A DNA stretch of 63,981 nucleotides, counting the filler, from an uncultured bacterium (GTDB taxonomy: Bacteria > Hinthialibacterota > Hinthialibacteria > Hinthialibacterales > Hinthialibacteraceae): assembly GCA_964449065.1 (NCBI GenBank). It is 3 parts of 3 records of this genome, joined end to end, with 100 filler letters (N's around TTAATTAATTAA, not from the genome) between each part and the next. Parts side by side here need not be neighbours in the genome. Positions count along the whole stretch, not along the records: positions 28,071 to 55,421 come from CAYVAZ010000021.1; 2 more parts are not named here. One strand, 5' to 3'. How positions within the stretch are numbered: the first letter of the stretch is position 1; each line of letters begins with the position of its first letter. The notes below the pieces were generated by a model, which saw only the letters and a list, made by a program, of their open reading frames with translations, was not told the DNA's origin and did not search any database. Below are positions 1 to 63,981 of the stretch, in pieces. The position numbers were made by a program, and so were the translations under genes.

Positions 1-202
1 AAGGGGGTGGAGCCGCAGGCTCCGGGGGATTTGCGCCGTTGGGTTACGCTTCGATCTCCACTGCTTCGCGAATCCAATTGGAATTTGCTTAAGCCGCTTA
101 ACCAGCGTGAGAAGTGACATGCACACTTTGGAATTGAAATATTTTGCAAAGAACGAAAGCCATTTTTCAAGCAATCATCAATCAATATTGGCGGGACATC
201 TG

Positions 203-661
203 TTACTCATTGACCGTATGGTCGGATGATGAGATATTTGGCTGCGGCGGGATTTGGGCGTGTTTTTGTTGAAAGTTGATATTCCATTGCTGGGCTTGGC
301 TGTCGTTTTGGCTGGCCATTTGGGTGAGGGTGGCGATGGATTGTATCATGGTGTGGTGATCGCGGTTTTCGGCGGCTTCGCGCGCGACACGAAGTTCATG
401 TTTGACAATGTCTAGGCGGTGCCTGTCTTCCGGGGTTTGTGGGTGTTGGCTCAGCAGTTGCGATTCCAGGTTGGAAATGAGTGTATACATCCCCTTCCAT
501 GTTACCGGAATGCGTTTTCCTGGAGTGACGGACTGAAAGAAGCGTTTGACGGTAAACCATAACACGCCGAAAATCAGCAAGACCACGACAGGCCATGCGA
601 TAATTGATAAAAACTGTAGATAGGATTGGAGCAATTCAATAATCAATTCCGGGATGGACAT
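203..661 (-). CDS. hypothetical membrane protein
   Basis: 152-aa ORF with an N-terminal hydrophobic helix (IIAWPVVVLLIFGVLWF) and a GAGGT RBS upstream. Confidence 0.65.
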   Translation of the reverse strand: MSIPELIIELLQSYLQFLSIIAWPVVVLLIFGVLWFTVKRFFQSVTPGKRIPVTWKGMYTLISNLESQLLSQHPQTPEDRHRLDIVKHELRVAREAAENRDHHTMIQSIATLTQMASQNDSQAQQWNINFQQKHAQIPPQPNISSSDHTVNE

Positions 662-1112
662 CCATTGTTACCTCACCCGTATTTTTAAAGGAACACGATG
701 TATATGGTAAACAGATTTCATTCCGCCGTATATGGCTTTTACCTCCGCGATCGTTTTTTTTCGTATCAAGGAAGCACAACAGGAAATGAAATACGATCAA
801 AACAGGTTTCAAAAAACGAAACAGAAGCAAATCTTTCAAATGAATCCGATCGATCAATATGAGAGCGAAAACAACCCTTTGGGATCTTGCCGTTCCATTC
901 GTAATACCAAGCCGCATTAAAAAAGCGCATAAAAAAAGTGAGTGATCTTTCACGCAACCATACAGGATCATGCAACTGTAGGGTTGGCTCAAAGCGAAGC
1001 GTGGCCCACCATGACCATCTGAAGTGTAAGCGCGGCGTAGGCTTCAGCGTGGACTTAGCGGTTTTCGTTCTTACCGATCCTAAATAAAATTGGCACAAAA
1101 AAGTGTAACCGG

Positions 1113-1868
1113 TTATACCGCGGAACGCTCCCGGACGCGCATATCGCCGCCGGTTTTTTCGAATCCCCAACCGTGCGATCGCAGCGCCGAGATGACCGTT
1201 TTGACCATGCCGTTAAGCGTATGGGTGCCGGTGTTAAGAACCATGTCATACTCGGTGGGATCATCAATATTGTGCTTGAAATAGCGTTCAACAAAATGGG
1301 CGCGTTCGTTATCGCTTTTTTCGATGATCGATTTCGCGTCTTTGGCGGTGTATCCTTCCGTACGCATTAGAGTTTCAATGCGGTGGTCGATAGGTGCTGC
1401 CAACCGGATGCGGTAAACATGAGAGCCATGCAGGATGTAGTTAGCGCCTCGGCCCAAGATTACAACGCCACCATTTAAGGCGCAGCTTTTCACGGCTTCG
1501 GTTAACTCACGAATGTATTTATCGTGATTGAAAATTTTGCCTGACATCAATTCACGCAGGCTGAGTTCGAGTTGCGATTTATCATGCTCATCCAGCATTT
1601 CAACCAGTTCCGCCTTGACTCCCATGTGTTTTGCGATGTATTGGATCAGTTCACGGTCAATCATACCGTAGTGAAGATTCTGTGACAGCAGTTTAGAAAA
1701 TTCACGCCCGCGGCAGCCCCGTTGCCGGGAGATGGTAACAATGGGCTTGATTTCGATGGGGCGGACGGCGGTTTCATGATCCGCCTGAGTCATCATGGCC
1801 CGCATAGCGCGCCGTTCGTTGTTCCAGCGGGTGATTTGCTTGTTGAGAATATGGTGTATTTCGCTCAT
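1113..1868 (-). CDS. cytidylate kinase-like family protein
   Basis: TISRQRGCRG P-loop variant, VVILGRGANYIL, DNERAHFVERYF and YDMVLNT motifs; start taken at MSEIHH after GGAGG. Confidence 0.85.
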   Translation of the reverse strand: MSEIHHILNKQITRWNNERRAMRAMMTQADHETAVRPIEIKPIVTISRQRGCRGREFSKLLSQNLHYGMIDRELIQYIAKHMGVKAELVEMLDEHDKSQLELSLRELMSGKIFNHDKYIRELTEAVKSCALNGGVVILGRGANYILHGSHVYRIRLAAPIDHRIETLMRTEGYTAKDAKSIIEKSDNERAHFVERYFKHNIDDPTEYDMVLNTGTHTLNGMVKTVISALRSHGWGFEKTGGDMRVRERSAV

Positions 1869-2184
1869 GATGTCGACCTCCAACAGTTGTTGAAAACCGG
1901 TTCATGAATGCGGGAGAAGTTGTGAACGTCTCTGGCGATGAACCTTATTTCTATATTGTATCTTAAAAATTGGATTCCGTTTGTTAATAGGCAAAAAAGT
2001 GAGTGATTTCATCTTTTATTTTGTAGGAATCACCCCCCCCCCAGTGGTTACCACACAGCAGGGCAGCCATGGGGGACGGCCCCTACAATCGTAAGGCAAT
2101 TTATATATACCATTCTCATTGCAACTAGGTACGCTCAACATTAATTTTTCTTAACCTGAGATGTGTCTTATCTGCCTGAATAAG

Positions 2185-2213
2185 AAAAAGCCTCCCCGGT
2201 ATGGAGAGGCTTT
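2185..2213. terminator. intrinsic terminator-like hairpin
   Basis: AAAAAGCCTC-cccggtatgga-GAGGCTTT, downstream of the minus-strand gene 2426..3406. Confidence 0.55.
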
Positions 2214-2425
2214 GTTCTTTTGATTGCGAAAGCAATTTATACCAAATCATTATGAGATTGCCGCATGTTGTACACTTGCCATCTTTCTTTCGCTGGGTCT
2301 ATCGCCCTCGCCCACCGGGAGAGGGATAAACCTTGCGTTTTACTTTGAACGTCTTGCCTAGAACAAAAACTTTTTTTAAGCGGCAACCAAGCATCCGTTG
2401 CGTTACATCAGTGTTTTAAATGGCA

Positions 2426-3406
2426 TTACTTCATCAATTCCCACTCGGAAACGTCCGATGCTTGGGCGGCCAAGATCAAGCCGGTGAGGTCGGCGCTGCT
2501 GTTCCAGTTGCCGGCGACGTTGGTGGTGTTGACTTGGTGCTCCCGTTCGGGAGATTGCGCGAACACGTCCGCGTCGTTTTGCTGCGGGCTGATGCCGATG
2601 ACATCGTTCACGTTCAACTCTTTGCGGAGGTTGCCCGGATCTTCAAAAAAGGCTTTGAAGCCGGAATCCAGCAAGGCTTGATCGTTGGTGTCGAATCCAA
2701 AGGCTCCGGCAGAAAACAATTCAGAGAACGTGGCGATTTTGATTTCCCAGGTCCATTCGACCGGCGATTCCAACCATTCGGTCGCGTTGGGGTCGGTGAC
2801 CCGGATTCGCGCGGCGGATTCAACGAATTCATCATCCAAATCAAAGGGAAGTGCGCCGGGGATCAAAGAGCCGTCAATGGCCTCAAATACCGGAACGCTG
2901 ATGAATTCAGAACTCACAGGCAAATCGTTGATTCCACCCGGCTGCGGGTCCCAGGTGGTGGGGATATCGAAGGTGTATTGGGTGTGGAACTCGGAATCTT
3001 CGCCGTGATCGGGGTTGCCGGTGTTGGCGGCGTTGATGATGAATTCCATGCGTTCATTATTCCAACCGCTTCCGCCAAGAGAAGAACCGCGGGAAAGCAA
3101 GTTGAGGAATACATCGTCCACTATGTTGAATCCAAAAAACAAGGTGTCGGATTCATCGTCCCACGCAACCTTCATGGTGATGTCCAAATCCCCAGCGCTT
3201 GTGGGGGCCGGACTGTCTCCGCTGCCATCTACTACGATTTCAGGGATGTTGGCCCATGCTTCATCATTGAGGTCGCCGTCAATAACGGGAACCTCCGACA
3301 ATTCAGGCGCCGTTAATGTGTTGATGTTCACGCTGGTATCCTGCGCCCATACCGTTGGTGCTGCCAATAGCGAACAGGCTATTGCTTTTACAAATAGTTG
3401 TTTCAT
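2426..3406 (-). CDS. exported acidic sugar-binding (CBM9/DOMON-like) protein with C-terminal VxEW motif
   Basis: Signal peptide MKQLFVKAIACSLLAAPTVWA; PVIDGDLNDEAW and KVAWDDE..LFFG typical of CBM9-like folds; ends SDVSEWELMK. Confidence 0.7.
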   Translation of the reverse strand: MKQLFVKAIACSLLAAPTVWAQDTSVNINTLTAPELSEVPVIDGDLNDEAWANIPEIVVDGSGDSPAPTSAGDLDITMKVAWDDESDTLFFGFNIVDDVFLNLLSRGSSLGGSGWNNERMEFIINAANTGNPDHGEDSEFHTQYTFDIPTTWDPQPGGINDLPVSSEFISVPVFEAIDGSLIPGALPFDLDDEFVESAARIRVTDPNATEWLESPVEWTWEIKIATFSELFSAGAFGFDTNDQALLDSGFKAFFEDPGNLRKELNVNDVIGISPQQNDADVFAQSPEREHQVNTTNVAGNWNSSADLTGLILAAQASDVSEWELMK

Positions 3407-3469
3407 GTCATAATTCTCCTAAGATTTTAGAATGGTATTAAAATTATAATCATATCCAATTCAATAAAA

Positions 3470-6250
3470 ATGCCTATGTTTAATCAAAAAATTCACAAAA
3501 TATTTACAATAATTTTTCTATTTTGTTCAATTCCATGCAATTCATTCGCTACAGTTGATGAGTTGGTTGGCTTGCTTCAGCCGGGAAATACGCAATCGGC
3601 GGTCTCAGAACTGAATTCCATTACGGGCGAATTATCCGCGAATGATCGCACAAAGATTCACGCGGCTTTGGAGAAACTTTCTCCCAGCGGAGATTGGATT
3701 CCCTTTTTGGAACAATTGAGTGAAAAAGTTGGCGATGACGGGCGGTTTGCGTTTCATGTGGCGCGGGCGAACTGGCGTGCCGGGCATGATGAGCAGGCGG
3801 TGAAGTGGTGCCGCAAAGCGGTGCGGCAATCGCCGAATGATACCGGGGTGTTGTATCAGTGTGCGGCCTTAGCGCATACGCTGGACCGGATTGACCTTGC
3901 AAGGACATGGCTCAAGCATTTGTTGACAATTGATACTGCCAATTCTGACGCGCTTTTTTTATTGGGGCGGATTGAGGCCAGCCAGGGGAACGATACCGAA
4001 GCGAAGGATGTGCTGCTGCAAGCGGTGCAGCAGGATAATTCTCACTTTTTAGCCTATTACGAATTGGGGAAACTGGAATTGCGGCAAGGTAATGCGGAAG
4101 CGGCGGAGAAGTATCTGAAAGCGGCGGTGTATTATTTTCCCTTCTTTCGCGAAGCGTATAACAACTTGACGACCGCGTTGGCGCGGCAGCGAAAACAGGA
4201 AGAAGCCAAGAAAGCCCAAGCAATCGCATCGTATTTAAAATCGTGGGTCGATGTGAAAGAGAACCGGCTGCGTTTCGCGTTCCGCAATCCGGGCGAGATT
4301 TCGCCGGAATTGGGATACGAATTGGCCGCGGAATTGTATAAGGTGCAGCGGGAAGATTTATCGCGTGCGTTTCTTGAGAGATCATTGTCGAACGGGACGG
4401 CAAATGGTCCGCAAAAATTATTGTTGGCACAGTTGCGCTTTAAAAACAAAAACTACAAAGATTGTTTGAGCGTTTTGGCGCAAATTGAAGATAACCGCGT
4501 CAAAGCATCGGAAACCTTCATTGAAGTGCTTACCTGGTCGTTGTATTACACCGGAAACAAAGAGGAAAGCCGGAACATCTTGGAAAAAACCATAGCACGC
4601 TTTCCGGATTCTGAGCATTTGAAGCGTTTACAGGAAACCTTAGCTAACAGTGAACCGGAAGATGAAGAAGGGATTGAATTGAGCCATTTTGTATTTAAGG
4701 ATGTGACGGAAGAAGTGGGATTGCATACGTTCAAACACATCATTGGCCATGCGGATAAGCGTTGGATTATTGACGCGATGGGCTCGGGTGTCGCGGTGGG
4801 GGATTATGACAACGACGGCGATGATGATTTGTATTTTGTCAACGCGCAGCCGGATGTTCTGAATCCCAGCGAAAAATATAGAAATGCCTTGTACCGCAAT
4901 GATGACGGCACGTTTACCGATGTAACCATGCAAGCCGGCGTTGGGCATACCGGATTCGGCAGCGGCGCTTTGTTTGGCGATGTGAACGGCGATGGCTGGT
5001 TGGATTTGTATATTACCAACTACGGCGCCAATGTTTTGTATCTAAATAATGGGGATGGAACATTTACCGATTTTACCCAAGAATCGGCCGCGGCGGGAGA
5101 TGAGTATTCGGCAACGGCGGCCTTTGGCGATGTCGATGGCGACGGTGATTTGGATTTGTATGTGGGCAACTATGTTGCGTTTGATCCGGTAAAACATAAG
5201 GATATCCGCGATTTGTTTCATGGGATTGAGGTGTTTACCGGCCCGCTTTCATTCGATGGTGTACCTGACAAACTCTACTTGAATGATGGTAAAGGGAAAT
5301 TCACAGATTTTACGGAGAAATCGAAGATCAACGTTTCGATCGGCAGAGCGATGGGGGCCATCTTTACCGATCTCGATTTGGATGGAGATTTGGATTTATA
5401 TGTGGCCAACGACGGCACCTTTAATCATGTCTTGCAGAATGATGGCAACGGTGTGTTTGAGGATATCAGTTTCTTTTCGGGCGGCGCGTTTAATGAGAGC
5501 GGGGTAGAGGGTGCCAGCATGGGCGTGGCGCAGGGTGATTATAACAACGACGGCTTGCTGGATGTTTATATTACCGCGTATGAGATGCAGCCGGATGTGC
5601 TTTATAAGAATATCGGGGAAGCGGGATTGGTTGATGTATCCGTGCCGGTTGGACTGAGTGGTACCTCAAGAATGCTGGTGACGTGGGGCAATGGGTTCTG
5701 CGATTTTGACAGCGATGGGCTGGTGGATCTATACAGCGTAAATGGGCATATCTATCCGCAGGTGGAAGAGTTGGAATCGGAACGGGAGTATGAACAGGGC
5801 ATTTCGTTCTATAAAAATACCGGCGGGCGGTTTGAAGATGTGACCGATCAATCCCTGCCGGATGATTTTGTTCCACATGGCGGGAGAGGTTCAGCTTTGC
5901 TGGATTATGACAGCGATGGGGATATGGATTTGGTGATTAACAACATTGATTCGCGACCGCAATTGCTGCGCAATGATACGCCCCCGGGAAATTGGCTGAA
6001 GGTGAAGTTGGATGCGGCATCGGCGCAGTCGTTTGGCGTGCGGGTGGTGGCAGAGAAGGGAAGCGCCAAATGGGCCGCGGTGGTGGATGGCGGTTCGAGT
6101 TATCAATCGCAAAATTCATCGACACTGCATTTCGGGTTTGGAAACGTAGATTCGATTGACAAACTGACCGTGTATTGGATGCATCGAGAGCCGACGGTGG
6201 TTGAAGAGCCGGCGTTAAATCAGACTCTATCGATTGCTGATAGTGAATGA
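3470..6250 (+). CDS. TPR + FG-GAP/ASPIC-UnbV (CRTAC1 family) protein
   Basis: N-terminal TPRs, multiple DYDNDGDxDLY repeats, C-terminal GGSSYQSQNSSTLHFGFG. Confidence 0.92.
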   Translation: MPMFNQKIHKIFTIIFLFCSIPCNSFATVDELVGLLQPGNTQSAVSELNSITGELSANDRTKIHAALEKLSPSGDWIPFLEQLSEKVGDDGRFAFHVARANWRAGHDEQAVKWCRKAVRQSPNDTGVLYQCAALAHTLDRIDLARTWLKHLLTIDTANSDALFLLGRIEASQGNDTEAKDVLLQAVQQDNSHFLAYYELGKLELRQGNAEAAEKYLKAAVYYFPFFREAYNNLTTALARQRKQEEAKKAQAIASYLKSWVDVKENRLRFAFRNPGEISPELGYELAAELYKVQREDLSRAFLERSLSNGTANGPQKLLLAQLRFKNKNYKDCLSVLAQIEDNRVKASETFIEVLTWSLYYTGNKEESRNILEKTIARFPDSEHLKRLQETLANSEPEDEEGIELSHFVFKDVTEEVGLHTFKHIIGHADKRWIIDAMGSGVAVGDYDNDGDDDLYFVNAQPDVLNPSEKYRNALYRNDDGTFTDVTMQAGVGHTGFGSGALFGDVNGDGWLDLYITNYGANVLYLNNGDGTFTDFTQESAAAGDEYSATAAFGDVDGDGDLDLYVGNYVAFDPVKHKDIRDLFHGIEVFTGPLSFDGVPDKLYLNDGKGKFTDFTEKSKINVSIGRAMGAIFTDLDLDGDLDLYVANDGTFNHVLQNDGNGVFEDISFFSGGAFNESGVEGASMGVAQGDYNNDGLLDVYITAYEMQPDVLYKNIGEAGLVDVSVPVGLSGTSRMLVTWGNGFCDFDSDGLVDLYSVNGHIYPQVEELESEREYEQGISFYKNTGGRFEDVTDQSLPDDFVPHGGRGSALLDYDSDGDMDLVINNIDSRPQLLRNDTPPGNWLKVKLDAASAQSFGVRVVAEKGSAKWAAVVDGGSSYQSQNSSTLHFGFGNVDSIDKLTVYWMHREPTVVEEPALNQTLSIADSE

Positions 6251-6266
6251 ATAGACAATCTGCAAT

Positions 6267-6488
6267 TTATATAGAAACGTTTGCATTCGTTGGTATGGAG
6301 GGTACTTTGTTTTCACTTTTGCAAAAATCCAGATAGTCTTCAACCGAATCGATAAATGCTTGTTCTAGTTCTTTTTGGGTTTTTCCTTCGAACGTGATGA
6401 CATCGGTGATTCCTGGAACGCGTCCGTGATAGATTTGATCTTCATCATCATATTCAATTTCCGCTATGTAACCTTTGTATTCCATCAT
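6267..6488 (-). CDS. hicB: HicB-family antitoxin, short form without adjacent hicA
   Basis: MEYKGYIAEIEYD..IYHGRVPGITDVITFEG...F.DSVEDYLDFC; lacks the C-terminal DNA-binding domain. Confidence 0.8.
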   Translation of the reverse strand: MMEYKGYIAEIEYDDEDQIYHGRVPGITDVITFEGKTQKELEQAFIDSVEDYLDFCKSENKVPSIPTNANVSI

Positions 6489-6616
6489 TTATCCCCTTCA
6501 CAATAAATTGTTTTTGTCACCATTATCATTTACTATAAGTAAATTTTATTTTTTTTTCAAACATATACTATTGCTAGTGTTTGATGTTGAATATCAAAAA
6601 TGGGGAGAATCTTGTC

Positions 6617-7921
6617 ATGTCATTTTCACGAAAACTATCCCGCCGGCGTTTTTCGAAACTGCTGGGACTACCTTTGATCGTCTCACCCCAGGTTTTGGGG
6701 TGGAATAACGCCGCCGCCGCGAATGACCGGATTACGCTGGGCGTGATCGGTTTGGGAACGATGGGCAAAGGGCATCTGTATGATGAGGCTTGGACGTATA
6801 TGGAAGGCGGTTACATCAGCCGCGACGATGTTCAGGTGCTTGCCGTTTGCGATGTATGGAAGAACCAGCGGGAAGAAAATCAGGACCGGGTTAACCAGCA
6901 TTACGCGGACACCAACCGAAAAGGGAACTATAAAGCGTGTGAGTCATACCGTGATTTTCGCGATTTGATTGCGCGGGAAGATATCGACGCGGTGTTGATT
7001 ACCACCCCGATTCATTGGCATGCAACCATGGCAACACTCGCTGCACGTGCCGGGAAAGATATCTATTGCGAAAAACCGACCGCGGTGACGATTAACGAAA
7101 GTCAAATTACCCGAAAAGCCGTACAAGAGAACAATGTTGTTTATCAAGCGGGGACGCAGCAGCGGTCTGAGTATGATGGCAAATTTCGCAGCGCGGCTGA
7201 ATATATCCGCAGCGGGAGAATCGGTGAGGTGAAGGAAGTATATGCGTATCGTCCTGGCGGGGGAGCAAACTGGGAGAAGCCCGTGGATGAAGTGAAGCCG
7301 GTTCCGGAACAGTTGGATTGGGATTTGTGGCTGGGACCCGCTCCGAAACGACCGTATGACGGGCGGTGGGACGCGCACTTCTTTGGTTTCGGCGGCATCA
7401 ATTGGGGACAGCACCATTATGATATCGTGCAGTGGTCGCTGGGCATGGATCATACCGGACCGGTTGAAATATCTGTTGATGAAGATGGCTATGCCGTTTA
7501 CCGCTATGCGAATGGTGTAAAGGTTTACGCGCGCCCGTATCCTGAAATGGATATGGAGCAAAAAATCAGTGAGACGGGCGGGGCATGGTTTATCGGGACG
7601 GAAGGGAAGATCGCGGTTGACCGGGAGCATTTAATCTCCGAGCCGGAAAGCATATTGAAGGAGCCGTTGAATGAAGAGGATGTGCATCTTTTCGAAAGCC
7701 CAGGGCATTCTGTGAACTTTTTGAATTGCATCCGCTCGCGTGAGAAGACGGTTTGCCATGCAGAGATCGCGCATCATTCGGTGAGTGTGCTGCTGTTAGG
7801 AGGAATCGCGCAGCAACTCAAGCGTACGCTGCTATGGAATCCCTCTTCGGAGACATTTGTGGAGGATGATGAGGCAAATACGATGCTGTCATTGGCGAAG
7901 AGGGAACCGTGGGTGATTTGA
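6617..7921 (+). CDS. Gfo/Idh/MocA oxidoreductase, Tat-exported
   Basis: SRRRF twin-Arg signal, GVIGLGTMG, IYCEKP, LDWDLWLGPAP. Confidence 0.9.
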   Translation: MSFSRKLSRRRFSKLLGLPLIVSPQVLGWNNAAAANDRITLGVIGLGTMGKGHLYDEAWTYMEGGYISRDDVQVLAVCDVWKNQREENQDRVNQHYADTNRKGNYKACESYRDFRDLIAREDIDAVLITTPIHWHATMATLAARAGKDIYCEKPTAVTINESQITRKAVQENNVVYQAGTQQRSEYDGKFRSAAEYIRSGRIGEVKEVYAYRPGGGANWEKPVDEVKPVPEQLDWDLWLGPAPKRPYDGRWDAHFFGFGGINWGQHHYDIVQWSLGMDHTGPVEISVDEDGYAVYRYANGVKVYARPYPEMDMEQKISETGGAWFIGTEGKIAVDREHLISEPESILKEPLNEEDVHLFESPGHSVNFLNCIRSREKTVCHAEIAHHSVSVLLLGGIAQQLKRTLLWNPSSETFVEDDEANTMLSLAKREPWVI

Positions 7922-8051
7922 AGTTGTTGCCTCTGTCCAGTGGGTTGCCGGTGGAAGATTTGATGTGACGTAAAGTCATGATCACAAATCATAAATGGAT
8001 ATAAATTTGTTTTTGCTATCATTAAAAAATTCAATTTTAAGGATCGTGAAC

Positions 8052-8747
8052 ATGATGAGAATTGCAATTCCGTTGACCGTATTGTTCATTTCTATCTGTT
8101 TCTATTCATGGATATTACCCCAAAGTTCCGCAAACAACGAATACATGGGAAGAACCATTGCCCGGACGATGCATTTTACCGGGGCGGAATGGTTGATCCG
8201 GGCTTCGCGAGCGCGGGAAGAAGCATCCGGTGAGGTGATGAAGCAGTTGAACCTGAAGCCGGGTATGGTGGTTGGTGATGTCGGCAGCGGGAACGGGTAT
8301 TACACCCTAAAAATTGCGAAGGTGGTTGGTGAAGAAGGCAAAGTGTATGCGGTGGATATCCAACAGGAGATGTTGGATATGCTGCAAGAGCGGGCGCGGG
8401 AAGAAGAACGAAACAATATCGTGCTTACGCGAGGGGAACTGCAAAAGACGAACTTGCCGAAAAACACTTTGGATTTGGTGCTGCTGGTGGATGTGTATCA
8501 TGAGTTTTCGCATCCGGCGGAGATGCTGGCGGATATCAAGGCGAGTTTGAAGCAAGATGGTAGAATCGCTTTGTTGGAATACCGTGCGGAAGACCCGGAT
8601 GTGCCGATTAAGCCGCTGCATAAGATGAGTAAAAAGCAAATCCTTAAAGAATATACTGCAAATGGATTTGAGTTGGTGGATGAGTATGACGGCTTGCCCT
8701 GGCAGCACATGATGTTTTTTGGGAAAGCGGATTCTCCCCAAGAATAG
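8052..8747 (+). CDS. class I SAM-dependent methyltransferase with signal peptide
   Basis: VVGDVGSGNGYY, YAVDIQQEML, LLVDVYHEF. Confidence 0.88.
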   Translation: MMRIAIPLTVLFISICFYSWILPQSSANNEYMGRTIARTMHFTGAEWLIRASRAREEASGEVMKQLNLKPGMVVGDVGSGNGYYTLKIAKVVGEEGKVYAVDIQQEMLDMLQERAREEERNNIVLTRGELQKTNLPKNTLDLVLLVDVYHEFSHPAEMLADIKASLKQDGRIALLEYRAEDPDVPIKPLHKMSKKQILKEYTANGFELVDEYDGLPWQHMMFFGKADSPQE

Positions 8748-8911
8748 TTCAGTCGAATCATTCAAAGCACCGGCGTTCTGTTTAAAAATCATCAGTTTGA
8801 TTTCTTTCAAACAGCAATTTTGTCATTTCCCCCCTATCTATCGAAACACTGTATTTCCCGTATCCCCCCAAAAAAACTAGCCATTTCCTATATTTTTTGT
8901 AGTTTTTGAGT

Positions 8912-8928
8912 TTGGCATAGTTCATGCT
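8912..8928 (+). promoter_or_regulatory. sigma54 -24/-12 promoter of the first amt-glnK operon
   Basis: TTGGCAT-agttc-ATGCT matches TGGCAC-N5-TTGC. Confidence 0.75.
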
Positions 8929-9044
8929 CTTTGTTGAATACAGAACACAGTGCACTGACATATCTTTGTTGTTCTATTACTACAATTTGTATACGTAAAA
9001 GTTGTTCAAATCAGTTCATCCGGTTGAGACGGTATGAAAGGAGC

Positions 9045-10451
9045 ATGACTGTGAATAGTTTAATTATTCCCAGAAAGAATGGATTGTTGGTTGCTTTAAT
9101 GATGGCTGTATTGATGATGTGTGTTGCAATGCCCGGTATTGCTCAAGAGGAAGCGGAAGTCACGGTTGTTTCCGTAAACGAGAGTGTCGGTTCTCTGCGA
9201 GGAGATGCCGACATATTGTGGACGTGTATAGCGGCGTTCTTGGTGTTTTTCATGCAGGCCGGTTTTGCAATGGTGGAGGCCGGAATGACCCGCGCGAAAA
9301 ACGCCATGAACATTTTGATGAAAAACCTGATGGACTTCAGCGCCGGAAGTGTGGCGTTCTTTTTGATCGGGTTCGGGTTGATGTTCGGGACAACCGCGGG
9401 CGGCTGGATCGGCACGGACGGGTTTGCGTTGAGCGGTTATATGTTTGAAGATGACGGTTCGCCGGCTTATTGGACCTTTACCTTCTGGTTGTTCCAAACC
9501 GTGTTTGCCGCAACGGCCGCGACAATTGTATCCGGAGCGATGGCGGAGCGGACGAAGTTTATTTCCTACCTGATCTATAGCGTGGCGATTACAGCGGTAA
9601 TCTACCCGGTATTCGGATCATGGGCTTGGGGCAGTTTGTTTGCCGGTTCCGGCTGGTTGGAAGGCATGGGCTTTATTGACTTCGCGGGATCGACCGTCGT
9701 GCACTCTGTGGGTGCCTGGGCCGGATTGGCCGGTGCGATTGTACTTGGCCCACGCAAAGGGAAATATACTTCAGACGGAAAACCCAAACCGATTCCCGGC
9801 CACAATATGCCTTTGGCGGCTTTAGGCGTATTGATTCTTTGGTTGGGCTGGTACGGGTTTAACCCGGGAAGTACAACCGCGGTTGGCGGCGATATGGCGG
9901 TTATTGCAGTGACCACTACCTTGGCTGCTGCCGGTGGCGCCATTGCGGCAATGATTACTTCCTGGCTTGTCTTTAAGTTCCCGGATTGTGGGATGTCGCT
10001 GAACGGCGCGCTTGCCGGTTTGGTATCGATCACCGCTCCTTGCTTTAATGTCAGCCCGATTATGGCATTGGTGATTGGACTGATTGGTGGTGTGATTGTA
10101 GTGTTCTCGGTTCTCATGTTTGAAAACATGGGGATTGATGACCCCATCGGCGCGATATCCGTTCACGGTGTATGCGGTGCTTGGGGTACATTGGCCGCCG
10201 GATTGTTTGCCCAAGAAGCCTTTGGCGGAACCAATGGTCTCTTCTTTGGCGGTGACCCATCCATCGTGGGTGTCCAGCTCATCGGGATTGCGGCTGCGTT
10301 TATTTGGACCTTCGGAGCTTCATTTATCCTGTTTAGCCTAATCAATGCAACCGTCGGATTGCGTGTCAGTGAAGAAGAAGAAATGGAAGGTTTGGATATT
10401 GGCGAACATGGCGGCAATGCGTACCCCGAGTTCTCCAAACTGATGTCTTAA
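9045..10451 (+). CDS. amt: ammonium transporter (Amt1-like clade)
   Basis: FFMQAGFAMVEAG, DFAGSTVVH, SVHGVCG twin-His; start at ATG after AAGGAG. Confidence 0.95.
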   Translation: MTVNSLIIPRKNGLLVALMMAVLMMCVAMPGIAQEEAEVTVVSVNESVGSLRGDADILWTCIAAFLVFFMQAGFAMVEAGMTRAKNAMNILMKNLMDFSAGSVAFFLIGFGLMFGTTAGGWIGTDGFALSGYMFEDDGSPAYWTFTFWLFQTVFAATAATIVSGAMAERTKFISYLIYSVAITAVIYPVFGSWAWGSLFAGSGWLEGMGFIDFAGSTVVHSVGAWAGLAGAIVLGPRKGKYTSDGKPKPIPGHNMPLAALGVLILWLGWYGFNPGSTTAVGGDMAVIAVTTTLAAAGGAIAAMITSWLVFKFPDCGMSLNGALAGLVSITAPCFNVSPIMALVIGLIGGVIVVFSVLMFENMGIDDPIGAISVHGVCGAWGTLAAGLFAQEAFGGTNGLFFGGDPSIVGVQLIGIAAAFIWTFGASFILFSLINATVGLRVSEEEEMEGLDIGEHGGNAYPEFSKLMS

Positions 10452-10483
10452 TTCCTGTGAGAGAGAAGATTTCGATAGACTGA

Positions 10484-10837
<354 letters not shown>

Positions 10838-10881
10838 CGCGGTTGCAGTATGAAGTATTCTTGATGTATTCTGAGACAGCG

Positions 10882-10912
10882 AACAGCCCCTTCGGAATGA
10901 AGGGGCTGTTTT
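10882..10912 (+). terminator. intrinsic terminator after glnK
   Basis: AACAGCCCCTTC-ggaat-GAAGGGGCTGTTTT. Confidence 0.85.
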
Positions 10913-11012
10913 CATTTGCTATGTAGGATTATCAGGCAAGAAAGGCGCTAAGTCTTTCTTTCGCTGTGGGGTATCGCCGTACTAAATTGACAGTCCGAAT
11001 TGAAAATGCTCT
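10910..11012 (-). mobile_element. ~103-bp mini-element family A, copy
   Basis: Aligns with 41977-42079 (TAGGATT..CAGG.AAGAAAGG.GC.AAGTC.TTCTTTCGCTG.GG.GTATCGC). Confidence 0.75.
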
Positions 11013-11150
11013 CATTCCCTCTCATTCCCCTATTGACAGATGTACCTGGCCATGGCATACATGATTTATCCTATGAATGATCACAAAGACACAGGAATCA
11101 CTGTAAAAGCTGGGTTGATTAGAAAATAAGTTACACTGAAAAGGATCGTT

Positions 11151-12413
11151 ATGATACGTTTATTGGGTTTCAGCACATTGGCGGTTGCTTTGATAGCGTT
11201 CTCCGGTCACGCAAACATGCTGCAATCTATTGATCAAGATGTCCCTCCTCTTGATATTGAAACGGGGTGGGAAATTCCATCCGAGGGATATTGCGACCAG
11301 CCGTATGTGGTCAAACTCAATGACGGCACTTGGGTATGCGTAATGACGACCGGCAAAGGCCATGAAGGGCAGGGAGGCCAACACATTGTCTCCACCCGCA
11401 GCCGTGACAAAGGCAAAACTTGGAGCGAATTGGTCGATATCGAACCGGCCGACGGCCCGGAAGCCTCATGGGCGATTCCTTATTTGACACCGTATGGACG
11501 CATCTATGTTTTTTATACCTACAACGCGGACAACATGCGTGAAGTCATCGCCGATACAGACTATGCCCGCAAGCGGGTAGACACGCTGGGTGAATACGCC
11601 TTCAAATATTCCGATGACGGCGGCCGTACCTGGACAAAAGACCGCTGGTACATTCCCGTAAGAGAGGGCGCGATAGACCGCCGCAATCCCTATCAAGGCA
11701 ACGTGCGTTTCTTTTGGGGCGTGGGCAAACCCATTACGCATGATGGCGCTATGTATTTCGGGTTTGCTAAAATCGGCCGCTTTGGCGAAGGCTTTATCGC
11801 GGAATCGGAATCATGGTTTATGAAGAGCAAAAACATTGCGAGTGAACGGGATCCATCTCAAATTAATTGGGAAACCCTGCCGGATGGAGAGGCCGGTCTA
11901 CGCTCGCCGATTGGGCCTATTGCTGAAGAAGTGAATCTAGCAGCGCTCTCCGATGGGTCGCTCTTTTGCACCTACCGCACGGTTGCCGGTCATCCTTGTC
12001 ATGCTTATTCCAGAGACGGCGGCCATACCTGGACGGAACCCGAGTTTATGACCTACTCCCCCGGCGGTTCTAAAGTTGATCATCCCCGGGCAGCCAACTT
12101 TGTTCGCAAAATAACAGCAGGCCCTTACAAAGGGCGCTATATCTACTGGTTTCACAATCACAACGGCAAGGGATATGAGGGGCGCAATCCAGCCTTTCTG
12201 TTGGGTGGCGTGGAGAAAGACTCCCCAGAAGGAAAAGCGATTCATTGGGGCAAACCGGTGGCGGTGTTGTATTCCAAAGACCCCAAAGTCCGCATCAGCT
12301 ATCCCGATTTTATATGGGATGACGGCCTTTATATCACAGAGACGCAAAAATCGGTCGCACGGGTTCATGCCATCCCGGATGAATTGTTGCGTACTCTGTG
12401 GGAAAATTATTAA
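11151..12413 (+). CDS. BNR/Asp-box sialidase-like glycoside hydrolase
   Basis: Signal peptide; Asp boxes SRDKGKTW, SDDGGRTW, SRDGGHTW; SYPD. Confidence 0.85.
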   Translation: MIRLLGFSTLAVALIAFSGHANMLQSIDQDVPPLDIETGWEIPSEGYCDQPYVVKLNDGTWVCVMTTGKGHEGQGGQHIVSTRSRDKGKTWSELVDIEPADGPEASWAIPYLTPYGRIYVFYTYNADNMREVIADTDYARKRVDTLGEYAFKYSDDGGRTWTKDRWYIPVREGAIDRRNPYQGNVRFFWGVGKPITHDGAMYFGFAKIGRFGEGFIAESESWFMKSKNIASERDPSQINWETLPDGEAGLRSPIGPIAEEVNLAALSDGSLFCTYRTVAGHPCHAYSRDGGHTWTEPEFMTYSPGGSKVDHPRAANFVRKITAGPYKGRYIYWFHNHNGKGYEGRNPAFLLGGVEKDSPEGKAIHWGKPVAVLYSKDPKVRISYPDFIWDDGLYITETQKSVARVHAIPDELLRTLWENY

Positions 12414-12511
12414 CTCATGTTACGCAACGAAGAGATTGTCGTTGTTATCCCCCCTTAACAAGGGGAAAACAACGGATAGCCAGCCGTCATTTTTAGATTG
12501 ACACTATACTA
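12414..12511. mobile_element. chimeric mini-element filling a convergent intergenic gap
   Basis: Left end CTCATGTTACGCA, core CCCCCCTTAACAAGGGG, right part is the reverse complement of the left arm of the third array unit (~23279-23316) and ends TGACACTATACTA. Confidence 0.75.
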
Positions 12512-13411
12512 ATCCATCCAAGGTTGCAGAAAATGTAAAAAGGTTTGCGCGTAATGGTCAAGGTTACTCCGGCTGCCTCCACCCAAAATCGGAGAACACA
12601 TTTCAAACGCAACCGTTCCGTTAAACCCAGCCTTGCGCAATTCGTCAAAGAATGACGGATAATCCACAAAGCCTTCACCCGGCGGGCACGCCTTCACTTC
12701 ATCCAGGGTGCGCTCATACACATTCCCCTCACCGGGATGATGATAGCGGAACCGCGGCCGCCTTACATAATCCGCCACCGTGGTATGCACAATCCGGTCT
12801 CCCAAATACTGAACCGCTTTGACAACATCCTCATCCTGCAGCGCCACCGACCATGCATCAAAACACGCCTTCACGTTCAACTTATCCACATCATTCAGCA
12901 GATCACCCATCGATAGATAATGCCCCGCAGTATCGTCATGGTTTTGTATCCCGATGATTAAATCATAATCCGCCGCAACATCACATGCGCTCTTCATAAA
13001 CTGCACACACCGCTTCCATTGCGTATGAAATGCTTCCCCCGTGTTCGCCAACCCTGTCATCAGCCGGATGATCTTACAATCCAACTCCACTGCCATTTCG
13101 CACCACTGCTGAATCGCAATCAACTGCGTTTCCCCAAGCGGAGCAAACGGGACGGAGGTTGCCGAAAACCCCGCATTGGGGTCGCTATACCCCGCAATAC
13201 AAGACATTTCGATTTGATGAGTATCCATCAACTCTTTTAACTGCTTTACCCGGTCTGTGTTGTAGGTCAATGGAGACAAATGCGGCTGCTTCGACATTAG
13301 CATCACCCCTTTATAACCCATCGACGCCGCGTGTGGAATAAACTCTTCCAGTGTAAGAGCCTCTTGCCCCCACAAACCGGCATAACTCACAGAATGCAAT
13401 ACTGGCTTCAT
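12509..13411 (-). CDS. sugar phosphate isomerase/epimerase (xylose-isomerase-like TIM barrel)
   Basis: IGIQNH, CFDAW, HTTVAD, GEGFVDY..F..L..GFNG..AFEM. Confidence 0.85.
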   Translation of the reverse strand: MKPVLHSVSYAGLWGQEALTLEEFIPHAASMGYKGVMLMSKQPHLSPLTYNTDRVKQLKELMDTHQIEMSCIAGYSDPNAGFSATSVPFAPLGETQLIAIQQWCEMAVELDCKIIRLMTGLANTGEAFHTQWKRCVQFMKSACDVAADYDLIIGIQNHDDTAGHYLSMGDLLNDVDKLNVKACFDAWSVALQDEDVVKAVQYLGDRIVHTTVADYVRRPRFRYHHPGEGNVYERTLDEVKACPPGEGFVDYPSFFDELRKAGFNGTVAFEMCSPILGGGSRSNLDHYAQTFLHFLQPWMD

Positions 13412-13486
13412 ACGAATCTCCTATAAAAACAGGGTAGGGCGGCAGCCTACCGAATAAATGAAACAGCCTTCATCCCCAATCAAAAC

Positions 13487-13520
13487 AAAAAAGACGGAGA
13501 AATAACCCCTCCGTCTTTTT
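13487..13520. terminator. intrinsic terminator hairpin with A/T tails on both sides
   Basis: AAAAAAGACGGAG-aaataacc-cCTCCGTCTTTTT. Confidence 0.8.
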
Positions 13521-13541
13521 GATACGGGGCAATAAATATCC

Positions 13542-13988
13542 TTACTTCTCTTCTTCTTGAATTTTCATCCATTCTGCTTTTGAAAACACCGGCTTTTCCC
13601 GCCCGCGGTGGCATACAAAGCAGTTCATCTGCGCTTCCGGCTTATCTTTGAAATATTTATCATTCATTTCATGCACCATATTCATATAAAAACGGGCTTC
13701 ATCCTTATGCAATTCCGGCACGTCTTTGGTGAAATCCTTCATATCATGGCAATACGAACACTGTACGCCCAATGAAATTGTAAGATCGCGCATATACTCT
13801 TGCAATTCCCGGGTCGATTCAAACGCCCGGTCGCCTGTGAAGACTTGCATATTTTTCCCGATTTGCGGTTTGGCTTCCGCCGCTTCTTCCTGGCTTTGCA
13901 GCGATTGGCTGCTCAATAAAATGACGAGACACGATACCGCAATAACTCCGGCAATTCCAAACATCCACTGTTTACTCATAATCTTCAC
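13542..13988 (-). CDS. diheme c-type cytochrome (reaction-centre cytochrome c-like family)
   Basis: Signal/TM segment; SLGVQCSYCH and MNCFVCHRG heme motifs. Confidence 0.85.
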   Translation of the reverse strand: MKIMSKQWMFGIAGVIAVSCLVILLSSQSLQSQEEAAEAKPQIGKNMQVFTGDRAFESTRELQEYMRDLTISLGVQCSYCHDMKDFTKDVPELHKDEARFYMNMVHEMNDKYFKDKPEAQMNCFVCHRGREKPVFSKAEWMKIQEEEK

Positions 13989-14198
13989 CTCATAATATTG
14001 TTGCTGAAATTTTGCATATCATACAGAAAACTGATCCTGCAAACAATGTTTCTAAACGGGTTTTGTATTGCGATGTTGGAGGGATGTTTTTTTTGTACCG
14101 CCATCATTCAGGCTTACGGATTACGTGATATAATGCGCGTTTGATCTTTCGATCCGCATATTGGATCGAATTCGTAATAAATTCGTTAGGATAATCCC

Positions 14199-15500
14199 AT
14201 GATTACGACGTATAAATGGAAAGAAACACCTGAAGAACAAAAACAAAAAATCCTCAAACGCTCGGCGCAGGATATCGACGCCTTTCTGCCACAGGCCCAA
14301 AAAATCATCGACCGCGTCAAAGCCGATGGCGATAAAGCCCTCTTCGAATTAACCCAAGAGTTTGACGGTGCGGATATTTCAAGTATCGGCGTCAAAGTGA
14401 GCGAAGAAGAAATCCTCGCCGCGAATGAAGCCCTTGATCCCAATGTCAAAGAAGCCATCGATGTTTCCTACAAAAACATCCGCACCTTTCATGAAAAACA
14501 AATGCCGCAAGAAATGTGGTTCACCGAAATCGCCCCAGGCTTAATTGGCGGAGAAAAAATCACCCCCATTGAAAGCTGCGTGTTATATGTTCCCAGAGGC
14601 ACGGCCGCTTATCCATCCGTCATGTTGATGCTGGGGGTTCCGGCAAAAGTCGCCGGCGTAAACCGCATCGCGGTTGCCACACCACCCATGCAGGACGGCA
14701 AGGTCGATGACGCCACCCTCTACGCGGCCCATACAGCCGGTATCGATGAAATCTACCGTGTTGGAGGTGTCCAAGCCGTGGCCGCCTTCGCGTATGGTAC
14801 GGAATCCGTTGACCCCGTCTTGAAAATCATCGGCCCCAGCAACATCTACGCCACCGCCGCCAAAAAACTGCTCTACGGCGTTATGGATGTCGGCACCCCG
14901 GCAGGCCCCAGCGAATCCATCATTCTCGCCGATGAATCCGCCGACCCCGATATCGTTGCGACAGACCTCCTAATCGAAGCCGAACACGGCCCCTTCTCCG
15001 CGGCTTTGCTGGTGACCGACAGCGAAAAATTAGCCAAAACTATCAGCGATATCGTCCCGGCAAAAGTAAAAGACCTACCGGAAAAGCAGTTTGAATATGT
15101 CACCAAAGTCTTCTCCAACTACGGCGGTATCATCTTAACCGATACAATGGAAGAAGCCATCGATGTCGTCAACGATTACGCCCCGGAACACTTGGAAGTT
15201 TTAACAAAAGACCCCTTCGCCTTGCTGAGCAAACTCCGCAACGCAGGCGAGATCATGCTCGGCAAATATGCCCCCATTAGCCTATGCAATTATTCTTTGG
15301 GAGTAAATGCCATCTTACCCACCGGAAGTTGGGCAAAGACCGCATCGGTTGTCTCCGTAGAAGATTTTCTCAAACGCACTTCTGTGAGCTATGCAACCAA
15401 AGAAGGATATGATAGCCTGCGGCATCATGTGGCCGTATTTGCCGATTTCGAAGGCTTTCCATCCCACGCAAAAGCCGTTCGGTTAGAACGAAACGATTAG
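14199..15500 (+). CDS. hisD: histidinol dehydrogenase homolog (variant active site)
   Basis: YVPRG, GGVQAVAAFAYGTE, PAGPSE, APEHLE; but IEAEH and CNYSLGVNAILPT. Confidence 0.85.
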   Translation: MITTYKWKETPEEQKQKILKRSAQDIDAFLPQAQKIIDRVKADGDKALFELTQEFDGADISSIGVKVSEEEILAANEALDPNVKEAIDVSYKNIRTFHEKQMPQEMWFTEIAPGLIGGEKITPIESCVLYVPRGTAAYPSVMLMLGVPAKVAGVNRIAVATPPMQDGKVDDATLYAAHTAGIDEIYRVGGVQAVAAFAYGTESVDPVLKIIGPSNIYATAAKKLLYGVMDVGTPAGPSESIILADESADPDIVATDLLIEAEHGPFSAALLVTDSEKLAKTISDIVPAKVKDLPEKQFEYVTKVFSNYGGIILTDTMEEAIDVVNDYAPEHLEVLTKDPFALLSKLRNAGEIMLGKYAPISLCNYSLGVNAILPTGSWAKTASVVSVEDFLKRTSVSYATKEGYDSLRHHVAVFADFEGFPSHAKAVRLERND

Positions 15501-15509
15501 GATGCAATC

Positions 15510-16145
15510 ATGTTTGATTTTGAACCCAAAGTAACCCAGCGCAAAACCCGCGAATCCCTCATCCGCACCGAAATTCGCGGCGGCGAACGCAACCCGAATC
15601 TTAAAGACAACATCAATACATCCATCCACTTCTTAAACCACATGATTGAGCAGTGGGCCTGGCGTTCCTGCTTAAATCTCGGCGTCAAAGTTGAGATGAC
15701 CAACTACCTGCTCAAACACGTCATCGCCGAAGACGCTGGCCAATGCTTTGGAGATACCCTGTTGCGCGTGGCCAACGAAATGATGAAAGAGAAGGGAATC
15801 AACGGTAGCGGCGCCGGCATGGGATTCATCGACGAAGCCTCCGCCAATGCCAGAATTTCCTTTGAATTTCGCAGCCGACTCCATTTCAACAAAGGGAACG
15901 TTGTCATCCAAGAAAATGTCGAAGATATGTTGTCATGCGACCTTTGGAACTTCTTGGATGGACTCTCACAAGGCGGTAGAATGACCATACAGATCGACGT
16001 ACTTTCCGGTGAAGACCCGCACCACATCTGGGAAAGTGTCTACCGCGCCTTGGGCGAAGCAACCCGAAACGCCCTGTCTCCATGCCCTTGGAGAAAAGGA
16101 TTAACACCCGGTGTTGCCGGTCCTATTGAAGTGACCCATGAATAA
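15510..16145 (+). CDS. imidazoleglycerol-phosphate dehydratase-like protein (divergent)
   Basis: RKTRES, FLNHMI, HVIAEDAG, IDEA, DPHHIWES; HisB/IGPD fold motifs. Confidence 0.75.
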   Translation: MFDFEPKVTQRKTRESLIRTEIRGGERNPNLKDNINTSIHFLNHMIEQWAWRSCLNLGVKVEMTNYLLKHVIAEDAGQCFGDTLLRVANEMMKEKGINGSGAGMGFIDEASANARISFEFRSRLHFNKGNVVIQENVEDMLSCDLWNFLDGLSQGGRMTIQIDVLSGEDPHHIWESVYRALGEATRNALSPCPWRKGLTPGVAGPIEVTHE

Positions 16146-16253
16146 TGCATGTATTTCACCTGTTTGTATTGAAAATACTTGACGCTGTCAATTATTTATA
16201 TAAACTAGATAGATAATATAAATTTAAGGTTAACAAGGTACAAATAAGTCATC

Positions 16254-18119
16254 ATGGTCTCCACAGAGCTTCCTGTCATCAACAAACCCATTGAAGAAAT
16301 TGAATCTGCAACCGTTCGCTTTGCCGGCGACTCAGGCGACGGGATGCAACTTGTTGGAACTCAGTTTACTACATCATCTGTATTGTGGGGCAATGATGTC
16401 TCCACGCTGCCCGATTTCCCCGCTGAAATCCGCGCCCCCGCCGGCACAATCGCGGGCGTTAGCGGCTACCAAATCAACTTTAGCAGCAACCGAATTCACA
16501 CACCCGGCGATGAAGTAAACACATTATTCGCCATGAACCCGGCTGCCCTCAAAGCCAACATAAAGGATTTGCAAAATGGCGGCTTGTGCATCGTGAATGA
16601 AGAAATGTTCACCAAAGATGGGCTCGATAAAGCCGGTTATGATGAAAATCCGCTCGAAGACGGCTCTCTGGATGAATACCGCCTGATTACTATTCCCATA
16701 ACAAAACTTACTCTGGATGCGGTTGAAGGATTAGGCCTCAACAAAAAAGAAGCCGGCCGCTGCAAAAACTTTTTTACCCTGGGCTTGGCCTATTGGCTCT
16801 ATCACCGCCCCATCGATAAAACCATCGAATGGATCGAAAAGAAATTCGCTGACAAAGAAGGCATCCGCGATGCCAACATCCGCGCCCTCAAAGCTGGGCG
16901 CAACTATGGCGAAACCGTGGAACTGATCGCCAGCACCTACCGCATCAACAAAGCCAAAATCGAACCCGGCAAATACCGCAAAATAACCGGCAACTCCGGC
17001 ATCGCCACCGGTTTGGCCGCGGCGTCAAAGCTTTCAGATAAACCGTTGTTTTATGCAAGTTATCCCATTACTCCGGCCAGTGATATATTGCATGAATTAT
17101 CCACATACAAAAGTTTTGGTGTCACCACCTTTCAGGCAGAAGACGAAATCGCCGCCGTCTGCGCCGCCATCGGTGCAGCCTATGGTGGAGCGCTTGCCGT
17201 AACCGGTACCAGTGGACCCGGTATCGCGTTAAAACAAGAAGCCATCGGTCTCGCCGTCATGACCGAACTACCACTTGTTCTCGTAAACGTTCAACGCGGC
17301 GGCCCCAGCACCGGCTTGCCAACCAAAACCGAACAATCCGACCTGTTGCAGGCATTGTATGGAAGAAACGGCGAATGCCCCGTGCCGGTTTTGGCTACAG
17401 CCACTCCTGCCGATTGCTTCGATACCGTAATCGAAGCCTGCCGCATCGCCATGGAAATCATGTGCCCCGTCATCGTCCTCTCCGACGGCTATATCGGCAA
17501 TGGCGCCGAACCGTGGCGAGTACCGAATGTCGAAGATTTACCCAAAATCAACGTTCCTTATTACACCAACGGCTCAACCAACGGAAACGGGTTTCAGCCC
17601 TACACACGAAACGAAAACCTCTCCCGCCCTTGGGCCATCCCGGGCACACCGGGATACGAACACCGCATCGGCGGGCTGGAAAAACAAAACATTACCGGAA
17701 ACGTGAGTTACGACCCCGAAAACCACGATGCCATGGTTCGCCTGCGCCAAAAGAAGGTGAAGGGAATCGCATCCTCGCTGCCTCCGGTTGAAGTATGCGG
17801 CGAACCCCAAGGCGATGTATTGGTTATCGGATGGGGCAGCACCTACGGCGCCATCCGAACCGCGGTTGAACGCGCCCAAAAGCAAGGCAAAAAAGTGTCT
17901 TCCGCTCACATCCGCTACATGTATCCGTTCCCATCTAATCTTGGGGATGTACTGAAAAACTTCAAAGAAGTCTTGATTCCCGAAATAAACTTGGGACAGT
18001 TCAGAATGCTGATTCGCTCGAACTTTTTGATCGACGCGAAAGGATTGAACTTGGTACGCGGTCTGCCCTTCCAAGTTCGCGAAATCACCGAAAAAATTGA
18101 TGAGTTATTGGAGAACTAA
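16254..18119 (+). CDS. korA: 2-oxoacid:ferredoxin oxidoreductase alpha subunit
   Basis: [40 protein letters not shown]. Confidence 0.95.
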
Positions 18120-18122
18120 ACC

Positions 18123-19178
18123 ATGGCTGTTGCACCGCAAGATGTCAAGCAAGATGTTAAGCAAGATGTCAAACTAACCGCGAAAGATTACGCCAGCTCG
18201 CAAGACGTTCGCTGGTGCCCCGGGTGCGGAGACTATTCCATTCTTTCTCAAATGAAAAAAGTCTTATCCACGCTGCAAGCCAAGCGTGAAAACACCGTAT
18301 TTGTGTCCGGCATCGGCTGTTCCAGCCGGTTTCCATATTACCTGGATACCTATGGAATCCACAGCATCCACGGCCGTGCACCGGCGGTGGCTACCGGGTT
18401 AAAAGCTTCCCGTCCCGAACTGGACGTATGGGTCATTACCGGAGACGGAGACGGCTTCAGCATTGGCGGCAACCACATGATTCACGCCATCCGCCGCAAT
18501 GTGGATATCAACATTATTCTGTTTAACAATCGCATTTACGGCTTAACCAAAGGCCAATACTCCCCAACATCCGAGTTGGGCAAACGCACCAAATCAACAC
18601 CGCTGGGTTCAGTCGATCATCCACTCAATCCCTTATCCGTTATTTTAGGGGCCGGTGCCACCTTCGCCGCGCGTTCGGTCGATGTCCACATCAAACATTT
18701 GGGTGCGGTTTTAGAAGCCGCTTATCAGCACAAGGGAACTTCATTCGTCGAAATCTACCAAAACTGCAACATCTTTAACGATGGCGCATTCGAATGGGCG
18801 ACCGACCGCAAACGCAAAGCCGAAACCATCCTCGAACTCGAAGACGGCAAACCCATGATCTTCGGCAGCGAAAACAACAAAGGCTTGCGAATGAACCAAA
18901 ACATGGAAATCGAAGTTGTAACCATCGGCGAAAACAGCGTCACCGAAGACGACCTGCTGGTTCACGATTCGAAACGCGATAGCAACGCCATCGCGTTTGC
19001 CCTGGGCCAACTCCATTACCCCGAATATCCCGAACCGATGGGCATCTTCCGCCAAGTGGAAAAACCAACCTATGATGAGCTCACAGCCGATCAAGTCAAC
19101 AAAGCTGTTGCAACCGCCAACGGCAACAACTCCCTCGAAAACCTAATCAACTCCGGAGAAACTTGGGTGGTAGAATAA
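18123..19178 (+). CDS. korB: 2-oxoacid:ferredoxin oxidoreductase beta subunit
   Basis: WCPGCGD, SGIGCSSR, GDGDG..IGGNH, YGLTKGQYSPT. Confidence 0.95.
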   Translation: MAVAPQDVKQDVKQDVKLTAKDYASSQDVRWCPGCGDYSILSQMKKVLSTLQAKRENTVFVSGIGCSSRFPYYLDTYGIHSIHGRAPAVATGLKASRPELDVWVITGDGDGFSIGGNHMIHAIRRNVDINIILFNNRIYGLTKGQYSPTSELGKRTKSTPLGSVDHPLNPLSVILGAGATFAARSVDVHIKHLGAVLEAAYQHKGTSFVEIYQNCNIFNDGAFEWATDRKRKAETILELEDGKPMIFGSENNKGLRMNQNMEIEVVTIGENSVTEDDLLVHDSKRDSNAIAFALGQLHYPEYPEPMGIFRQVEKPTYDELTADQVNKAVATANGNNSLENLINSGETWVVE

Positions 19179-19227
19179 CGGTAAGAAAAATTAAATTCAA
19201 AAATGTACATTATAAACTAAATTGTAA

Positions 19228-19340
19228 CTCGCCTTCATCTCTTATCTTCTCCCAAAGGGAGTAGACGACAGGCCTTGCTTCGTATGACTTAGAAGATTCG
19301 GCCTATAACAAAAACCGTTTTTCAATCAGTAATCAATCAT
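19228..19340 (+). repeat. mini-element family B fragment (CTTCTCCC/GGGAG hairpin)
   Basis: TCATCTCTTATCTTCTCCCAAAGGGAG is shared with ~26066-26092; the tail resembles 2330-2395. Confidence 0.6.
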
Positions 19341-19557
19341 TGTGTAATCAATCATTGTGTACGTATAATCCTAAAAAAAGCAATTGATATTGAAAAGTTT
19401 GCCATAGCTTTTTGAATATAATATAATTATGAAATGCGGAGCAGTTGAAAAATAATCACCAAAAGGGTGAGAGCGGTCAATCGTAAAATTTCTTGAATTC
19501 GTTGGACTTATCACTCGTCACTTTTCACTAATCACTGTTTTTAGGATAATCAGTTAT

Positions 19558-19590
19558 AAAAAGCCCCTCCTCAATATAGAAGGGGCTCTT
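19558..19590 (-). terminator. terminator after the second glnK
   Basis: AAAAAGCCCCT...AGGGGCT hairpin. Confidence 0.7.
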
Positions 19591-19597
19591 GATAACA

Positions 19598-19936
19598 TTA
19601 CAACGCATCCGCGCCGCGTTCACCTGTCCGGATGCGAATCGCGTCACCGATTGCGTAAACAAATATCTTGCCGTCACCAACCTGCCCGGTGTTTACCGAT
19701 TCGCGGATGGTATCGACAACCTGGTCGGTCATCTCGGCGGTCACCATAATTTCAACCTTTACCTTCGGCTGAAACGCAACGTTATATTCCCGGCCGCGGT
19801 AGACTTCCGAATGCCCGCGCTGGCGGCCAAACCCGCGTACTTCCGATACCGTCATCCCATGCAGCCCTACTTCTTCCAGCGCGTTGCGCAGGTCTTCCAA
19901 TTTATGTGGACGTATAATTGCTTCGATCTTGTTCAT
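19598..19936 (-). CDS. glnK: PII nitrogen regulator (second copy)
   Basis: GFGRQRG, YRGREY, GDGKIF. Confidence 0.95.
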   Translation of the reverse strand: MNKIEAIIRPHKLEDLRNALEEVGLHGMTVSEVRGFGRQRGHSEVYRGREYNVAFQPKVKVEIMVTAEMTDQVVDTIRESVNTGQVGDGKIFVYAIGDAIRIRTGERGADAL

Positions 19937-19980
19937 TTCTCTACGTTCTCCTTACTTGATTTTCTGTGAGTTTGTTTTGA

Positions 19981-21285
19981 TTAATCATTATATGCGACTT
20001 CGTTGTGCAACGCCAAATCCAAGCCGGTCATTTCTTCTTCACGGCTGACACGCAGCGGAACAAAGACACGAATCACCATCAGAATGACAAAGGTTCCGAA
20101 TGCCGCCCAGGCCCAACCAGCCGCAACGCCGATGAGTTGCACCACAAGCTGATTGGGGTTACCGTACAGCAATCCGGCAGCGCCTTGATTGGCAAAGATA
20201 CCGGTAGCCAACGCACCCCAGGTTCCGCCCAAACCGTGAACACCGACAACATCGAGTGAATCGTCAAAATTGAATATGTATTTCAACTGATTCACGCCCC
20301 AATAGCAAATGATACCCGCACCCAATCCGATTGCCAGAGCGCCGGGTATATCCACAAATCCGGCAGCGGGAGTGATCGCGACCATGCCGGCAACCGCGCC
20401 GGTCACAACCCCCAATACCGTCGGCTTGCCGCGAAGAATCCACTCAACAATACCCCATACCAACCCTGACATCGCCGTTGCGATTTGCGTGGTTGCAAAC
20501 GCCATCCCGGCGGTTTCATTGGCGCCCAAAGCGCTGCCCGCGTTAAAGCCAAACCAGCCGAACCAGAGCATGGAACCACCAATCAACGTAAAGGGTACAC
20601 TATGCGGTGGCAGCACATTCTTTGGAAAACTCACTCGCGGCCCGATCACCAAACAGGCAACCAGCGCGGATGCGCCCGAACTGATATGGACTACCGTTCC
20701 GCCTGCAAAATCCAACGCTTCCAATTTATACAGCCAGCCGTCGCCATGCCATACCCAATGACAAAGCGGGCTGTAAATCAAAACGGACCACAATACGGCA
20801 AACAGCACATAAGCGATAAAAGACATCCGTTCCGCGATGGCACCGGAAATCAGCGCAACCGTAATGATTGCAAACATTCCTTGAAACATCGCGAACACAA
20901 TGTGCGGAATCGTACCTTCCGGTGACGCATCGACTCCTTGAAACAATACATAATTAAAACCACCCATAAAACTGCCGATATCATCACCAAATGCAATGCT
21001 ATAACCAACCACAACCCATACAATGGTTATTAGACATAAGGTGAAGAAACTGTGCATAAGTGTAGATAATACATTGCGTTGGCTAACCAATCCCCCATAA
21101 AATAACGCCAATCCTGGAGCCGTCATCATCATGACCAATGCGCACGACATCAACAACCAAGCCGTATCCCCGGTATCAATCGCGGCTTCTTCTGCCTGAG
21201 CCATCGCCGGTAATGCAGGAATCAGCATGAGTAATAGAATTCCTATCAGGGCTGTCCATGTCTTAATGTTGCCGCTTTTCTTCAT
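19981..21285 (-). CDS. amtB: ammonium transporter AmtB-type
   Basis: DTGDTAW, PGLALFYGG, DFAGGTVVH, DDSLDVVGVHG; start MKKSG after AAGGAG. Confidence 0.95.
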   Translation of the reverse strand: MKKSGNIKTWTALIGILLLMLIPALPAMAQAEEAAIDTGDTAWLLMSCALVMMMTAPGLALFYGGLVSQRNVLSTLMHSFFTLCLITIVWVVVGYSIAFGDDIGSFMGGFNYVLFQGVDASPEGTIPHIVFAMFQGMFAIITVALISGAIAERMSFIAYVLFAVLWSVLIYSPLCHWVWHGDGWLYKLEALDFAGGTVVHISSGASALVACLVIGPRVSFPKNVLPPHSVPFTLIGGSMLWFGWFGFNAGSALGANETAGMAFATTQIATAMSGLVWGIVEWILRGKPTVLGVVTGAVAGMVAITPAAGFVDIPGALAIGLGAGIICYWGVNQLKYIFNFDDSLDVVGVHGLGGTWGALATGIFANQGAAGLLYGNPNQLVVQLIGVAAGWAWAAFGTFVILMVIRVFVPLRVSREEEMTGLDLALHNEVAYND

Positions 21286-21354
21286 AATTTCATTCTCCTT
21301 ACTGATTTCATTAAACGAATTGATCAAATTTAGAAACTTGATTTCTCGTCCCTC

Positions 21355-21371
21355 TGCAATGGGTATGCCGA
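21355..21371 (-). promoter_or_regulatory. sigma54 promoter of amtB-glnK
   Basis: Minus strand TCGGCAT-accca-TTGCA. Confidence 0.75.
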
Positions 21372-21529
21372 AATGTTTAAAAAGAAACAGGTTTGAATTT
21401 AAAGCAAGTAAAATGAGTGAGAAATAAAAATAAATTCACGTTCGAAAATCAACAAAAAATAATTCAGCCAAAAAAAACCTGCCTTTATCTATACAATACT
21501 GTTTAAGAAAAGACATTAAATATAAAAAT

Positions 21530-22246
21530 TTACACCTTGAAATAATTCATCAATACACTGAATTCATCTTCAGTAATTTGAGATCGTTGCAAGAAATTTA
21601 AAATAATATCTTCATGCCGTTTTTTCTTCCCTGAATTTGTTTCGACTTTATCTTGATTTGACTGAAGTATGGATTCCAGCATGAGTTTTATTTGGGATTG
21701 GCTGATTCGTGCTGGATTTTCAACAGAACCTTCGAGACCGTTTTTGTCCATTAAAGACGTATAAACCTCATACAAAACAATCGCTACAGCATGAGAAAGG
21801 TTCAAACTCAGTTTTGTGTGATACAACGGAATCTCAACCACTTTTGTGCATAAGGATATTGCCTCACCCGGTAAGCCGCAACTTTCGGGACCGAAAAGCA
21901 AAGCTATATTCTGTTTATAGAAAAATTGTTTATCCTGATCAATCCAATCATCCAAATAAAGATGTTGAGAGGGTGAGTCATGTTTTCTGCGGGAAAATCC
22001 GATGACCTCTTGTGCATTCGCTATGGTTTCTTGCAGGGAGTGGCATTGCTGCGCATCATCTAAAATCGGTCGGGCACCTGAAGAAGTTTTATAGGCTGGG
22101 GAATTCGAATGCAAAGAAAATTCCGGTTTAACCAAAACGAGACGGTCAAATCCAAACGCAAACATAGACCGGGCGGTAAAACCTGCATTTTCCGGAATTT
22201 GCGGCTTATAAAGAATGACACTCATATTGCGCTTCATGAGTGCCAT
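21530..22246 (-). CDS. TrmJ/TrmH-family SPOUT RNA methyltransferase
   Basis: PQIPENAGFTARSM..FG, ALLFGPESCGL, SLNLSHAV. Confidence 0.88.
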   Translation of the reverse strand: MALMKRNMSVILYKPQIPENAGFTARSMFAFGFDRLVLVKPEFSLHSNSPAYKTSSGARPILDDAQQCHSLQETIANAQEVIGFSRRKHDSPSQHLYLDDWIDQDKQFFYKQNIALLFGPESCGLPGEAISLCTKVVEIPLYHTKLSLNLSHAVAIVLYEVYTSLMDKNGLEGSVENPARISQSQIKLMLESILQSNQDKVETNSGKKKRHEDIILNFLQRSQITEDEFSVLMNYFKV

Positions 22247-22293
22247 TCTATCTCAATTATGAAAATGAATACAAGAACTATAGAGATTTATGA

Positions 22294-22527
22294 TTATTCC
22301 CCGTCATCACCAATCGACTCACTTGGACAAACATCCATTGCATTGCGCAATTCTTCTTCTTCTTGTTCATTTTCCGGCTGCTTAAAGACGATGGAATATT
22401 CCCCGTTGTCACTCTTTTTCAAGTTATTAGGGGCTTCGTCCAAGCAGACTTCACAATAATCGCACGAATTGTCTACATAGAATTTTCCCGGGGCATTGTC
22501 AGGATTCCGTTCTGTAACTGTAGCCAT
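22294..22527 (-). CDS. ferredoxin
   Basis: FYVDNSCDYCEVC...AP and CPSESIG. Confidence 0.9.
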   Translation of the reverse strand: MATVTERNPDNAPGKFYVDNSCDYCEVCLDEAPNNLKKSDNGEYSIVFKQPENEQEEEELRNAMDVCPSESIGDDGE

Positions 22528-22636
22528 AATAAAACCTCCAAATAAAATATAACGATCTATTTATCATTATATTGGAGGGCAGAAAAAATGGAAGCATTAA
22601 TGTGGATAAAAATAATAAAATTTATTTAGGATTTGG

Positions 22637-22969
22637 CTAATGGCCTACAGTGGAGCGTTTTTTTTCAATGATATCCATCTTCTTTTGAACCGCTTCCGCC
22701 AAATTAACACCCCGCGCGTTGGAATAATTCATCAACGCAATAAACACATCCGCGGCTTCATCTTCAAACAGGCCGGTGGCAATTTCTTTTCCTTTCCACA
22801 CCTTCTTTTCTAAATTCGCGAGTTCTCCCGCCTCTCCATTCAGTTCCAACGCGAAAAAATTTGCCCCCCGTTCAGGAAACCCGCTTTTTTGGTATTGATC
22901 AAACTCTTCCTGCAAAGATGCAAGCCCATCATAGCTAGTGGGTATCAATTCACCGGCATTTCTGTTCAT
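22637..22969 (-). CDS. MazG-like single-domain NTP pyrophosphohydrolase
   Basis: ELNGEAGELANLEKK..EDEAADVF. Confidence 0.8.
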   Translation of the reverse strand: MNRNAGELIPTSYDGLASLQEEFDQYQKSGFPERGANFFALELNGEAGELANLEKKVWKGKEIATGLFEDEAADVFIALMNYSNARGVNLAEAVQKKMDIIEKKRSTVGH

Positions 22970-23069
22970 AAAAACCCTCAGTATCGATTATTATTTGATA
23001 TATGTAGAATATCAAAAGTGTGTTGAATCAGTTCATACGTTAAAATTGCTGTACGAAACATTTGTTTCG

Positions 23070-23387
23070 AATAGTCTGTCCATCAAAAAATGATGGCTGG
23101 CTATCCGATTCCCCCCTTGTTAAGGGGGGGCTAGGGGAAATCGACACCCATCATTGAATCGTTGACACTGTACTAATAGTCTGACAGAGTCCTAATGTCG
23201 GGTCGAATTGGGAGGGCGAGGCTCCCGCCGAGCCACAAGGTTTTCACCTTACCCGACACTTTTTGTCTGACACTGTACTAATACTCTGTCAATCAAAGAA
23301 TGACGGCTGGCTATCCTTTGTCCCCCCCCTTGTTAAGGGGGGCTAGGGGGGATCGACACCCGTCAATAAAATGTTGACACTGTACTA
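23070..23387 (+). repeat. tandem array of three ~106-bp mini-elements (family C)
   Basis: TGACACTGTACTA at 23163, 23268 and 23375; units 1 and 3 are homologous, unit 2 carries a different hairpin. Confidence 0.85.
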
Positions 23388-23419
23388 ATCCCTAAACTCT
23401 AATCCCTAAACTTTTTTTT

Positions 23420-24076
23420 TCAAAATTCCCGTATTCGTATATTTCGAAACCAAACAGTTGAGTTCTCATCATGATTTTGAAGACCAATAAATCCAAGCAT
23501 TGTTTTCCGGCTGAAAAATGTACATACATGCTCTTTATTGATCCATACATTATATTCAGATCCCCGGGCGATTACCTTCATTTCATTCCACATCCCCACT
23601 GGGTTGGTGGGAATATGAGAGGGCGGGGCATACCCCCGAATCGCCCCGGTCTGATTCAGTGGATTGCCGTGGTTGTCTTTAATCTGCACTTCATACCCAT
23701 GCTCGATGGCATGACGAGGCACTTCCGGTACGTTGGCTATCCGTACAAACACGCCCGAATCGGCCGATTCACTGTTTGTTTTCCATTCCAGCAAAAGTTC
23801 AAAATCTTCGAAACGCTTTTGTGAGTACCACAATACCCCCAATCCCCCTTCGGTTCGCATGGAATCGTTTTCTTCGACAAAATAACCCGCCCCCACAAAT
23901 TCCCAGCCTCCTAAACCACCCCCGCGGTAGAGATAATCATAGTTTCCACTTGTTCCTATTGGAATTCGAGTTGCAGAACAGCCAATGAGCAACAAGCCGG
24001 TACAAATCATATGAAAAACGCAGCCGCGGTTGAATTCTGCCTTCATTTCGCCTTCCCCCCCTCTATACTTAAACAT
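23420..24076 (-). CDS. DUF1080 (3-keto-disaccharide hydrolase family) lipoprotein
   Basis: FEDFELLLEWK, DSGVFVR, YEVQI, GFIGLQNH..VWFRNIRI; LLIGC lipobox. Confidence 0.88.
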   Translation of the reverse strand: MFKYRGGEGEMKAEFNRGCVFHMICTGLLLIGCSATRIPIGTSGNYDYLYRGGGLGGWEFVGAGYFVEENDSMRTEGGLGVLWYSQKRFEDFELLLEWKTNSESADSGVFVRIANVPEVPRHAIEHGYEVQIKDNHGNPLNQTGAIRGYAPPSHIPTNPVGMWNEMKVIARGSEYNVWINKEHVCTFFSRKTMLGFIGLQNHDENSTVWFRNIRIREF

Positions 24077-24099
24077 TTACGGTACAATTTGACCTCAAT

Positions 24100-24630
24100 G
24101 TGTCATGGGATATCAAGATGCCTTTTTTACGAGACGGCAATTGTCCGCCCTTACTTCGCTGGTCTGAACCGGCTCAAATTGCAGGATTTACCAGCGCGTG
24201 TTTGATTTCATCCATGACGGTCGCTTTGCTATTGTATTCCATTGGCGTAGATTCCGCTATCGCCTCGATCTGCCGCAGCGGATACAGTTCACATATTCTC
24301 GGCGCGCTAATTCGCGTTGTGTGCTACCCCTTTGTTGAAACCCTAATGGCGCAATGGCTGCCTATACTAGCACTGAAAATCGTGAAAAAACAACCCGTTT
24401 TTCGAATCGCGTTTTCTTCGGTGATTTTCGCTCTCATCCATCTCAATGACGGATTCATTGTTGCATTCGCTTCATTTTTTACGGGTTGGATTTTAGCCAG
24501 CGCGTTTATTTTCTGCCAGCAAATCAGTTGGATCAAAGCCTACCGGGTTGTGTCTATCGCCAATTCCGTTCACAACAGCATTCTCTTTTTTGGATTTATG
24601 CTTTATCAATGGTTAACCGGTTCTCTATAG
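24100..24630 (+). CDS. CPBP/Abi-family intramembrane protease-like protein
   Basis: Multi-TM; PFVET, FALIH, SVHN motifs; start uncertain. Confidence 0.7.
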   Translation: MSWDIKMPFLRDGNCPPLLRWSEPAQIAGFTSACLISSMTVALLLYSIGVDSAIASICRSGYSSHILGALIRVVCYPFVETLMAQWLPILALKIVKKQPVFRIAFSSVIFALIHLNDGFIVAFASFFTGWILASAFIFCQQISWIKAYRVVSIANSVHNSILFFGFMLYQWLTGSL

Positions 24631-25404
24631 ACGCCGCAACCGAAACCCGCCGTCAACATCGATGACCGCTCCAGTGGAAAAATCAAAATGCCCTTTCGCG
24701 ATCGCCGAAACCGCTTTCCCGATATCTTCCGGCTTACCCCATCTGGGCTGAGGCGTCAAACCTTCCGCAATCAACTTGTCATACTTTTCTTTCACTACCG
24801 AAGTCATATCCGATTCAATCACCCCTGGGCGAATCTCATACACCAAAATATTCCGCGCTGCCAAGCGGTCGGCAAACAATGCCGCCGCCATGGAAAGCCC
24901 CGCTTTTGATATGCAGTAATCCCCCCGGTTAATCGACGCTGTATACGCGGAAATCGATGAAATAAACACGATCCGCGCGATATGTTGAATCTGTTGCCCC
25001 TGCAATTCCAGCATTTTGGTGGATGCATACTGTGTCAAAAAGAAGGGTCCTTTCAAGTTCGTGTCCATCACGCTGTCATAGCTATCTTCGGTTAGATTCA
25101 ATAAATCTCCGCGGTGTTTGGTGCCGATCCCCGCGTTGTTGACCAACAGATCCAACCGCCCGAATGTTTCAATTGTTTTGTCGATCAACCGCTTGCGGTC
25201 CCTCTCATTCGCGATACTGGCTTGGATAACTTCAGCCCGTACTCCATGCTTTGCCACTTCATCGCGTGTTTGTTCCGCCGCGGTTTGATTTCCCGCATAA
25301 TTAATCACAATATCATAACCGCATTGCGCCAATTCAAGCGCAATCCCTCTTCCAATCCCCCGGCTGGAACCGGTAACCACACCAACTGGACGGCTGTTCA
25401 TCAA
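24625..25404 (-). CDS. SDR oxidoreductase (3-ketoacyl-ACP reductase-like)
   Basis: TGSSRGIG, NNAG, YCISK. Confidence 0.92.
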   Translation of the reverse strand: MMNSRPVGVVTGSSRGIGRGIALELAQCGYDIVINYAGNQTAAEQTRDEVAKHGVRAEVIQASIANERDRKRLIDKTIETFGRLDLLVNNAGIGTKHRGDLLNLTEDSYDSVMDTNLKGPFFLTQYASTKMLELQGQQIQHIARIVFISSISAYTASINRGDYCISKAGLSMAAALFADRLAARNILVYEIRPGVIESDMTSVVKEKYDKLIAEGLTPQPRWGKPEDIGKAVSAIAKGHFDFSTGAVIDVDGGFRLRRL

Positions 25405-25533
25405 ATCTCTCCTCCCATTTCAAATGAATGAGTTATCATAATTCCAAAACAAGCAATCCAAAATATCAGTGAAATACTTTGTTATATTTGTCTTACACTA
25501 AGAACATGACGAAGTGGCAAAAAATCAATTTTT

Positions 25534-25555
25534 GTAGTGCAGGCGTCCCGCCTGC
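25534..25555 (+). repeat. GTAG-type REP-like hairpin
   Basis: GTAGTGCAGGCGTCCCGCCTGC; relatives at 27922 and 34222. Confidence 0.7.
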
Positions 25556-25620
25556 GGGCGCTGTTTTCACGGAAAACCAAATTGCAAAGGGGATAAGTGG
25601 GATCAGTCATTCACATGCGT

Positions 25621-25716
25621 TAGCGCAGTGTCATAACCCCCTTGCATAAGGGGGTGGAGCCGCAGGCTCCAGGGGATTTTGCGTAGTTGAAAGCGTGCTT
25701 CGATTCCCCCTTAACA
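25621..25716 (+). repeat. dispersed repeat also present at the window start (1-32)
   Basis: AAGGGGGTGGAGCCGCAGGCTCC(A/G)GGGGATT at both 25648 and 1; preceded by TAGCGCAGTGTCA, resembling the family C end. Confidence 0.7.
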
Positions 25717-25915
25717 AGCTGATCTTTACCCACATATCGGAGATGAATACACTCCAACCGGATGAAAGAAGATAGCCAGAGGCAGCGTAATAGATGGGTT
25801 TCGTAAAAAAAATGCCTTCCTCTCGGTTGCATTAAGGTCCTACTACCATTATCCAGGGTAGCACCGGCTTCCAGCCGGTACGTCAATCCGTACAACGCAA
25901 AATAAATATTACGAG

Positions 25916-26179
25916 TTCATGTTACGCATACGTAATGATATGCTCGTTAATTTCATCTACCGCTGTATCGATCGCCCTCGCCCACCGGGAGAGGGTGAGG
26001 GCTTAGGGAGACAATACCCTTTTTGTACACTACTGAGTAGTAGGGAGCAATCGCTCTCATCGCCCTCATCTCTTATCTTCTCCCAAAGGGAGAAGACGAT
26101 AGTTGTACGGAAAATTAAAGGGCTTTTAATATATCTCAATTTCAACATGAACTTTCTATTCTCTTTTGCGTAACGTCAG
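25916..26179. mobile_element. mini-element family B with GTTACGCA/TGCGTAAC inverted ends
   Basis: TTCATGTTACGCA ... TGCGTAACGTCAG enclosing CCCTCGCCCACCGGGAGAGGG (also at 2305) and CTTCTCCCAAAGGGAG (also at 19246). Confidence 0.65.
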
Positions 26180-26274
26180 TTCCGAGAAAGAAGTTGTCCT
26201 AACAATGTGTTTTAGAATTCAACCCGGCATTAAGACTCTGTCAGACTACTAGGAAACCGTTAAGAGGAAATACA

Positions 26275-27840
26275 TTGACCACAATCACAATACACATCCC
26301 ATGGCTGCTGCTAATCCCTATGGTCATACTTCTGCTTTATGGGGTGTTCGAAGCTGTCCGCAGAATCGGGCGGTTTTACTTCATCTATTCGAATATTTTA
26401 ACCGCAGAAAAAAGAGATTCGCGTTCCTTTGGATATCTATCTGAAGCAGACCGAAAAGCCCAAGAACTTATCGAGGCCAAAACCAAAGAAACTTGGCGTA
26501 AGTTTGAACTTTCCAACTGGCTTGATGTTCAAAAAGTATGGGATGACAGCTTCCGGCATATCCACAATATCGCTGCCGTATACCATCCCGAATCGAACAA
26601 GCCCGAATTTGAAATCACGGTTATAGAATTGCTGCGCCTCAATGAACGAATCAACAGACGCATTATTGCGATTTTAGAACCATTAACAATGCTGCAACAA
26701 CTCTCCGTCAACTCACTCATCGAAACCCATACCCTCATCAACCAAGCCAACGAAACCATCGAAAAAAAGGGCCTTAAAAAAGGCGCGGGAATCGCCTCGC
26801 GTATCTGGCAGGCGGTCAACGCCATCAATCCCGAATATTGGATTCGGCGCGTTTTGCTGCAAACCGCTTCGGAAGTCGTCTACCGCAAAGCCATGACCTC
26901 CATCTACCGCATCATCGGCAATGAAGCCATTCAGGTCTACCGTTCTTCCTCAGCCAAACCCATTGTTCTTGAAGCCATGATGGAAGAAGAAGGAAAGGCA
27001 AGAGAAGATAACCAGCAGCCCACTCAAGCAATCGAGCCGGAAATTATCATCGAAACAGAACGCAAACGGCATGACAGGGAATTCTTCGCGGAACAAACGC
27101 AATCGCGCTACAACGAGAATCTCTACACCCGCATCACCAAACTGGTTGCGCAATTTTTTGAAGGCAGCCTTACCCTTTGGAAAAAACTGGCCTCCCCAGA
27201 ACCCATTATTCAGTATTACCAAAAGCAGGGACATGGGATTTACACATTACAAGACATTCACACACTGCCGTTAGACAACGTGCAAATCGTCACTCGCCGC
27301 TACCGGAAAAGCGGCGAGTGGCTTTGCGCGATTGAAGGCGCCGCCACCGGAGTCGGTGGCTTCACGATGATTGCTGTCGATGCAGTCTCGCTTATCGCAT
27401 TGCAACTGCGAACCCTTCAGCAAATTGGGTTTTGCTATGGCTTTGATATGACCCAGCCGGAAGAAAAAATGTTTGCCGTCAAATTGCTGGTGGAATCCTA
27501 CAAACACCCGTCTAGGAAAGACCGCAACGCCATCCTCACGCAAATGAAATGGGTGTCACAGCTTATAAACGGAACCTCTCCGCTACACGTTTTGCAAAAG
27601 CAGATGTTTTCTAACGGTATCGGTAAAGCGGTTCAAATCATCGGGACGAAATTAGGCGCCCGAAAAGCCGCCCAACTGGTGCCGTTTATCGGCGCGGCAG
27701 TCGGCGGATATTTAAACAAAAAAGTGATGAAAGAAATTGCCGAAATTGCTGATGAAGTTTACCGCGAGCGGTTTCTTTCCCGCCAAAAGGTAATTGCCTA
27801 CAATGACGCGGTGGTGAGGGAAGAACCGTCAATCAAGTGA
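26275..27840 (+). CDS. EcsC-family protein with N-terminal extension
   Basis: EGAATGVGG..AVD, QIGFCYGFD, QLVPFIGAAVGG. Confidence 0.8.
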   Translation: MTTITIHIPWLLLIPMVILLLYGVFEAVRRIGRFYFIYSNILTAEKRDSRSFGYLSEADRKAQELIEAKTKETWRKFELSNWLDVQKVWDDSFRHIHNIAAVYHPESNKPEFEITVIELLRLNERINRRIIAILEPLTMLQQLSVNSLIETHTLINQANETIEKKGLKKGAGIASRIWQAVNAINPEYWIRRVLLQTASEVVYRKAMTSIYRIIGNEAIQVYRSSSAKPIVLEAMMEEEGKAREDNQQPTQAIEPEIIIETERKRHDREFFAEQTQSRYNENLYTRITKLVAQFFEGSLTLWKKLASPEPIIQYYQKQGHGIYTLQDIHTLPLDNVQIVTRRYRKSGEWLCAIEGAATGVGGFTMIAVDAVSLIALQLRTLQQIGFCYGFDMTQPEEKMFAVKLLVESYKHPSRKDRNAILTQMKWVSQLINGTSPLHVLQKQMFSNGIGKAVQIIGTKLGARKAAQLVPFIGAAVGGYLNKKVMKEIAEIADEVYRERFLSRQKVIAYNDAVVREEPSIK

Positions 27841-27970
27841 AAGATACCCCCGGCAAAAAGTAATACCGTTTTCAAATAGAAAAGTTCACTATGAATGACG
27901 GAACGAAAAAAATTATTCATAATAGTGCAGGCATCTTGCCTGCAAAAGCCATTGTCTCCCACAAAGATAT

Positions 27971-28070
27971 NNNNNNNNNNNNNNNNNNNNNNNNNNNNNN
28001 NNNNNNNNNNNNNNTTAATTAATTAANNNNNNNNNNNNNNNNNNNNNNNNNNNNNNNNNNNNNNNNNNNN
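27971..28070. other. artificial contig linker
   Basis: N-run containing TTAATTAATTAA (stops in six frames). Confidence 0.95.
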
Positions 28071-28124
28071 ATTCAGCGAACGATTAGAAAAACGGGCATA
28101 TCATAATGTAATGCGTAACGTGAG

Positions 28125-28182
28125 TAAGTAATAAAACCTAACACTAAAACTTCCGCACCAGGCGAATGCGCTGAATCGACTC
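28125..28182 (+). repeat. 58-bp direct repeat of 29068-29125 (toxin stop plus 3' end of gene 29087..29734)
   Basis: First 40 bp identical, 55/58 overall. Confidence 0.92.
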
Positions 28183-28197
28183 TGTAGGAATGTTGTT

Positions 28198-28226
28198 TTG
28201 ACAAATCCGCTGAAATCAAATACCAT
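28198..28226 (+). promoter_or_regulatory. sigma70-type promoter
   Basis: TTGACA-N17-TACCAT. Confidence 0.6.
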
Positions 28227-28407
28227 TCCGATAAGAATATAATCGGTTCCCCTTTATGAGATCTTCAGAAATGGGAGGGTTTGAGGCATTGAGCGTTTAA
28301 CCCCCCACCTAGCTTCCCCCATTGCATTGGGGGGAGGAATGAGAAATTCGATTCAATTTTTTGAAAATGCACTTTATATCGCTGACCTGTTACCTGTTTT
28401 ACAACCG

Positions 28408-28446
28408 TTAAAATTTTCGCGCCAGGCGGATGCGTTTGATGGACTC
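28408..28446 (-). pseudogene. second extra copy of the 3' end of gene 29087..29734
   Basis: Encodes ESIKRIRLARKF* versus ESIKRIRLVRKF*. Confidence 0.85.
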
Positions 28447-28461
28447 ATTGAGAACATTCTT

Positions 28462-28492
28462 TTGACAAATTTCGGTTTTTGCGTAATATAAT
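28462..28492 (+). promoter_or_regulatory. sigma70-type promoter of the TA operon
   Basis: TTGACA followed by overlapping TAATAT (N16) and TATAAT (N19). Confidence 0.55.
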
Positions 28493-28513
28493 AAATACAA
28501 TTTTGCTGTTAGA

Positions 28514-28810
28514 ATGAAAAAAATCATTATGCCTACTACACAAGATGTCATCCATGCTTTTCTCAAACTTCCACCAAAACAGCAAGAAGAAGTTAGAGAA
28601 TTTGTCAACTCAACCTGCAATGAAGCGAACTTCCTTGTTCAGGCGTTCGACGCTGACTATGTCAGGGAAGAAAATTATTCGCAAGAAGATCAAACTGTCC
28701 TGGATCAATGCCAAGAAGATGCCCGCAAGGGAATCAATACAAGCGGCCCGTTTAAAGGAAAAGAAGCCATTGACTTTTTAACCGAATTAGAGAAACAATC
28801 TCATCATTAA
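28514..28810 (+). CDS. putative antitoxin
   Basis: Small acidic protein abutting the toxin; LPPKQQEEVREFV and GINTSGPF segments. Confidence 0.7.
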   Translation: MKKIIMPTTQDVIHAFLKLPPKQQEEVREFVNSTCNEANFLVQAFDADYVREENYSQEDQTVLDQCQEDARKGINTSGPFKGKEAIDFLTELEKQSHH

Positions 28811-29074
28811 ATGGAAATCCATTATCACAAAAAGTTCACCAAAGCGTTTCTTAAGATCCCACCCAAAATTCGAGAGAAAGTAAAAGAATTAATAGAAGTG
28901 TTTCAAGAAAATCCGCATAATCCAGAACTGGACAATCACGCCCTTCACGGGAAACAAAAAGGGCAACGCTCTATTTCTGTTGGGGGTGACATGCGCATCA
29001 TTTTTGTGGAAGAGAATAATTATGAAACCGTTGTTTTACTGAACGTAGGAACCCACAATCAAGTATATAAGTAA
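28811..29074 (+). CDS. RelE/StbE/YafQ-family mRNA interferase toxin
   Basis: KKFTKAF, HALHGK, SISVGGDMRIIF, VGTHNQVY. Confidence 0.9.
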   Translation: MEIHYHKKFTKAFLKIPPKIREKVKELIEVFQENPHNPELDNHALHGKQKGQRSISVGGDMRIIFVEENNYETVVLLNVGTHNQVYK

Positions 29075-29086
29075 TAAAACCTAACA

Positions 29087-29734
29087 CTAAAACTTCCGCA
29101 CCAGGCGGATGCGCTTGATCGACTCAATCGGCACGTCAGGCAGGGAAACGGCAAACCGCCGGGCAAACGGGGCGCGTCCCGGGATGGTGGCGGGCAGCCG
29201 GTTTGAGTAAAAATCCTTGGTGATCATCAACTCATCGTTTTGGTTATAGAAGTACATCCGAAAATCAATCCCATAAATGTCTTGTTGCCCGTTGTTGACC
29301 AGCAATCCTATAAAAAATGATCCACGGCGGTTAAAAAATGAATACCGTGTGGGGTATATCGCGAATTTTGTAATCTCAAACCCGTTCTCCACATCCAATA
29401 ATACGGCTTTGTCGTCTTCCGTGGGGATGGTGGTTGTGGTGGTGATTTCGCGGGTAATGCTCCAAACGGTTGTGGTGGCTTCATGCACAAAATCCGTGGC
29501 GTTAACGACTTGCCCGGTCGTCGGTTTTTGCACACCCTGAACCACCTCGCGCACCTGAATATCCTTAAAAAACTGCGAACGGCCGTCCGGTTGGGTCAGC
29601 GTATAGCCGCCCTGCACCTTTTGCGCGGTGCCGTAGCGGAAATCGCCGTTGCGGAAAATGATCAAATCCGCATATAAACTTAACGCGGTCCCGAAAAATA
29701 TACATGCGGCGATAAATAAACGAAACCTATTCAT
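29087..29734 (-). CDS. exported hypothetical protein (FxLYD-like C-terminal domain)
   Basis: Signal peptide, ADLIIFRNGD, GLLVNNG..FYNQNDEL. Confidence 0.75.
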   Translation of the reverse strand: MNRFRLFIAACIFFGTALSLYADLIIFRNGDFRYGTAQKVQGGYTLTQPDGRSQFFKDIQVREVVQGVQKPTTGQVVNATDFVHEATTTVWSITREITTTTTIPTEDDKAVLLDVENGFEITKFAIYPTRYSFFNRRGSFFIGLLVNNGQQDIYGIDFRMYFYNQNDELMITKDFYSNRLPATIPGRAPFARRFAVSLPDVPIESIKRIRLVRKF

Positions 29735-29847
29735 CGGTTATCCCTGTTCGCAAAATTTCAATTGCTGATAGTATCGGTCACAATATTGTAGAATGAAATG
29801 AAATTGGAACAAATCATTTTTGGAAACCCATCCATTTTGGAGAGACC

Positions 29848-30645
29848 ATGAACCAAGAAACCAGCCAAACCGGTAAGAAATTCGAGCATCTGGTCCAGAT
29901 CATGGCCCGGCTGCGCGCCCCTGATGGTTGCCCGTGGGATCAGGAACAGTCGCACGAATCGCTGAAGAAGTATCTTATTGAAGAAGCCTACGAACTGCTG
30001 GAAAGCATAGACGGTAAAGATGATGCCGCCATGACTGAAGAATGCGGGGATGTGCTGCTGCAAGTGGTGTTTCATGCCCAGATCGCCAAGGATGAAGGCC
30101 GCTTTACCATAGATGACGTAATTGATTCCATCAGCAACAAACTGGTGCGGCGGCATCCGCATGTCTTTGGCGACCGCGAAGCCCACGACGCGGAAGAAGT
30201 GCTGCGCAATTGGGAAGCGGATAAGCAAAAAGAAAAGCCGGAACGCAATTCCGTGCTGGACGGTATCCCCAAGGCCATGCCCGCGTTGATGCGGGCGCAT
30301 CAACTGCAAAAAAAGGCCGCGCGCGTCGGCTTTGATTGGGATCATACCGAAGATGTGTTAGACAAGATCGAAGAAGAGATTCAAGAAGTGCGCGAAGCCA
30401 TTAAAGAAAACAAGCCTGAAAAAGTGCACGATGAAATGGGCGATTTATTCTTCGCGTTGGTTAACCTCGCCCGCTTTTTGGATATCTATTCGGAAGAAGC
30501 GCTGCAAAGTACCAACCACAAGTTCACCCAACGATTTCAATATATCGAACAAAAATTGAAAGAGCAAGGCAAAAAACCCGAAGACAGCAACCTGGAAGAA
30601 ATGGATAAACTGTGGGAAGAGGCGAAGAAAGAAGTACGGTTATGA
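29848..30645 (+). CDS. mazG: nucleoside triphosphate pyrophosphohydrolase MazG
   Basis: LRAPDGCPWDQEQ, EEAYE, RRHPHVF, GFDW, EMGDLFF. Confidence 0.95.
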   Translation: MNQETSQTGKKFEHLVQIMARLRAPDGCPWDQEQSHESLKKYLIEEAYELLESIDGKDDAAMTEECGDVLLQVVFHAQIAKDEGRFTIDDVIDSISNKLVRRHPHVFGDREAHDAEEVLRNWEADKQKEKPERNSVLDGIPKAMPALMRAHQLQKKAARVGFDWDHTEDVLDKIEEEIQEVREAIKENKPEKVHDEMGDLFFALVNLARFLDIYSEEALQSTNHKFTQRFQYIEQKLKEQGKKPEDSNLEEMDKLWEEAKKEVRL

Positions 30646-30889
30646 AGGATGACTACACGTTAAACTGAAGGATTGATTCGGAATATCGCAGGACTCCAGG
30701 TGTGTATTTGCAGTCAAAATTGCCTTTGTATTCACAATCTGTTCAAAATCAAAAAAACCTCCCATTTCAACCTACCACTTCAATTTAGAATTAACCGCTA
30801 ATATGTTACAATTTCCTAATTCATTATTGGGCATAGATATTGTTATGCCCGCACACTAATCATACTTTACTTAAAAGGAGATACGTTTC

Positions 30890-32935
30890 ATGAATGGAAA
30901 AGGATTTTTCATCGCGTTGTTTGTTATGGGGTTATTGGGTATACCGGTTCCAGGTTACTCCCAGCCGGTTGCTTCATTCGACTTCAATGAGGGCAGTGGT
31001 TCCGCCATCACCTCCGAAGACGGTTTATTAACCGGAATCTTGGATGGTTTTGGCGCCCCCATCGGCGCGCGTGTCAATTCGGATTCTCCGTCCGGTGCTG
31101 ATGGTGACCGTTCCGCGCAATTTAATGGGACAGAAGGCTTAATCGCGGAAGATGTGGACGGTGGCTTGCTGCCGTTACTGGTGGGTCCGGTCACGGTGGA
31201 AGCCTGGGTCAAACCCGATGCCTTTAACGAAACCTGGGTGGATATTTTCCGGTACGGCGACACCCTTAAAATGGGGTGGAACAACGGAAACCTGATCTTC
31301 ACTTTCTTGGGCATTGTCGATATATTTCCAGATGTCGAAATCCCCACACCGGTCGGAGAATGGCACCACGTCGCCGCCACCTGGGAACCCGGATTGGGTG
31401 TGGTCTTTTATTTTGACGGCGAAGAGATCACTATCATCGGTGAAGACCGCAATCCAAGAGATATCGCCGCGCCGGAACTCACCATCGGCTGGTCCGGAAG
31501 TGCCAGCATCTTTGAAGGCTCGATCGACCGGTTCCGTATTCACAACGCCATTGTCCCGGCAGAAGAATTGGACAGCGATCCGGCCAATCCCAAAGCCTCC
31601 TTGGATTCAACCGTGGCTGATTTTCAATTTGATAGCGGTTTTCCGGCAGAAAGCCAAGGTTCTGTAGCCTTAACGGCTGTCCGTCCGTCAGAAGAATTGG
31701 ATGTCTTCGGCGCGGTAGTCAATCAAGAAAGCGCGTCTGGAGTAAGCGGCGATAATTCGGTGAAGTTTAACGGAACCGAAGGCCTCATTGCTGACCCGGG
31801 CGACAATTTCTTTTTGGATGATTTGCTGTTTGATTCGCACACCGCGGAAGCATGGGTAAAGATTGACCAATTCAGCGAAACCTGGGTGGATATCTTCCGC
31901 TATGCCGCTTCGGTTAAAATGGGCTTTAACAACGGCAACCTGATTTATACGTATTTAGGTATCATTGATATTTTCCCAGATATTGAAATTCCTGTCGAGC
32001 CGGGCGAATGGCATCACGTGGCGGTAACGGTTGATTTAGGAATTGAGGTAAACTTTTATTTCGACGGCGAATTGATTACGTCTGTTCCTGTTGAAGGTGC
32101 CCCCCGCGCTCCGGATGAGGCATCGGACCTTACATTGGGATGGTCCGGTTCTGCCAGTATTTTAGAGGGTTCAATTGACCGCTTCCGCCTACACGTCGGC
32201 GCGCTTTCCGCGGACGAATTGGATTCGGATGCCGCCAATCCCAAAGAAGCGTTTGACAACACCTTGGTCTACTACGAAATGGATACCATTCCAGTATCCA
32301 ACCTGGGCACCGACCCGCTTGACGCGGTCAGCCCCTCACAAAGTTCTGGTCCCATCTCGCAGTTTGTGTTGGATTCACCCACCGGCGCGCAGGATGACTT
32401 TTCGCTTTTCTTCAACGGCAGCGGTTCCAACGTGATGATTGAGGACCCGGATGGGCTATTGCAAATGGACAGCACACCGTTGACTATCGAAGCCTACTTG
32501 AAGTTTGATGAACTGCCGCAAGAGCGTTCCATAATCGTCTCGTATGGGTTGCCGGGCGGGTATTCCTTCTCGGTGACCGGGCGCAATTTGTTCGCGACAA
32601 CCTATGGCATCAAAGACTTTACCGAGGCGGTCAATTCCATCGTTCCGGCGGATAACGATTGGCACCACACCGCGGTTGTCTTTGATACGGACGCGGGAGA
32701 AACCCGCTTTCATGTTGACGGCGCGTTGACCGACACGGTTGCGTATACCGGAGGCATCAACCCAACCGATTTTCAACGCCTGTTTTTGGGTGTGGAAAAA
32801 GTCAGCGACGATCCCGAAGCCATCAATCCCTATGAAGGCTTTATGGACCGGGTCCGCATCCACAACTCCGTTGTCGCTCCGGAAGACTTTGACATCGTTA
32901 CCGAAACCCCGGTACAAGAGTGGATGGTGCATTAG
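30890..32935 (+). CDS. exported triple LamG/concanavalin-like domain protein with C-terminal VxEW motif
   Basis: Three repeats of T.EAWVK..GEWHHVA..FYFDG..GSIDRFR; ends TPVQEWMVH. Confidence 0.85.
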   Translation: MNGKGFFIALFVMGLLGIPVPGYSQPVASFDFNEGSGSAITSEDGLLTGILDGFGAPIGARVNSDSPSGADGDRSAQFNGTEGLIAEDVDGGLLPLLVGPVTVEAWVKPDAFNETWVDIFRYGDTLKMGWNNGNLIFTFLGIVDIFPDVEIPTPVGEWHHVAATWEPGLGVVFYFDGEEITIIGEDRNPRDIAAPELTIGWSGSASIFEGSIDRFRIHNAIVPAEELDSDPANPKASLDSTVADFQFDSGFPAESQGSVALTAVRPSEELDVFGAVVNQESASGVSGDNSVKFNGTEGLIADPGDNFFLDDLLFDSHTAEAWVKIDQFSETWVDIFRYAASVKMGFNNGNLIYTYLGIIDIFPDIEIPVEPGEWHHVAVTVDLGIEVNFYFDGELITSVPVEGAPRAPDEASDLTLGWSGSASILEGSIDRFRLHVGALSADELDSDAANPKEAFDNTLVYYEMDTIPVSNLGTDPLDAVSPSQSSGPISQFVLDSPTGAQDDFSLFFNGSGSNVMIEDPDGLLQMDSTPLTIEAYLKFDELPQERSIIVSYGLPGGYSFSVTGRNLFATTYGIKDFTEAVNSIVPADNDWHHTAVVFDTDAGETRFHVDGALTDTVAYTGGINPTDFQRLFLGVEKVSDDPEAINPYEGFMDRVRIHNSVVAPEDFDIVTETPVQEWMVH

Positions 32936-32972
32936 ATCATAACTGTTGCCGTATAACTTTATGCCGTAAAAG

Positions 32973-33010
32973 AAAAAGGGCGTATGATCATAAGGTCATA
33001 CGCCCTTTTT
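32973..33010 (+). terminator. intrinsic terminator
   Basis: AAAAAGGGCGTATGA-tcataagg-TCATACGCCCTTTTT. Confidence 0.85.
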
Positions 33011-33085
33011 ATGCAGCGCCAATATTTCTAACAGCAAGCATATCGATGGGCCGACTAACCGAACATCTTTGGTTGTGATGGATTC

Positions 33086-33199
33086 TAGCGCATTTCAGAG
33101 TTGGATAGACAGAATCTATCGTTGTTTCCCCACTTAATAAGGGGGGTAGGGGGGATCAAAGATGATCTCTTTCTATCTACGCAAACCTGAATTGCTCTA
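33086..33199. mobile_element. mini-element with TAGAGC-type inverted ends and CCCC/GGGGGG core
   Basis: TAGCGCATTTCAG...CTGAATTGCTCTA (11/13 IR); core resembles 23322-23354. Confidence 0.65.
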
Positions 33200-33424
33200 T
33201 TGCTTTATTTTCTATGAGACTGCGTGTATCTCTTTCAAAAATATTTTACTCATTTTGTGTGTAACCAAGAGAATGGAAATATTCGCTTTATACCGTCCTA
33301 CTGGATGAATCTCCGGCAATAGATAGTCATGCAGTTTCTCTTTTGGAATAACTGCATGCTCAGGGTTTGGAAATTTCACTTTGGATTTACCTACTGACCA
33401 ATTACTTTTCTAAAATATAAAATA

Positions 33425-33526
33425 ATACCACTTCAAATAAATAATGACTGATAAGCGCGGCGTAAGCCCAGCGAAAGGAAGGTATTAAGTATTCAATATG
33501 CAGCCAATATCAAATTGCATCGGTAT
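33425..33526 (+). mobile_element. mini-element family A, diverged copy
   Basis: ATACCAC...AAGCGCGGCGTAAGCCCAGCGAAAG...ATCGGTAT. Confidence 0.65.
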
Positions 33527-33546
33527 AAATACTCACAGGAAACAAA

Positions 33547-33573
33547 TCAATTTCCATATTTTCTTGCCGATAC
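33547..33573 (+). promoter_or_regulatory. sigma28 (FliA) promoter
   Basis: TCAA-N15-GCCGATAC. Confidence 0.75.
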
Positions 33574-33682
33574 TGATAGAGGTATACGTGCAGGCAATGC
33601 CAGATTATTTATTTCAATAGTGTGTTTGTTATCATTGGGTCTGCCAATCCAGTATCATTATATTTCCTTGATAGATTGAGGG

Positions 33683-34147
33683 GTGTCGATGTATCAGAAC
33701 TGTATTCATTGCAAAAAATTTAAGCGGGTAAACCGGTTGGAAGCGTGTGTGGAATGCCACCGCGAAGATGAGAACGTTCTTGCCAAAGCCAAAATGGCGA
33801 TGAAGCGCTTGGGACGGCTGTCTCCCTTCGAGATTGCCGATGAAATTCAAGTCGACCCCGACCGCATCTTTTTGTGGATTCAGCAGGGGAGGCTCAAGCA
33901 GACCGAGTTCAAATACGCCTGTCCGGTCTGCGGTAAAGATTTGATACGCGCTTTTTGCGATTGCCAAGTCAACACCTATGTTCAAGCCACCATCGCCGAA
34001 GAAAAAGCCGCCGCGGCAGCCGCCAAGCCGAAAGAAGTCTTTCACAGTTCTTCAAGAGCGGAAAAATTACGCCAGCATTATTGGACAGTGGTTTCCAAGA
34101 TCAAGCGCAAGCAAAAGCGGGATATTTGGGTGCCCGAATCGGTGTGA
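33683..34147 (+). CDS. YvyF-like flagellar operon Zn-finger/HTH protein
   Basis: NCIHCKK..CVEC..EIADEIQVDPDRIFLWIQQGRL..YACPVCG matches the YvyF layout. Confidence 0.75.
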   Translation: MSMYQNCIHCKKFKRVNRLEACVECHREDENVLAKAKMAMKRLGRLSPFEIADEIQVDPDRIFLWIQQGRLKQTEFKYACPVCGKDLIRAFCDCQVNTYVQATIAEEKAAAAAAKPKEVFHSSSRAEKLRQHYWTVVSKIKRKQKRDIWVPESV

Positions 34148-34190
34148 GTTCCCTACAGAGGCATGGAGGACACAGAGTTATAATGTCAAT

Positions 34191-34243
34191 CAGCCTGCAC
34201 TACAATACGCTGCCATTTGTTGTAGTGCAGGCATCCCTGCCAG
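34191..34243. repeat. inverted pair of REP-like units (REPIN-like)
   Basis: CCTGCACTACAA...TTGTAGTGCAGG. Confidence 0.65.
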
Positions 34244-34304
34244 TACTTCTCGTTTTATAGGGATTAGGAAATTACAGTCTGATTGAAAGGAACGGGTTTT
34301 TACC

Positions 34305-34328
34305 GGCTCGGCGGGAGCCTCGCCCTCC
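34305..34328 (-). repeat. REP-like hairpin GGCTCGGCGGGAGCCTCGCCCTCC
   Basis: Exact reverse complement of 23211-23234. Confidence 0.8.
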
Positions 34329-34357
34329 AAAAAATAACCTGATTTATTACTACGGCT

Positions 34358-35095
34358 TTACTTCCTTATCCACTTTCGGTAGAGTGTATACAACAGAAAA
34401 GACACATTGCCGATGAGATAGCGCCGCCACAAGCGCAAAGGTTCTTGCACGAGGCGGTGCAGCCATTCCAACCCCATCCGGCGCATCCACAATGGCGCGC
34501 GCGGGATAACCCCTGAATAAAAATTGAACAAGCCGCCAACTCCCATCATGACCGGAACCTGCAACTCGTTGCGGTGCTTGTGAATCCACTTTTCCTGTAA
34601 GGGCACTCCCATCGCCACCAGCAATACATCCGGATGGGCTTGGTTGATTTGATCCAGCACACGTTGTGTTTCTTCCAGGGGGAAGTAACCGGTGTGGTAT
34701 CCGGCAATGGTCAGCTTTGGGTAATTGGTTTCGGTGTTTCGTACCACGCGTTCCACCACGTGCGGATGCGCCCCTAAAAAAAAGATGGCTTTGTCCGCCG
34801 CCTCCAGAACCCCGCATAAAGGGGGAAAGAGATCCGTCCCGTTGACATTATCCACTAATGGGTTTCCGAATATTCTGGAGGCAATTTTCATCCCGATGCC
34901 GTCGGCGTAGTTGATCCGGTTTTGCTGTAAGAGATGTTTGTAATCCAGGTCCTTGCGGGATATGTTTACACAGTGCGCGTTGACGAACTGGATGATGGTG
35001 GTCTCCGGCTGATCGGTTGAAGCGATGATTTGCTCTACCGCGTCCTGCAAGGTGACGTTTTGGATGGGGATATCGAAAAGGTTGATTTCACACAT
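34358..35095 (-). CDS. WecB/TagA/CpsF glycosyltransferase
   Basis: ADGIG, VNGTDL, AMGVPLQEKW, GVGGLF, RAPLW..GLEWLHRL..EP.RLWRRY. Confidence 0.93.
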   Translation of the reverse strand: MCEINLFDIPIQNVTLQDAVEQIIASTDQPETTIIQFVNAHCVNISRKDLDYKHLLQQNRINYADGIGMKIASRIFGNPLVDNVNGTDLFPPLCGVLEAADKAIFFLGAHPHVVERVVRNTETNYPKLTIAGYHTGYFPLEETQRVLDQINQAHPDVLLVAMGVPLQEKWIHKHRNELQVPVMMGVGGLFNFYSGVIPRAPLWMRRMGLEWLHRLVQEPLRLWRRYLIGNVSFLLYTLYRKWIRK

Positions 35096-36275
35096 GAGTA
35101 TTGGTTTGAATTTGTCGATAGAGTTGCTTCATTATGGCAGAGTAATTGTATTGCTGAACGCTTTCCGAAACCGGTATCTTATCGTTGCCGTATTGTGAAA
35201 CAGATGCCAAAACAGATGCCAAAGCCTCTGCGATTGTACCTGGATGACCGGTTGGAACGATGTGCCCGTTGATGCCATTCTTCACCAACAATCCGGCTTC
35301 TCCCACATCCGTGGTAACCACGGGAAGACCGCAGGCGAGGGCTTCTAAAGCGGCAATGGGCATGCCTTCAAAATGGGATGTCATCAAGAACGCATCACAG
35401 CACTGCATGAGTTGCGCGAGCGTGGCACTGTCCAGCCGCCCCAAAAATATCACATCCTCACCGAATTGAGATTCCATACAGATCGCTTTCATGTTTTCCA
35501 GCAAATTGCCGGTGCCCGCGATGAGGAGTTTTACATTCTCAACCAATAGGCGCAGATGAAAAAACGATTCCAACGCCAAAACGGGATTCTTCTGCTGCTC
35601 CAACCGTCCGGCAAAGAGGATATATTTAAAAGAGGGATCCAAGTTGAACGTTCGACAGTCTTTCCCGCTTTTGGGTTTTTGATGAAAGACGCTTTCATCA
35701 AATCCGGTGGGTTGGAATTGAAATTTGTTCCAATGATGCGGATAGGTATTTTGCAGATGGTTGACACCCGAGCGGCTGACAACATGAATGGAATCCACTT
35801 TGGAAACCGCTTTGGCTTCAACTATTCCATACAGCCATGGAACATACTTCCATTTCACTTCGGAATCCGGCCCGGTGATTTCCCGCGGATTGCCGTGAAT
35901 GAAGAGGATGGATTTTTTCTTGTGCCCTTTGGTCATCACGCATGGCTCAACGCGGTGGAAGATGATGATATCCGTTTTATCCGGAAGATGCAGGTTTCGA
36001 AGTTTTAACGGAAAGCGAAAGAATAACGGGATCAGCGCGCGCTTGTTGGGGTTGCTGTCTTGCAGGATGGGAAGGAAGTTGATGGGTATGTTATGAAATG
36101 GAATCGTTTGCCATTGATGCAGCGGTCTAGTCTCAATATCTTCGCTGACACCGATGAGGCTGTGGGTAACACCGCTGGGAGAATAGCGGAACATGGCGCG
36201 GATAAAGTTTTCAATCCCGCCGATTTTGCTGCCCCAGGGATCAAAGGGGTGAATGGTGAGGATGTGAAGGGTCAT
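35088..36275 (-). CDS. GT4 glycosyltransferase
   Basis: FAGRLEQQKN, SHFEGMPIAALEALACGLPVV. Confidence 0.92.
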   Translation of the reverse strand: MTLHILTIHPFDPWGSKIGGIENFIRAMFRYSPSGVTHSLIGVSEDIETRPLHQWQTIPFHNIPINFLPILQDSNPNKRALIPLFFRFPLKLRNLHLPDKTDIIIFHRVEPCVMTKGHKKKSILFIHGNPREITGPDSEVKWKYVPWLYGIVEAKAVSKVDSIHVVSRSGVNHLQNTYPHHWNKFQFQPTGFDESVFHQKPKSGKDCRTFNLDPSFKYILFAGRLEQQKNPVLALESFFHLRLLVENVKLLIAGTGNLLENMKAICMESQFGEDVIFLGRLDSATLAQLMQCCDAFLMTSHFEGMPIAALEALACGLPVVTTDVGEAGLLVKNGINGHIVPTGHPGTIAEALASVLASVSQYGNDKIPVSESVQQYNYSAIMKQLYRQIQTNTHV

Positions 36276-36288
36276 CAGGGAATATCTG

Positions 36289-36642
36289 TTATTCTAATGG
36301 TAAATACGCAACTTGGTTGTCCCACTCATCTATGTCACTGCAGTAGACAAATAAAACAAGGTCATCTACTACTTTTTTTACTGGTGCATGGCATTTTATT
36401 TCTACTACGCCCGGCATGGGTAGTCCTTTTCGAACGCGATCATAGGCATAATGAGTAATGGTAGAAATATCATGAGTCAGTAAAATTCTCTTTTCGTTTG
36501 CCGCCCATTCCAATATTTTTGGATCTTTCAGTCCAGACAATCCAGCGTCTTGAACACGTATCAGATCGAATTCCGGCATTCGATTTCGTAATACACGGAT
36601 AATTAAATTGTTAAAGTTTTCATCAGTAGCCAAACGTATCAT
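36289..36642 (-). CDS. DUF5615 PIN-like toxin
   Basis: LATDENF, DPKILEWA..EKRILLTHD. Confidence 0.88.
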   Translation of the reverse strand: MIRLATDENFNNLIIRVLRNRMPEFDLIRVQDAGLSGLKDPKILEWAANEKRILLTHDISTITHYAYDRVRKGLPMPGVVEIKCHAPVKKVVDDLVLFVYCSDIDEWDNQVAYLPLE

Positions 36643-36998
36643 GATCCGGTCATATTATGTTTCATTCTGGCTAATAGCCGTTCCCGAATCCCTGTTTGAT
36701 CAAAGCGCGCCTCTACTTCTTTTCTTACGGCTTCATGCTGCTTTTCCCGCTTTTGCAAATAGGAATTTACATTCTCTTTGTTATGCAGATAGTATGCTAT
36801 AACTTGATAAATATCAGCAAGATGCAAGACCGGATATTGTATCGCAATTTCTTCCGCCGTTGCACCTTGTTCAAATGTTGCTACCACCGTGTCTAGCGTC
36901 ACACGTGTGCCACCAACGCGGATCACTCCATCTTGGTCATAAGCCAGAGGCAATTTTGTATCGACAAGTTCAGCCGTCATGATCGGTTCTCCTGCCAA
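36639..36998 (-). CDS. DUF433 antitoxin
   Basis: GVIRVGGTRVTLDTVV..FEQGATAEEI..QYP.L.LADIY..IAYYL. Confidence 0.9.
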   Translation of the reverse strand: MAGEPIMTAELVDTKLPLAYDQDGVIRVGGTRVTLDTVVATFEQGATAEEIAIQYPVLHLADIYQVIAYYLHNKENVNSYLQKREKQHEAVRKEVEARFDQTGIRERLLARMKHNMTGS

Positions 36999-37002
36999 TA
37001 TA

Positions 37003-38277
37003 TTACCCTGTCTCTAAACGGCAATCAAATGTTTTGTGCGCATATGTTTTGTGCGCATACGCTGCCGCCAACACCGTCCACAGCGAATATTGATAGGCGG
37101 TTACGGTAATGAGATTATCGGCGGTGCTGGCCACCAGCCATGCGACGAAAAGCGCTATGGATGTGAGAGCGAGGTTCTTGGCTTGAAACGAAACCGCCCG
37201 TCGCCATGCTTGATACAGAGCATAACCGGTGAATCCCAGCATGGTGAGATACAATCCCAAACCCAGCGCGCCGGTTTCGGCAAGATAGCGGATGTAATCG
37301 TTGTGGGCATCCGAGCCGACTTGATCACGGTTGAGCATCGGATTGATCATGGGGGTGCTGTCGAGGCCATATCCCACGACGGGGCTTTTCTTCCATTGGC
37401 GGTAGAGGAAGCGCCAGTTCACCAAGCGCCAGGTCAGCGATGAGGTTTCTTTTCCTGTGCGCTCAATCATATCCAAATTCTCAACGCGGATTTCTTCCTG
37501 CAAGCGTTGGTAGCCGGTTGGCAGCACCGCGAAGGCGATGCAGAAGATTAGCACAGCCACAACCGCTCCGATGCGAAGAAGATTGTTTTCGCAAATTGTT
37601 AAAATAAACGCGGCTACTATAAAGGTGATCGCTCCCGTAAAACTGAAGGTGCTGATTAACAATGCCAGAGACAATACGAATGTGATTCCAGCCGAGAATT
37701 TTCTTCGCGATGTGCGAAACAGCCAAACCGATAGGCAGATGATAATGACCAAATAAAACGCGAATGAGTTGGGATGCGCAAAGGTGGAGGACACGCGCTG
37801 TACGTTTTTAATCAGATCGCCTTGATGAGTCAACCATTGATAGAATCCAACGCATGCCGGTATGACGAATGAGATTAATACCGCATAAATCAAAGAGAGC
37901 CGTTTGGTTTTAGATGTGACATACAAAACCATCATCACCAGCGGGATGAACGAGAACAAGCGCACCCACTCGCGCAGCCCGCTTAGCCGCTCCATGCCGA
38001 TGGTGAAGAGTGGGATGACCGCCCACAGCAAGAGGGGGAGAATCCAAATACATAACCCGATTAGTAGAGGATTGCGGAACATTGCGGCTCGTTCTTCTTT
38101 TGAGCAAGACATGATGCAAACGAAACCGAATGCAATGATGAATAGGCTTAGCAAAGCGGCCGGATTGAAACGTAGAATCGCCTCAGTCCATGTGAGTTGT
38201 GTAAACACATCAAGCGAAGGCCGGATTGCCAGGATGATGAAAAGGATTTTTTCGAAAAGTGTGGGAGAAAGTTTCAT
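37003..38277 (-). CDS. O-antigen ligase/Wzy-like membrane protein
   Basis: RVSSTFAHPN, SSLTWR, PVVGYG, AHNDYIRYLAETG. Confidence 0.88.
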   Translation of the reverse strand: MKLSPTLFEKILFIILAIRPSLDVFTQLTWTEAILRFNPAALLSLFIIAFGFVCIMSCSKEERAAMFRNPLLIGLCIWILPLLLWAVIPLFTIGMERLSGLREWVRLFSFIPLVMMVLYVTSKTKRLSLIYAVLISFVIPACVGFYQWLTHQGDLIKNVQRVSSTFAHPNSFAFYLVIIICLSVWLFRTSRRKFSAGITFVLSLALLISTFSFTGAITFIVAAFILTICENNLLRIGAVVAVLIFCIAFAVLPTGYQRLQEEIRVENLDMIERTGKETSSLTWRLVNWRFLYRQWKKSPVVGYGLDSTPMINPMLNRDQVGSDAHNDYIRYLAETGALGLGLYLTMLGFTGYALYQAWRRAVSFQAKNLALTSIALFVAWLVASTADNLITVTAYQYSLWTVLAAAYAHKTYAHKTFDCRLETG

Positions 38278-39437
38278 TATCGCAATTGCTGCAAGATTTC
38301 GGTTGCCTTATCTTCATCAATGGGCAGGGGATTGCCATTCATGCTGTTGCCCATCGAGCGTTTAACGATGAGGTCTACCTGATCATCCTCAATGTTCAGT
38401 TCTTTCAAGTCCATTGGGATACCCAAGTCCATTGTGAGTTGGGTAATGGAAGCGATGGCGGTTTCGGCTAGGGCTTCCTCGCTGCGTCCTCGGTCACCGG
38501 CGAAGAATTGGCCGATGCGTGCAATCTTGGCTTGCGCGGCCTCGCGGTTGATACGCAGAGCGTGCGGCAGCAGCATTGCGCAGACCTTTCCGTGCGGCAC
38601 ATCGCACACCGCACCCAAACCGGACGCGAACCCGTGCGCCAGACCCAGCCCCGCGTTTGCCAGGCAGATTCCGCTAATGGTGGCGGCTAGCAGCATGTTT
38701 TCGCGTGCGTCGATATTGGTGCCGTTTTGGTACACTTCGCGGATAGCGCTGAGGGCTTGCTCCAAACCGAACAGGGCCAGTGCATCGGTCATGGGGTTGG
38801 CTTTGGCGGAGATATAGGCTTCGATTAATTGCGTAATAGCATCAAGACCGCTGTAAGCAGTTTGCTGTGGAGGAAGCGTTTCGGTTAAAGCGGCGTCCAA
38901 GACCGTTGCGAGCGGGCACAAAAAGGGGCTGCGCATGGATTTTTTGAACTGGCCTTCTTTGGATGAAATTACCGCGTTGCGGGTCACTTCCGCTCCGGTG
39001 CCTGCCGTGGTGGGGATGGCGATATGGGGGAGCGCCGGTTTGGCAACTTGTTTTCCGCTGCCTACGCCTTCCAGATAATCCTGCACTTCGCCGCCGTTGG
39101 TGACCACCCCGGCGGCGGCTTTGGCCGCATCGATTACCGAGCCTCCTCCCAGCGAGACGATGAGGTTGCACTGGGTGCGTTTGGCGGCCAACACAATATC
39201 GTTGACATCATTAATCGTCGGTTCGCCGGTTGGTTTGATGTGGTGGTTGGCGGTGAGGCCATATTGCACCATCGGCTGCAAGACGTTTGCCAGCACGTTG
39301 TTGTTGAGCGAGGTCGATCCGGCGACGACCAGCGCGTTGGTGCCGTAAGACGCGGCCAGTTCGCCGATCAGCGACACGCGGCCGCTGCCGACGATCAGGG
39401 TTGTGGGTGAAAAAAATTGAAAGTTCATAGATGCCAT
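38277..39437 (-). CDS. iron-containing alcohol dehydrogenase
   Basis: GGGSVIDAAKA, PTTAGTGAEVT, GLDAITQLIE, AHG, PHG. Confidence 0.92.
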   Translation of the reverse strand: MASMNFQFFSPTTLIVGSGRVSLIGELAASYGTNALVVAGSTSLNNNVLANVLQPMVQYGLTANHHIKPTGEPTINDVNDIVLAAKRTQCNLIVSLGGGSVIDAAKAAAGVVTNGGEVQDYLEGVGSGKQVAKPALPHIAIPTTAGTGAEVTRNAVISSKEGQFKKSMRSPFLCPLATVLDAALTETLPPQQTAYSGLDAITQLIEAYISAKANPMTDALALFGLEQALSAIREVYQNGTNIDARENMLLAATISGICLANAGLGLAHGFASGLGAVCDVPHGKVCAMLLPHALRINREAAQAKIARIGQFFAGDRGRSEEALAETAIASITQLTMDLGIPMDLKELNIEDDQVDLIVKRSMGNSMNGNPLPIDEDKATEILQQLR

Positions 39438-39701
39438 TAAAGCACTGTATTTCAGGATTCAAACACTTTAATGAGAATGAAGGGATATTGAAAGCCGTCA
39501 GAAAGTAAAAATGTGTTGAGACATGATAGAGATGATCACGGTGGGCCGCTGCGGCGCGACCCACCTTTGATTCAGCCGGTCTCTTTTTGCTTTGAAGAAA
39601 ACGGGGATTTCTGCTTCGTTTGAATCCGCTTTCTCTTCGCCATATCCCCTCGCATCTTTTTTGACGAAGCGGGGATCGTTGCTCACTTAAGCCTTTACCA
39701 C

Positions 39702-40742
39702 TCACTCAACGATCGGGGTCAATACCATATTTTTGTAGGAAACATAATCGTGATCGCCTTGCAGATAGATCGGGCCGGGTTTGGATTCATCGGTGGTCAT
39801 GGCACCGCCGGTAACTCCCAATAGCGGATGATTGTCTATGATTTTCTTCCCGTTTAAAATCACAGTTACGTGGCGTTGGTATAGGGTAATATCCATTGTT
39901 TGCCATTCACCCGCGGGCTTTTCGGCAGCCACTTTTGGAGTGATGCGGCTGTATACGGCTCCCATGTGGTGCGAATCGAGCGGCTTGCCGAAGCTGTCCA
40001 ACACCTGCACTTCATAAATCCCGCGCAGATACACACCGCTGTTGCCGTTTTTCGGAACATTGACATCCAAGCGCAAATTAAAGTCTTCAAATTCCGCTTC
40101 CGTACGCAGGTTGCCGTATGAAATATGCGGCTGGCCTTTGGTTTGTTTGGGGCGGTTGTGCAGGATCCCGTCTTCTACGACCCAGCCGTTGGTTTGGTTT
40201 GGATTGAGCAATTTCCACCCGCTCAAATCTTCACCATTAAACAGAGTTACCGGGTCGCCGTAGGTGATCCCGCCAAGATCGGGTGCTTCCGGCAGCGGGG
40301 GGATTTTTTTTCCGAAAAATTCAATTGCCCGCATATCTTGTTGATTGTTGCGGGGAGGCAAATAAAACAATCCTTCCACATAGTTACCGGAAACATCCAG
40401 CACCAAACTGTCTGTTACATCGTTCCACTTGGTCGGCTGGCCTTGTTCGTTGCGTTCGCGGACAATGCGGCTGACGCGGTTCACCAAATAACCGTTTACA
40501 TCGTCCATTTGAATCTTGCCGGCATACGCCGTCGGCACCACACTGCCGCCAACCCACAAGGCATCGGCGGTGATGTAGTTCTTATGCTCACGAATGCCAA
40601 CCCATACCGGACCAAAATTGGGGATATCCATCGCGTAGCGGGACGCGTAGGTATTGTAACTGGGGTCTTCCGCTAACGAAACAAACGGAATGGCAGCGGT
40701 CATGAGAGTGCATACAATTAATACGGATAAGGTACGTTTCAT
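39702..40742 (-). CDS. DUF1080 family exported protein
   Basis: LFNGEDLSGW, NSGVYLRGIYEVQ, GPIYLQGDH. Confidence 0.9.
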   Translation of the reverse strand: MKRTLSVLIVCTLMTAAIPFVSLAEDPSYNTYASRYAMDIPNFGPVWVGIREHKNYITADALWVGGSVVPTAYAGKIQMDDVNGYLVNRVSRIVRERNEQGQPTKWNDVTDSLVLDVSGNYVEGLFYLPPRNNQQDMRAIEFFGKKIPPLPEAPDLGGITYGDPVTLFNGEDLSGWKLLNPNQTNGWVVEDGILHNRPKQTKGQPHISYGNLRTEAEFEDFNLRLDVNVPKNGNSGVYLRGIYEVQVLDSFGKPLDSHHMGAVYSRITPKVAAEKPAGEWQTMDITLYQRHVTVILNGKKIIDNHPLLGVTGGAMTTDESKPGPIYLQGDHDYVSYKNMVLTPIVE

Positions 40743-40801
40743 TCTGTTCCTCCAAAGGTAGATTCTGTTTATTATAAGTATGCGGCAACCCTCAAGCGCT
40801 A

Positions 40802-41944
40802 TCAAGTCTTGACCGCCAATTCCATTTGCATTTCATTCATAGTCTGCTGAACCGCTCCCAGCAAAATTTGGATATCCGGGGGGAAAATACGTCCGATATT
40901 CCCGATGCGGAAACAATCCGCGTCACTCACTTTGCCGGGATAAATCACCTGTTCTTTTTGATTCAGAGCATCATAAAACGCCTCGAACGAAAAGTTCGGG
41001 TGTTTCGGATACAAGAAGGATGTAATGATATAGCCTTGCAGTTCCGGCGGCAGATATTCTACAAATCCCAAACGGCGCATTCCGGCAATCAATGTTTCAT
41101 AATTGGCGCGGTAGCGTTGCGCCCGGCCTGCAACCCCGCCTTCTTCCTGCAATTCCAATAAGGCTTGATGAAACGCCAGCAGTGTATGCGTCGGCGGAGT
41201 GAACCGGAACTGCCCGTTTCCCTCGAGCCCTTTCCACTGGCTGTATAAATCCAAACTTACGCTGCGGGCATAGCCTTCGGTCCTCATAAAGTGTTGGTTC
41301 CGGCAGATGGCAAACGCGAATCCGGGCACACCTTCAATGCACTTATTGGCGGATGACACCAGATAATCGACATGGCAGGCTTGAAAATCAATGGGCACCG
41401 CCCCAAAACTGCTCATCGCGTCAACAAAGTGAACCCGGTTATGTTGATGAACGATCTCACCGATTTCCTTTACCGGGTTCATTATTCCGGTTGTGGTTTC
41501 GCAATGCACTACCGCTACATGTGTAATCGCGGGATCATTCGCCAATTTGGCTTCCACGTCTTCCGGCTTGGGCCGCGTGTTTTCCGGATACACAATCGCA
41601 TCCGTTTCTATCCCTAGAACATTGGCGATATGCTGAATTCGTTTGCCGTATGCCCCGTTGATGACCGCCAATAGTTTCCCATCCGGCGGGATGGTTGAAG
41701 ATAGGACGGCCTCGATGGTAAAGGTGCCGCTGCCCTGCATGAGGACCGCTTCGTATTCGCCTTGGTGTACTCCGGCGATATCCAGCAACTGCTGCCGAAT
41801 CTCCCGAATCATTTCAATAAACGCAAAGTCGCGCGAACCCAAATCACGCAGCATGGCCGCCTTCACTGTCTGGCTGGTCGTCAAAGGGCCGGGTGTGAAA
41901 AGAATCTTATCCTTCCACCCCCGAATGGATTTTTTTTCGCTCAT
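40802..41944 (-). CDS. phnW: 2-aminoethylphosphonate:pyruvate transaminase
   Basis: LFTPGPLTTS, QGSGTF, HCETTTG, DAMSSFG, SSANKCIEGVPG, RFTPPTH, IYPGK. Confidence 0.92.
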   Translation of the reverse strand: MSEKKSIRGWKDKILFTPGPLTTSQTVKAAMLRDLGSRDFAFIEMIREIRQQLLDIAGVHQGEYEAVLMQGSGTFTIEAVLSSTIPPDGKLLAVINGAYGKRIQHIANVLGIETDAIVYPENTRPKPEDVEAKLANDPAITHVAVVHCETTTGIMNPVKEIGEIVHQHNRVHFVDAMSSFGAVPIDFQACHVDYLVSSANKCIEGVPGFAFAICRNQHFMRTEGYARSVSLDLYSQWKGLEGNGQFRFTPPTHTLLAFHQALLELQEEGGVAGRAQRYRANYETLIAGMRRLGFVEYLPPELQGYIITSFLYPKHPNFSFEAFYDALNQKEQVIYPGKVSDADCFRIGNIGRIFPPDIQILLGAVQQTMNEMQMELAVKT

Positions 41945-41976
41945 TCCTTACTCTCCAAACGCAATTTGAGGATTTT

Positions 41977-42079
41977 ATAACGATGTTATTTAGGATTGTC
42001 AGGTAAGAAAGGTGCGAAGTCCTTCTTTCGCTGAGGCGTATCGCAGCGCTTAATTAACGATCCTAATTGAATGTGGTAT
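41977..42079 (-). mobile_element. 103-bp mini-element family A
   Basis: Inverted homolog of 43060-43162 and 58483-58585. Confidence 0.85.
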
Positions 42080-42196
42080 TAATCTATAAAAAACGTATTA
42101 ATAGAAGCCGCATCCTGCAATATGGAAAAATATAGCCAGATTACGAAATGTTGGAATAGAATGAAACCATTCTAATAAACGATTCTCATCACTTAT

Positions 42197-42955
42197 TTAG
42201 AGATGTTTATCCGGCAATTCAGGCGGTTCCACCGGTGGAGTTGTATCGTCTTGAAATGGAGAATTCAGCAAAGCTGTGCGGATACGCAAGTTGACCATCT
42301 TCCAGGCATAGAGCATATATATAAAAATAAAGATGACCGCCAACGGCACGGACAGCAGCAGGTTAAACACACTATGAAGCACAATGGAAAGCAGGATCCC
42401 GGTGCGGATATAAGCTTTCTTGCGCCGTGTCCAAGGGGTGCATTTGGTCACACCCAGCGCGTATCCCCACATTGCTGAAAAAATCACATGCCCCGGCACG
42501 CTCAACAGCGCCCGGGTGGCCGAAACCCCTATCACGGAACCGGTTTGATAGGCCTCATCCGTCCCCGCTTCATGAAGAAGATACGCGCTTAAAACATAGC
42601 TTAAATTTTCAAACGAAGCGAACCCCAGCGCGGCGGATGCCGCATATACGATCCCATCCATGGTCTCGTTGAATTCATGATGCCGGTAAACGCTATAGCG
42701 TACGGAATAAAACTTCGCCAACTCTTCAACAACGGGAGCGACAAAAATCACATTGATCGCCGGTGAAATGCCGTGCACATATTCAATCGCAATCCATTCA
42801 ATCACTCCTGCCGGAATCACCGCGCCCATCCCAAAGATGAATGTCCGAAAGACCAGCCATTTCGGTTCCGGTTCCCACCGGTCGCGCTGATAAAAATACC
42901 ACAGCCAAAAGAGACCCGGCCCAAACGATAACAGAAGCAGCACATACCAACTCAT
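42197..42955 (-). CDS. prsW: PrsW-family intramembrane metalloprotease
   Basis: DRWEPEP, VEELAK, ALGFASFEN, PGH, LHSVFN. Confidence 0.9.
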   Translation of the reverse strand: MSWYVLLLLSFGPGLFWLWYFYQRDRWEPEPKWLVFRTFIFGMGAVIPAGVIEWIAIEYVHGISPAINVIFVAPVVEELAKFYSVRYSVYRHHEFNETMDGIVYAASAALGFASFENLSYVLSAYLLHEAGTDEAYQTGSVIGVSATRALLSVPGHVIFSAMWGYALGVTKCTPWTRRKKAYIRTGILLSIVLHSVFNLLLSVPLAVIFIFIYMLYAWKMVNLRIRTALLNSPFQDDTTPPVEPPELPDKHL

Positions 42956-43059
42956 AAGGATCAAATCTTTCTGTACGTTAATTGATACACAATAATTCAT
43001 GCACAGTTTCTATGCATACACAGTTGAATACCAACCGGAAGATTAGAGATAAGGTCGTA

Positions 43060-43162
43060 AGACCATTTCCAATTAGGATTGTGAATTTAACGCGGCGGTA
43101 AGTCTCAGCGAAAGAAGGACTTCGCACCTTTCTTACTTGAAAATCCTAAATAATATCGGTAT
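43060..43162 (+). mobile_element. 103-bp mini-element family A
   Basis: ACCATTTCCAATTAGG...CTCAGCGAAAGAAGGACTT...CCTAAATAATATCGGTAT. Confidence 0.85.
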
Positions 43163-43313
43163 AAAACCGTAGGGTAGAGTGGGCGCGGCACCTGTATTTG
43201 TCAATATCTCACAATAACAGCGATTGCAACAACGCCAACAATTCCAACAGAATATTCGTTGTGGGGATATTGCGGCCCGCATGGATGGCACATCGATTTT
43301 CATCCAAACCGGA

Positions 43314-45575
43314 TTATGAAGGACGCTGCAATTCAAACCGTCCATAGGAATTTTTCAGTTCCGTTCGCAGGGGCTGATGCTCTTCCAACTTCAACTCGGC
43401 ATCTTTCTGATACAATTGCATGGCCGCTTTGCTCGCGTCTTGCAGAATCGGTTGGTCTTGTACCGGATCACCGATTTTAAACATCTGCGCTCCGCTCTGT
43501 CTGGTCCCGAAAATTTCGCCGGGGCCGCGGAGTTTTAAATCTTCTTCCGCCAATTGAAAGCCGTCGCGGGTACGTTCCAGTGCTTTCATGCGTTCCTTTG
43601 CGTATGGCGGGATGGATTCAGGCGTTACCATGATAAAATAAGATTTCAATGTTCCCCGCCCGACGCGGCCGCGCAACTGATGCAGCTGCGCCAACCCAAA
43701 CCGTTCCGCCCCCAATACGACCATGATGGTTGCGTTGGGCAAATCCACTCCCACTTCAACGACAGTCGTGGAGACCACGATATCAATTTCTTGATCGCGC
43801 AGTTTTGCCATGATGGTGGTTTTCTCGTCGTTGTTTAACTTCCCGTGCAGCATGGCTACCCGGCGGTGGCTGAAATGCTCTTCGCACAATTGAATGAAGG
43901 CATCTTCCGTTGACGGCAGTTGTGGAACTTTTTCGGATGCGCTGATGATGGGACAAACCACATACATTTGCTGCCCTTGATTGATTTTCTCGTCAACAAA
44001 TTCCCAAATCTTTTGTTCGTTGCTCCAATGCGTCCAGCGGGTGATAACCGGCGGCCGCCCCGGCGGCAAGGTACGGATGGTTGAAACATCCATATCCCCA
44101 AACAGAGTCAAGGAAAGCGTGCGGGGTATAGGGGTGGCAGTCGCCACCAACAAATCAGGATGACGGCCTTTGCTCACCAATTGCTGCCGTTGATTTACCC
44201 CGAATTTATGCTGTTCATCCACGACCGCCAAGCCTAAATTGGCAAATTCGACCCGCTCTTGAAAGAGAGAATGCGTTCCGACAATGATGTGCGCGGCACC
44301 GGTTTTGATAGCCAGCAGGGCTTCGTTTGTTTCTTTGGTATTGCTTTTGCCGCTGAGAAACGCAATGCGCAATCCTGTGATATTAACAGTGAAATTCAGG
44401 ATGGTTTGAAAATGCTGGCGCGCGAGCAGGTCTGTCGGCGCCATGAATACCGCCTGATAACCGGAGGCCACTGCCGCCATCATGGCATACAAACACACCA
44501 CGGTTTTCCCCGAACCGACATCCCCTTGCAGCAAACGGTTCATGGGTTTGGGCAAGGCCATGTCCTCCAAGATTTCTTCACAAACCTGTTTCTGTTCATT
44601 GGTTAACTCAAATGGGAGCGATTGAATGAATAAGAAGGGATAATGTTTTGGGTTTTCTGGGTTTAAATCAACCGCCTCTGCTTCCGTAAAGGGATTTGGT
44701 TGCGGCAATGAATGCGGAATCCCTGTAAGTTGCTTAATCTTTCCCCGCATGGTTTGCAGCAAGAACTGGTGTTGGAAAAACTCTTCAAATACTAGACGGT
44801 AGCGGGCCTGACTCCAGTTTGAGTTGGGATCGGAGGAAATCAGCACGCCGCGCTGCTCACCGTCTGTTTCTCCTGTCTGATCAAACAGCAGCGCCTGTTC
44901 TGGGGTTTTTTGAGCAATCGGAGCCCCATCCATTGGTTGGGGGAAGTGAATCACGCGCAAGGCTTCTAACCGTTGATAGAGGTCATATTCATCTAACATC
45001 CATCTCGGTAGAAATTCCTGCCAGTATTCACTGAACCGCTCAAAGGCGTTTTCAATGATCTCCAACATACCCCCTTGTGTTATGCCTTCCGTAAGTGGAT
45101 AAAGCGGGACAATGCCGCTACGCACTTTTGTTTCAGTATCGGCGGGTTGAATTTTGGGAGAAACGATCTGCAAAAAATGCTTTTTAAACTCAACCTTGCC
45201 GTGCAACATCACATCGCTGCCTTCTTTGAGCTGTTTTTTTAAGAAGGGCTGATTAAACCAGACCGCTTCAATCGTACCAGTGGTGTCTTCGATATAGGCC
45301 TCTAATATGCTGCGTACCCTGCTTTTGGATTGCGGCCTTCGTTCCTTAACGGAAATGACGGTGCCGCGAATGGAGTAAACACTGCCGGGCTTTAAATTGT
45401 GAATGTGCGTTAATGAATGGTGGTCTTCATACGCGCGGGGAAAATGCCAAAACAAATCGGCTGCGGTTTCAATCCGCATTTTTTTCAAAAGCATTGCCCG
45501 TCTTGGCCCTACCTTGGGGCAAAATTGGACAGGCGATTGAAGTCCTTCATTCTGTAAGGGAGAATTTTGTTTCAT
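43314..45575 (-). CDS. recG: ATP-dependent DNA helicase RecG
   Basis: QGDVGSGKT, DEQH, TATPIPR, QLHQLRGRVGRG, LRGPGE..GTRQSG. Confidence 0.96.
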   Translation of the reverse strand: MKQNSPLQNEGLQSPVQFCPKVGPRRAMLLKKMRIETAADLFWHFPRAYEDHHSLTHIHNLKPGSVYSIRGTVISVKERRPQSKSRVRSILEAYIEDTTGTIEAVWFNQPFLKKQLKEGSDVMLHGKVEFKKHFLQIVSPKIQPADTETKVRSGIVPLYPLTEGITQGGMLEIIENAFERFSEYWQEFLPRWMLDEYDLYQRLEALRVIHFPQPMDGAPIAQKTPEQALLFDQTGETDGEQRGVLISSDPNSNWSQARYRLVFEEFFQHQFLLQTMRGKIKQLTGIPHSLPQPNPFTEAEAVDLNPENPKHYPFLFIQSLPFELTNEQKQVCEEILEDMALPKPMNRLLQGDVGSGKTVVCLYAMMAAVASGYQAVFMAPTDLLARQHFQTILNFTVNITGLRIAFLSGKSNTKETNEALLAIKTGAAHIIVGTHSLFQERVEFANLGLAVVDEQHKFGVNQRQQLVSKGRHPDLLVATATPIPRTLSLTLFGDMDVSTIRTLPPGRPPVITRWTHWSNEQKIWEFVDEKINQGQQMYVVCPIISASEKVPQLPSTEDAFIQLCEEHFSHRRVAMLHGKLNNDEKTTIMAKLRDQEIDIVVSTTVVEVGVDLPNATIMVVLGAERFGLAQLHQLRGRVGRGTLKSYFIMVTPESIPPYAKERMKALERTRDGFQLAEEDLKLRGPGEIFGTRQSGAQMFKIGDPVQDQPILQDASKAAMQLYQKDAELKLEEHQPLRTELKNSYGRFELQRPS

Positions 45576-45646
45576 GGAAGATAAGCAATAGGCAACATTT
45601 GCCCGCTTTCATCTAAAATATAATTTGGGTTTTATGCGAAAAAGAC

Positions 45647-45673
45647 TAAAGATCAATTTATCTCAGCCGATTA
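45647..45673 (+). promoter_or_regulatory. sigma28 promoter
   Basis: TAAA-N15-GCCGATTA. Confidence 0.8.
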
Positions 45674-45698
45674 TATAAATTTTATGCCCGAATCATCT

Positions 45699-45715
45699 TT
45701 GGCACCACGTTTGCG
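45699..45715 (+). promoter_or_regulatory. sigma54 promoter
   Basis: TTGGCAC-cacgt-TTGCG. Confidence 0.8.
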
Positions 45716-45769
45716 TTGTGAAATGCTAACGTTGTCTTTCGCGTGGAACGCGGAAAAAAAATACCATGG

Positions 45770-47953
45770 ATGGTCCAAATGGGCAACTTTAATTTTATAC
45801 CTCTACCCAACGCAATTCCAACCGCTGCTAAAACCAGTACCGGCGCCAAGCTGGAAACCGATGGAAGTTTAGCGCCTCAAGCGAATGGAAAATCGTTCCA
45901 AACGTTACTCACCCAAGCCGGCGAAAAAATTAAACCGGAACAATCCGGTAAAAGCGTTGCGTTTAACGAGTTGCCCAAAGAACTGCAACAAATCATTCGG
46001 GAAAAATTTGGTATCCAAAAAGACGGTGACGTACAACTGATTCAACTCCCTGCTAATGCGGTGCGCGTGGATGAAAACGGTGAATTACGCATTTCGATCG
46101 ATGAGATTGAATCGCTCTTGCAGCAAAAGAATCTTGCAGATAACGAAAACAAGTTCCATTTTATTGATATCAAAAATCTGGAAAAAAATTCCGGGAATAA
46201 GGAAAGTGGTGACGGGGAAATAAACCGGAGTAACCTAGTAAATCTAAATTCATTAGAGCAAATGAATTCGGAAGAAAAAATCAGTAAAAATACAAATGAA
46301 GATGCAAAAACCAAATCCGCAATCCCTTCAGAATCAGGTTTAAATAATAATACCCATGAATTTCTTTCCCTTTCCGAGCAAGCAAAAAACGCTTCCTCTG
46401 ATGAACTTCAATCCACCACGGAAAAAATTGCCGAAAACGTAAAAAAGAATATTGCCGGCTTATCCAGCAATGGTGATACGGTGAAGTTAACCAATGGAAA
46501 GCCGGAGGATCAGGCGGCGTTAGGCAAGTTTGGAGTCAAGCAGCAGATTGAAGTTGCAGAAACGAAACAATCGGACTTGAATAAGAACGAACGGAATCTG
46601 GAATCAGGAAAGCCAAATGCACCAAAAGAAAGCGGGCTTTTCTCTTCTGAAACAAGTAAAAAAGAAGGGGTTAATCCCACGCAATTTCAAAGCAACAGTT
46701 CGCAGGTGATTTATTTCCGTAATCCACAATCAAACGGTATTCAAGCGGATGTGAAAGTATCGAAGTCTATTGAAGTAACCGGCGATATGGCGGAAGAGTT
46801 GGCGAAAATGCAGAATAAGAAAGAGGGCGAAAAATCCGATTTCCTTGTTGTGAAAAGCCCGGTTCAATCCGATAAAACCAATGAAAAACCGGTGTTGTTT
46901 TTAATCAACACAAAAGATTTGCAAGCGGAACAACAGAAATCAGCCGCGGTAAAAGGGGAAGGGCTTGCAGAAAAAATATCCCAGTTAAATGGGGAAATCA
47001 AAATGAACTTTGCTGGTTCGGAGAATTCCGGACAGGATAACAAAAACGATGGGCGCGATCAACACAACAAGTCCCAAAAATTTGTCGCGTTATCGGAATC
47101 GGGTTTGCAACTGTCCCGCAGCATTAATCAGCAGGCTGAATCCAAAGATGGGGAAGGTTCATCGAAGCTGAAGTTTCATGAAGTAACCGCGCAAGAAGTG
47201 AAAAAACAAGATGGAAAAGCGCAAGACATAAATACCGAACAAACTCTCAAAACTCAAATTCAGTCCCATGCAAATCAAACCGCGTTAGAAACAAAAACGC
47301 CGGCGCAAACAGCGGCTTCGAATACAACATCCGAAAGCGGCAACACTTCGAATAGCACAACTGTAAACACCGCTTCGGTATCGCAATCGGGTGAGACTTC
47401 CAGCCAATCATCCACGCAGCAATCTTCCAGTACGCAATCGGCGGCAAAACCAAGCACGCCTCAAGAAATTCCCCAAGCCTATAAAGATGCCGCCGCGCAG
47501 CAAATCGTCAAAGGAGTGCAGTCTTCACTGGGTTCGGAACGCAGCCATATCAGTATCCGCCTGGTTCCTGAATCGCTGGGGAAAGTGGATATCCAACTCA
47601 AGATGGAAAACGGCATGATGACGGCGCACATCGTCGCTGAAAAAGAATCCACCCACGCCATGCTTGAGAAAAATACATCTATGTTGAAGTTGGCGTTGGA
47701 AGAAAAGAACATTCAAATCGATAAAGTGCAAATCGGACGCGATTCCAACGAATTCCGCAACCAGCAGCAGGAACAAAACAAAACCTCCGACCGCTGGAAG
47801 CAATATCAGGATGAGCAGCATAAAGAACAGAATCAATCCCGTCGAGAGCAGCGGGAGCAGCAGCAAAACGGCTCGCAGCAAGATGGCCAAAAGGGGTACA
47901 ACCCTTGGCAAACAATTTCCGAATACATGGACCGCATGTTTCAGCGGTCGTAA
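45770..47953 (+). CDS. fliK: flagellar hook-length control protein
   Basis: Long low-complexity region plus the FliK-C motif IRLVPESLGKVDI; directly upstream of flgD. Confidence 0.88.
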   Translation: MVQMGNFNFIPLPNAIPTAAKTSTGAKLETDGSLAPQANGKSFQTLLTQAGEKIKPEQSGKSVAFNELPKELQQIIREKFGIQKDGDVQLIQLPANAVRVDENGELRISIDEIESLLQQKNLADNENKFHFIDIKNLEKNSGNKESGDGEINRSNLVNLNSLEQMNSEEKISKNTNEDAKTKSAIPSESGLNNNTHEFLSLSEQAKNASSDELQSTTEKIAENVKKNIAGLSSNGDTVKLTNGKPEDQAALGKFGVKQQIEVAETKQSDLNKNERNLESGKPNAPKESGLFSSETSKKEGVNPTQFQSNSSQVIYFRNPQSNGIQADVKVSKSIEVTGDMAEELAKMQNKKEGEKSDFLVVKSPVQSDKTNEKPVLFLINTKDLQAEQQKSAAVKGEGLAEKISQLNGEIKMNFAGSENSGQDNKNDGRDQHNKSQKFVALSESGLQLSRSINQQAESKDGEGSSKLKFHEVTAQEVKKQDGKAQDINTEQTLKTQIQSHANQTALETKTPAQTAASNTTSESGNTSNSTTVNTASVSQSGETSSQSSTQQSSSTQSAAKPSTPQEIPQAYKDAAAQQIVKGVQSSLGSERSHISIRLVPESLGKVDIQLKMENGMMTAHIVAEKESTHAMLEKNTSMLKLALEEKNIQIDKVQIGRDSNEFRNQQQEQNKTSDRWKQYQDEQHKEQNQSRREQREQQQNGSQQDGQKGYNPWQTISEYMDRMFQRS

Positions 47954-47983
47954 ACAACCGGTATAAATGATAAGAGGTAAACT

Positions 47984-48646
47984 ATGGTTTCCGCACCAAC
48001 AGCCAATCAAGCGTCATTACAGCAAAACGCGATCACGCAACAGACCAATGACAACATTGGGCAAGAACAGTTTTTGCAACTCTTAATCGCGCAGCTGCAA
48101 AACCAGGACCCATTGAATCCAGTGGAAAACCAGGAGTTCGTAGCGGAACTGGCCACCTTCAGTTCGCTGGAGCAACAGCAAATGCAGACCGATCTTTTGC
48201 AACAGTTAATTGACACCAACAAAAGCAGCAATACCTCGCAAGCTTTATCGCTGATTGGTACCGACATTATGACCGCTGATACCGGCTTCCGTTATGAAAC
48301 CGGCGAGCAGTTTGAATTTACGTTTCAGGCGCTTCGACCCGGCAATGCGACGGTGCTGCTTACATCGGAATCCGGAGAAACGAAAGCCATCGATTCGATT
48401 GACGTTTCAAGAAGCGGACAGCATTTCTACACGCTGGACCCCGGACAGGCTCTTACACCCGGCAATTATACCTTATCCATCGTATCCGGCTTGGATGGCA
48501 GCGGCGAACGCATGCAGTTCCCGGCATTTATGCGGGGTGGAGTAGAAGGCGTGACCTTTAGAGAAGGCGAAGCCATGTTGACCGTGAACGGACGGGCGGT
48601 GCCGATGAATTCCGTACAAAGCATTTTCGAAAGGAAACAACCATGA
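47984..48646 (+). CDS. flgD: flagellar hook capping protein
   Basis: FLQLLIAQLQNQDPLNP..EFVAELATFSSLEQ. Confidence 0.95.
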   Translation: MVSAPTANQASLQQNAITQQTNDNIGQEQFLQLLIAQLQNQDPLNPVENQEFVAELATFSSLEQQQMQTDLLQQLIDTNKSSNTSQALSLIGTDIMTADTGFRYETGEQFEFTFQALRPGNATVLLTSESGETKAIDSIDVSRSGQHFYTLDPGQALTPGNYTLSIVSGLDGSGERMQFPAFMRGGVEGVTFREGEAMLTVNGRAVPMNSVQSIFERKQP

Positions 48647-49062
48647 GCGCGTTTTCCACTCCATCAAACGGGATACACCAACCGGATTCCATTGCCGCCC
48701 ACATGAAACCGCCGCGGGTGGAAATGACACCGAAAAAACTCGACGGACGTTCGTTTGGTGACGTGTATCAACAAACATTGGATCAGCAAAGGGAATTGAA
48801 ATTTTCGCAAACCGCTCTCAACCGAATGAAAATGATGGGGCTGGAACTGAATCAAGACGATCTGGAAAAACTGAAAAAAGCCGTTGATACAATGATTGAG
48901 AAAGGCGGCAAAGAATCCTTGGTCATGATGGACGGTACGGCCTTCGTTTTGGATACGAATTCACGAACCGTGTTGAATGTGGTGAATGATGAACGGAATT
49001 CCGCGGGAGCATTCACCAAAATAGACAGCGCGATGGTGGTGGATTCACGCGCGATTCTGTAA
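48643..49062 (+). CDS. flagellar operon protein (TIGR02530-like)
   Basis: LKFS..A..R, KGGKESLV, RTV, FTKIDSA; located between flgD and flgE. Confidence 0.85.
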   Translation: MSAFSTPSNGIHQPDSIAAHMKPPRVEMTPKKLDGRSFGDVYQQTLDQQRELKFSQTALNRMKMMGLELNQDDLEKLKKAVDTMIEKGGKESLVMMDGTAFVLDTNSRTVLNVVNDERNSAGAFTKIDSAMVVDSRAIL

Positions 49063-49185
49063 CCACTCATTCTAGAGCCACGAATATTGCCAGGAAAGAC
49101 AAAATCAACGCATACCAAATCGGTCTATATCAAACGGAGTTTGATATCAATATCACCCAGCGAATGACAGGGAGGTCATAGCAAA

Positions 49186-52100
49186 ATGACGGTACGTTCA
49201 CTATTTGTCGGATTAACCGGACTTAACGCGATGTCGCAAGGCATCGATGTTATAAGTAACAACATTGCCAACATCAACACGGTCGGATTCCGCGGCAGCC
49301 GGGCATCGTTCGATGACTTGTTCTACCGGACGCTATCGGCGGGAGTTGGATCGACCGAAAACCGCGGCGGGGTTAACCCGCAGCAGTTGGGACATGGGGT
49401 CACCACCGGGAGTATTGATACCATCTTTACGCAAGGAAGCACGCAATCCACCGGAAGGCTTCTTGATATGTCCATTCAGGGCGACGGTTTCTTTGTATTG
49501 CGTGACGGTGCCGGACAAGAATTTTTGACCCGGGCCGGAAACTTTTCTCTTGATGAAGAAGGAACGATTGTTGACCCGGGCACCGGGCTTCGGTTAATCG
49601 GACGTCAAGCCGATGAAAACGGCAACATATTGGATACGGAACCGGAAGGCGAACTTGCCATTGATTTTGGAAGACGGTCACTGGCGCAGCAAACAGAAAA
49701 TGTAACCGCCCGCGGCAACTTCGATTCCCGTGTGGGAGATCCCAATTCGGGCGTTGAAGTTTCCAACGCGAACCGGTCATCGACCCTGACGGCATTGTTT
49801 GATGAAGGCGGTGTGCCGGTTGGATTGGTGAATGGCGATGTGATTCGCTTTGACAGCGGATTCTTCGAATTGGGCAATCCGCCGGAGAATGTAGATTCGC
49901 CATTGGATTTATCCTCTCTGGATGCGGGGAAAGGGGAAGGGGTGATTCTTTCCGTAACCGAAACCACTACCTTGGCAGACTTACAAACGGCGTTCAATAC
50001 CTTTTTCCAATCCGCGGTCACAGATCTCACGCCAGGAGAGAGCAGTGGATTGAATTTCAGTTACAATGATTTATCCGGTTCATTTGAAGTCAATTCGTCT
50101 GGCGATAATGCGTTGAAGGGTGTTCGGATTGGGTTGGAAGAACGGTTCGGTGAAACCAGCCCGCCGGAAGAAGCTACACGGAACCTTGGGAATTTGTTTG
50201 TCAATCAAAACGACACCGATTTCTCGAAAACATTAAATGTCAGTTCGCAGCAAGTGGTTGAAACGCAGCAGATTCGCAAAGCGGATACAACCACTTCCAT
50301 CGATATTTTTGATTCACAAGGGAACTCTCATACCTTAGCGGTTGGCATGGCGCGGGATACGCAAGCGCCTGCCGCCATCCAAAATACTCTGGTTAATGAA
50401 TTGACGGATGCCGAAGGCAACAAACTGATCCCCAGTGATGTAATACCGGCCAAGCCGGTCTTTTCGGAACCGCAATTGGATAGCAGCACCAATACCGCTG
50501 TGTTTACCGCCTCACAGGTCAGCAATATCGTTGCCACGCAAGGAGTGTATTCCTTCCAAGATGGAGGGGGGAATATGGTTTCGCTGCGCTTGTCCGATGG
50601 AGCTCTTTCGTTTAACGGCGGCCAGTTTATTCAACCCGTTCAAAACGACGGCACGATTACAGCCGCACTGGCGGATGCGGGCTTGGATGTGACCGGTGAA
50701 GAAATTTTAAATATACCCAGCGCGGAAAATCCCGGCGGCGGCTTGCTCGGCGATCAAGGGTTTGAAGCCACCACAACGCTGGAAGACATTCGCGGCCAGT
50801 TGGAACGCCGTATCAACGCCGCGATCTCTCAAGTCGCCGGCAATCTCGAAAATCTGGATGTAAACCAATTGCCGGCCGGTGCCGACCCCACATTGGCACT
50901 GACCAATCCGGAGGATTTTCCCGCGAATCCAATTAGCGTGACACTAACGGATGACGGCAGCTTTAGTTTTTCCGTGGCCAACGGCAATCTCGGTTCTCCC
51001 TCAACGGATGATGAAGAGCAGGCAAATGCGTTGATCAATCAGGCCGGTGAAAATAACATGGGATTGGTATTTGATCTTGCCGCCCAAACCCGCTCCATCC
51101 GTGTCAGCACCATCGATCCCGGACCCACGATCGACGATGCGAACGATGACAACCCCGATGGGCAAGTTGATGACAGTTTTGTGGGCGATAACCGCGTTAC
51201 CGGTTTTATACAAAATGCCGATCCGTTTGGCGAGAATATCCAAGACTTTTTTGATATCGGCGATACGGATTTTCGCGTCTTTGACCCCGCTCTCGATCCC
51301 GCGGCTGAAGAAGCGGGCGACCGCGGAATCGACGATTCCGGCGTGCATTTGGTCGCTCTGAGTTCCGGCCTTTTCGGCAATACGGATGAACTGGCCGCGC
51401 AAAACTTTGATGGCCAACAGGCTTTTGATCCCCAAGTGACGGCGTTTCGCGCTCTGTTCAACAAGCGTGGATTCGGCATCCCGCAAAATTTTGACGCGGC
51501 TCCCGGCGTTGACAAAGTTCCAAACGTCCCAGTCGGAATCGTTGCGGGTTCGAACGATGTTACCCCGTTTGAGATCAATACCATCCATCAAGATGGGTTG
51601 ACCCGCAACACCGTGAATTACCAAGCGGTGGTGCCCAGTGATTTCCGGACGCCGCCGGTGAACAATACCGGCACGCTGATCTTTGATTCCGAAGGCCGTT
51701 TTCAAAGCTTTGACGGCACGGCCACACCTCCAACCATCAGCTTTGATCCCGATAACAACGATCCGGAAAACGGTGGCGTTGATCCCATACCGTTTAAATT
51801 GGATCTTTCCAGCATCACCTACACCACCGGAGCGCAAAGTGTACAGTTAGACACCCAAGACGGCCGGCCGGTTGGAAACTTGGACAATGTCAGCATCGCG
51901 CAAAACGGTGAAATCATCGGGGTCTTTACCAATGGAGATACGCAGTCACTCGGTCAAATTCGCTTGGCCAATGTGCGCAACGAAAGCGGCTTGATTCAAG
52001 AAGGAGCGACCATGTTCACCACCGGCCCGAACTCCGGAGAACGAATCTTCGCCGACGCGGGCACGGATGCGGGTTCGATCAGTTCCGGCTCTCTGGAACT

Positions 52101-52227
52101 ATCAAACGTCGATTTGGCCCAGGAATTCACCAACTTGATTGTGACACAGCGGGCCTTTCAGGCAAATACACGTGTCATTACCACGGGTGACCAGATCATT
52201 CAGGAAGCATTGACATTGAAACGGTAA
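49186..52227 (+). CDS. flgE: flagellar hook protein, very large
   Basis: SNNIANINTVGF, DMSIQGDGFF, TRAGNF, LELSNVDLAQEFTNLIVTQRAFQAN. Confidence 0.93.
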   Translation: MTVRSLFVGLTGLNAMSQGIDVISNNIANINTVGFRGSRASFDDLFYRTLSAGVGSTENRGGVNPQQLGHGVTTGSIDTIFTQGSTQSTGRLLDMSIQGDGFFVLRDGAGQEFLTRAGNFSLDEEGTIVDPGTGLRLIGRQADENGNILDTEPEGELAIDFGRRSLAQQTENVTARGNFDSRVGDPNSGVEVSNANRSSTLTALFDEGGVPVGLVNGDVIRFDSGFFELGNPPENVDSPLDLSSLDAGKGEGVILSVTETTTLADLQTAFNTFFQSAVTDLTPGESSGLNFSYNDLSGSFEVNSSGDNALKGVRIGLEERFGETSPPEEATRNLGNLFVNQNDTDFSKTLNVSSQQVVETQQIRKADTTTSIDIFDSQGNSHTLAVGMARDTQAPAAIQNTLVNELTDAEGNKLIPSDVIPAKPVFSEPQLDSSTNTAVFTASQVSNIVATQGVYSFQDGGGNMVSLRLSDGALSFNGGQFIQPVQNDGTITAALADAGLDVTGEEILNIPSAENPGGGLLGDQGFEATTTLEDIRGQLERRINAAISQVAGNLENLDVNQLPAGADPTLALTNPEDFPANPISVTLTDDGSFSFSVANGNLGSPSTDDEEQANALINQAGENNMGLVFDLAAQTRSIRVSTIDPGPTIDDANDDNPDGQVDDSFVGDNRVTGFIQNADPFGENIQDFFDIGDTDFRVFDPALDPAAEEAGDRGIDDSGVHLVALSSGLFGNTDELAAQNFDGQQAFDPQVTAFRALFNKRGFGIPQNFDAAPGVDKVPNVPVGIVAGSNDVTPFEINTIHQDGLTRNTVNYQAVVPSDFRTPPVNNTGTLIFDSEGRFQSFDGTATPPTISFDPDNNDPENGGVDPIPFKLDLSSITYTTGAQSVQLDTQDGRPVGNLDNVSIAQNGEIIGVFTNGDTQSLGQIRLANVRNESGLIQEGATMFTTGPNSGERIFADAGTDAGSISSGSLELSNVDLAQEFTNLIVTQRAFQANTRVITTGDQIIQEALTLKR

Positions 52228-52537
52228 TTCCAATCGCCGCCGCTAGTGGTTCGTGACCAATCACCGCCGGCAAAAAGAACGGACGAAGCGAAGGGAGTTT
52301 GAGAATAACAAAAATCAAATCTTCACCAGGTTGGTGATTTAAGAATATAGATGAATTGCTATGCGATCATTCTATTTATTATGGAATCTCTTCTCGCTAA
52401 GAGATACGTCCTTCTACTCTGGAATGTCCGGGGGTGCCCACCACACCTCCGGTTTTGTTTTTACGACATTCAAAAAATCGAGTTCTATGAATACAGAAAC
52501 CGCCATCGTTTCCGTTTTGGTTTCCGGCCGTTGTTGT

Positions 52538-52640
52538 ATACCAATAACAGTGAGGATTGTAAAAAAAGACAACCGCTACGTCTTTCTTTCGCGGAGGCTT
52601 ATCGCCGCGCTTACCGGGTAATTCAAATTAAACGTGCTAG
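52538..52640 (-). mobile_element. mini-element family A, copy
   Basis: ATACCAAT...TCTTTCTTTCGCGGAGGCTTATCGCCGCGCTTA. Confidence 0.7.
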
Positions 52641-52874
52641 GTGTTGCTGTGCCGCTTATTCCAATCGTTCAACCAGAGTCTTCACCAACCGGTTTTGGTT
52701 GTGGTAAAGTATACCTTACATGTATTCTGATTGATGCTGGAATCCATGCGATTATTTGCAAAGAACGATTCTGATTTGTTTTGTGGTTGTTGCACCGGCT
52801 TCTAAGCGGGGCTGCTCATGACGCGTTCTTTATTGGAAACCAAATCAAATTTGATCTGCGAAAACGAGTTGATT

Positions 52875-54104
52875 ATGACGAACCGTAGAGAGTTTTACAC
52901 ACAAACGTTCGCACTATCGGTGGGGATGACCGGGGCGGTTGCCGGGGGTGCGCAGGCGGCGTTGAAAGCCAATCCGCGGGCTGCTGCCGAAGCGGATGTC
53001 GGGACACTTTATCCGCAAATTGAGGAGTTGGCCAGCCGGCGCGGATTTCCTCTCTCTGCTTTGGAACATGATTATAATGATCCCGCTGAGTACCGCCGGG
53101 CGGTGAAAAGTAAGGTGCTGGAGTTGTTCCATTACCGGCCTGAGCGGGTTGATCCACAGCCCCACACTGCGATGCGTTGGGAAACGGATGATTATGTGGG
53201 AGAGAAGATTGAATTCAACACGACGCCGCGGTTTCGTGTTCCCGCTTATGTGTTGAGTCCGAAACGGCATAGCGGCAGACGCCCTGCGGTGATTGATTTA
53301 CACTGCCATGCGGGTGTGTTTGTTTTCGGCAAAGAGAAGGTGATGCCGGTGCCTACCCCTCACCCGGCGCTGGTTGATCTGCAAGAGCAAGTGTATGAGG
53401 GACGCAGCACATCGGAAGAATTGGTGAAACGCGGGTTTGTGGTGATTTCTATCGACCGCTTTTATTTTGGAGAACGGCGCACGCTGTTTGATGATGCCAA
53501 CTCACTGGGGATGGACCTTGCGAAATACACCAAGGACGAAATCCGTGAGGCCAACCGGCGTTCTGCGCGGGGAGAGGCCACGCTGGCAAAGTCGCTCTTC
53601 TGGGCGGGAAGCACATGGAACGGCATCGCGCATTGGGATGACAAGCGCACGATTGATTACCTCATCACCCGCGAAGATGTGGATTCGAATCGCATCGGCT
53701 GCTTGGGGATTTCGATGGGTGGCGACCGCGCCAATTTCCTCTGCGCGATTGACGACCGCATTCAATGCGCGGTCAGCGTGGGATGGATGGCCACGCTCAA
53801 GGATTTGATCCGCTCGCATATCGATACGCATTCGTTCTCACACTTTTTGCCGGGGCTGACTCGATTTTTAGACTTGCCGGACGTGATCGGGGCAATGGCG
53901 CCGAAACCGCTGCTGGTGCAGCAATGCACGCGGGATGGGTTGTATACGCTGGAAAGCATGAAAAAAGCGGTGGAGAAAATCGGGAAGATTTATTCATGGG
54001 CGGAAGCGGCGGATCACTACCAAGGAACGTTCTACGATACCCCTCACCGGTTTACGCGGGAAATGCAGGAGGATGCGTTTGAGTGGTTTGAGGAGCGGCT
54101 GTAA
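52875..54104 (+). CDS. alpha/beta hydrolase (dienelactone hydrolase-like), Tat-exported
   Basis: NRREF twin-Arg; RIGCLGISMGG nucleophile elbow; APKPLL; PHRF. Confidence 0.88.
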   Translation: MTNRREFYTQTFALSVGMTGAVAGGAQAALKANPRAAAEADVGTLYPQIEELASRRGFPLSALEHDYNDPAEYRRAVKSKVLELFHYRPERVDPQPHTAMRWETDDYVGEKIEFNTTPRFRVPAYVLSPKRHSGRRPAVIDLHCHAGVFVFGKEKVMPVPTPHPALVDLQEQVYEGRSTSEELVKRGFVVISIDRFYFGERRTLFDDANSLGMDLAKYTKDEIREANRRSARGEATLAKSLFWAGSTWNGIAHWDDKRTIDYLITREDVDSNRIGCLGISMGGDRANFLCAIDDRIQCAVSVGWMATLKDLIRSHIDTHSFSHFLPGLTRFLDLPDVIGAMAPKPLLVQQCTRDGLYTLESMKKAVEKIGKIYSWAEAADHYQGTFYDTPHRFTREMQEDAFEWFEERL

Positions 54105-54106
54105 GT

Positions 54107-54236
54107 ATATCATTTCCGTATTCCGTTTCAGAACCAACCCAAAACCACAATATTCGGTCTTTATCCATCTTACCTTGAGCACGTTATACCTTGAATACAC
54201 GCGCTGAATTGGTCCTGCTTCAATCGGAAATGGTAT
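54107..54236. mobile_element. 130-bp element with family A-like inverted ends
   Basis: ATATCATTTCCG...CGGAAATGGTAT (11/12 IR). Confidence 0.55.
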
Positions 54237-54349
54237 GTTGCTTCGTTCGATTGAGATGGAATCACTCACTTTCTTTTTGCAACCGGGTATAGTTGGTTAT
54301 GGATTCGCCTTTATTCGCGGTAAAAATACTCAAAAGGGAAGAAGGAACT

Positions 54350-55045
54350 TTACAAATACTTCAACAACAAATCATCCACCGCCTCACGCATCAGTATCGA
54401 TTCATCCACACTTAAATCCTTCGCGACCTTGCTGAACATTTTGATCTGCGCTTCGGTGAGTTTGAATTCCCTCGGGGTATACTCAATTTGTGGAGTGTCC
54501 ATTATTTCATCCACATCTTTCTTCACCGCTTCACCCAGCGCCATGCGCGCGTTATGAAACAACTCAATGCGGTTCTTCGCGTCTTCCGGAAAGACCGAAA
54601 TTCCCCCGCTGAGCGTGCATTTCTTCCGCTTCGATTTCATCAGCTTTTGCGAGAAATCCGTAAAGCGCTTCACCACCTCATTGCCGAACTGCGCGGTCTG
54701 CTCTCCGGTACGCGATGGGAGAATCACCAAAAACTCATTCGGATTAATACTGTCCACATACACTTCCGGGGGGGTATGTTCCACCAAAATCAAAACCAAA
54801 CCTTCCACCAACTGGCTCAACAGTACGATATCCCGGCTTTTTTTCCACCGCTGATACTGATCAATCCGCAACACCAATAACGGAATCGTAATATCATCAC
54901 GCGATGCCGTTGCCAGCAAGCGGTCAAAGATTTTATGCGTTTCTGATTTTGCAACCAATGAAAACGCGGTATGGATCAATTCATCCTTGTTTTTCTGTGG
55001 TACCAAAAAAGATGCCATCCAACTTTCCAATTCCATGAAATACAC
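54350..55045 (-). CDS. degenerate GGDEF domain fused to a C-terminal ribbon-helix-helix-like segment
   Basis: INPNEFLVILP in place of GGDEF, TLSGGISVFPED, and C-terminal ESILMREAVDDLLLKY. Confidence 0.75.
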   Translation of the reverse strand: MYFMELESWMASFLVPQKNKDELIHTAFSLVAKSETHKIFDRLLATASRDDITIPLLVLRIDQYQRWKKSRDIVLLSQLVEGLVLILVEHTPPEVYVDSINPNEFLVILPSRTGEQTAQFGNEVVKRFTDFSQKLMKSKRKKCTLSGGISVFPEDAKNRIELFHNARMALGEAVKKDVDEIMDTPQIEYTPREFKLTEAQIKMFSKVAKDLSVDESILMREAVDDLLLKYL

Positions 55046-55067
55046 TACATATTAAGATATGTTTACG

Positions 55068-55094
55068 GTATCGGTGGATTGACAGAAATGATTA
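55068..55094 (-). promoter_or_regulatory. sigma28-like promoter
   Basis: Minus strand TAAT-N15-ACCGATAC. Confidence 0.5.
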
Positions 55095-55421
55095 AGGATT
55101 TTCCCTAAGTTTTTTCAAAAAGATCATATTTGCACTCAATGAAATAGAATTTCACAGAAAAAAATGGAACGGTATACTTCAAAGCAAGGGCACGAAATCA
55201 AATCCGAACAATTTCTGCGGATCAGGTTCAACCAAAACAATACTTGTTTCTGTACAATACCAGCAATAGGTCAGCCGCTTGAAAAAAAATTCCCCCTCCC
55301 AAAGGTGGCTACTCTCCGTACTGATCCTTTTATGGTACACAAAGTTCTAAAAGTGACGGGGAGCAACGGCTTCCAGCCGGTGTGTCAATCTCTATGCCAT
55401 ACCGGTACACTTGCCCGATTC

Positions 55422-55521
55422 NNNNNNNNNNNNNNNNNNNNNNNNNNNNNNNNNNNNNNNNNNNNTTAATTAATTAANNNNNNNNNNNNNNNNNNNNNNN
55501 NNNNNNNNNNNNNNNNNNNNN
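55422..55521. other. artificial contig linker
   Basis: N-run containing TTAATTAATTAA. Confidence 0.95.
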
Positions 55522-56534
55522 TTCTTCCGTTTTGTGTATTCTTTACCGTTTCGGTATTTTCATCGATTACATCTATGAGTCCTTATCACTCCATTGCGGA
55601 ATCATTGGAGATTTTGATCTATCTCATCTTCTTCCTTATGCTGATTGATCTGCCGTGGAACACAAAATATCTGACCTGGGTCGGAACAGCATTCTTAGGG
55701 GGGACGTGGTATTTGCTCTGGCGCAGCGCCTCGCAACTTCTTTACGCGAAGGTCATGATTTGGGACATTAAACTGAACGGCCCCTTCGATTATCCTAACG
55801 CCATGGGGGTATTCTGCATCCTTTGCTCATCCATCTTGATTTGGCTGGCAGCCCAATGCAAAGCCAAATATACCATTGGATTGATCGTTCTAACCGTGAT
55901 GGCGGTTATTCTGTGCGGGCTTTTAACGCAATCCCGCGCGGTCTTTCTCAGTTTGGCCGCGGCGACGGTTGTATGCGCCGCTCTTGGTTCCAGGAAAATA
56001 CAATTCTATGTCGGCATCACACTCGCGGTTATGACCATTGCCGCCGGGCTCTTGCTGCTGCCCAAATTCGTGGGGATGCAGTCTGAACTGCAAACCCAAA
56101 ACGAAATGTCCCGCCTGATGATCTGGACTTATATGCTGCAAAACTTTCTCCCGCAACTGCCTCTCTTCGGCCATGGTCTTGGCCCCACCATCCCCGAACG
56201 GATGGCCGATTGGTTATCATCCACACGGTATGAGCCGTATCTATCCAAACCCTGGCACCCGCATAACCTCTATTTGCATTTACTGCTCGCTACCGGTCTT
56301 CCTGGGCTATTGGCATTCGCCTGGTGGATGCGCAACGTGTTTCTCACCTTTCTGCAAAATCCACAAATCGAAAAATGTATTCTTTGCGCGGCCGTTGCGG
56401 CGTTTTTGGTTTACCAGGTTTTCGAAGTGCATTTGTTGTTGGGAAATATCCCCGTCGCTTTGATTACACTTATGGCAATTGGGACATGGAACCAGCAAGA
56501 ACGTTCATCAAAAGGTTTTGAGAACCATGTTTAA
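55522..56534 (+). CDS. O-antigen ligase family protein (5' truncated at the gap)
   Basis: GPFDYPNAMG, LTQSRA, SRLMIW, PLFGHG, HPHNLYL. Confidence 0.85.
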
Positions 56535-58269
56535 TTGGATGTTCTACATATCCATCCCGCTTGGCCTCGTCTCCGGTTTGCTGCATTTGCAGTGGGGGTA
56601 TGCGGTCCTGCTGTTTTGGGCTTGGTTTCTGCTCAAACCGGAACGCCGGTTCGTTCCACTCAAACCGGTTTCCCAAACCATGATCTTCCTATATATTTTG
56701 TTTGTTGTATGGACGATGACGCAAACCTACCTCGTCCCCTTTTTCCTGCAGGACCCAATCCGGTTACGAACCAATCTGTCACTATTTTTATTCGTATATT
56801 TCATTGTCATGTTGTTTCACCGCAATTTCCAATGGCGATTCTTAAAAGAACAAATGACCGGCTTGCTGCTTGCCGTCACGGCCGGCTGGTTGATCTGCCA
56901 TATTTTGTTGTGCCTATGGGCTGGGATATGGTTTGAATTTCAATCATGGCTGCATTATTCCATTGTCTTTTTGCTTCTCAATATGGGCTTTCAACTTCAT
57001 TCACCAAAAGTTGAACCCCAACTTCCAACTCATCTAAATCCAATTCTTATTGTCTTGATTGCCTGCACTTTATTCGGCCACTACGTCCGCTCTATCCAAT
57101 TGGAGAACGCCGCCAACCGCTCTTCCGAATACCGCATGGCAATGCATCACTCTATCCAATCCGGCTACATTCAAACCGCAATCCAAGCCTTGCTCAATGA
57201 AGGCGCCCGTCTTGCCGCGCAAAACCAAACCCAGGAAGCCTTAACCTTTATGCGTTCGCAATGGGAACACCTCCCCAAAGAACAAATCGCGGAAGCATAC
57301 CGCAACCATTCAACCCTTTCGAACAATCCTTTCTTATTCTTATCTCTCTTTGGAGGACGATTAAGACTCAACCCCGAAGAAGAAATTCTCGATGGTCTTA
57401 TTGCTTATGAACCGCTGCAATATATTGTGTTAACCAATCAAAACAGAGTGGTAAAAATTTCGGGGGGTGGAATATCCGGTATTATCTTGGAGACAACAAA
57501 CGCAGCCCGAATCCATTTCGATGAAACCAAAAATGTATTGTATGGAATGGCGGAAGATCAAAACGTATTCATGCTGAATGAAAACGAAGTGAGTTTCATT
57601 CCACTTCCACGTGATGAAGGTTGGGTGGACGCAAAACTCTCATCAACCGAAGGGAAACTCCGGGCGCTTCACGCGCGGGGCGGCATCGTGGAATACACAA
57701 TCCAAGATGAAGCATGGAAATACGCCCGCGAATTGTATCCGCCGCTTTGGCGTGAAGAAAAACTGGCCATCCAACTTTTGCATGAAACCATCAATGGGCA
57801 AGATGTGTTTTACGTTTTAGACAAACACAAAGGCATAACCGCCCGCTATCCCGCTAATGTGAGCAATAGCGTTTTGCCTAAGAAAGATCTGTTCCGCTTC
57901 TACCATCCCGAACGACGCAATGCGGTGGGGATGAATTTTTATAAGGATCAAATCGTTATTGCCGGTCAGTTCGGCCGCTTGGATTTTGTGAGTGAAGGTG
58001 TGGGAGACGATTTCACCGAATGGAAGTATTCCATCCGCGCCCCCATCTACTTTGACCAAACCAGCGGCCTTTGGCTGCGGAACGCTGATACCGTTGCGTT
58101 GATCACCTGCCCGCCGGCTGAAACCATCATCCTGCTCAAACGCAATGGAATCTTTGAACCGGTCGCCATGCCGCAAGGGTTTCGTCTCGTTTCTCTCAAA
58201 CGCAACGGCTGGTGGGATGCTACATCCACCACCATATCAACCCGCCAAGCCCCGCCAGCAGCAAAATAA
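56527..58269 (+). CDS. multi-TM membrane protein with a large soluble C-terminal domain
   Basis: Several N-terminal TM segments; overlaps the ligase stop codon. Confidence 0.75.
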   Translation: MFNWMFYISIPLGLVSGLLHLQWGYAVLLFWAWFLLKPERRFVPLKPVSQTMIFLYILFVVWTMTQTYLVPFFLQDPIRLRTNLSLFLFVYFIVMLFHRNFQWRFLKEQMTGLLLAVTAGWLICHILLCLWAGIWFEFQSWLHYSIVFLLLNMGFQLHSPKVEPQLPTHLNPILIVLIACTLFGHYVRSIQLENAANRSSEYRMAMHHSIQSGYIQTAIQALLNEGARLAAQNQTQEALTFMRSQWEHLPKEQIAEAYRNHSTLSNNPFLFLSLFGGRLRLNPEEEILDGLIAYEPLQYIVLTNQNRVVKISGGGISGIILETTNAARIHFDETKNVLYGMAEDQNVFMLNENEVSFIPLPRDEGWVDAKLSSTEGKLRALHARGGIVEYTIQDEAWKYARELYPPLWREEKLAIQLLHETINGQDVFYVLDKHKGITARYPANVSNSVLPKKDLFRFYHPERRNAVGMNFYKDQIVIAGQFGRLDFVSEGVGDDFTEWKYSIRAPIYFDQTSGLWLRNADTVALITCPPAETIILLKRNGIFEPVAMPQGFRLVSLKRNGWWDATSTTISTRQAPPAAK

Positions 58270-58438
58270 CTACCAGCGCTATTCCGATACCCGCGTACAT
58301 AAATATATTCGCCCGCTCTTCATCCCCGCATTCATGAGGAATAATCGTCCGGCACTTTGGACACCGGATCGAACTGATCGGAATCTTTTGATGACAGTAT
58401 GGACATTTGATCGTAAATACCGGCATGAAAACGACCAC
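58220..58438 (-). CDS. small zinc-ribbon membrane protein
   Basis: CPYC..CPKC followed by a C-terminal TM helix. Confidence 0.6.
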   Translation of the reverse strand: MVVFMPVFTIKCPYCHQKIPISSIRCPKCRTIIPHECGDEERANIFMYAGIGIALVVILLLAGLGGLIWWWM

Positions 58439-58482
58439 AACTTAATCACATTTTTTACGCTAAACGCAAGGGGGAAAAGATC

Positions 58483-58585
58483 ATACCATTTCCAATTAGG
58501 ACTGTTCATTTAGCGTGGCGATAAGCCTCAGCAAAAGAAGGACTTAGCACTTTTCTTACCTGACAATCCAAAATAACATCGGTAT
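58483..58585 (+). mobile_element. 103-bp mini-element family A
   Basis: ATACCATTTCCAATTAGG...AATAACATCGGTAT. Confidence 0.85.
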
Positions 58586-58695
58586 AAGAAGTACCATGGT
58601 CTTTGGTCAATACAGTCCCTTGCAGGGTCAACTAACATAGCCTGGGACAATGTCTATGGCAAGTCAAACTCTTTGCCAAATCGATATCCCTTGCG

Positions 58696-60312
58696 TCAGC
58701 CGTTTTGGTTGGGCGGTATTACATGCGGTCCCGGACGAACTCCTGTGTTGGGGATTTGGGTGGTTTTTGTCCCGTTCGAGGCCGTGAAATAATGTGAATT
58801 TACGAGACGATCAAGCGCGAAAAATCCGGTATACAAAACGCCCTGCCGGTAATTTTGATTGCTGCTATCGGCCGGCTTTAATTCGTATTCTTTATCATTG
58901 ATTACCACGTTTACAAACTGCGGCGCCCGGTTCAGTATATCTCTGTAGATGCATCGGACGTGAAAGGATTCCCCGCTTTGCATGGGCGTGCGGAAGAGTT
59001 CGGCTCCATGCAGGAAAGGCGGCGGATCGCTGGCCGCCACACCGAGAGAGTCGGCCAGAGCATAGATGACCAGCGCGCCTTCAGTCATCATATCATCGAT
59101 CGATTTGGGAAGGATATATTGCGAACCAAACTGATTTTCATAAACGAAGTTGGATGACAAGGAGATGGATATGGCTTGAGGAAATAGATGATGAATGATA
59201 TTGGAGAGTCGTCCGGAAACGGACTGCCGTTCGATGTTTGTGTACCAGGGCAAATATTTTTTTTCCAGGATTTCGACCGCGAGCCGGTCCTGGGTTTCTT
59301 CGTTATCTTTGGCCACAAGTTCTCGTTGAATGCGGTCTCGTCCATTCCAGTTGGATTCCAACCGAAGGCAAAGATTCACGTCTCCACTACTGTTTTTAAT
59401 CTCTTGCAAAAACGATTTGAACTGCCGTTGTTCATAAAATGAATAGTGCTTTTCATCCCATGCTGTTTTCCAGTCAACGGTGAGGGTGGCGTTGCGGGGA
59501 TGATTCATTCGTCCGCTTTCCACGGCATCGCGGTCAAAGACCGGAACAAGATCAATCACACTCCGGCGCTTGACGGCATTGGCTGCCGGATCACCGGAGA
59601 GCAAAAACTTGACGATCCCAATACTCATCCAAGTTGAAGAGGCATCATTCCCGCCCTCACGGCTGAGAATGAGAATCCGACTTTTCTCTTCAGCCGGTAC
59701 GTCCGGATCGGTAATCGATAGTACAGAGATGGGCAAATCGTGTTGGACCGAATGGAAAGGCTCGCGAACGGTAATATGCGGCTGATCCACAAGAGAAGCA
59801 ATAAACGCATCGGCGTGCAAATTGGTGCAAGGCGGCGAGAAAGCGATCCAAGCCCGGTCTTCGACAAACCGAAAGGAGAAGGAATAGCGGACGGTATCCG
59901 CGCCTTCATTTGGAAGAATGGTTATATCCTTGCAATGGAACCAATGCGTTTGATTGTAGGAAACAACCGGGAATGAATAGCCGGTAAAGAAATTGGCGGG
60001 CGCGTTTGGAAGAACAAACGTAAGAGACCGGTTTTGAATGTTGTCAACACGGAAAAAGAACCACCCAGACGCGGAATCCTTCAGACGAAGTTCAACGGTT
60101 GTTTCATTCAAAACCTTCGCGTGATCTAAACTGCCTTGACTGAAGTTGGAAGAGAATTGCGGTTGGGAGAGCACGGCGAACGGAATCATGCAATGCATAC
60201 TCAAGAAGAGGAGGGCAGACGCAATCCACCATTGTAAGTGTAGGGTCTTCCATATTATCCGTTGCCCACGCGTGCTCATATCCCACTCGCGTTCCCTTTG
60301 AGATTCATGCAA
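58696..60312 (-). CDS. M14 carboxypeptidase-like exported protein, degenerate Zn site
   Basis: SNFSQGSL, WFFFRV, WIAFSPP, ITDP, ILSREGGND, VPVFDRDA. Confidence 0.7.
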   Translation of the reverse strand: MHESQREREWDMSTRGQRIIWKTLHLQWWIASALLFLSMHCMIPFAVLSQPQFSSNFSQGSLDHAKVLNETTVELRLKDSASGWFFFRVDNIQNRSLTFVLPNAPANFFTGYSFPVVSYNQTHWFHCKDITILPNEGADTVRYSFSFRFVEDRAWIAFSPPCTNLHADAFIASLVDQPHITVREPFHSVQHDLPISVLSITDPDVPAEEKSRILILSREGGNDASSTWMSIGIVKFLLSGDPAANAVKRRSVIDLVPVFDRDAVESGRMNHPRNATLTVDWKTAWDEKHYSFYEQRQFKSFLQEIKNSSGDVNLCLRLESNWNGRDRIQRELVAKDNEETQDRLAVEILEKKYLPWYTNIERQSVSGRLSNIIHHLFPQAISISLSSNFVYENQFGSQYILPKSIDDMMTEGALVIYALADSLGVAASDPPPFLHGAELFRTPMQSGESFHVRCIYRDILNRAPQFVNVVINDKEYELKPADSSNQNYRQGVLYTGFFALDRLVNSHYFTASNGTKTTQIPNTGVRPGPHVIPPNQNG

Positions 60313-60517
60313 AAACCCCGTGTAATTCGTTGAGGTTCATAATGCGTTGTAGCGGTTTCATGAACATTCTTTGCGCAATCAACTACCGTCTTTGTGTCAT
60401 TCAAGATTGTATGGATGTAACGAAGGCAAGGGGGGTGCCGGATTGGTATACGGCAACGTGTCCCCTGCCACCCATGCAAACATTCGACCGCAATCCAACC
60501 CTGAAACGTTCTAACAC

Positions 60518-61540
60518 TTAGTTCGAAATATGCTGAATGATAGCTTGAATAATGCTGTGTACATCCACCCGGTCTGCTTCGGCGCGGTAGTTGGTCACAA
60601 TGCGGTGACGCAGAACCGGGTCTGCCGCGTGGCGGATATCGTCTTCGGATACACTGTTGCGGCCATCTATGATCGCGCGGACTTTGCCTGCCAAGACCAA
60701 AAATTGTGACGCGCGCGGGCCGGCTCCCCATGAGACGTAATGGTCTACCGCTTCGATGCCGGTAGGGGAATTATCCGTATTCAAGCGGGTGGCTTTAACG
60801 ATTTTGACCGCGTACTGAATCACTTGATCGGAAATCGGAACGCGCTTGATTAATGATTGCACCTTCAGCACATCGTCTCCGGACATCACTTGCTGCGCAT
60901 CGCCGCTAAAGGCGGAAGTGGTGTTTTTCACAATGGAAATTTCATCGTCTTCCGATGGATAGCCGATGTTGATTTGAAACATGAAACGATCCAATTGCGC
61001 TTCCGGCAGCGGATAGGTTCCTTCTTGTTCGATAGGGTTTTGGGTTGCCAATACAAAAAAAGGCGGTTCAAGGGGATAATCTACCCCCCCCGCGGTCACC
61101 CGCAACTCCTGCATGGCTTCTAATAAAGCCGCTTGGGTTTTGGGCGGTGTGCGGTTGATTTCATCTGCCAATATGATATTGGCGAACAACGGCCCTTTGA
61201 TAAAGCGGAAGTTTCGCGTTCCGCTGGCTTTGTCTTCTTCCATCACATCCGTGCCGGTGATATCGGAGGGCATCAGATCCGGCGTAAATTGAATGCGGCG
61301 AAAGTTTAGGTCAAGTATTTTAGAAAAGGTGCGGATGAGGGTGGTTTTCGCCAATCCCGGCACCCCAACCAACAACGCGTGGCCGCCGGAAAAGAGGCAG
61401 ATCAACAGTTCTTCGATCACCTCTTTTTGTCCGACGATTTCCTTGGAAATTTCATGCAGAATTTGCTCGCGTTTTTGATGGACGAATTGGACAGCTTCGG
61501 TATCACTCATGTTTTGGATTGTGGCGGGTTCTGTGACCAT
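60518..61540 (-). CDS. moxR: MoxR-family AAA+ ATPase
   Basis: GVPGLAKT, RIQFTPDLMPSDITG, ADEINRTPPKTQAALL, ATQNPIEQEGTYPLPEAQLDRF. Confidence 0.95.
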   Translation of the reverse strand: MVTEPATIQNMSDTEAVQFVHQKREQILHEISKEIVGQKEVIEELLICLFSGGHALLVGVPGLAKTTLIRTFSKILDLNFRRIQFTPDLMPSDITGTDVMEEDKASGTRNFRFIKGPLFANIILADEINRTPPKTQAALLEAMQELRVTAGGVDYPLEPPFFVLATQNPIEQEGTYPLPEAQLDRFMFQINIGYPSEDDEISIVKNTTSAFSGDAQQVMSGDDVLKVQSLIKRVPISDQVIQYAVKIVKATRLNTDNSPTGIEAVDHYVSWGAGPRASQFLVLAGKVRAIIDGRNSVSEDDIRHAADPVLRHRIVTNYRAEADRVDVHSIIQAIIQHISN

Positions 61541-61894
61541 ACTATCTTTGTATCCTTCTGATTTGATTTCGATTTCTTTACCGTAAACAAACGGAATTGC
61601 TCGATATCATTTAATTGTTTGCGTATGAGCGGCGGGCTGCCGGAGTTAGATGGCTAGGAAGGGAAAGTGTTTAGCCCCGCTTAAGAAATCAGTCAACCAT
61701 CTATATTGTTAAGAGTGACAAGCCCACAATGTATATCAAACAAGTCTGTTGCGATTCGTATACAACGATTCAACACACATGAAGGGTACTGTCTGTCCTT
61801 AAACAGGTCAAGTCAACAATCATTGCCTATAGTGAGGAAAACCGCTTTAATCGGTTCTAGTAAAACCTGGATACGCGCAAAGGAGAGTGAATCA

Positions 61895-62194
61895 ATGGAG
61901 TCGGCGACTTATTTATGTGTTAAAAAAGATCACACCGTTTGGGTGGTTTCGTTTCATGCCGCGGAAGGAAAATGCACGCTGCATGGAATCTCCGATTGGA
62001 TTAACCAAAAAGAACCGTTGCTGGAAGGCGGCAAAGTTTACAATTGGGCCGAAGAAGCCGCGCCGGAAGTGGACGCGATTTTTCCCTATTCGACGGAAGC
62101 CCATACCGCGGACTTTCGGGAAGAGGAAATTTTAGAAATCAGCGAGTTGATGGATGATATCCGCGACTTTTGGACCGCACAGGGTGGCGGCTGA
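61895..62194 (+). CDS. hypothetical protein
   Basis: AAGGAG RBS, 99-aa acidic ORF. Confidence 0.65.
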   Translation: MESATYLCVKKDHTVWVVSFHAAEGKCTLHGISDWINQKEPLLEGGKVYNWAEEAAPEVDAIFPYSTEAHTADFREEEILEISELMDDIRDFWTAQGGG

Positions 62195-62432
62195 AATCGG
62201 CGTTTAAATCCACCCACGCCACGGTTTGCGTTTGAAATGAAGTAACCGGTTCGGGTAATAAATGCGGATAGGAATTTGCTATTGCGGACGGAAGCGCGTC
62301 CGGGTTTATTTGTTCGCTGTGTGGGTTTTCTATGAACAGCAGCCAGGGTGGCGGTAAGGGAATAGCGCCGCGGCAACTCAGCAATGCGGTTGAAAGCACA
62401 ACACACCCTGCAATCAGCATCGTCTTGTTCAT
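62139..62432 (-). CDS. putative small lipoprotein
   Basis: AAGGAG RBS and MNKTMLIAGCVVLSTALLSC lipobox; 3' overlap with the neighbour. Confidence 0.5.
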   Translation of the reverse strand: MNKTMLIAGCVVLSTALLSCRGAIPLPPPWLLFIENPHSEQINPDALPSAIANSYPHLLPEPVTSFQTQTVAWVDLNADFSRHPVRSKSRGYHPSTR

Positions 62433-62586
62433 GTAACTCCTTGTACTCCATTTCGGCAATTCTTAAAGGATAGCCCAAAAACTGAGACTTGACCACTTGG
62501 AGTGATTTTGAAAATGGAATATCGTAACACGATCAAATGATAGGAACATGGGTTTTTATTCTCCAAACGATTTCGAGGCTGGTATT

Positions 62587-63234
62587 ATGGCAAAAACCAA
62601 CAAGAATTTTGACGAAATTATCCGCAAGTATCAAGAAGAGGTGCGTATTTGGACCCGCTCATGGCTGGAAACCAATCTGCACAAACCGATGCCCAATTAC
62701 GACAAAAACGGCAATTTGATATCCAAGAAAAACGATCATTTCGATATCTTCGCCCCCAAAGAAACGTTGCAGGATTTTGCGGAAGAAATTGCATTAGACT
62801 ACATCATCCCCATGATTGAAGAGGATTTGAAGAAAAAGGGGATTAAAGAAGATTGGGAAGATTTGTTGGTGCCGGCGGAAGATTCCGCCCAGCAATATAT
62901 TTTTCCGGTATTAATGAAAACGTTTCGGGATGAAGCAATAACACTGTTGGAAAAATTTAACTTTGCCTTGCGTGAAATCGACCGCGATTTGTTGGGCTTT
63001 CCCAAAGCGGATTTTTCCGCCAACCGCATCTTTGCCGCCATCGCGCATGAGATTGAAGGCGGTTTTATTGCTGCCGATAAGCAACTGCCCAAAGTCGCAA
63101 AAGGCACACGGCCAAAGCGGTCTACAGCGAAGTCACCGGCAAAACAGTCAGCCGCAAAAAATATAACCGCCAAGAAATCCACAACAAAAGTCAAAACGGC
63201 CGCCAAGAAAAGCAGCAAGAAAAAATCCAACTAA
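62587..63234 (+). CDS. hypothetical protein with Lys/Ala/Ser-rich C-terminal tail
   Basis: Ends AKSPAKQSAAKNITAKKSTTKVKTAAKKSSKKKSN. Confidence 0.75.
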   Translation: MAKTNKNFDEIIRKYQEEVRIWTRSWLETNLHKPMPNYDKNGNLISKKNDHFDIFAPKETLQDFAEEIALDYIIPMIEEDLKKKGIKEDWEDLLVPAEDSAQQYIFPVLMKTFRDEAITLLEKFNFALREIDRDLLGFPKADFSANRIFAAIAHEIEGGFIAADKQLPKVAKGTRPKRSTAKSPAKQSAAKNITAKKSTTKVKTAAKKSSKKKSN

Positions 63235-63258
63235 CCCACTCAACGTAGGATAGTCATC

Positions 63259-63918
63259 ATGATTACCGCACAACGCCGCGATCAAAATTTACAAACCATT
63301 CTGGATACGGGCATCGTCGCCGTCATCCGTGCCCAAAGCAGCGAACAGCTATTGCATGTGGTTGACGCGTTGCTGCGAGGGGGCGTGAAGGCGATTGAAG
63401 TGACGATGACCACACCGAACGCGCTGGATGTGATCCAAACCGTTGCGGAAAAATACAAGCAGGATTGTGTGATTGGCGCGGGAACGGTATTGGATGCGGA
63501 AACCGCCCGCGCCACGATTTTGGCGGGCGCGGAGTATATCGTTTCCCCAACGCTGAATTTGGATGTCATCAAACTGTGCCGCCGCTATTCCACGATTGTT
63601 GTACCGGGCGCGTATACGCCAACGGAAATTTTAACCGCGTGGGAAGCCGGAGCGGATATCGTGAAGGTGTTTCCGGCGACCAGTTTGGGGGCTTCTTACT
63701 TTAAGGATGTGCTGGCCCCATTGCCGCAGGTTCGGCTATCGCCCACCGGCGGGGTGAATTTGGATACGGTGACGGATTTCATCAATGCCGGCGCGGCTTG
63801 TGTAGCGGTTGGCGGGCATTTGATCTCCAAAAAAGCCCTGGCAGAGCAGGATTGGAACCGCATCACCGAAGCCGGAAAAGCGTTTGTGCAAAAGATAAAA
63901 GAAGCGCGGCAGGGATAA
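63259..63918 (+). CDS. eda: KDPG/KHG aldolase
   Basis: VAVIR, IEVT, GAGTV, TPTEI, VKVFPA, PTGGV. Confidence 0.95.
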   Translation: MITAQRRDQNLQTILDTGIVAVIRAQSSEQLLHVVDALLRGGVKAIEVTMTTPNALDVIQTVAEKYKQDCVIGAGTVLDAETARATILAGAEYIVSPTLNLDVIKLCRRYSTIVVPGAYTPTEILTAWEAGADIVKVFPATSLGASYFKDVLAPLPQVRLSPTGGVNLDTVTDFINAGAACVAVGGHLISKKALAEQDWNRITEAGKAFVQKIKEARQG

Positions 63919-63981
63919 TGGATGAGTGATGTTACGCAATCCATGAATTGGCGACTGCTTGAAAAATGGTTTTTGTTGTGA

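Follow-up and report, generated by a model that had tools for sequence, protein, structure and literature searches.

Tandem copies of a gene's 3' end flank a toxin-antitoxin operon in an uncultured Hinthialibacterota bacterium: possible scars of homology-anchored gene import

The window, the whole 63,981-nt stretch of DNA that we analyzed, consists of three contigs joined by linkers (TTAATTAATTAA spacer; Table 1); neighborhoods across the linkers are therefore not real, and the DNA to the left of position 27971 belongs to another contig. The locus of interest opens contig C21, one of 515 contigs in a genome (G000) of 5.2 Mb and 87% completeness. It is built around a host gene whose product matched only hypothetical-protein clusters, apart from one weak SHD1 lead at 0.84, and whose last residues are largely invariant among six sequences. 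While mazG is retained upstream in relatives, the downstream neighbor varies; here it is a convergently oriented toxin gene. Judged by mazG, the nearest relative that has a name bears the label Candidatus Omnitrophota, given by its depositor. The toxin scores above its family cut-off and has a small gene directly upstream, a layout that suggests a single RelE/StbE type II toxin-antitoxin (TA) operon. A pattern scan of the species' genomes for the antitoxin found none. The GC content of the module formed by toxin, antitoxin and promoter is 35-39%, as compared to 50% in the host gene. Searches for structured RNA (Rfam) and for a plasmid origin gave no match.

Two further copies of the end of the host gene, which we call orphan tails A and B, lie beyond the TA operon. 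The sequence-only reading had described three copies of this 3' end, and the coordinates and codons are as it claimed, as is its count of seven synonymous changes among the nine substitutions in A and B relative to the live tail. Random change would give 25% synonymous substitutions (P 0.001) and decay of a fresh duplicate 43% (P 0.04). A chance match of 33 of 39 nt has a probability of about 3e-7 after correction for all 3,699 genes. Both nonsynonymous changes hit residues that are invariant in the six orthologue sequences, and for this reason they probably represent decay after orphaning. The 3' 21 nt of A are identical to the live tail, and the stop codon of B is TAA where the live tail has TAG. 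Copy A and the live copy also share 19 nt past the stop codon, such that positions 28125-28164 and 29068-29107 match exactly over 40 nt; the toxin's end and the spacer after it are thus part of the outermost copy, as had been proposed. The 12 nt behind copy B (28396-28407) do not resemble the live spacer. A and B start at the same base of the host gene, and for both TTTTGACAAAT stands 13 nt past the tail end (28196-28206 and 28460-28470).

Table 1. Features of the locus and linkers in the window. Difference positions in the tails are counted back from the last base of the host gene.
Feature	Position	Strand	Remarks
N linkers	27971-28070 and 55422-55521	.	spacer between joined contigs
MITE r1, right end	28072..28125	.	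125 blastn hits in the genome; cuts off array and contig
Copied toxin end (last six bases) and 12-nt spacer	28126-28143	+	first five bases also fit MITE target site
Orphan tail A	28144-28182	-	36/39 identical to live tail; differs at -31, -30, -22 only
Gene-less module remnant	28183..28272	+	family-type -35 box, leader-like stretch; weak, E 0.039 within locus; shuffle P 0.023
Hairpin repeat r2, multicopy	28273..28395	.	86 blastn hits in G000; lacks left part seen in other copies
Orphan tail B	28408-28446	-	33/39 identical to live tail; differs at -34, -28, -14, -10, -7, -1
Native TA-family promoter (extended -35 and -10)	28456..28494	+	nhmmer E 4.9e-5, best genome-wide match
Putative antitoxin, 98 aa	28514..28810	+	no family match; start maybe 28529; upstream of toxin homologues in relatives
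RelE/StbE (YafQ-like) toxin, 87 aa	28811..29074	+	TIGR02385 44.8 bits (cut-off 27.9); PF15738 34.7 (cut-off 30)
Live tail (last 13 codons of host gene)	29087-29125	-	reference for A and B
Host gene, 215 aa, no assigned function	29087..29734	-	conserved C-terminus; in 19/19 same-family genomes
mazG	29848..30645	+	divergent upstream neighbor; in all orthologous loci examined

When a profile was built from nine leaders that precede this TA family in other genomes, its best match in the present genome was the promoter upstream of the antitoxin, indicating that this promoter belongs to the TA operon itself; in other genomes it occurs without gene tails. The sequence-only reading had both orphans running into a shared -35 box, as a promoter fused to the tail. 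The box is indeed present after both, but what follows the tail is the native promoter of the TA family. Only copy B leads into the full promoter and its genes, whereas after copy A there is a -35 box and no gene. Being the family consensus, the box was rejected as proof of a common junction. The leader-like stretch after A runs into a truncated copy of the repeat r2, relatives of which are also found in two further genomes (G003 and G014). Complete copies of the MITE r1 are 271-279 bp long, with 14-bp terminal inverted repeats, internal hairpins and often a 5-bp AT-rich target duplication (seen in 12 of the 46 strand-rows that represent complete copies). Its ends are common to several internal subtypes; with at least 125 matches in G000, r1 is a main cause of contig breaks, and it also occurs at about 25907-25968. 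Outward from the host gene, the array reads as an intact module, a gene-less module and a MITE-truncated end, and this order of decay fits the serial addition at the gene terminus that had been proposed.

In favor of a misassembly, the locus lies 54 nt from a contig end, at a low depth of about 4-7 and between two multicopy repeats. Contigs from public run X1 match positions 28135-28834, 28805-29097 and 29078-29429 with zero differences and together reach all three copies; they end exactly at the 40-nt repeat, where a true repeat must break them, and a contig from run X2 covers 28582-29125. The three copies are spread over separate X1 and X2 contigs, none of which spans all three. The three public runs belong to one study, and X1 is possibly the source sample, so that this comparison checks the assembly and not its generality. 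The copies differ from each other in a codon-biased manner, and the 15 other loci described below are located inside contigs. An artifact of assembly, which had been named as a possible refutation, is accordingly extremely improbable. Beyond r1, several open contig ends fit the 5-bp target, none of them with a toxin end or with support from synteny. Run X1 also contains a 97-nt contig at 28738-28834 in which the end of the antitoxin gene shows eight differences and leads into the same start of the toxin gene; two of the six listed changes alter residues, pointing to a second allele or a sister strain.

We compared the locus to those of relatives, all of them members of other genera, not independent of each other and partly chosen for their TA content. 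At the DNA level, a copy of the tail was absent from all 24 orthologous loci, which represent 23 genomes and L045; five of these have less than 700 nt downstream and one, L034, has a mis-set tail. At the protein level there was no convincing copy, only one weak match without a stop codon (L029). A hotspot at the same site in relatives was rejected on these grounds. In the closest orthologue with DNA available (L045, 73%) there is no TA gene in 351 nt, and an efp-like gene is next. Downstream of the orthologue L026 (G003, another genus), a convergent PIN-like TA pair, recognized by eye, occupies positions 27-750 without an orphan tail. Among 20 loci of the same TA family in relatives, none shows a gene-tail repeat and one is bracketed by a gene head, ruling out that this family is always bracketed. 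In relatives, members of this family frequently border the end of a convergent gene, the layout that would be required of a donor. In G013, two or three diverged modules of this family lie in tandem (L141 3869-5630, L142, L143, L144), with no host tails between them.

To survey the genome for similar footprints, the last 36 nt of each of 3,699 ORFs of at least 120 codons were searched for downstream, giving 61 matches. A second scan with controls gave 19 matches downstream and six upstream for the tail probe, four and three for a mid-gene probe, none on the reverse strand, and 11 upstream for a head probe; classification by self-BLAST gave 14 tail-downstream and three head-upstream pairs. The pairs were hand-picked. 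Excluded were CRISPR matches (C117), paralogue pairs (C51, C63, C96, C102, C112, C197, C251, C300 and the second C195 pair), repeats running far past the stop codon (C42, C124, C129) and cases with N gaps (the short C84 pair and C205). The resulting 17 tail pairs are found at 16 unrelated single-copy genes, including proA, nadC, gntK, mgtE, a nucleoside phosphorylase, two sulfatases and two radical SAM genes, with orphans of 22-231 bp that end at or near the stop codon and not at random places. The host gene of the present locus is the only one with three copies; its tail and junctions match only this contig, each of the 15 other loci repeats its own gene, and no junction motif common to the 16 was found. 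Across 1.18 Mb of relatives (827 ORFs) there were no orphan tails, compared to about 3.4 expected (P about 0.035), suggesting that this genome is unusual. In relatives, gntK and gnd are at most about 100 nt apart in three of ten loci and at most 500 nt apart in two more, with gnd not seen in the other five; here they are separated by 1.4 kb containing TA modules. The gene downstream of proA is not conserved over 21 loci, and for that reason this site offers no comparison.

The GC content of all 16 inserts is lower than that of their host gene end, and eight to ten inserts carry TA-like cargo, eight by Pfam domain (RelE, ParE-like, PIN twice, DUF433/DUF5615, UPF0175/DUF3368, DUF4258 and an HTH antitoxin-like gene) and two more by eye only; the other six contain other genes. 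We take the DUF domains to have a role in TA systems. The genome holds at least 79 TA markers; 53 of 79 have a testable tail-facing neighbor, and of these four are bracketed, as compared to one of 420 control genes (P 6.5e-4), which is itself a PIN toxin. TA cargo is thus enriched, yet more than nine-tenths of TA loci have no such scar. Duplicated gene ends at other TA loci, the lack of which had been offered as grounds for rejection, are therefore present. On the same contig as the array, a TA-like DUF433-DUF5615 pair (36289-36998) has no tail bracket.

The sequence-only reading suggested that the tails were once functional alleles, and the genome-wide pairs support this. Over 17 pairs and 502 codons, differences number 15, 23 and 72 at codon positions 1, 2 and 3 (72 of 110 at the third), corresponding to a pooled pN/pS of 0.17-0.23 depending on the assumed transition bias; a first pass, over 20 pairs that included three misaligned ones, arrived at 0.22. 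The synonymous share is 64%, compared to the 35-45% predicted for neutral decay of a fresh duplicate, which is rejected at P 9e-5 to 8e-10 over six settings. Since orphans were detected by nucleotide identity only, third positions were not favored. An in-register stop codon is kept in 13 of the 17 orphans, six of which use a different one. Decay is seen as well, in the form of two frameshifts and internal stops. Divergence biased toward the 3' end, hinted at by C58, C72, C148 and C170, is not general (mismatch quartiles 40/25/24/21). On these grounds the orphans look like once-coding alleles and not like decayed duplicates.

The proposal of a dedicated, integron-like cassette system found no support. 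The best match to the integron integrase IntI (TIGR02249) in the 87% complete genome scores 69 bits against a cut-off of 265. The ends of attC sites have the form RYYYAAC ... GTTRRRY; ACCTAAC follows the toxin stop codon, but inspection by eye of about 140 nt revealed no second end to match it. An attC-like fold is absent, with z-scores of -0.34, 0.87 and 0.57 for the orphan regions and -0.98 and -2.35 for the live coding context. No single repeat family is common to cassettes in the array or the genome: the tail occurs at this locus alone, and the repeats at the 16 genes vary in length without a shared motif. Most TA markers lack a bracket, six of the 16 inserts carry non-TA cargo, and same-family loci in relatives are without tail repeats. 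Of five tyrosine recombinase matches in the genome, none is on this contig or the 16 host contigs; no serine resolvase was matched; and no cognate integrase-bearing element was found on this contig, which ends at the array, nor does a tail copy mark one at the 24 loci of the other genera.

We favor, at a probability of roughly 60%, the reading that the array consists of stacked scars of gene import anchored by homology and carried out by host recombination, with no dedicated recombinase. The many targets, variable lengths, absence of a motif or recombinase, and allelic nature of the repeats speak for recombination by the host with donor DNA bearing the gene end. In such a scheme, a related lineage would have the TA operon directly behind the host gene. 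A donor fragment with gene end and operon would enter the cell and be trimmed and circularized, after which a single crossover within the gene end common to both would integrate it, as in an E. coli analogue at another gene; alternatively, one homologous and one short-homology junction would be formed. The donor end would complete the gene and push the recipient's old end behind the cargo. The stacked tails suggest that this happened at least twice here, with each new module presumably placed next to the live gene and the existing orphan tail available as a ready second junction for later donors, which would explain why A and B start at the same base. Entry next to the live gene fits the 3' identity of A to the live copy and the different downstream piece of B. 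The older modules would then have decayed, one losing its genes by a deletion ending in a repeat and the other cut by the MITE. Repeat-flanked inserts would tend to loop out, and addiction would favor those with a TA pair; TA addiction may in this way preserve the scar. The enrichment of TA cargo is most simply explained as survivorship through putative addiction, along the lines of the stabilization model (PMC2654758).

Consistent with import, the 17 pairs read as two copies from different coding alleles, the excess of tails is directional, inserts are low in GC, the TA family is found at convergent gene ends, and gntK and gnd have the layout described above. The genome encodes ComEC and DprA. 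Several points count against it. A 39-bp stretch at 85-92% identity is short for a RecA-type crossover, and mutS is present in the genome; no orphan tails were found in the 1.18 Mb of relatives, and neither a donor nor an empty site at strain level was seen among the genomes compared, which belong to other genera. The main difficulty is the identical start of A and B, which fits one shared old junction or an att site, and this start, 13 nt from the -35 box, is explained as easily by site-specific recombination. In favor of import, a comparable product is known from E. coli, where the end of lacZ was duplicated over 109-950 bp in 56 of 60 clones through a single crossover of trimmed, re-circularized donor DNA. 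Textbook homology-facilitated illegitimate recombination (HFIR) yields deletions and not duplications, which speaks against import (PMC3240628).

The identical start also fits an unlikely alternative, namely that the modules are remnants similar to CIMEs or microCIMEs. The gene's 3' end would be the attB of a tyrosine integrase, at which elements integrated in tandem, each re-forming the terminus of the gene before being cut down to att sites and a TA module. Decay is more advanced in the module farther from the gene, and the middle module contains no gene and measures about 140 bp without the repeat, comparable to the 130-220 bp of microCIMEs (PMC7563491). With A differing on the 5' side and B on the 3' side, a crossover could have taken place in seven nucleotides (-21 to -15) that form the center of a small palindrome, and as the contig ends here, an intact element could lie beyond. 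Synonymous changes nevertheless fall on both sides of the proposed crossover, no recombinase match lies on this contig or the other host contigs, and the orthologous loci hold no tail copy. About 16 different integrases would be needed, each lost exactly. The repeats vary tenfold in length without a motif. It is unlikely, too, that the modules are integrase-free cassettes that are bracketed by tails, loop out as circles, re-enter the same gene end in neighbors and stack, with addiction preventing their loss and a host or trans-acting factor tolerating short, diverged homology. If true, such a cycle would be a direct route for chromosomal TA movement without a mobile element.

Duplication of the target at insertion, by a staggered break or a long-duplication transposition whose copies then decayed or underwent gene conversion, would suit the pairs that are nearly identical over 83-175 bp (C148, C58). 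Decay of identical copies is rejected by the surplus of synonymous changes and stop-codon swaps, and the repeats end at or near stop codons when random ends would be expected, which makes this decidedly unlikely. Still less can be said for one old insertion that multiplied within the chromosome as live and orphan tails crossed over unequally, although A shares its 3' 21 nt and the 19 nt past the stop codon with the live copy and amplification through flanking repeats is reported for restriction-modification (RM) systems (PMC2853133). The two promoter regions agree at 17 of 28 positions, no more than each does with leaders from other genomes (up to 17 and 20 of 28), the pieces downstream of A and B differ, and the assembly contains no second close TA copy; we regard this origin as very improbable.

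The footprint resembles several known systems. RM systems can insert with long target duplications (Furuta, Abe and Kobayashi 2010, PMC2853133; Nobusato et al. 2000 as cited there): an addictive gene pair stands between long, variable, locus-unique direct repeats without integrase or transposase, some of the repeats extend over the 3' ends of genes, and most cases are from competent species. Likewise, the direct repeats here (39 and 58 bp, spaced 679 and 264 bp apart) exceed 30 bp and are unique in the genome, and the inserts are smaller than 20 kb and contain a TA pair and noncoding repeat only, without mobility genes. In contrast to RM systems, type II TA modules and further small genes make up the cargo at our loci, which lacks a DNA-cutting nuclease (no RM genes are present in the insert), the repeats are diverged coding alleles that end at the stop codon, and three copies stack at one gene. 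The single-crossover or HFIR events of E. coli similarly import foreign DNA by one-sided homology and leave a gene-end duplication; they involved a laboratory plasmid, a rate of about 4e-9 per recipient and identical homology (PMC3240628), while here the homology is 22-231 bp and diverged, the genome is a wild one and the mechanism is inferred.

In Streptococcus salivarius, CIMEs and microCIMEs accrete at the 3' ends of rpsI, rpmG, fda and rplL as tandem integrase-less modules, the most decayed being farthest and gene-less remnants measuring 130-220 bp; those modules adjoin an ICE or IME that supplies the integrase, at few fixed sites (PMC7563491), and no such element was found here. The present repeats likewise match the 3' end of a gene that stays intact, and the module most distant from it is the most decayed. 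Serial insertion also pushes older 3' ends into an orphan array in T6SS effector-immunity and rhs loci, for which HFIR has been proposed; the displaced 3' end is there the variable payload (PMC5361080), whereas in our array the conserved tail is only the anchor. In integron arrays, TA modules that have their own promoter can stand in a row delimited by repeats (PMC2654758); the present array, in contrast, has neither IntI nor attC, and its repeat is specific to one host gene. By analogy, the locus works like CIME or orphan-module accretion, a likeness that does not establish membership.

In the literature searched, we found no description of TA modules with such a footprint, although supplementary lists could hold examples; the available portions of PMC2884548, PMC3457768 and PMC3874152 describe no TA case. 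Chromosomal TA systems are patchy in distribution and often without a mobile element. At the 16 scars the duplicated target is readable as coding sequence and the copies are different alleles, which makes import by way of a relative's gene end more plausible than duplication at insertion. An orphan tail combined with synonymous bias and a swapped stop codon constitutes a genome-only test applicable to any assembly, and the three-copy locus is the sole place where the order of modules and the reuse of the anchor can be studied.

Other repeat arrangements were observed during the survey. Mirror-image scars, in which a gene start is duplicated upstream, occur at L079 (G000 C11), L080 (C144), G000 C48 and L160 (G014); those at C11, C144 and L160 enclose TA-like cargo. 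A nucleotidyltransferase-HEPN pair is amplified in tandem with a 739-bp period (L064 2653-4514, G000 C195), as is a small repeat-flanked gene on C124 (12560-13950). Contig C117, which bears two tyrosine recombinase matches, contains a CRISPR-like array on the minus strand (about 6000-8300) with a repeat of about 36 nt and a period of 65-66 nt.
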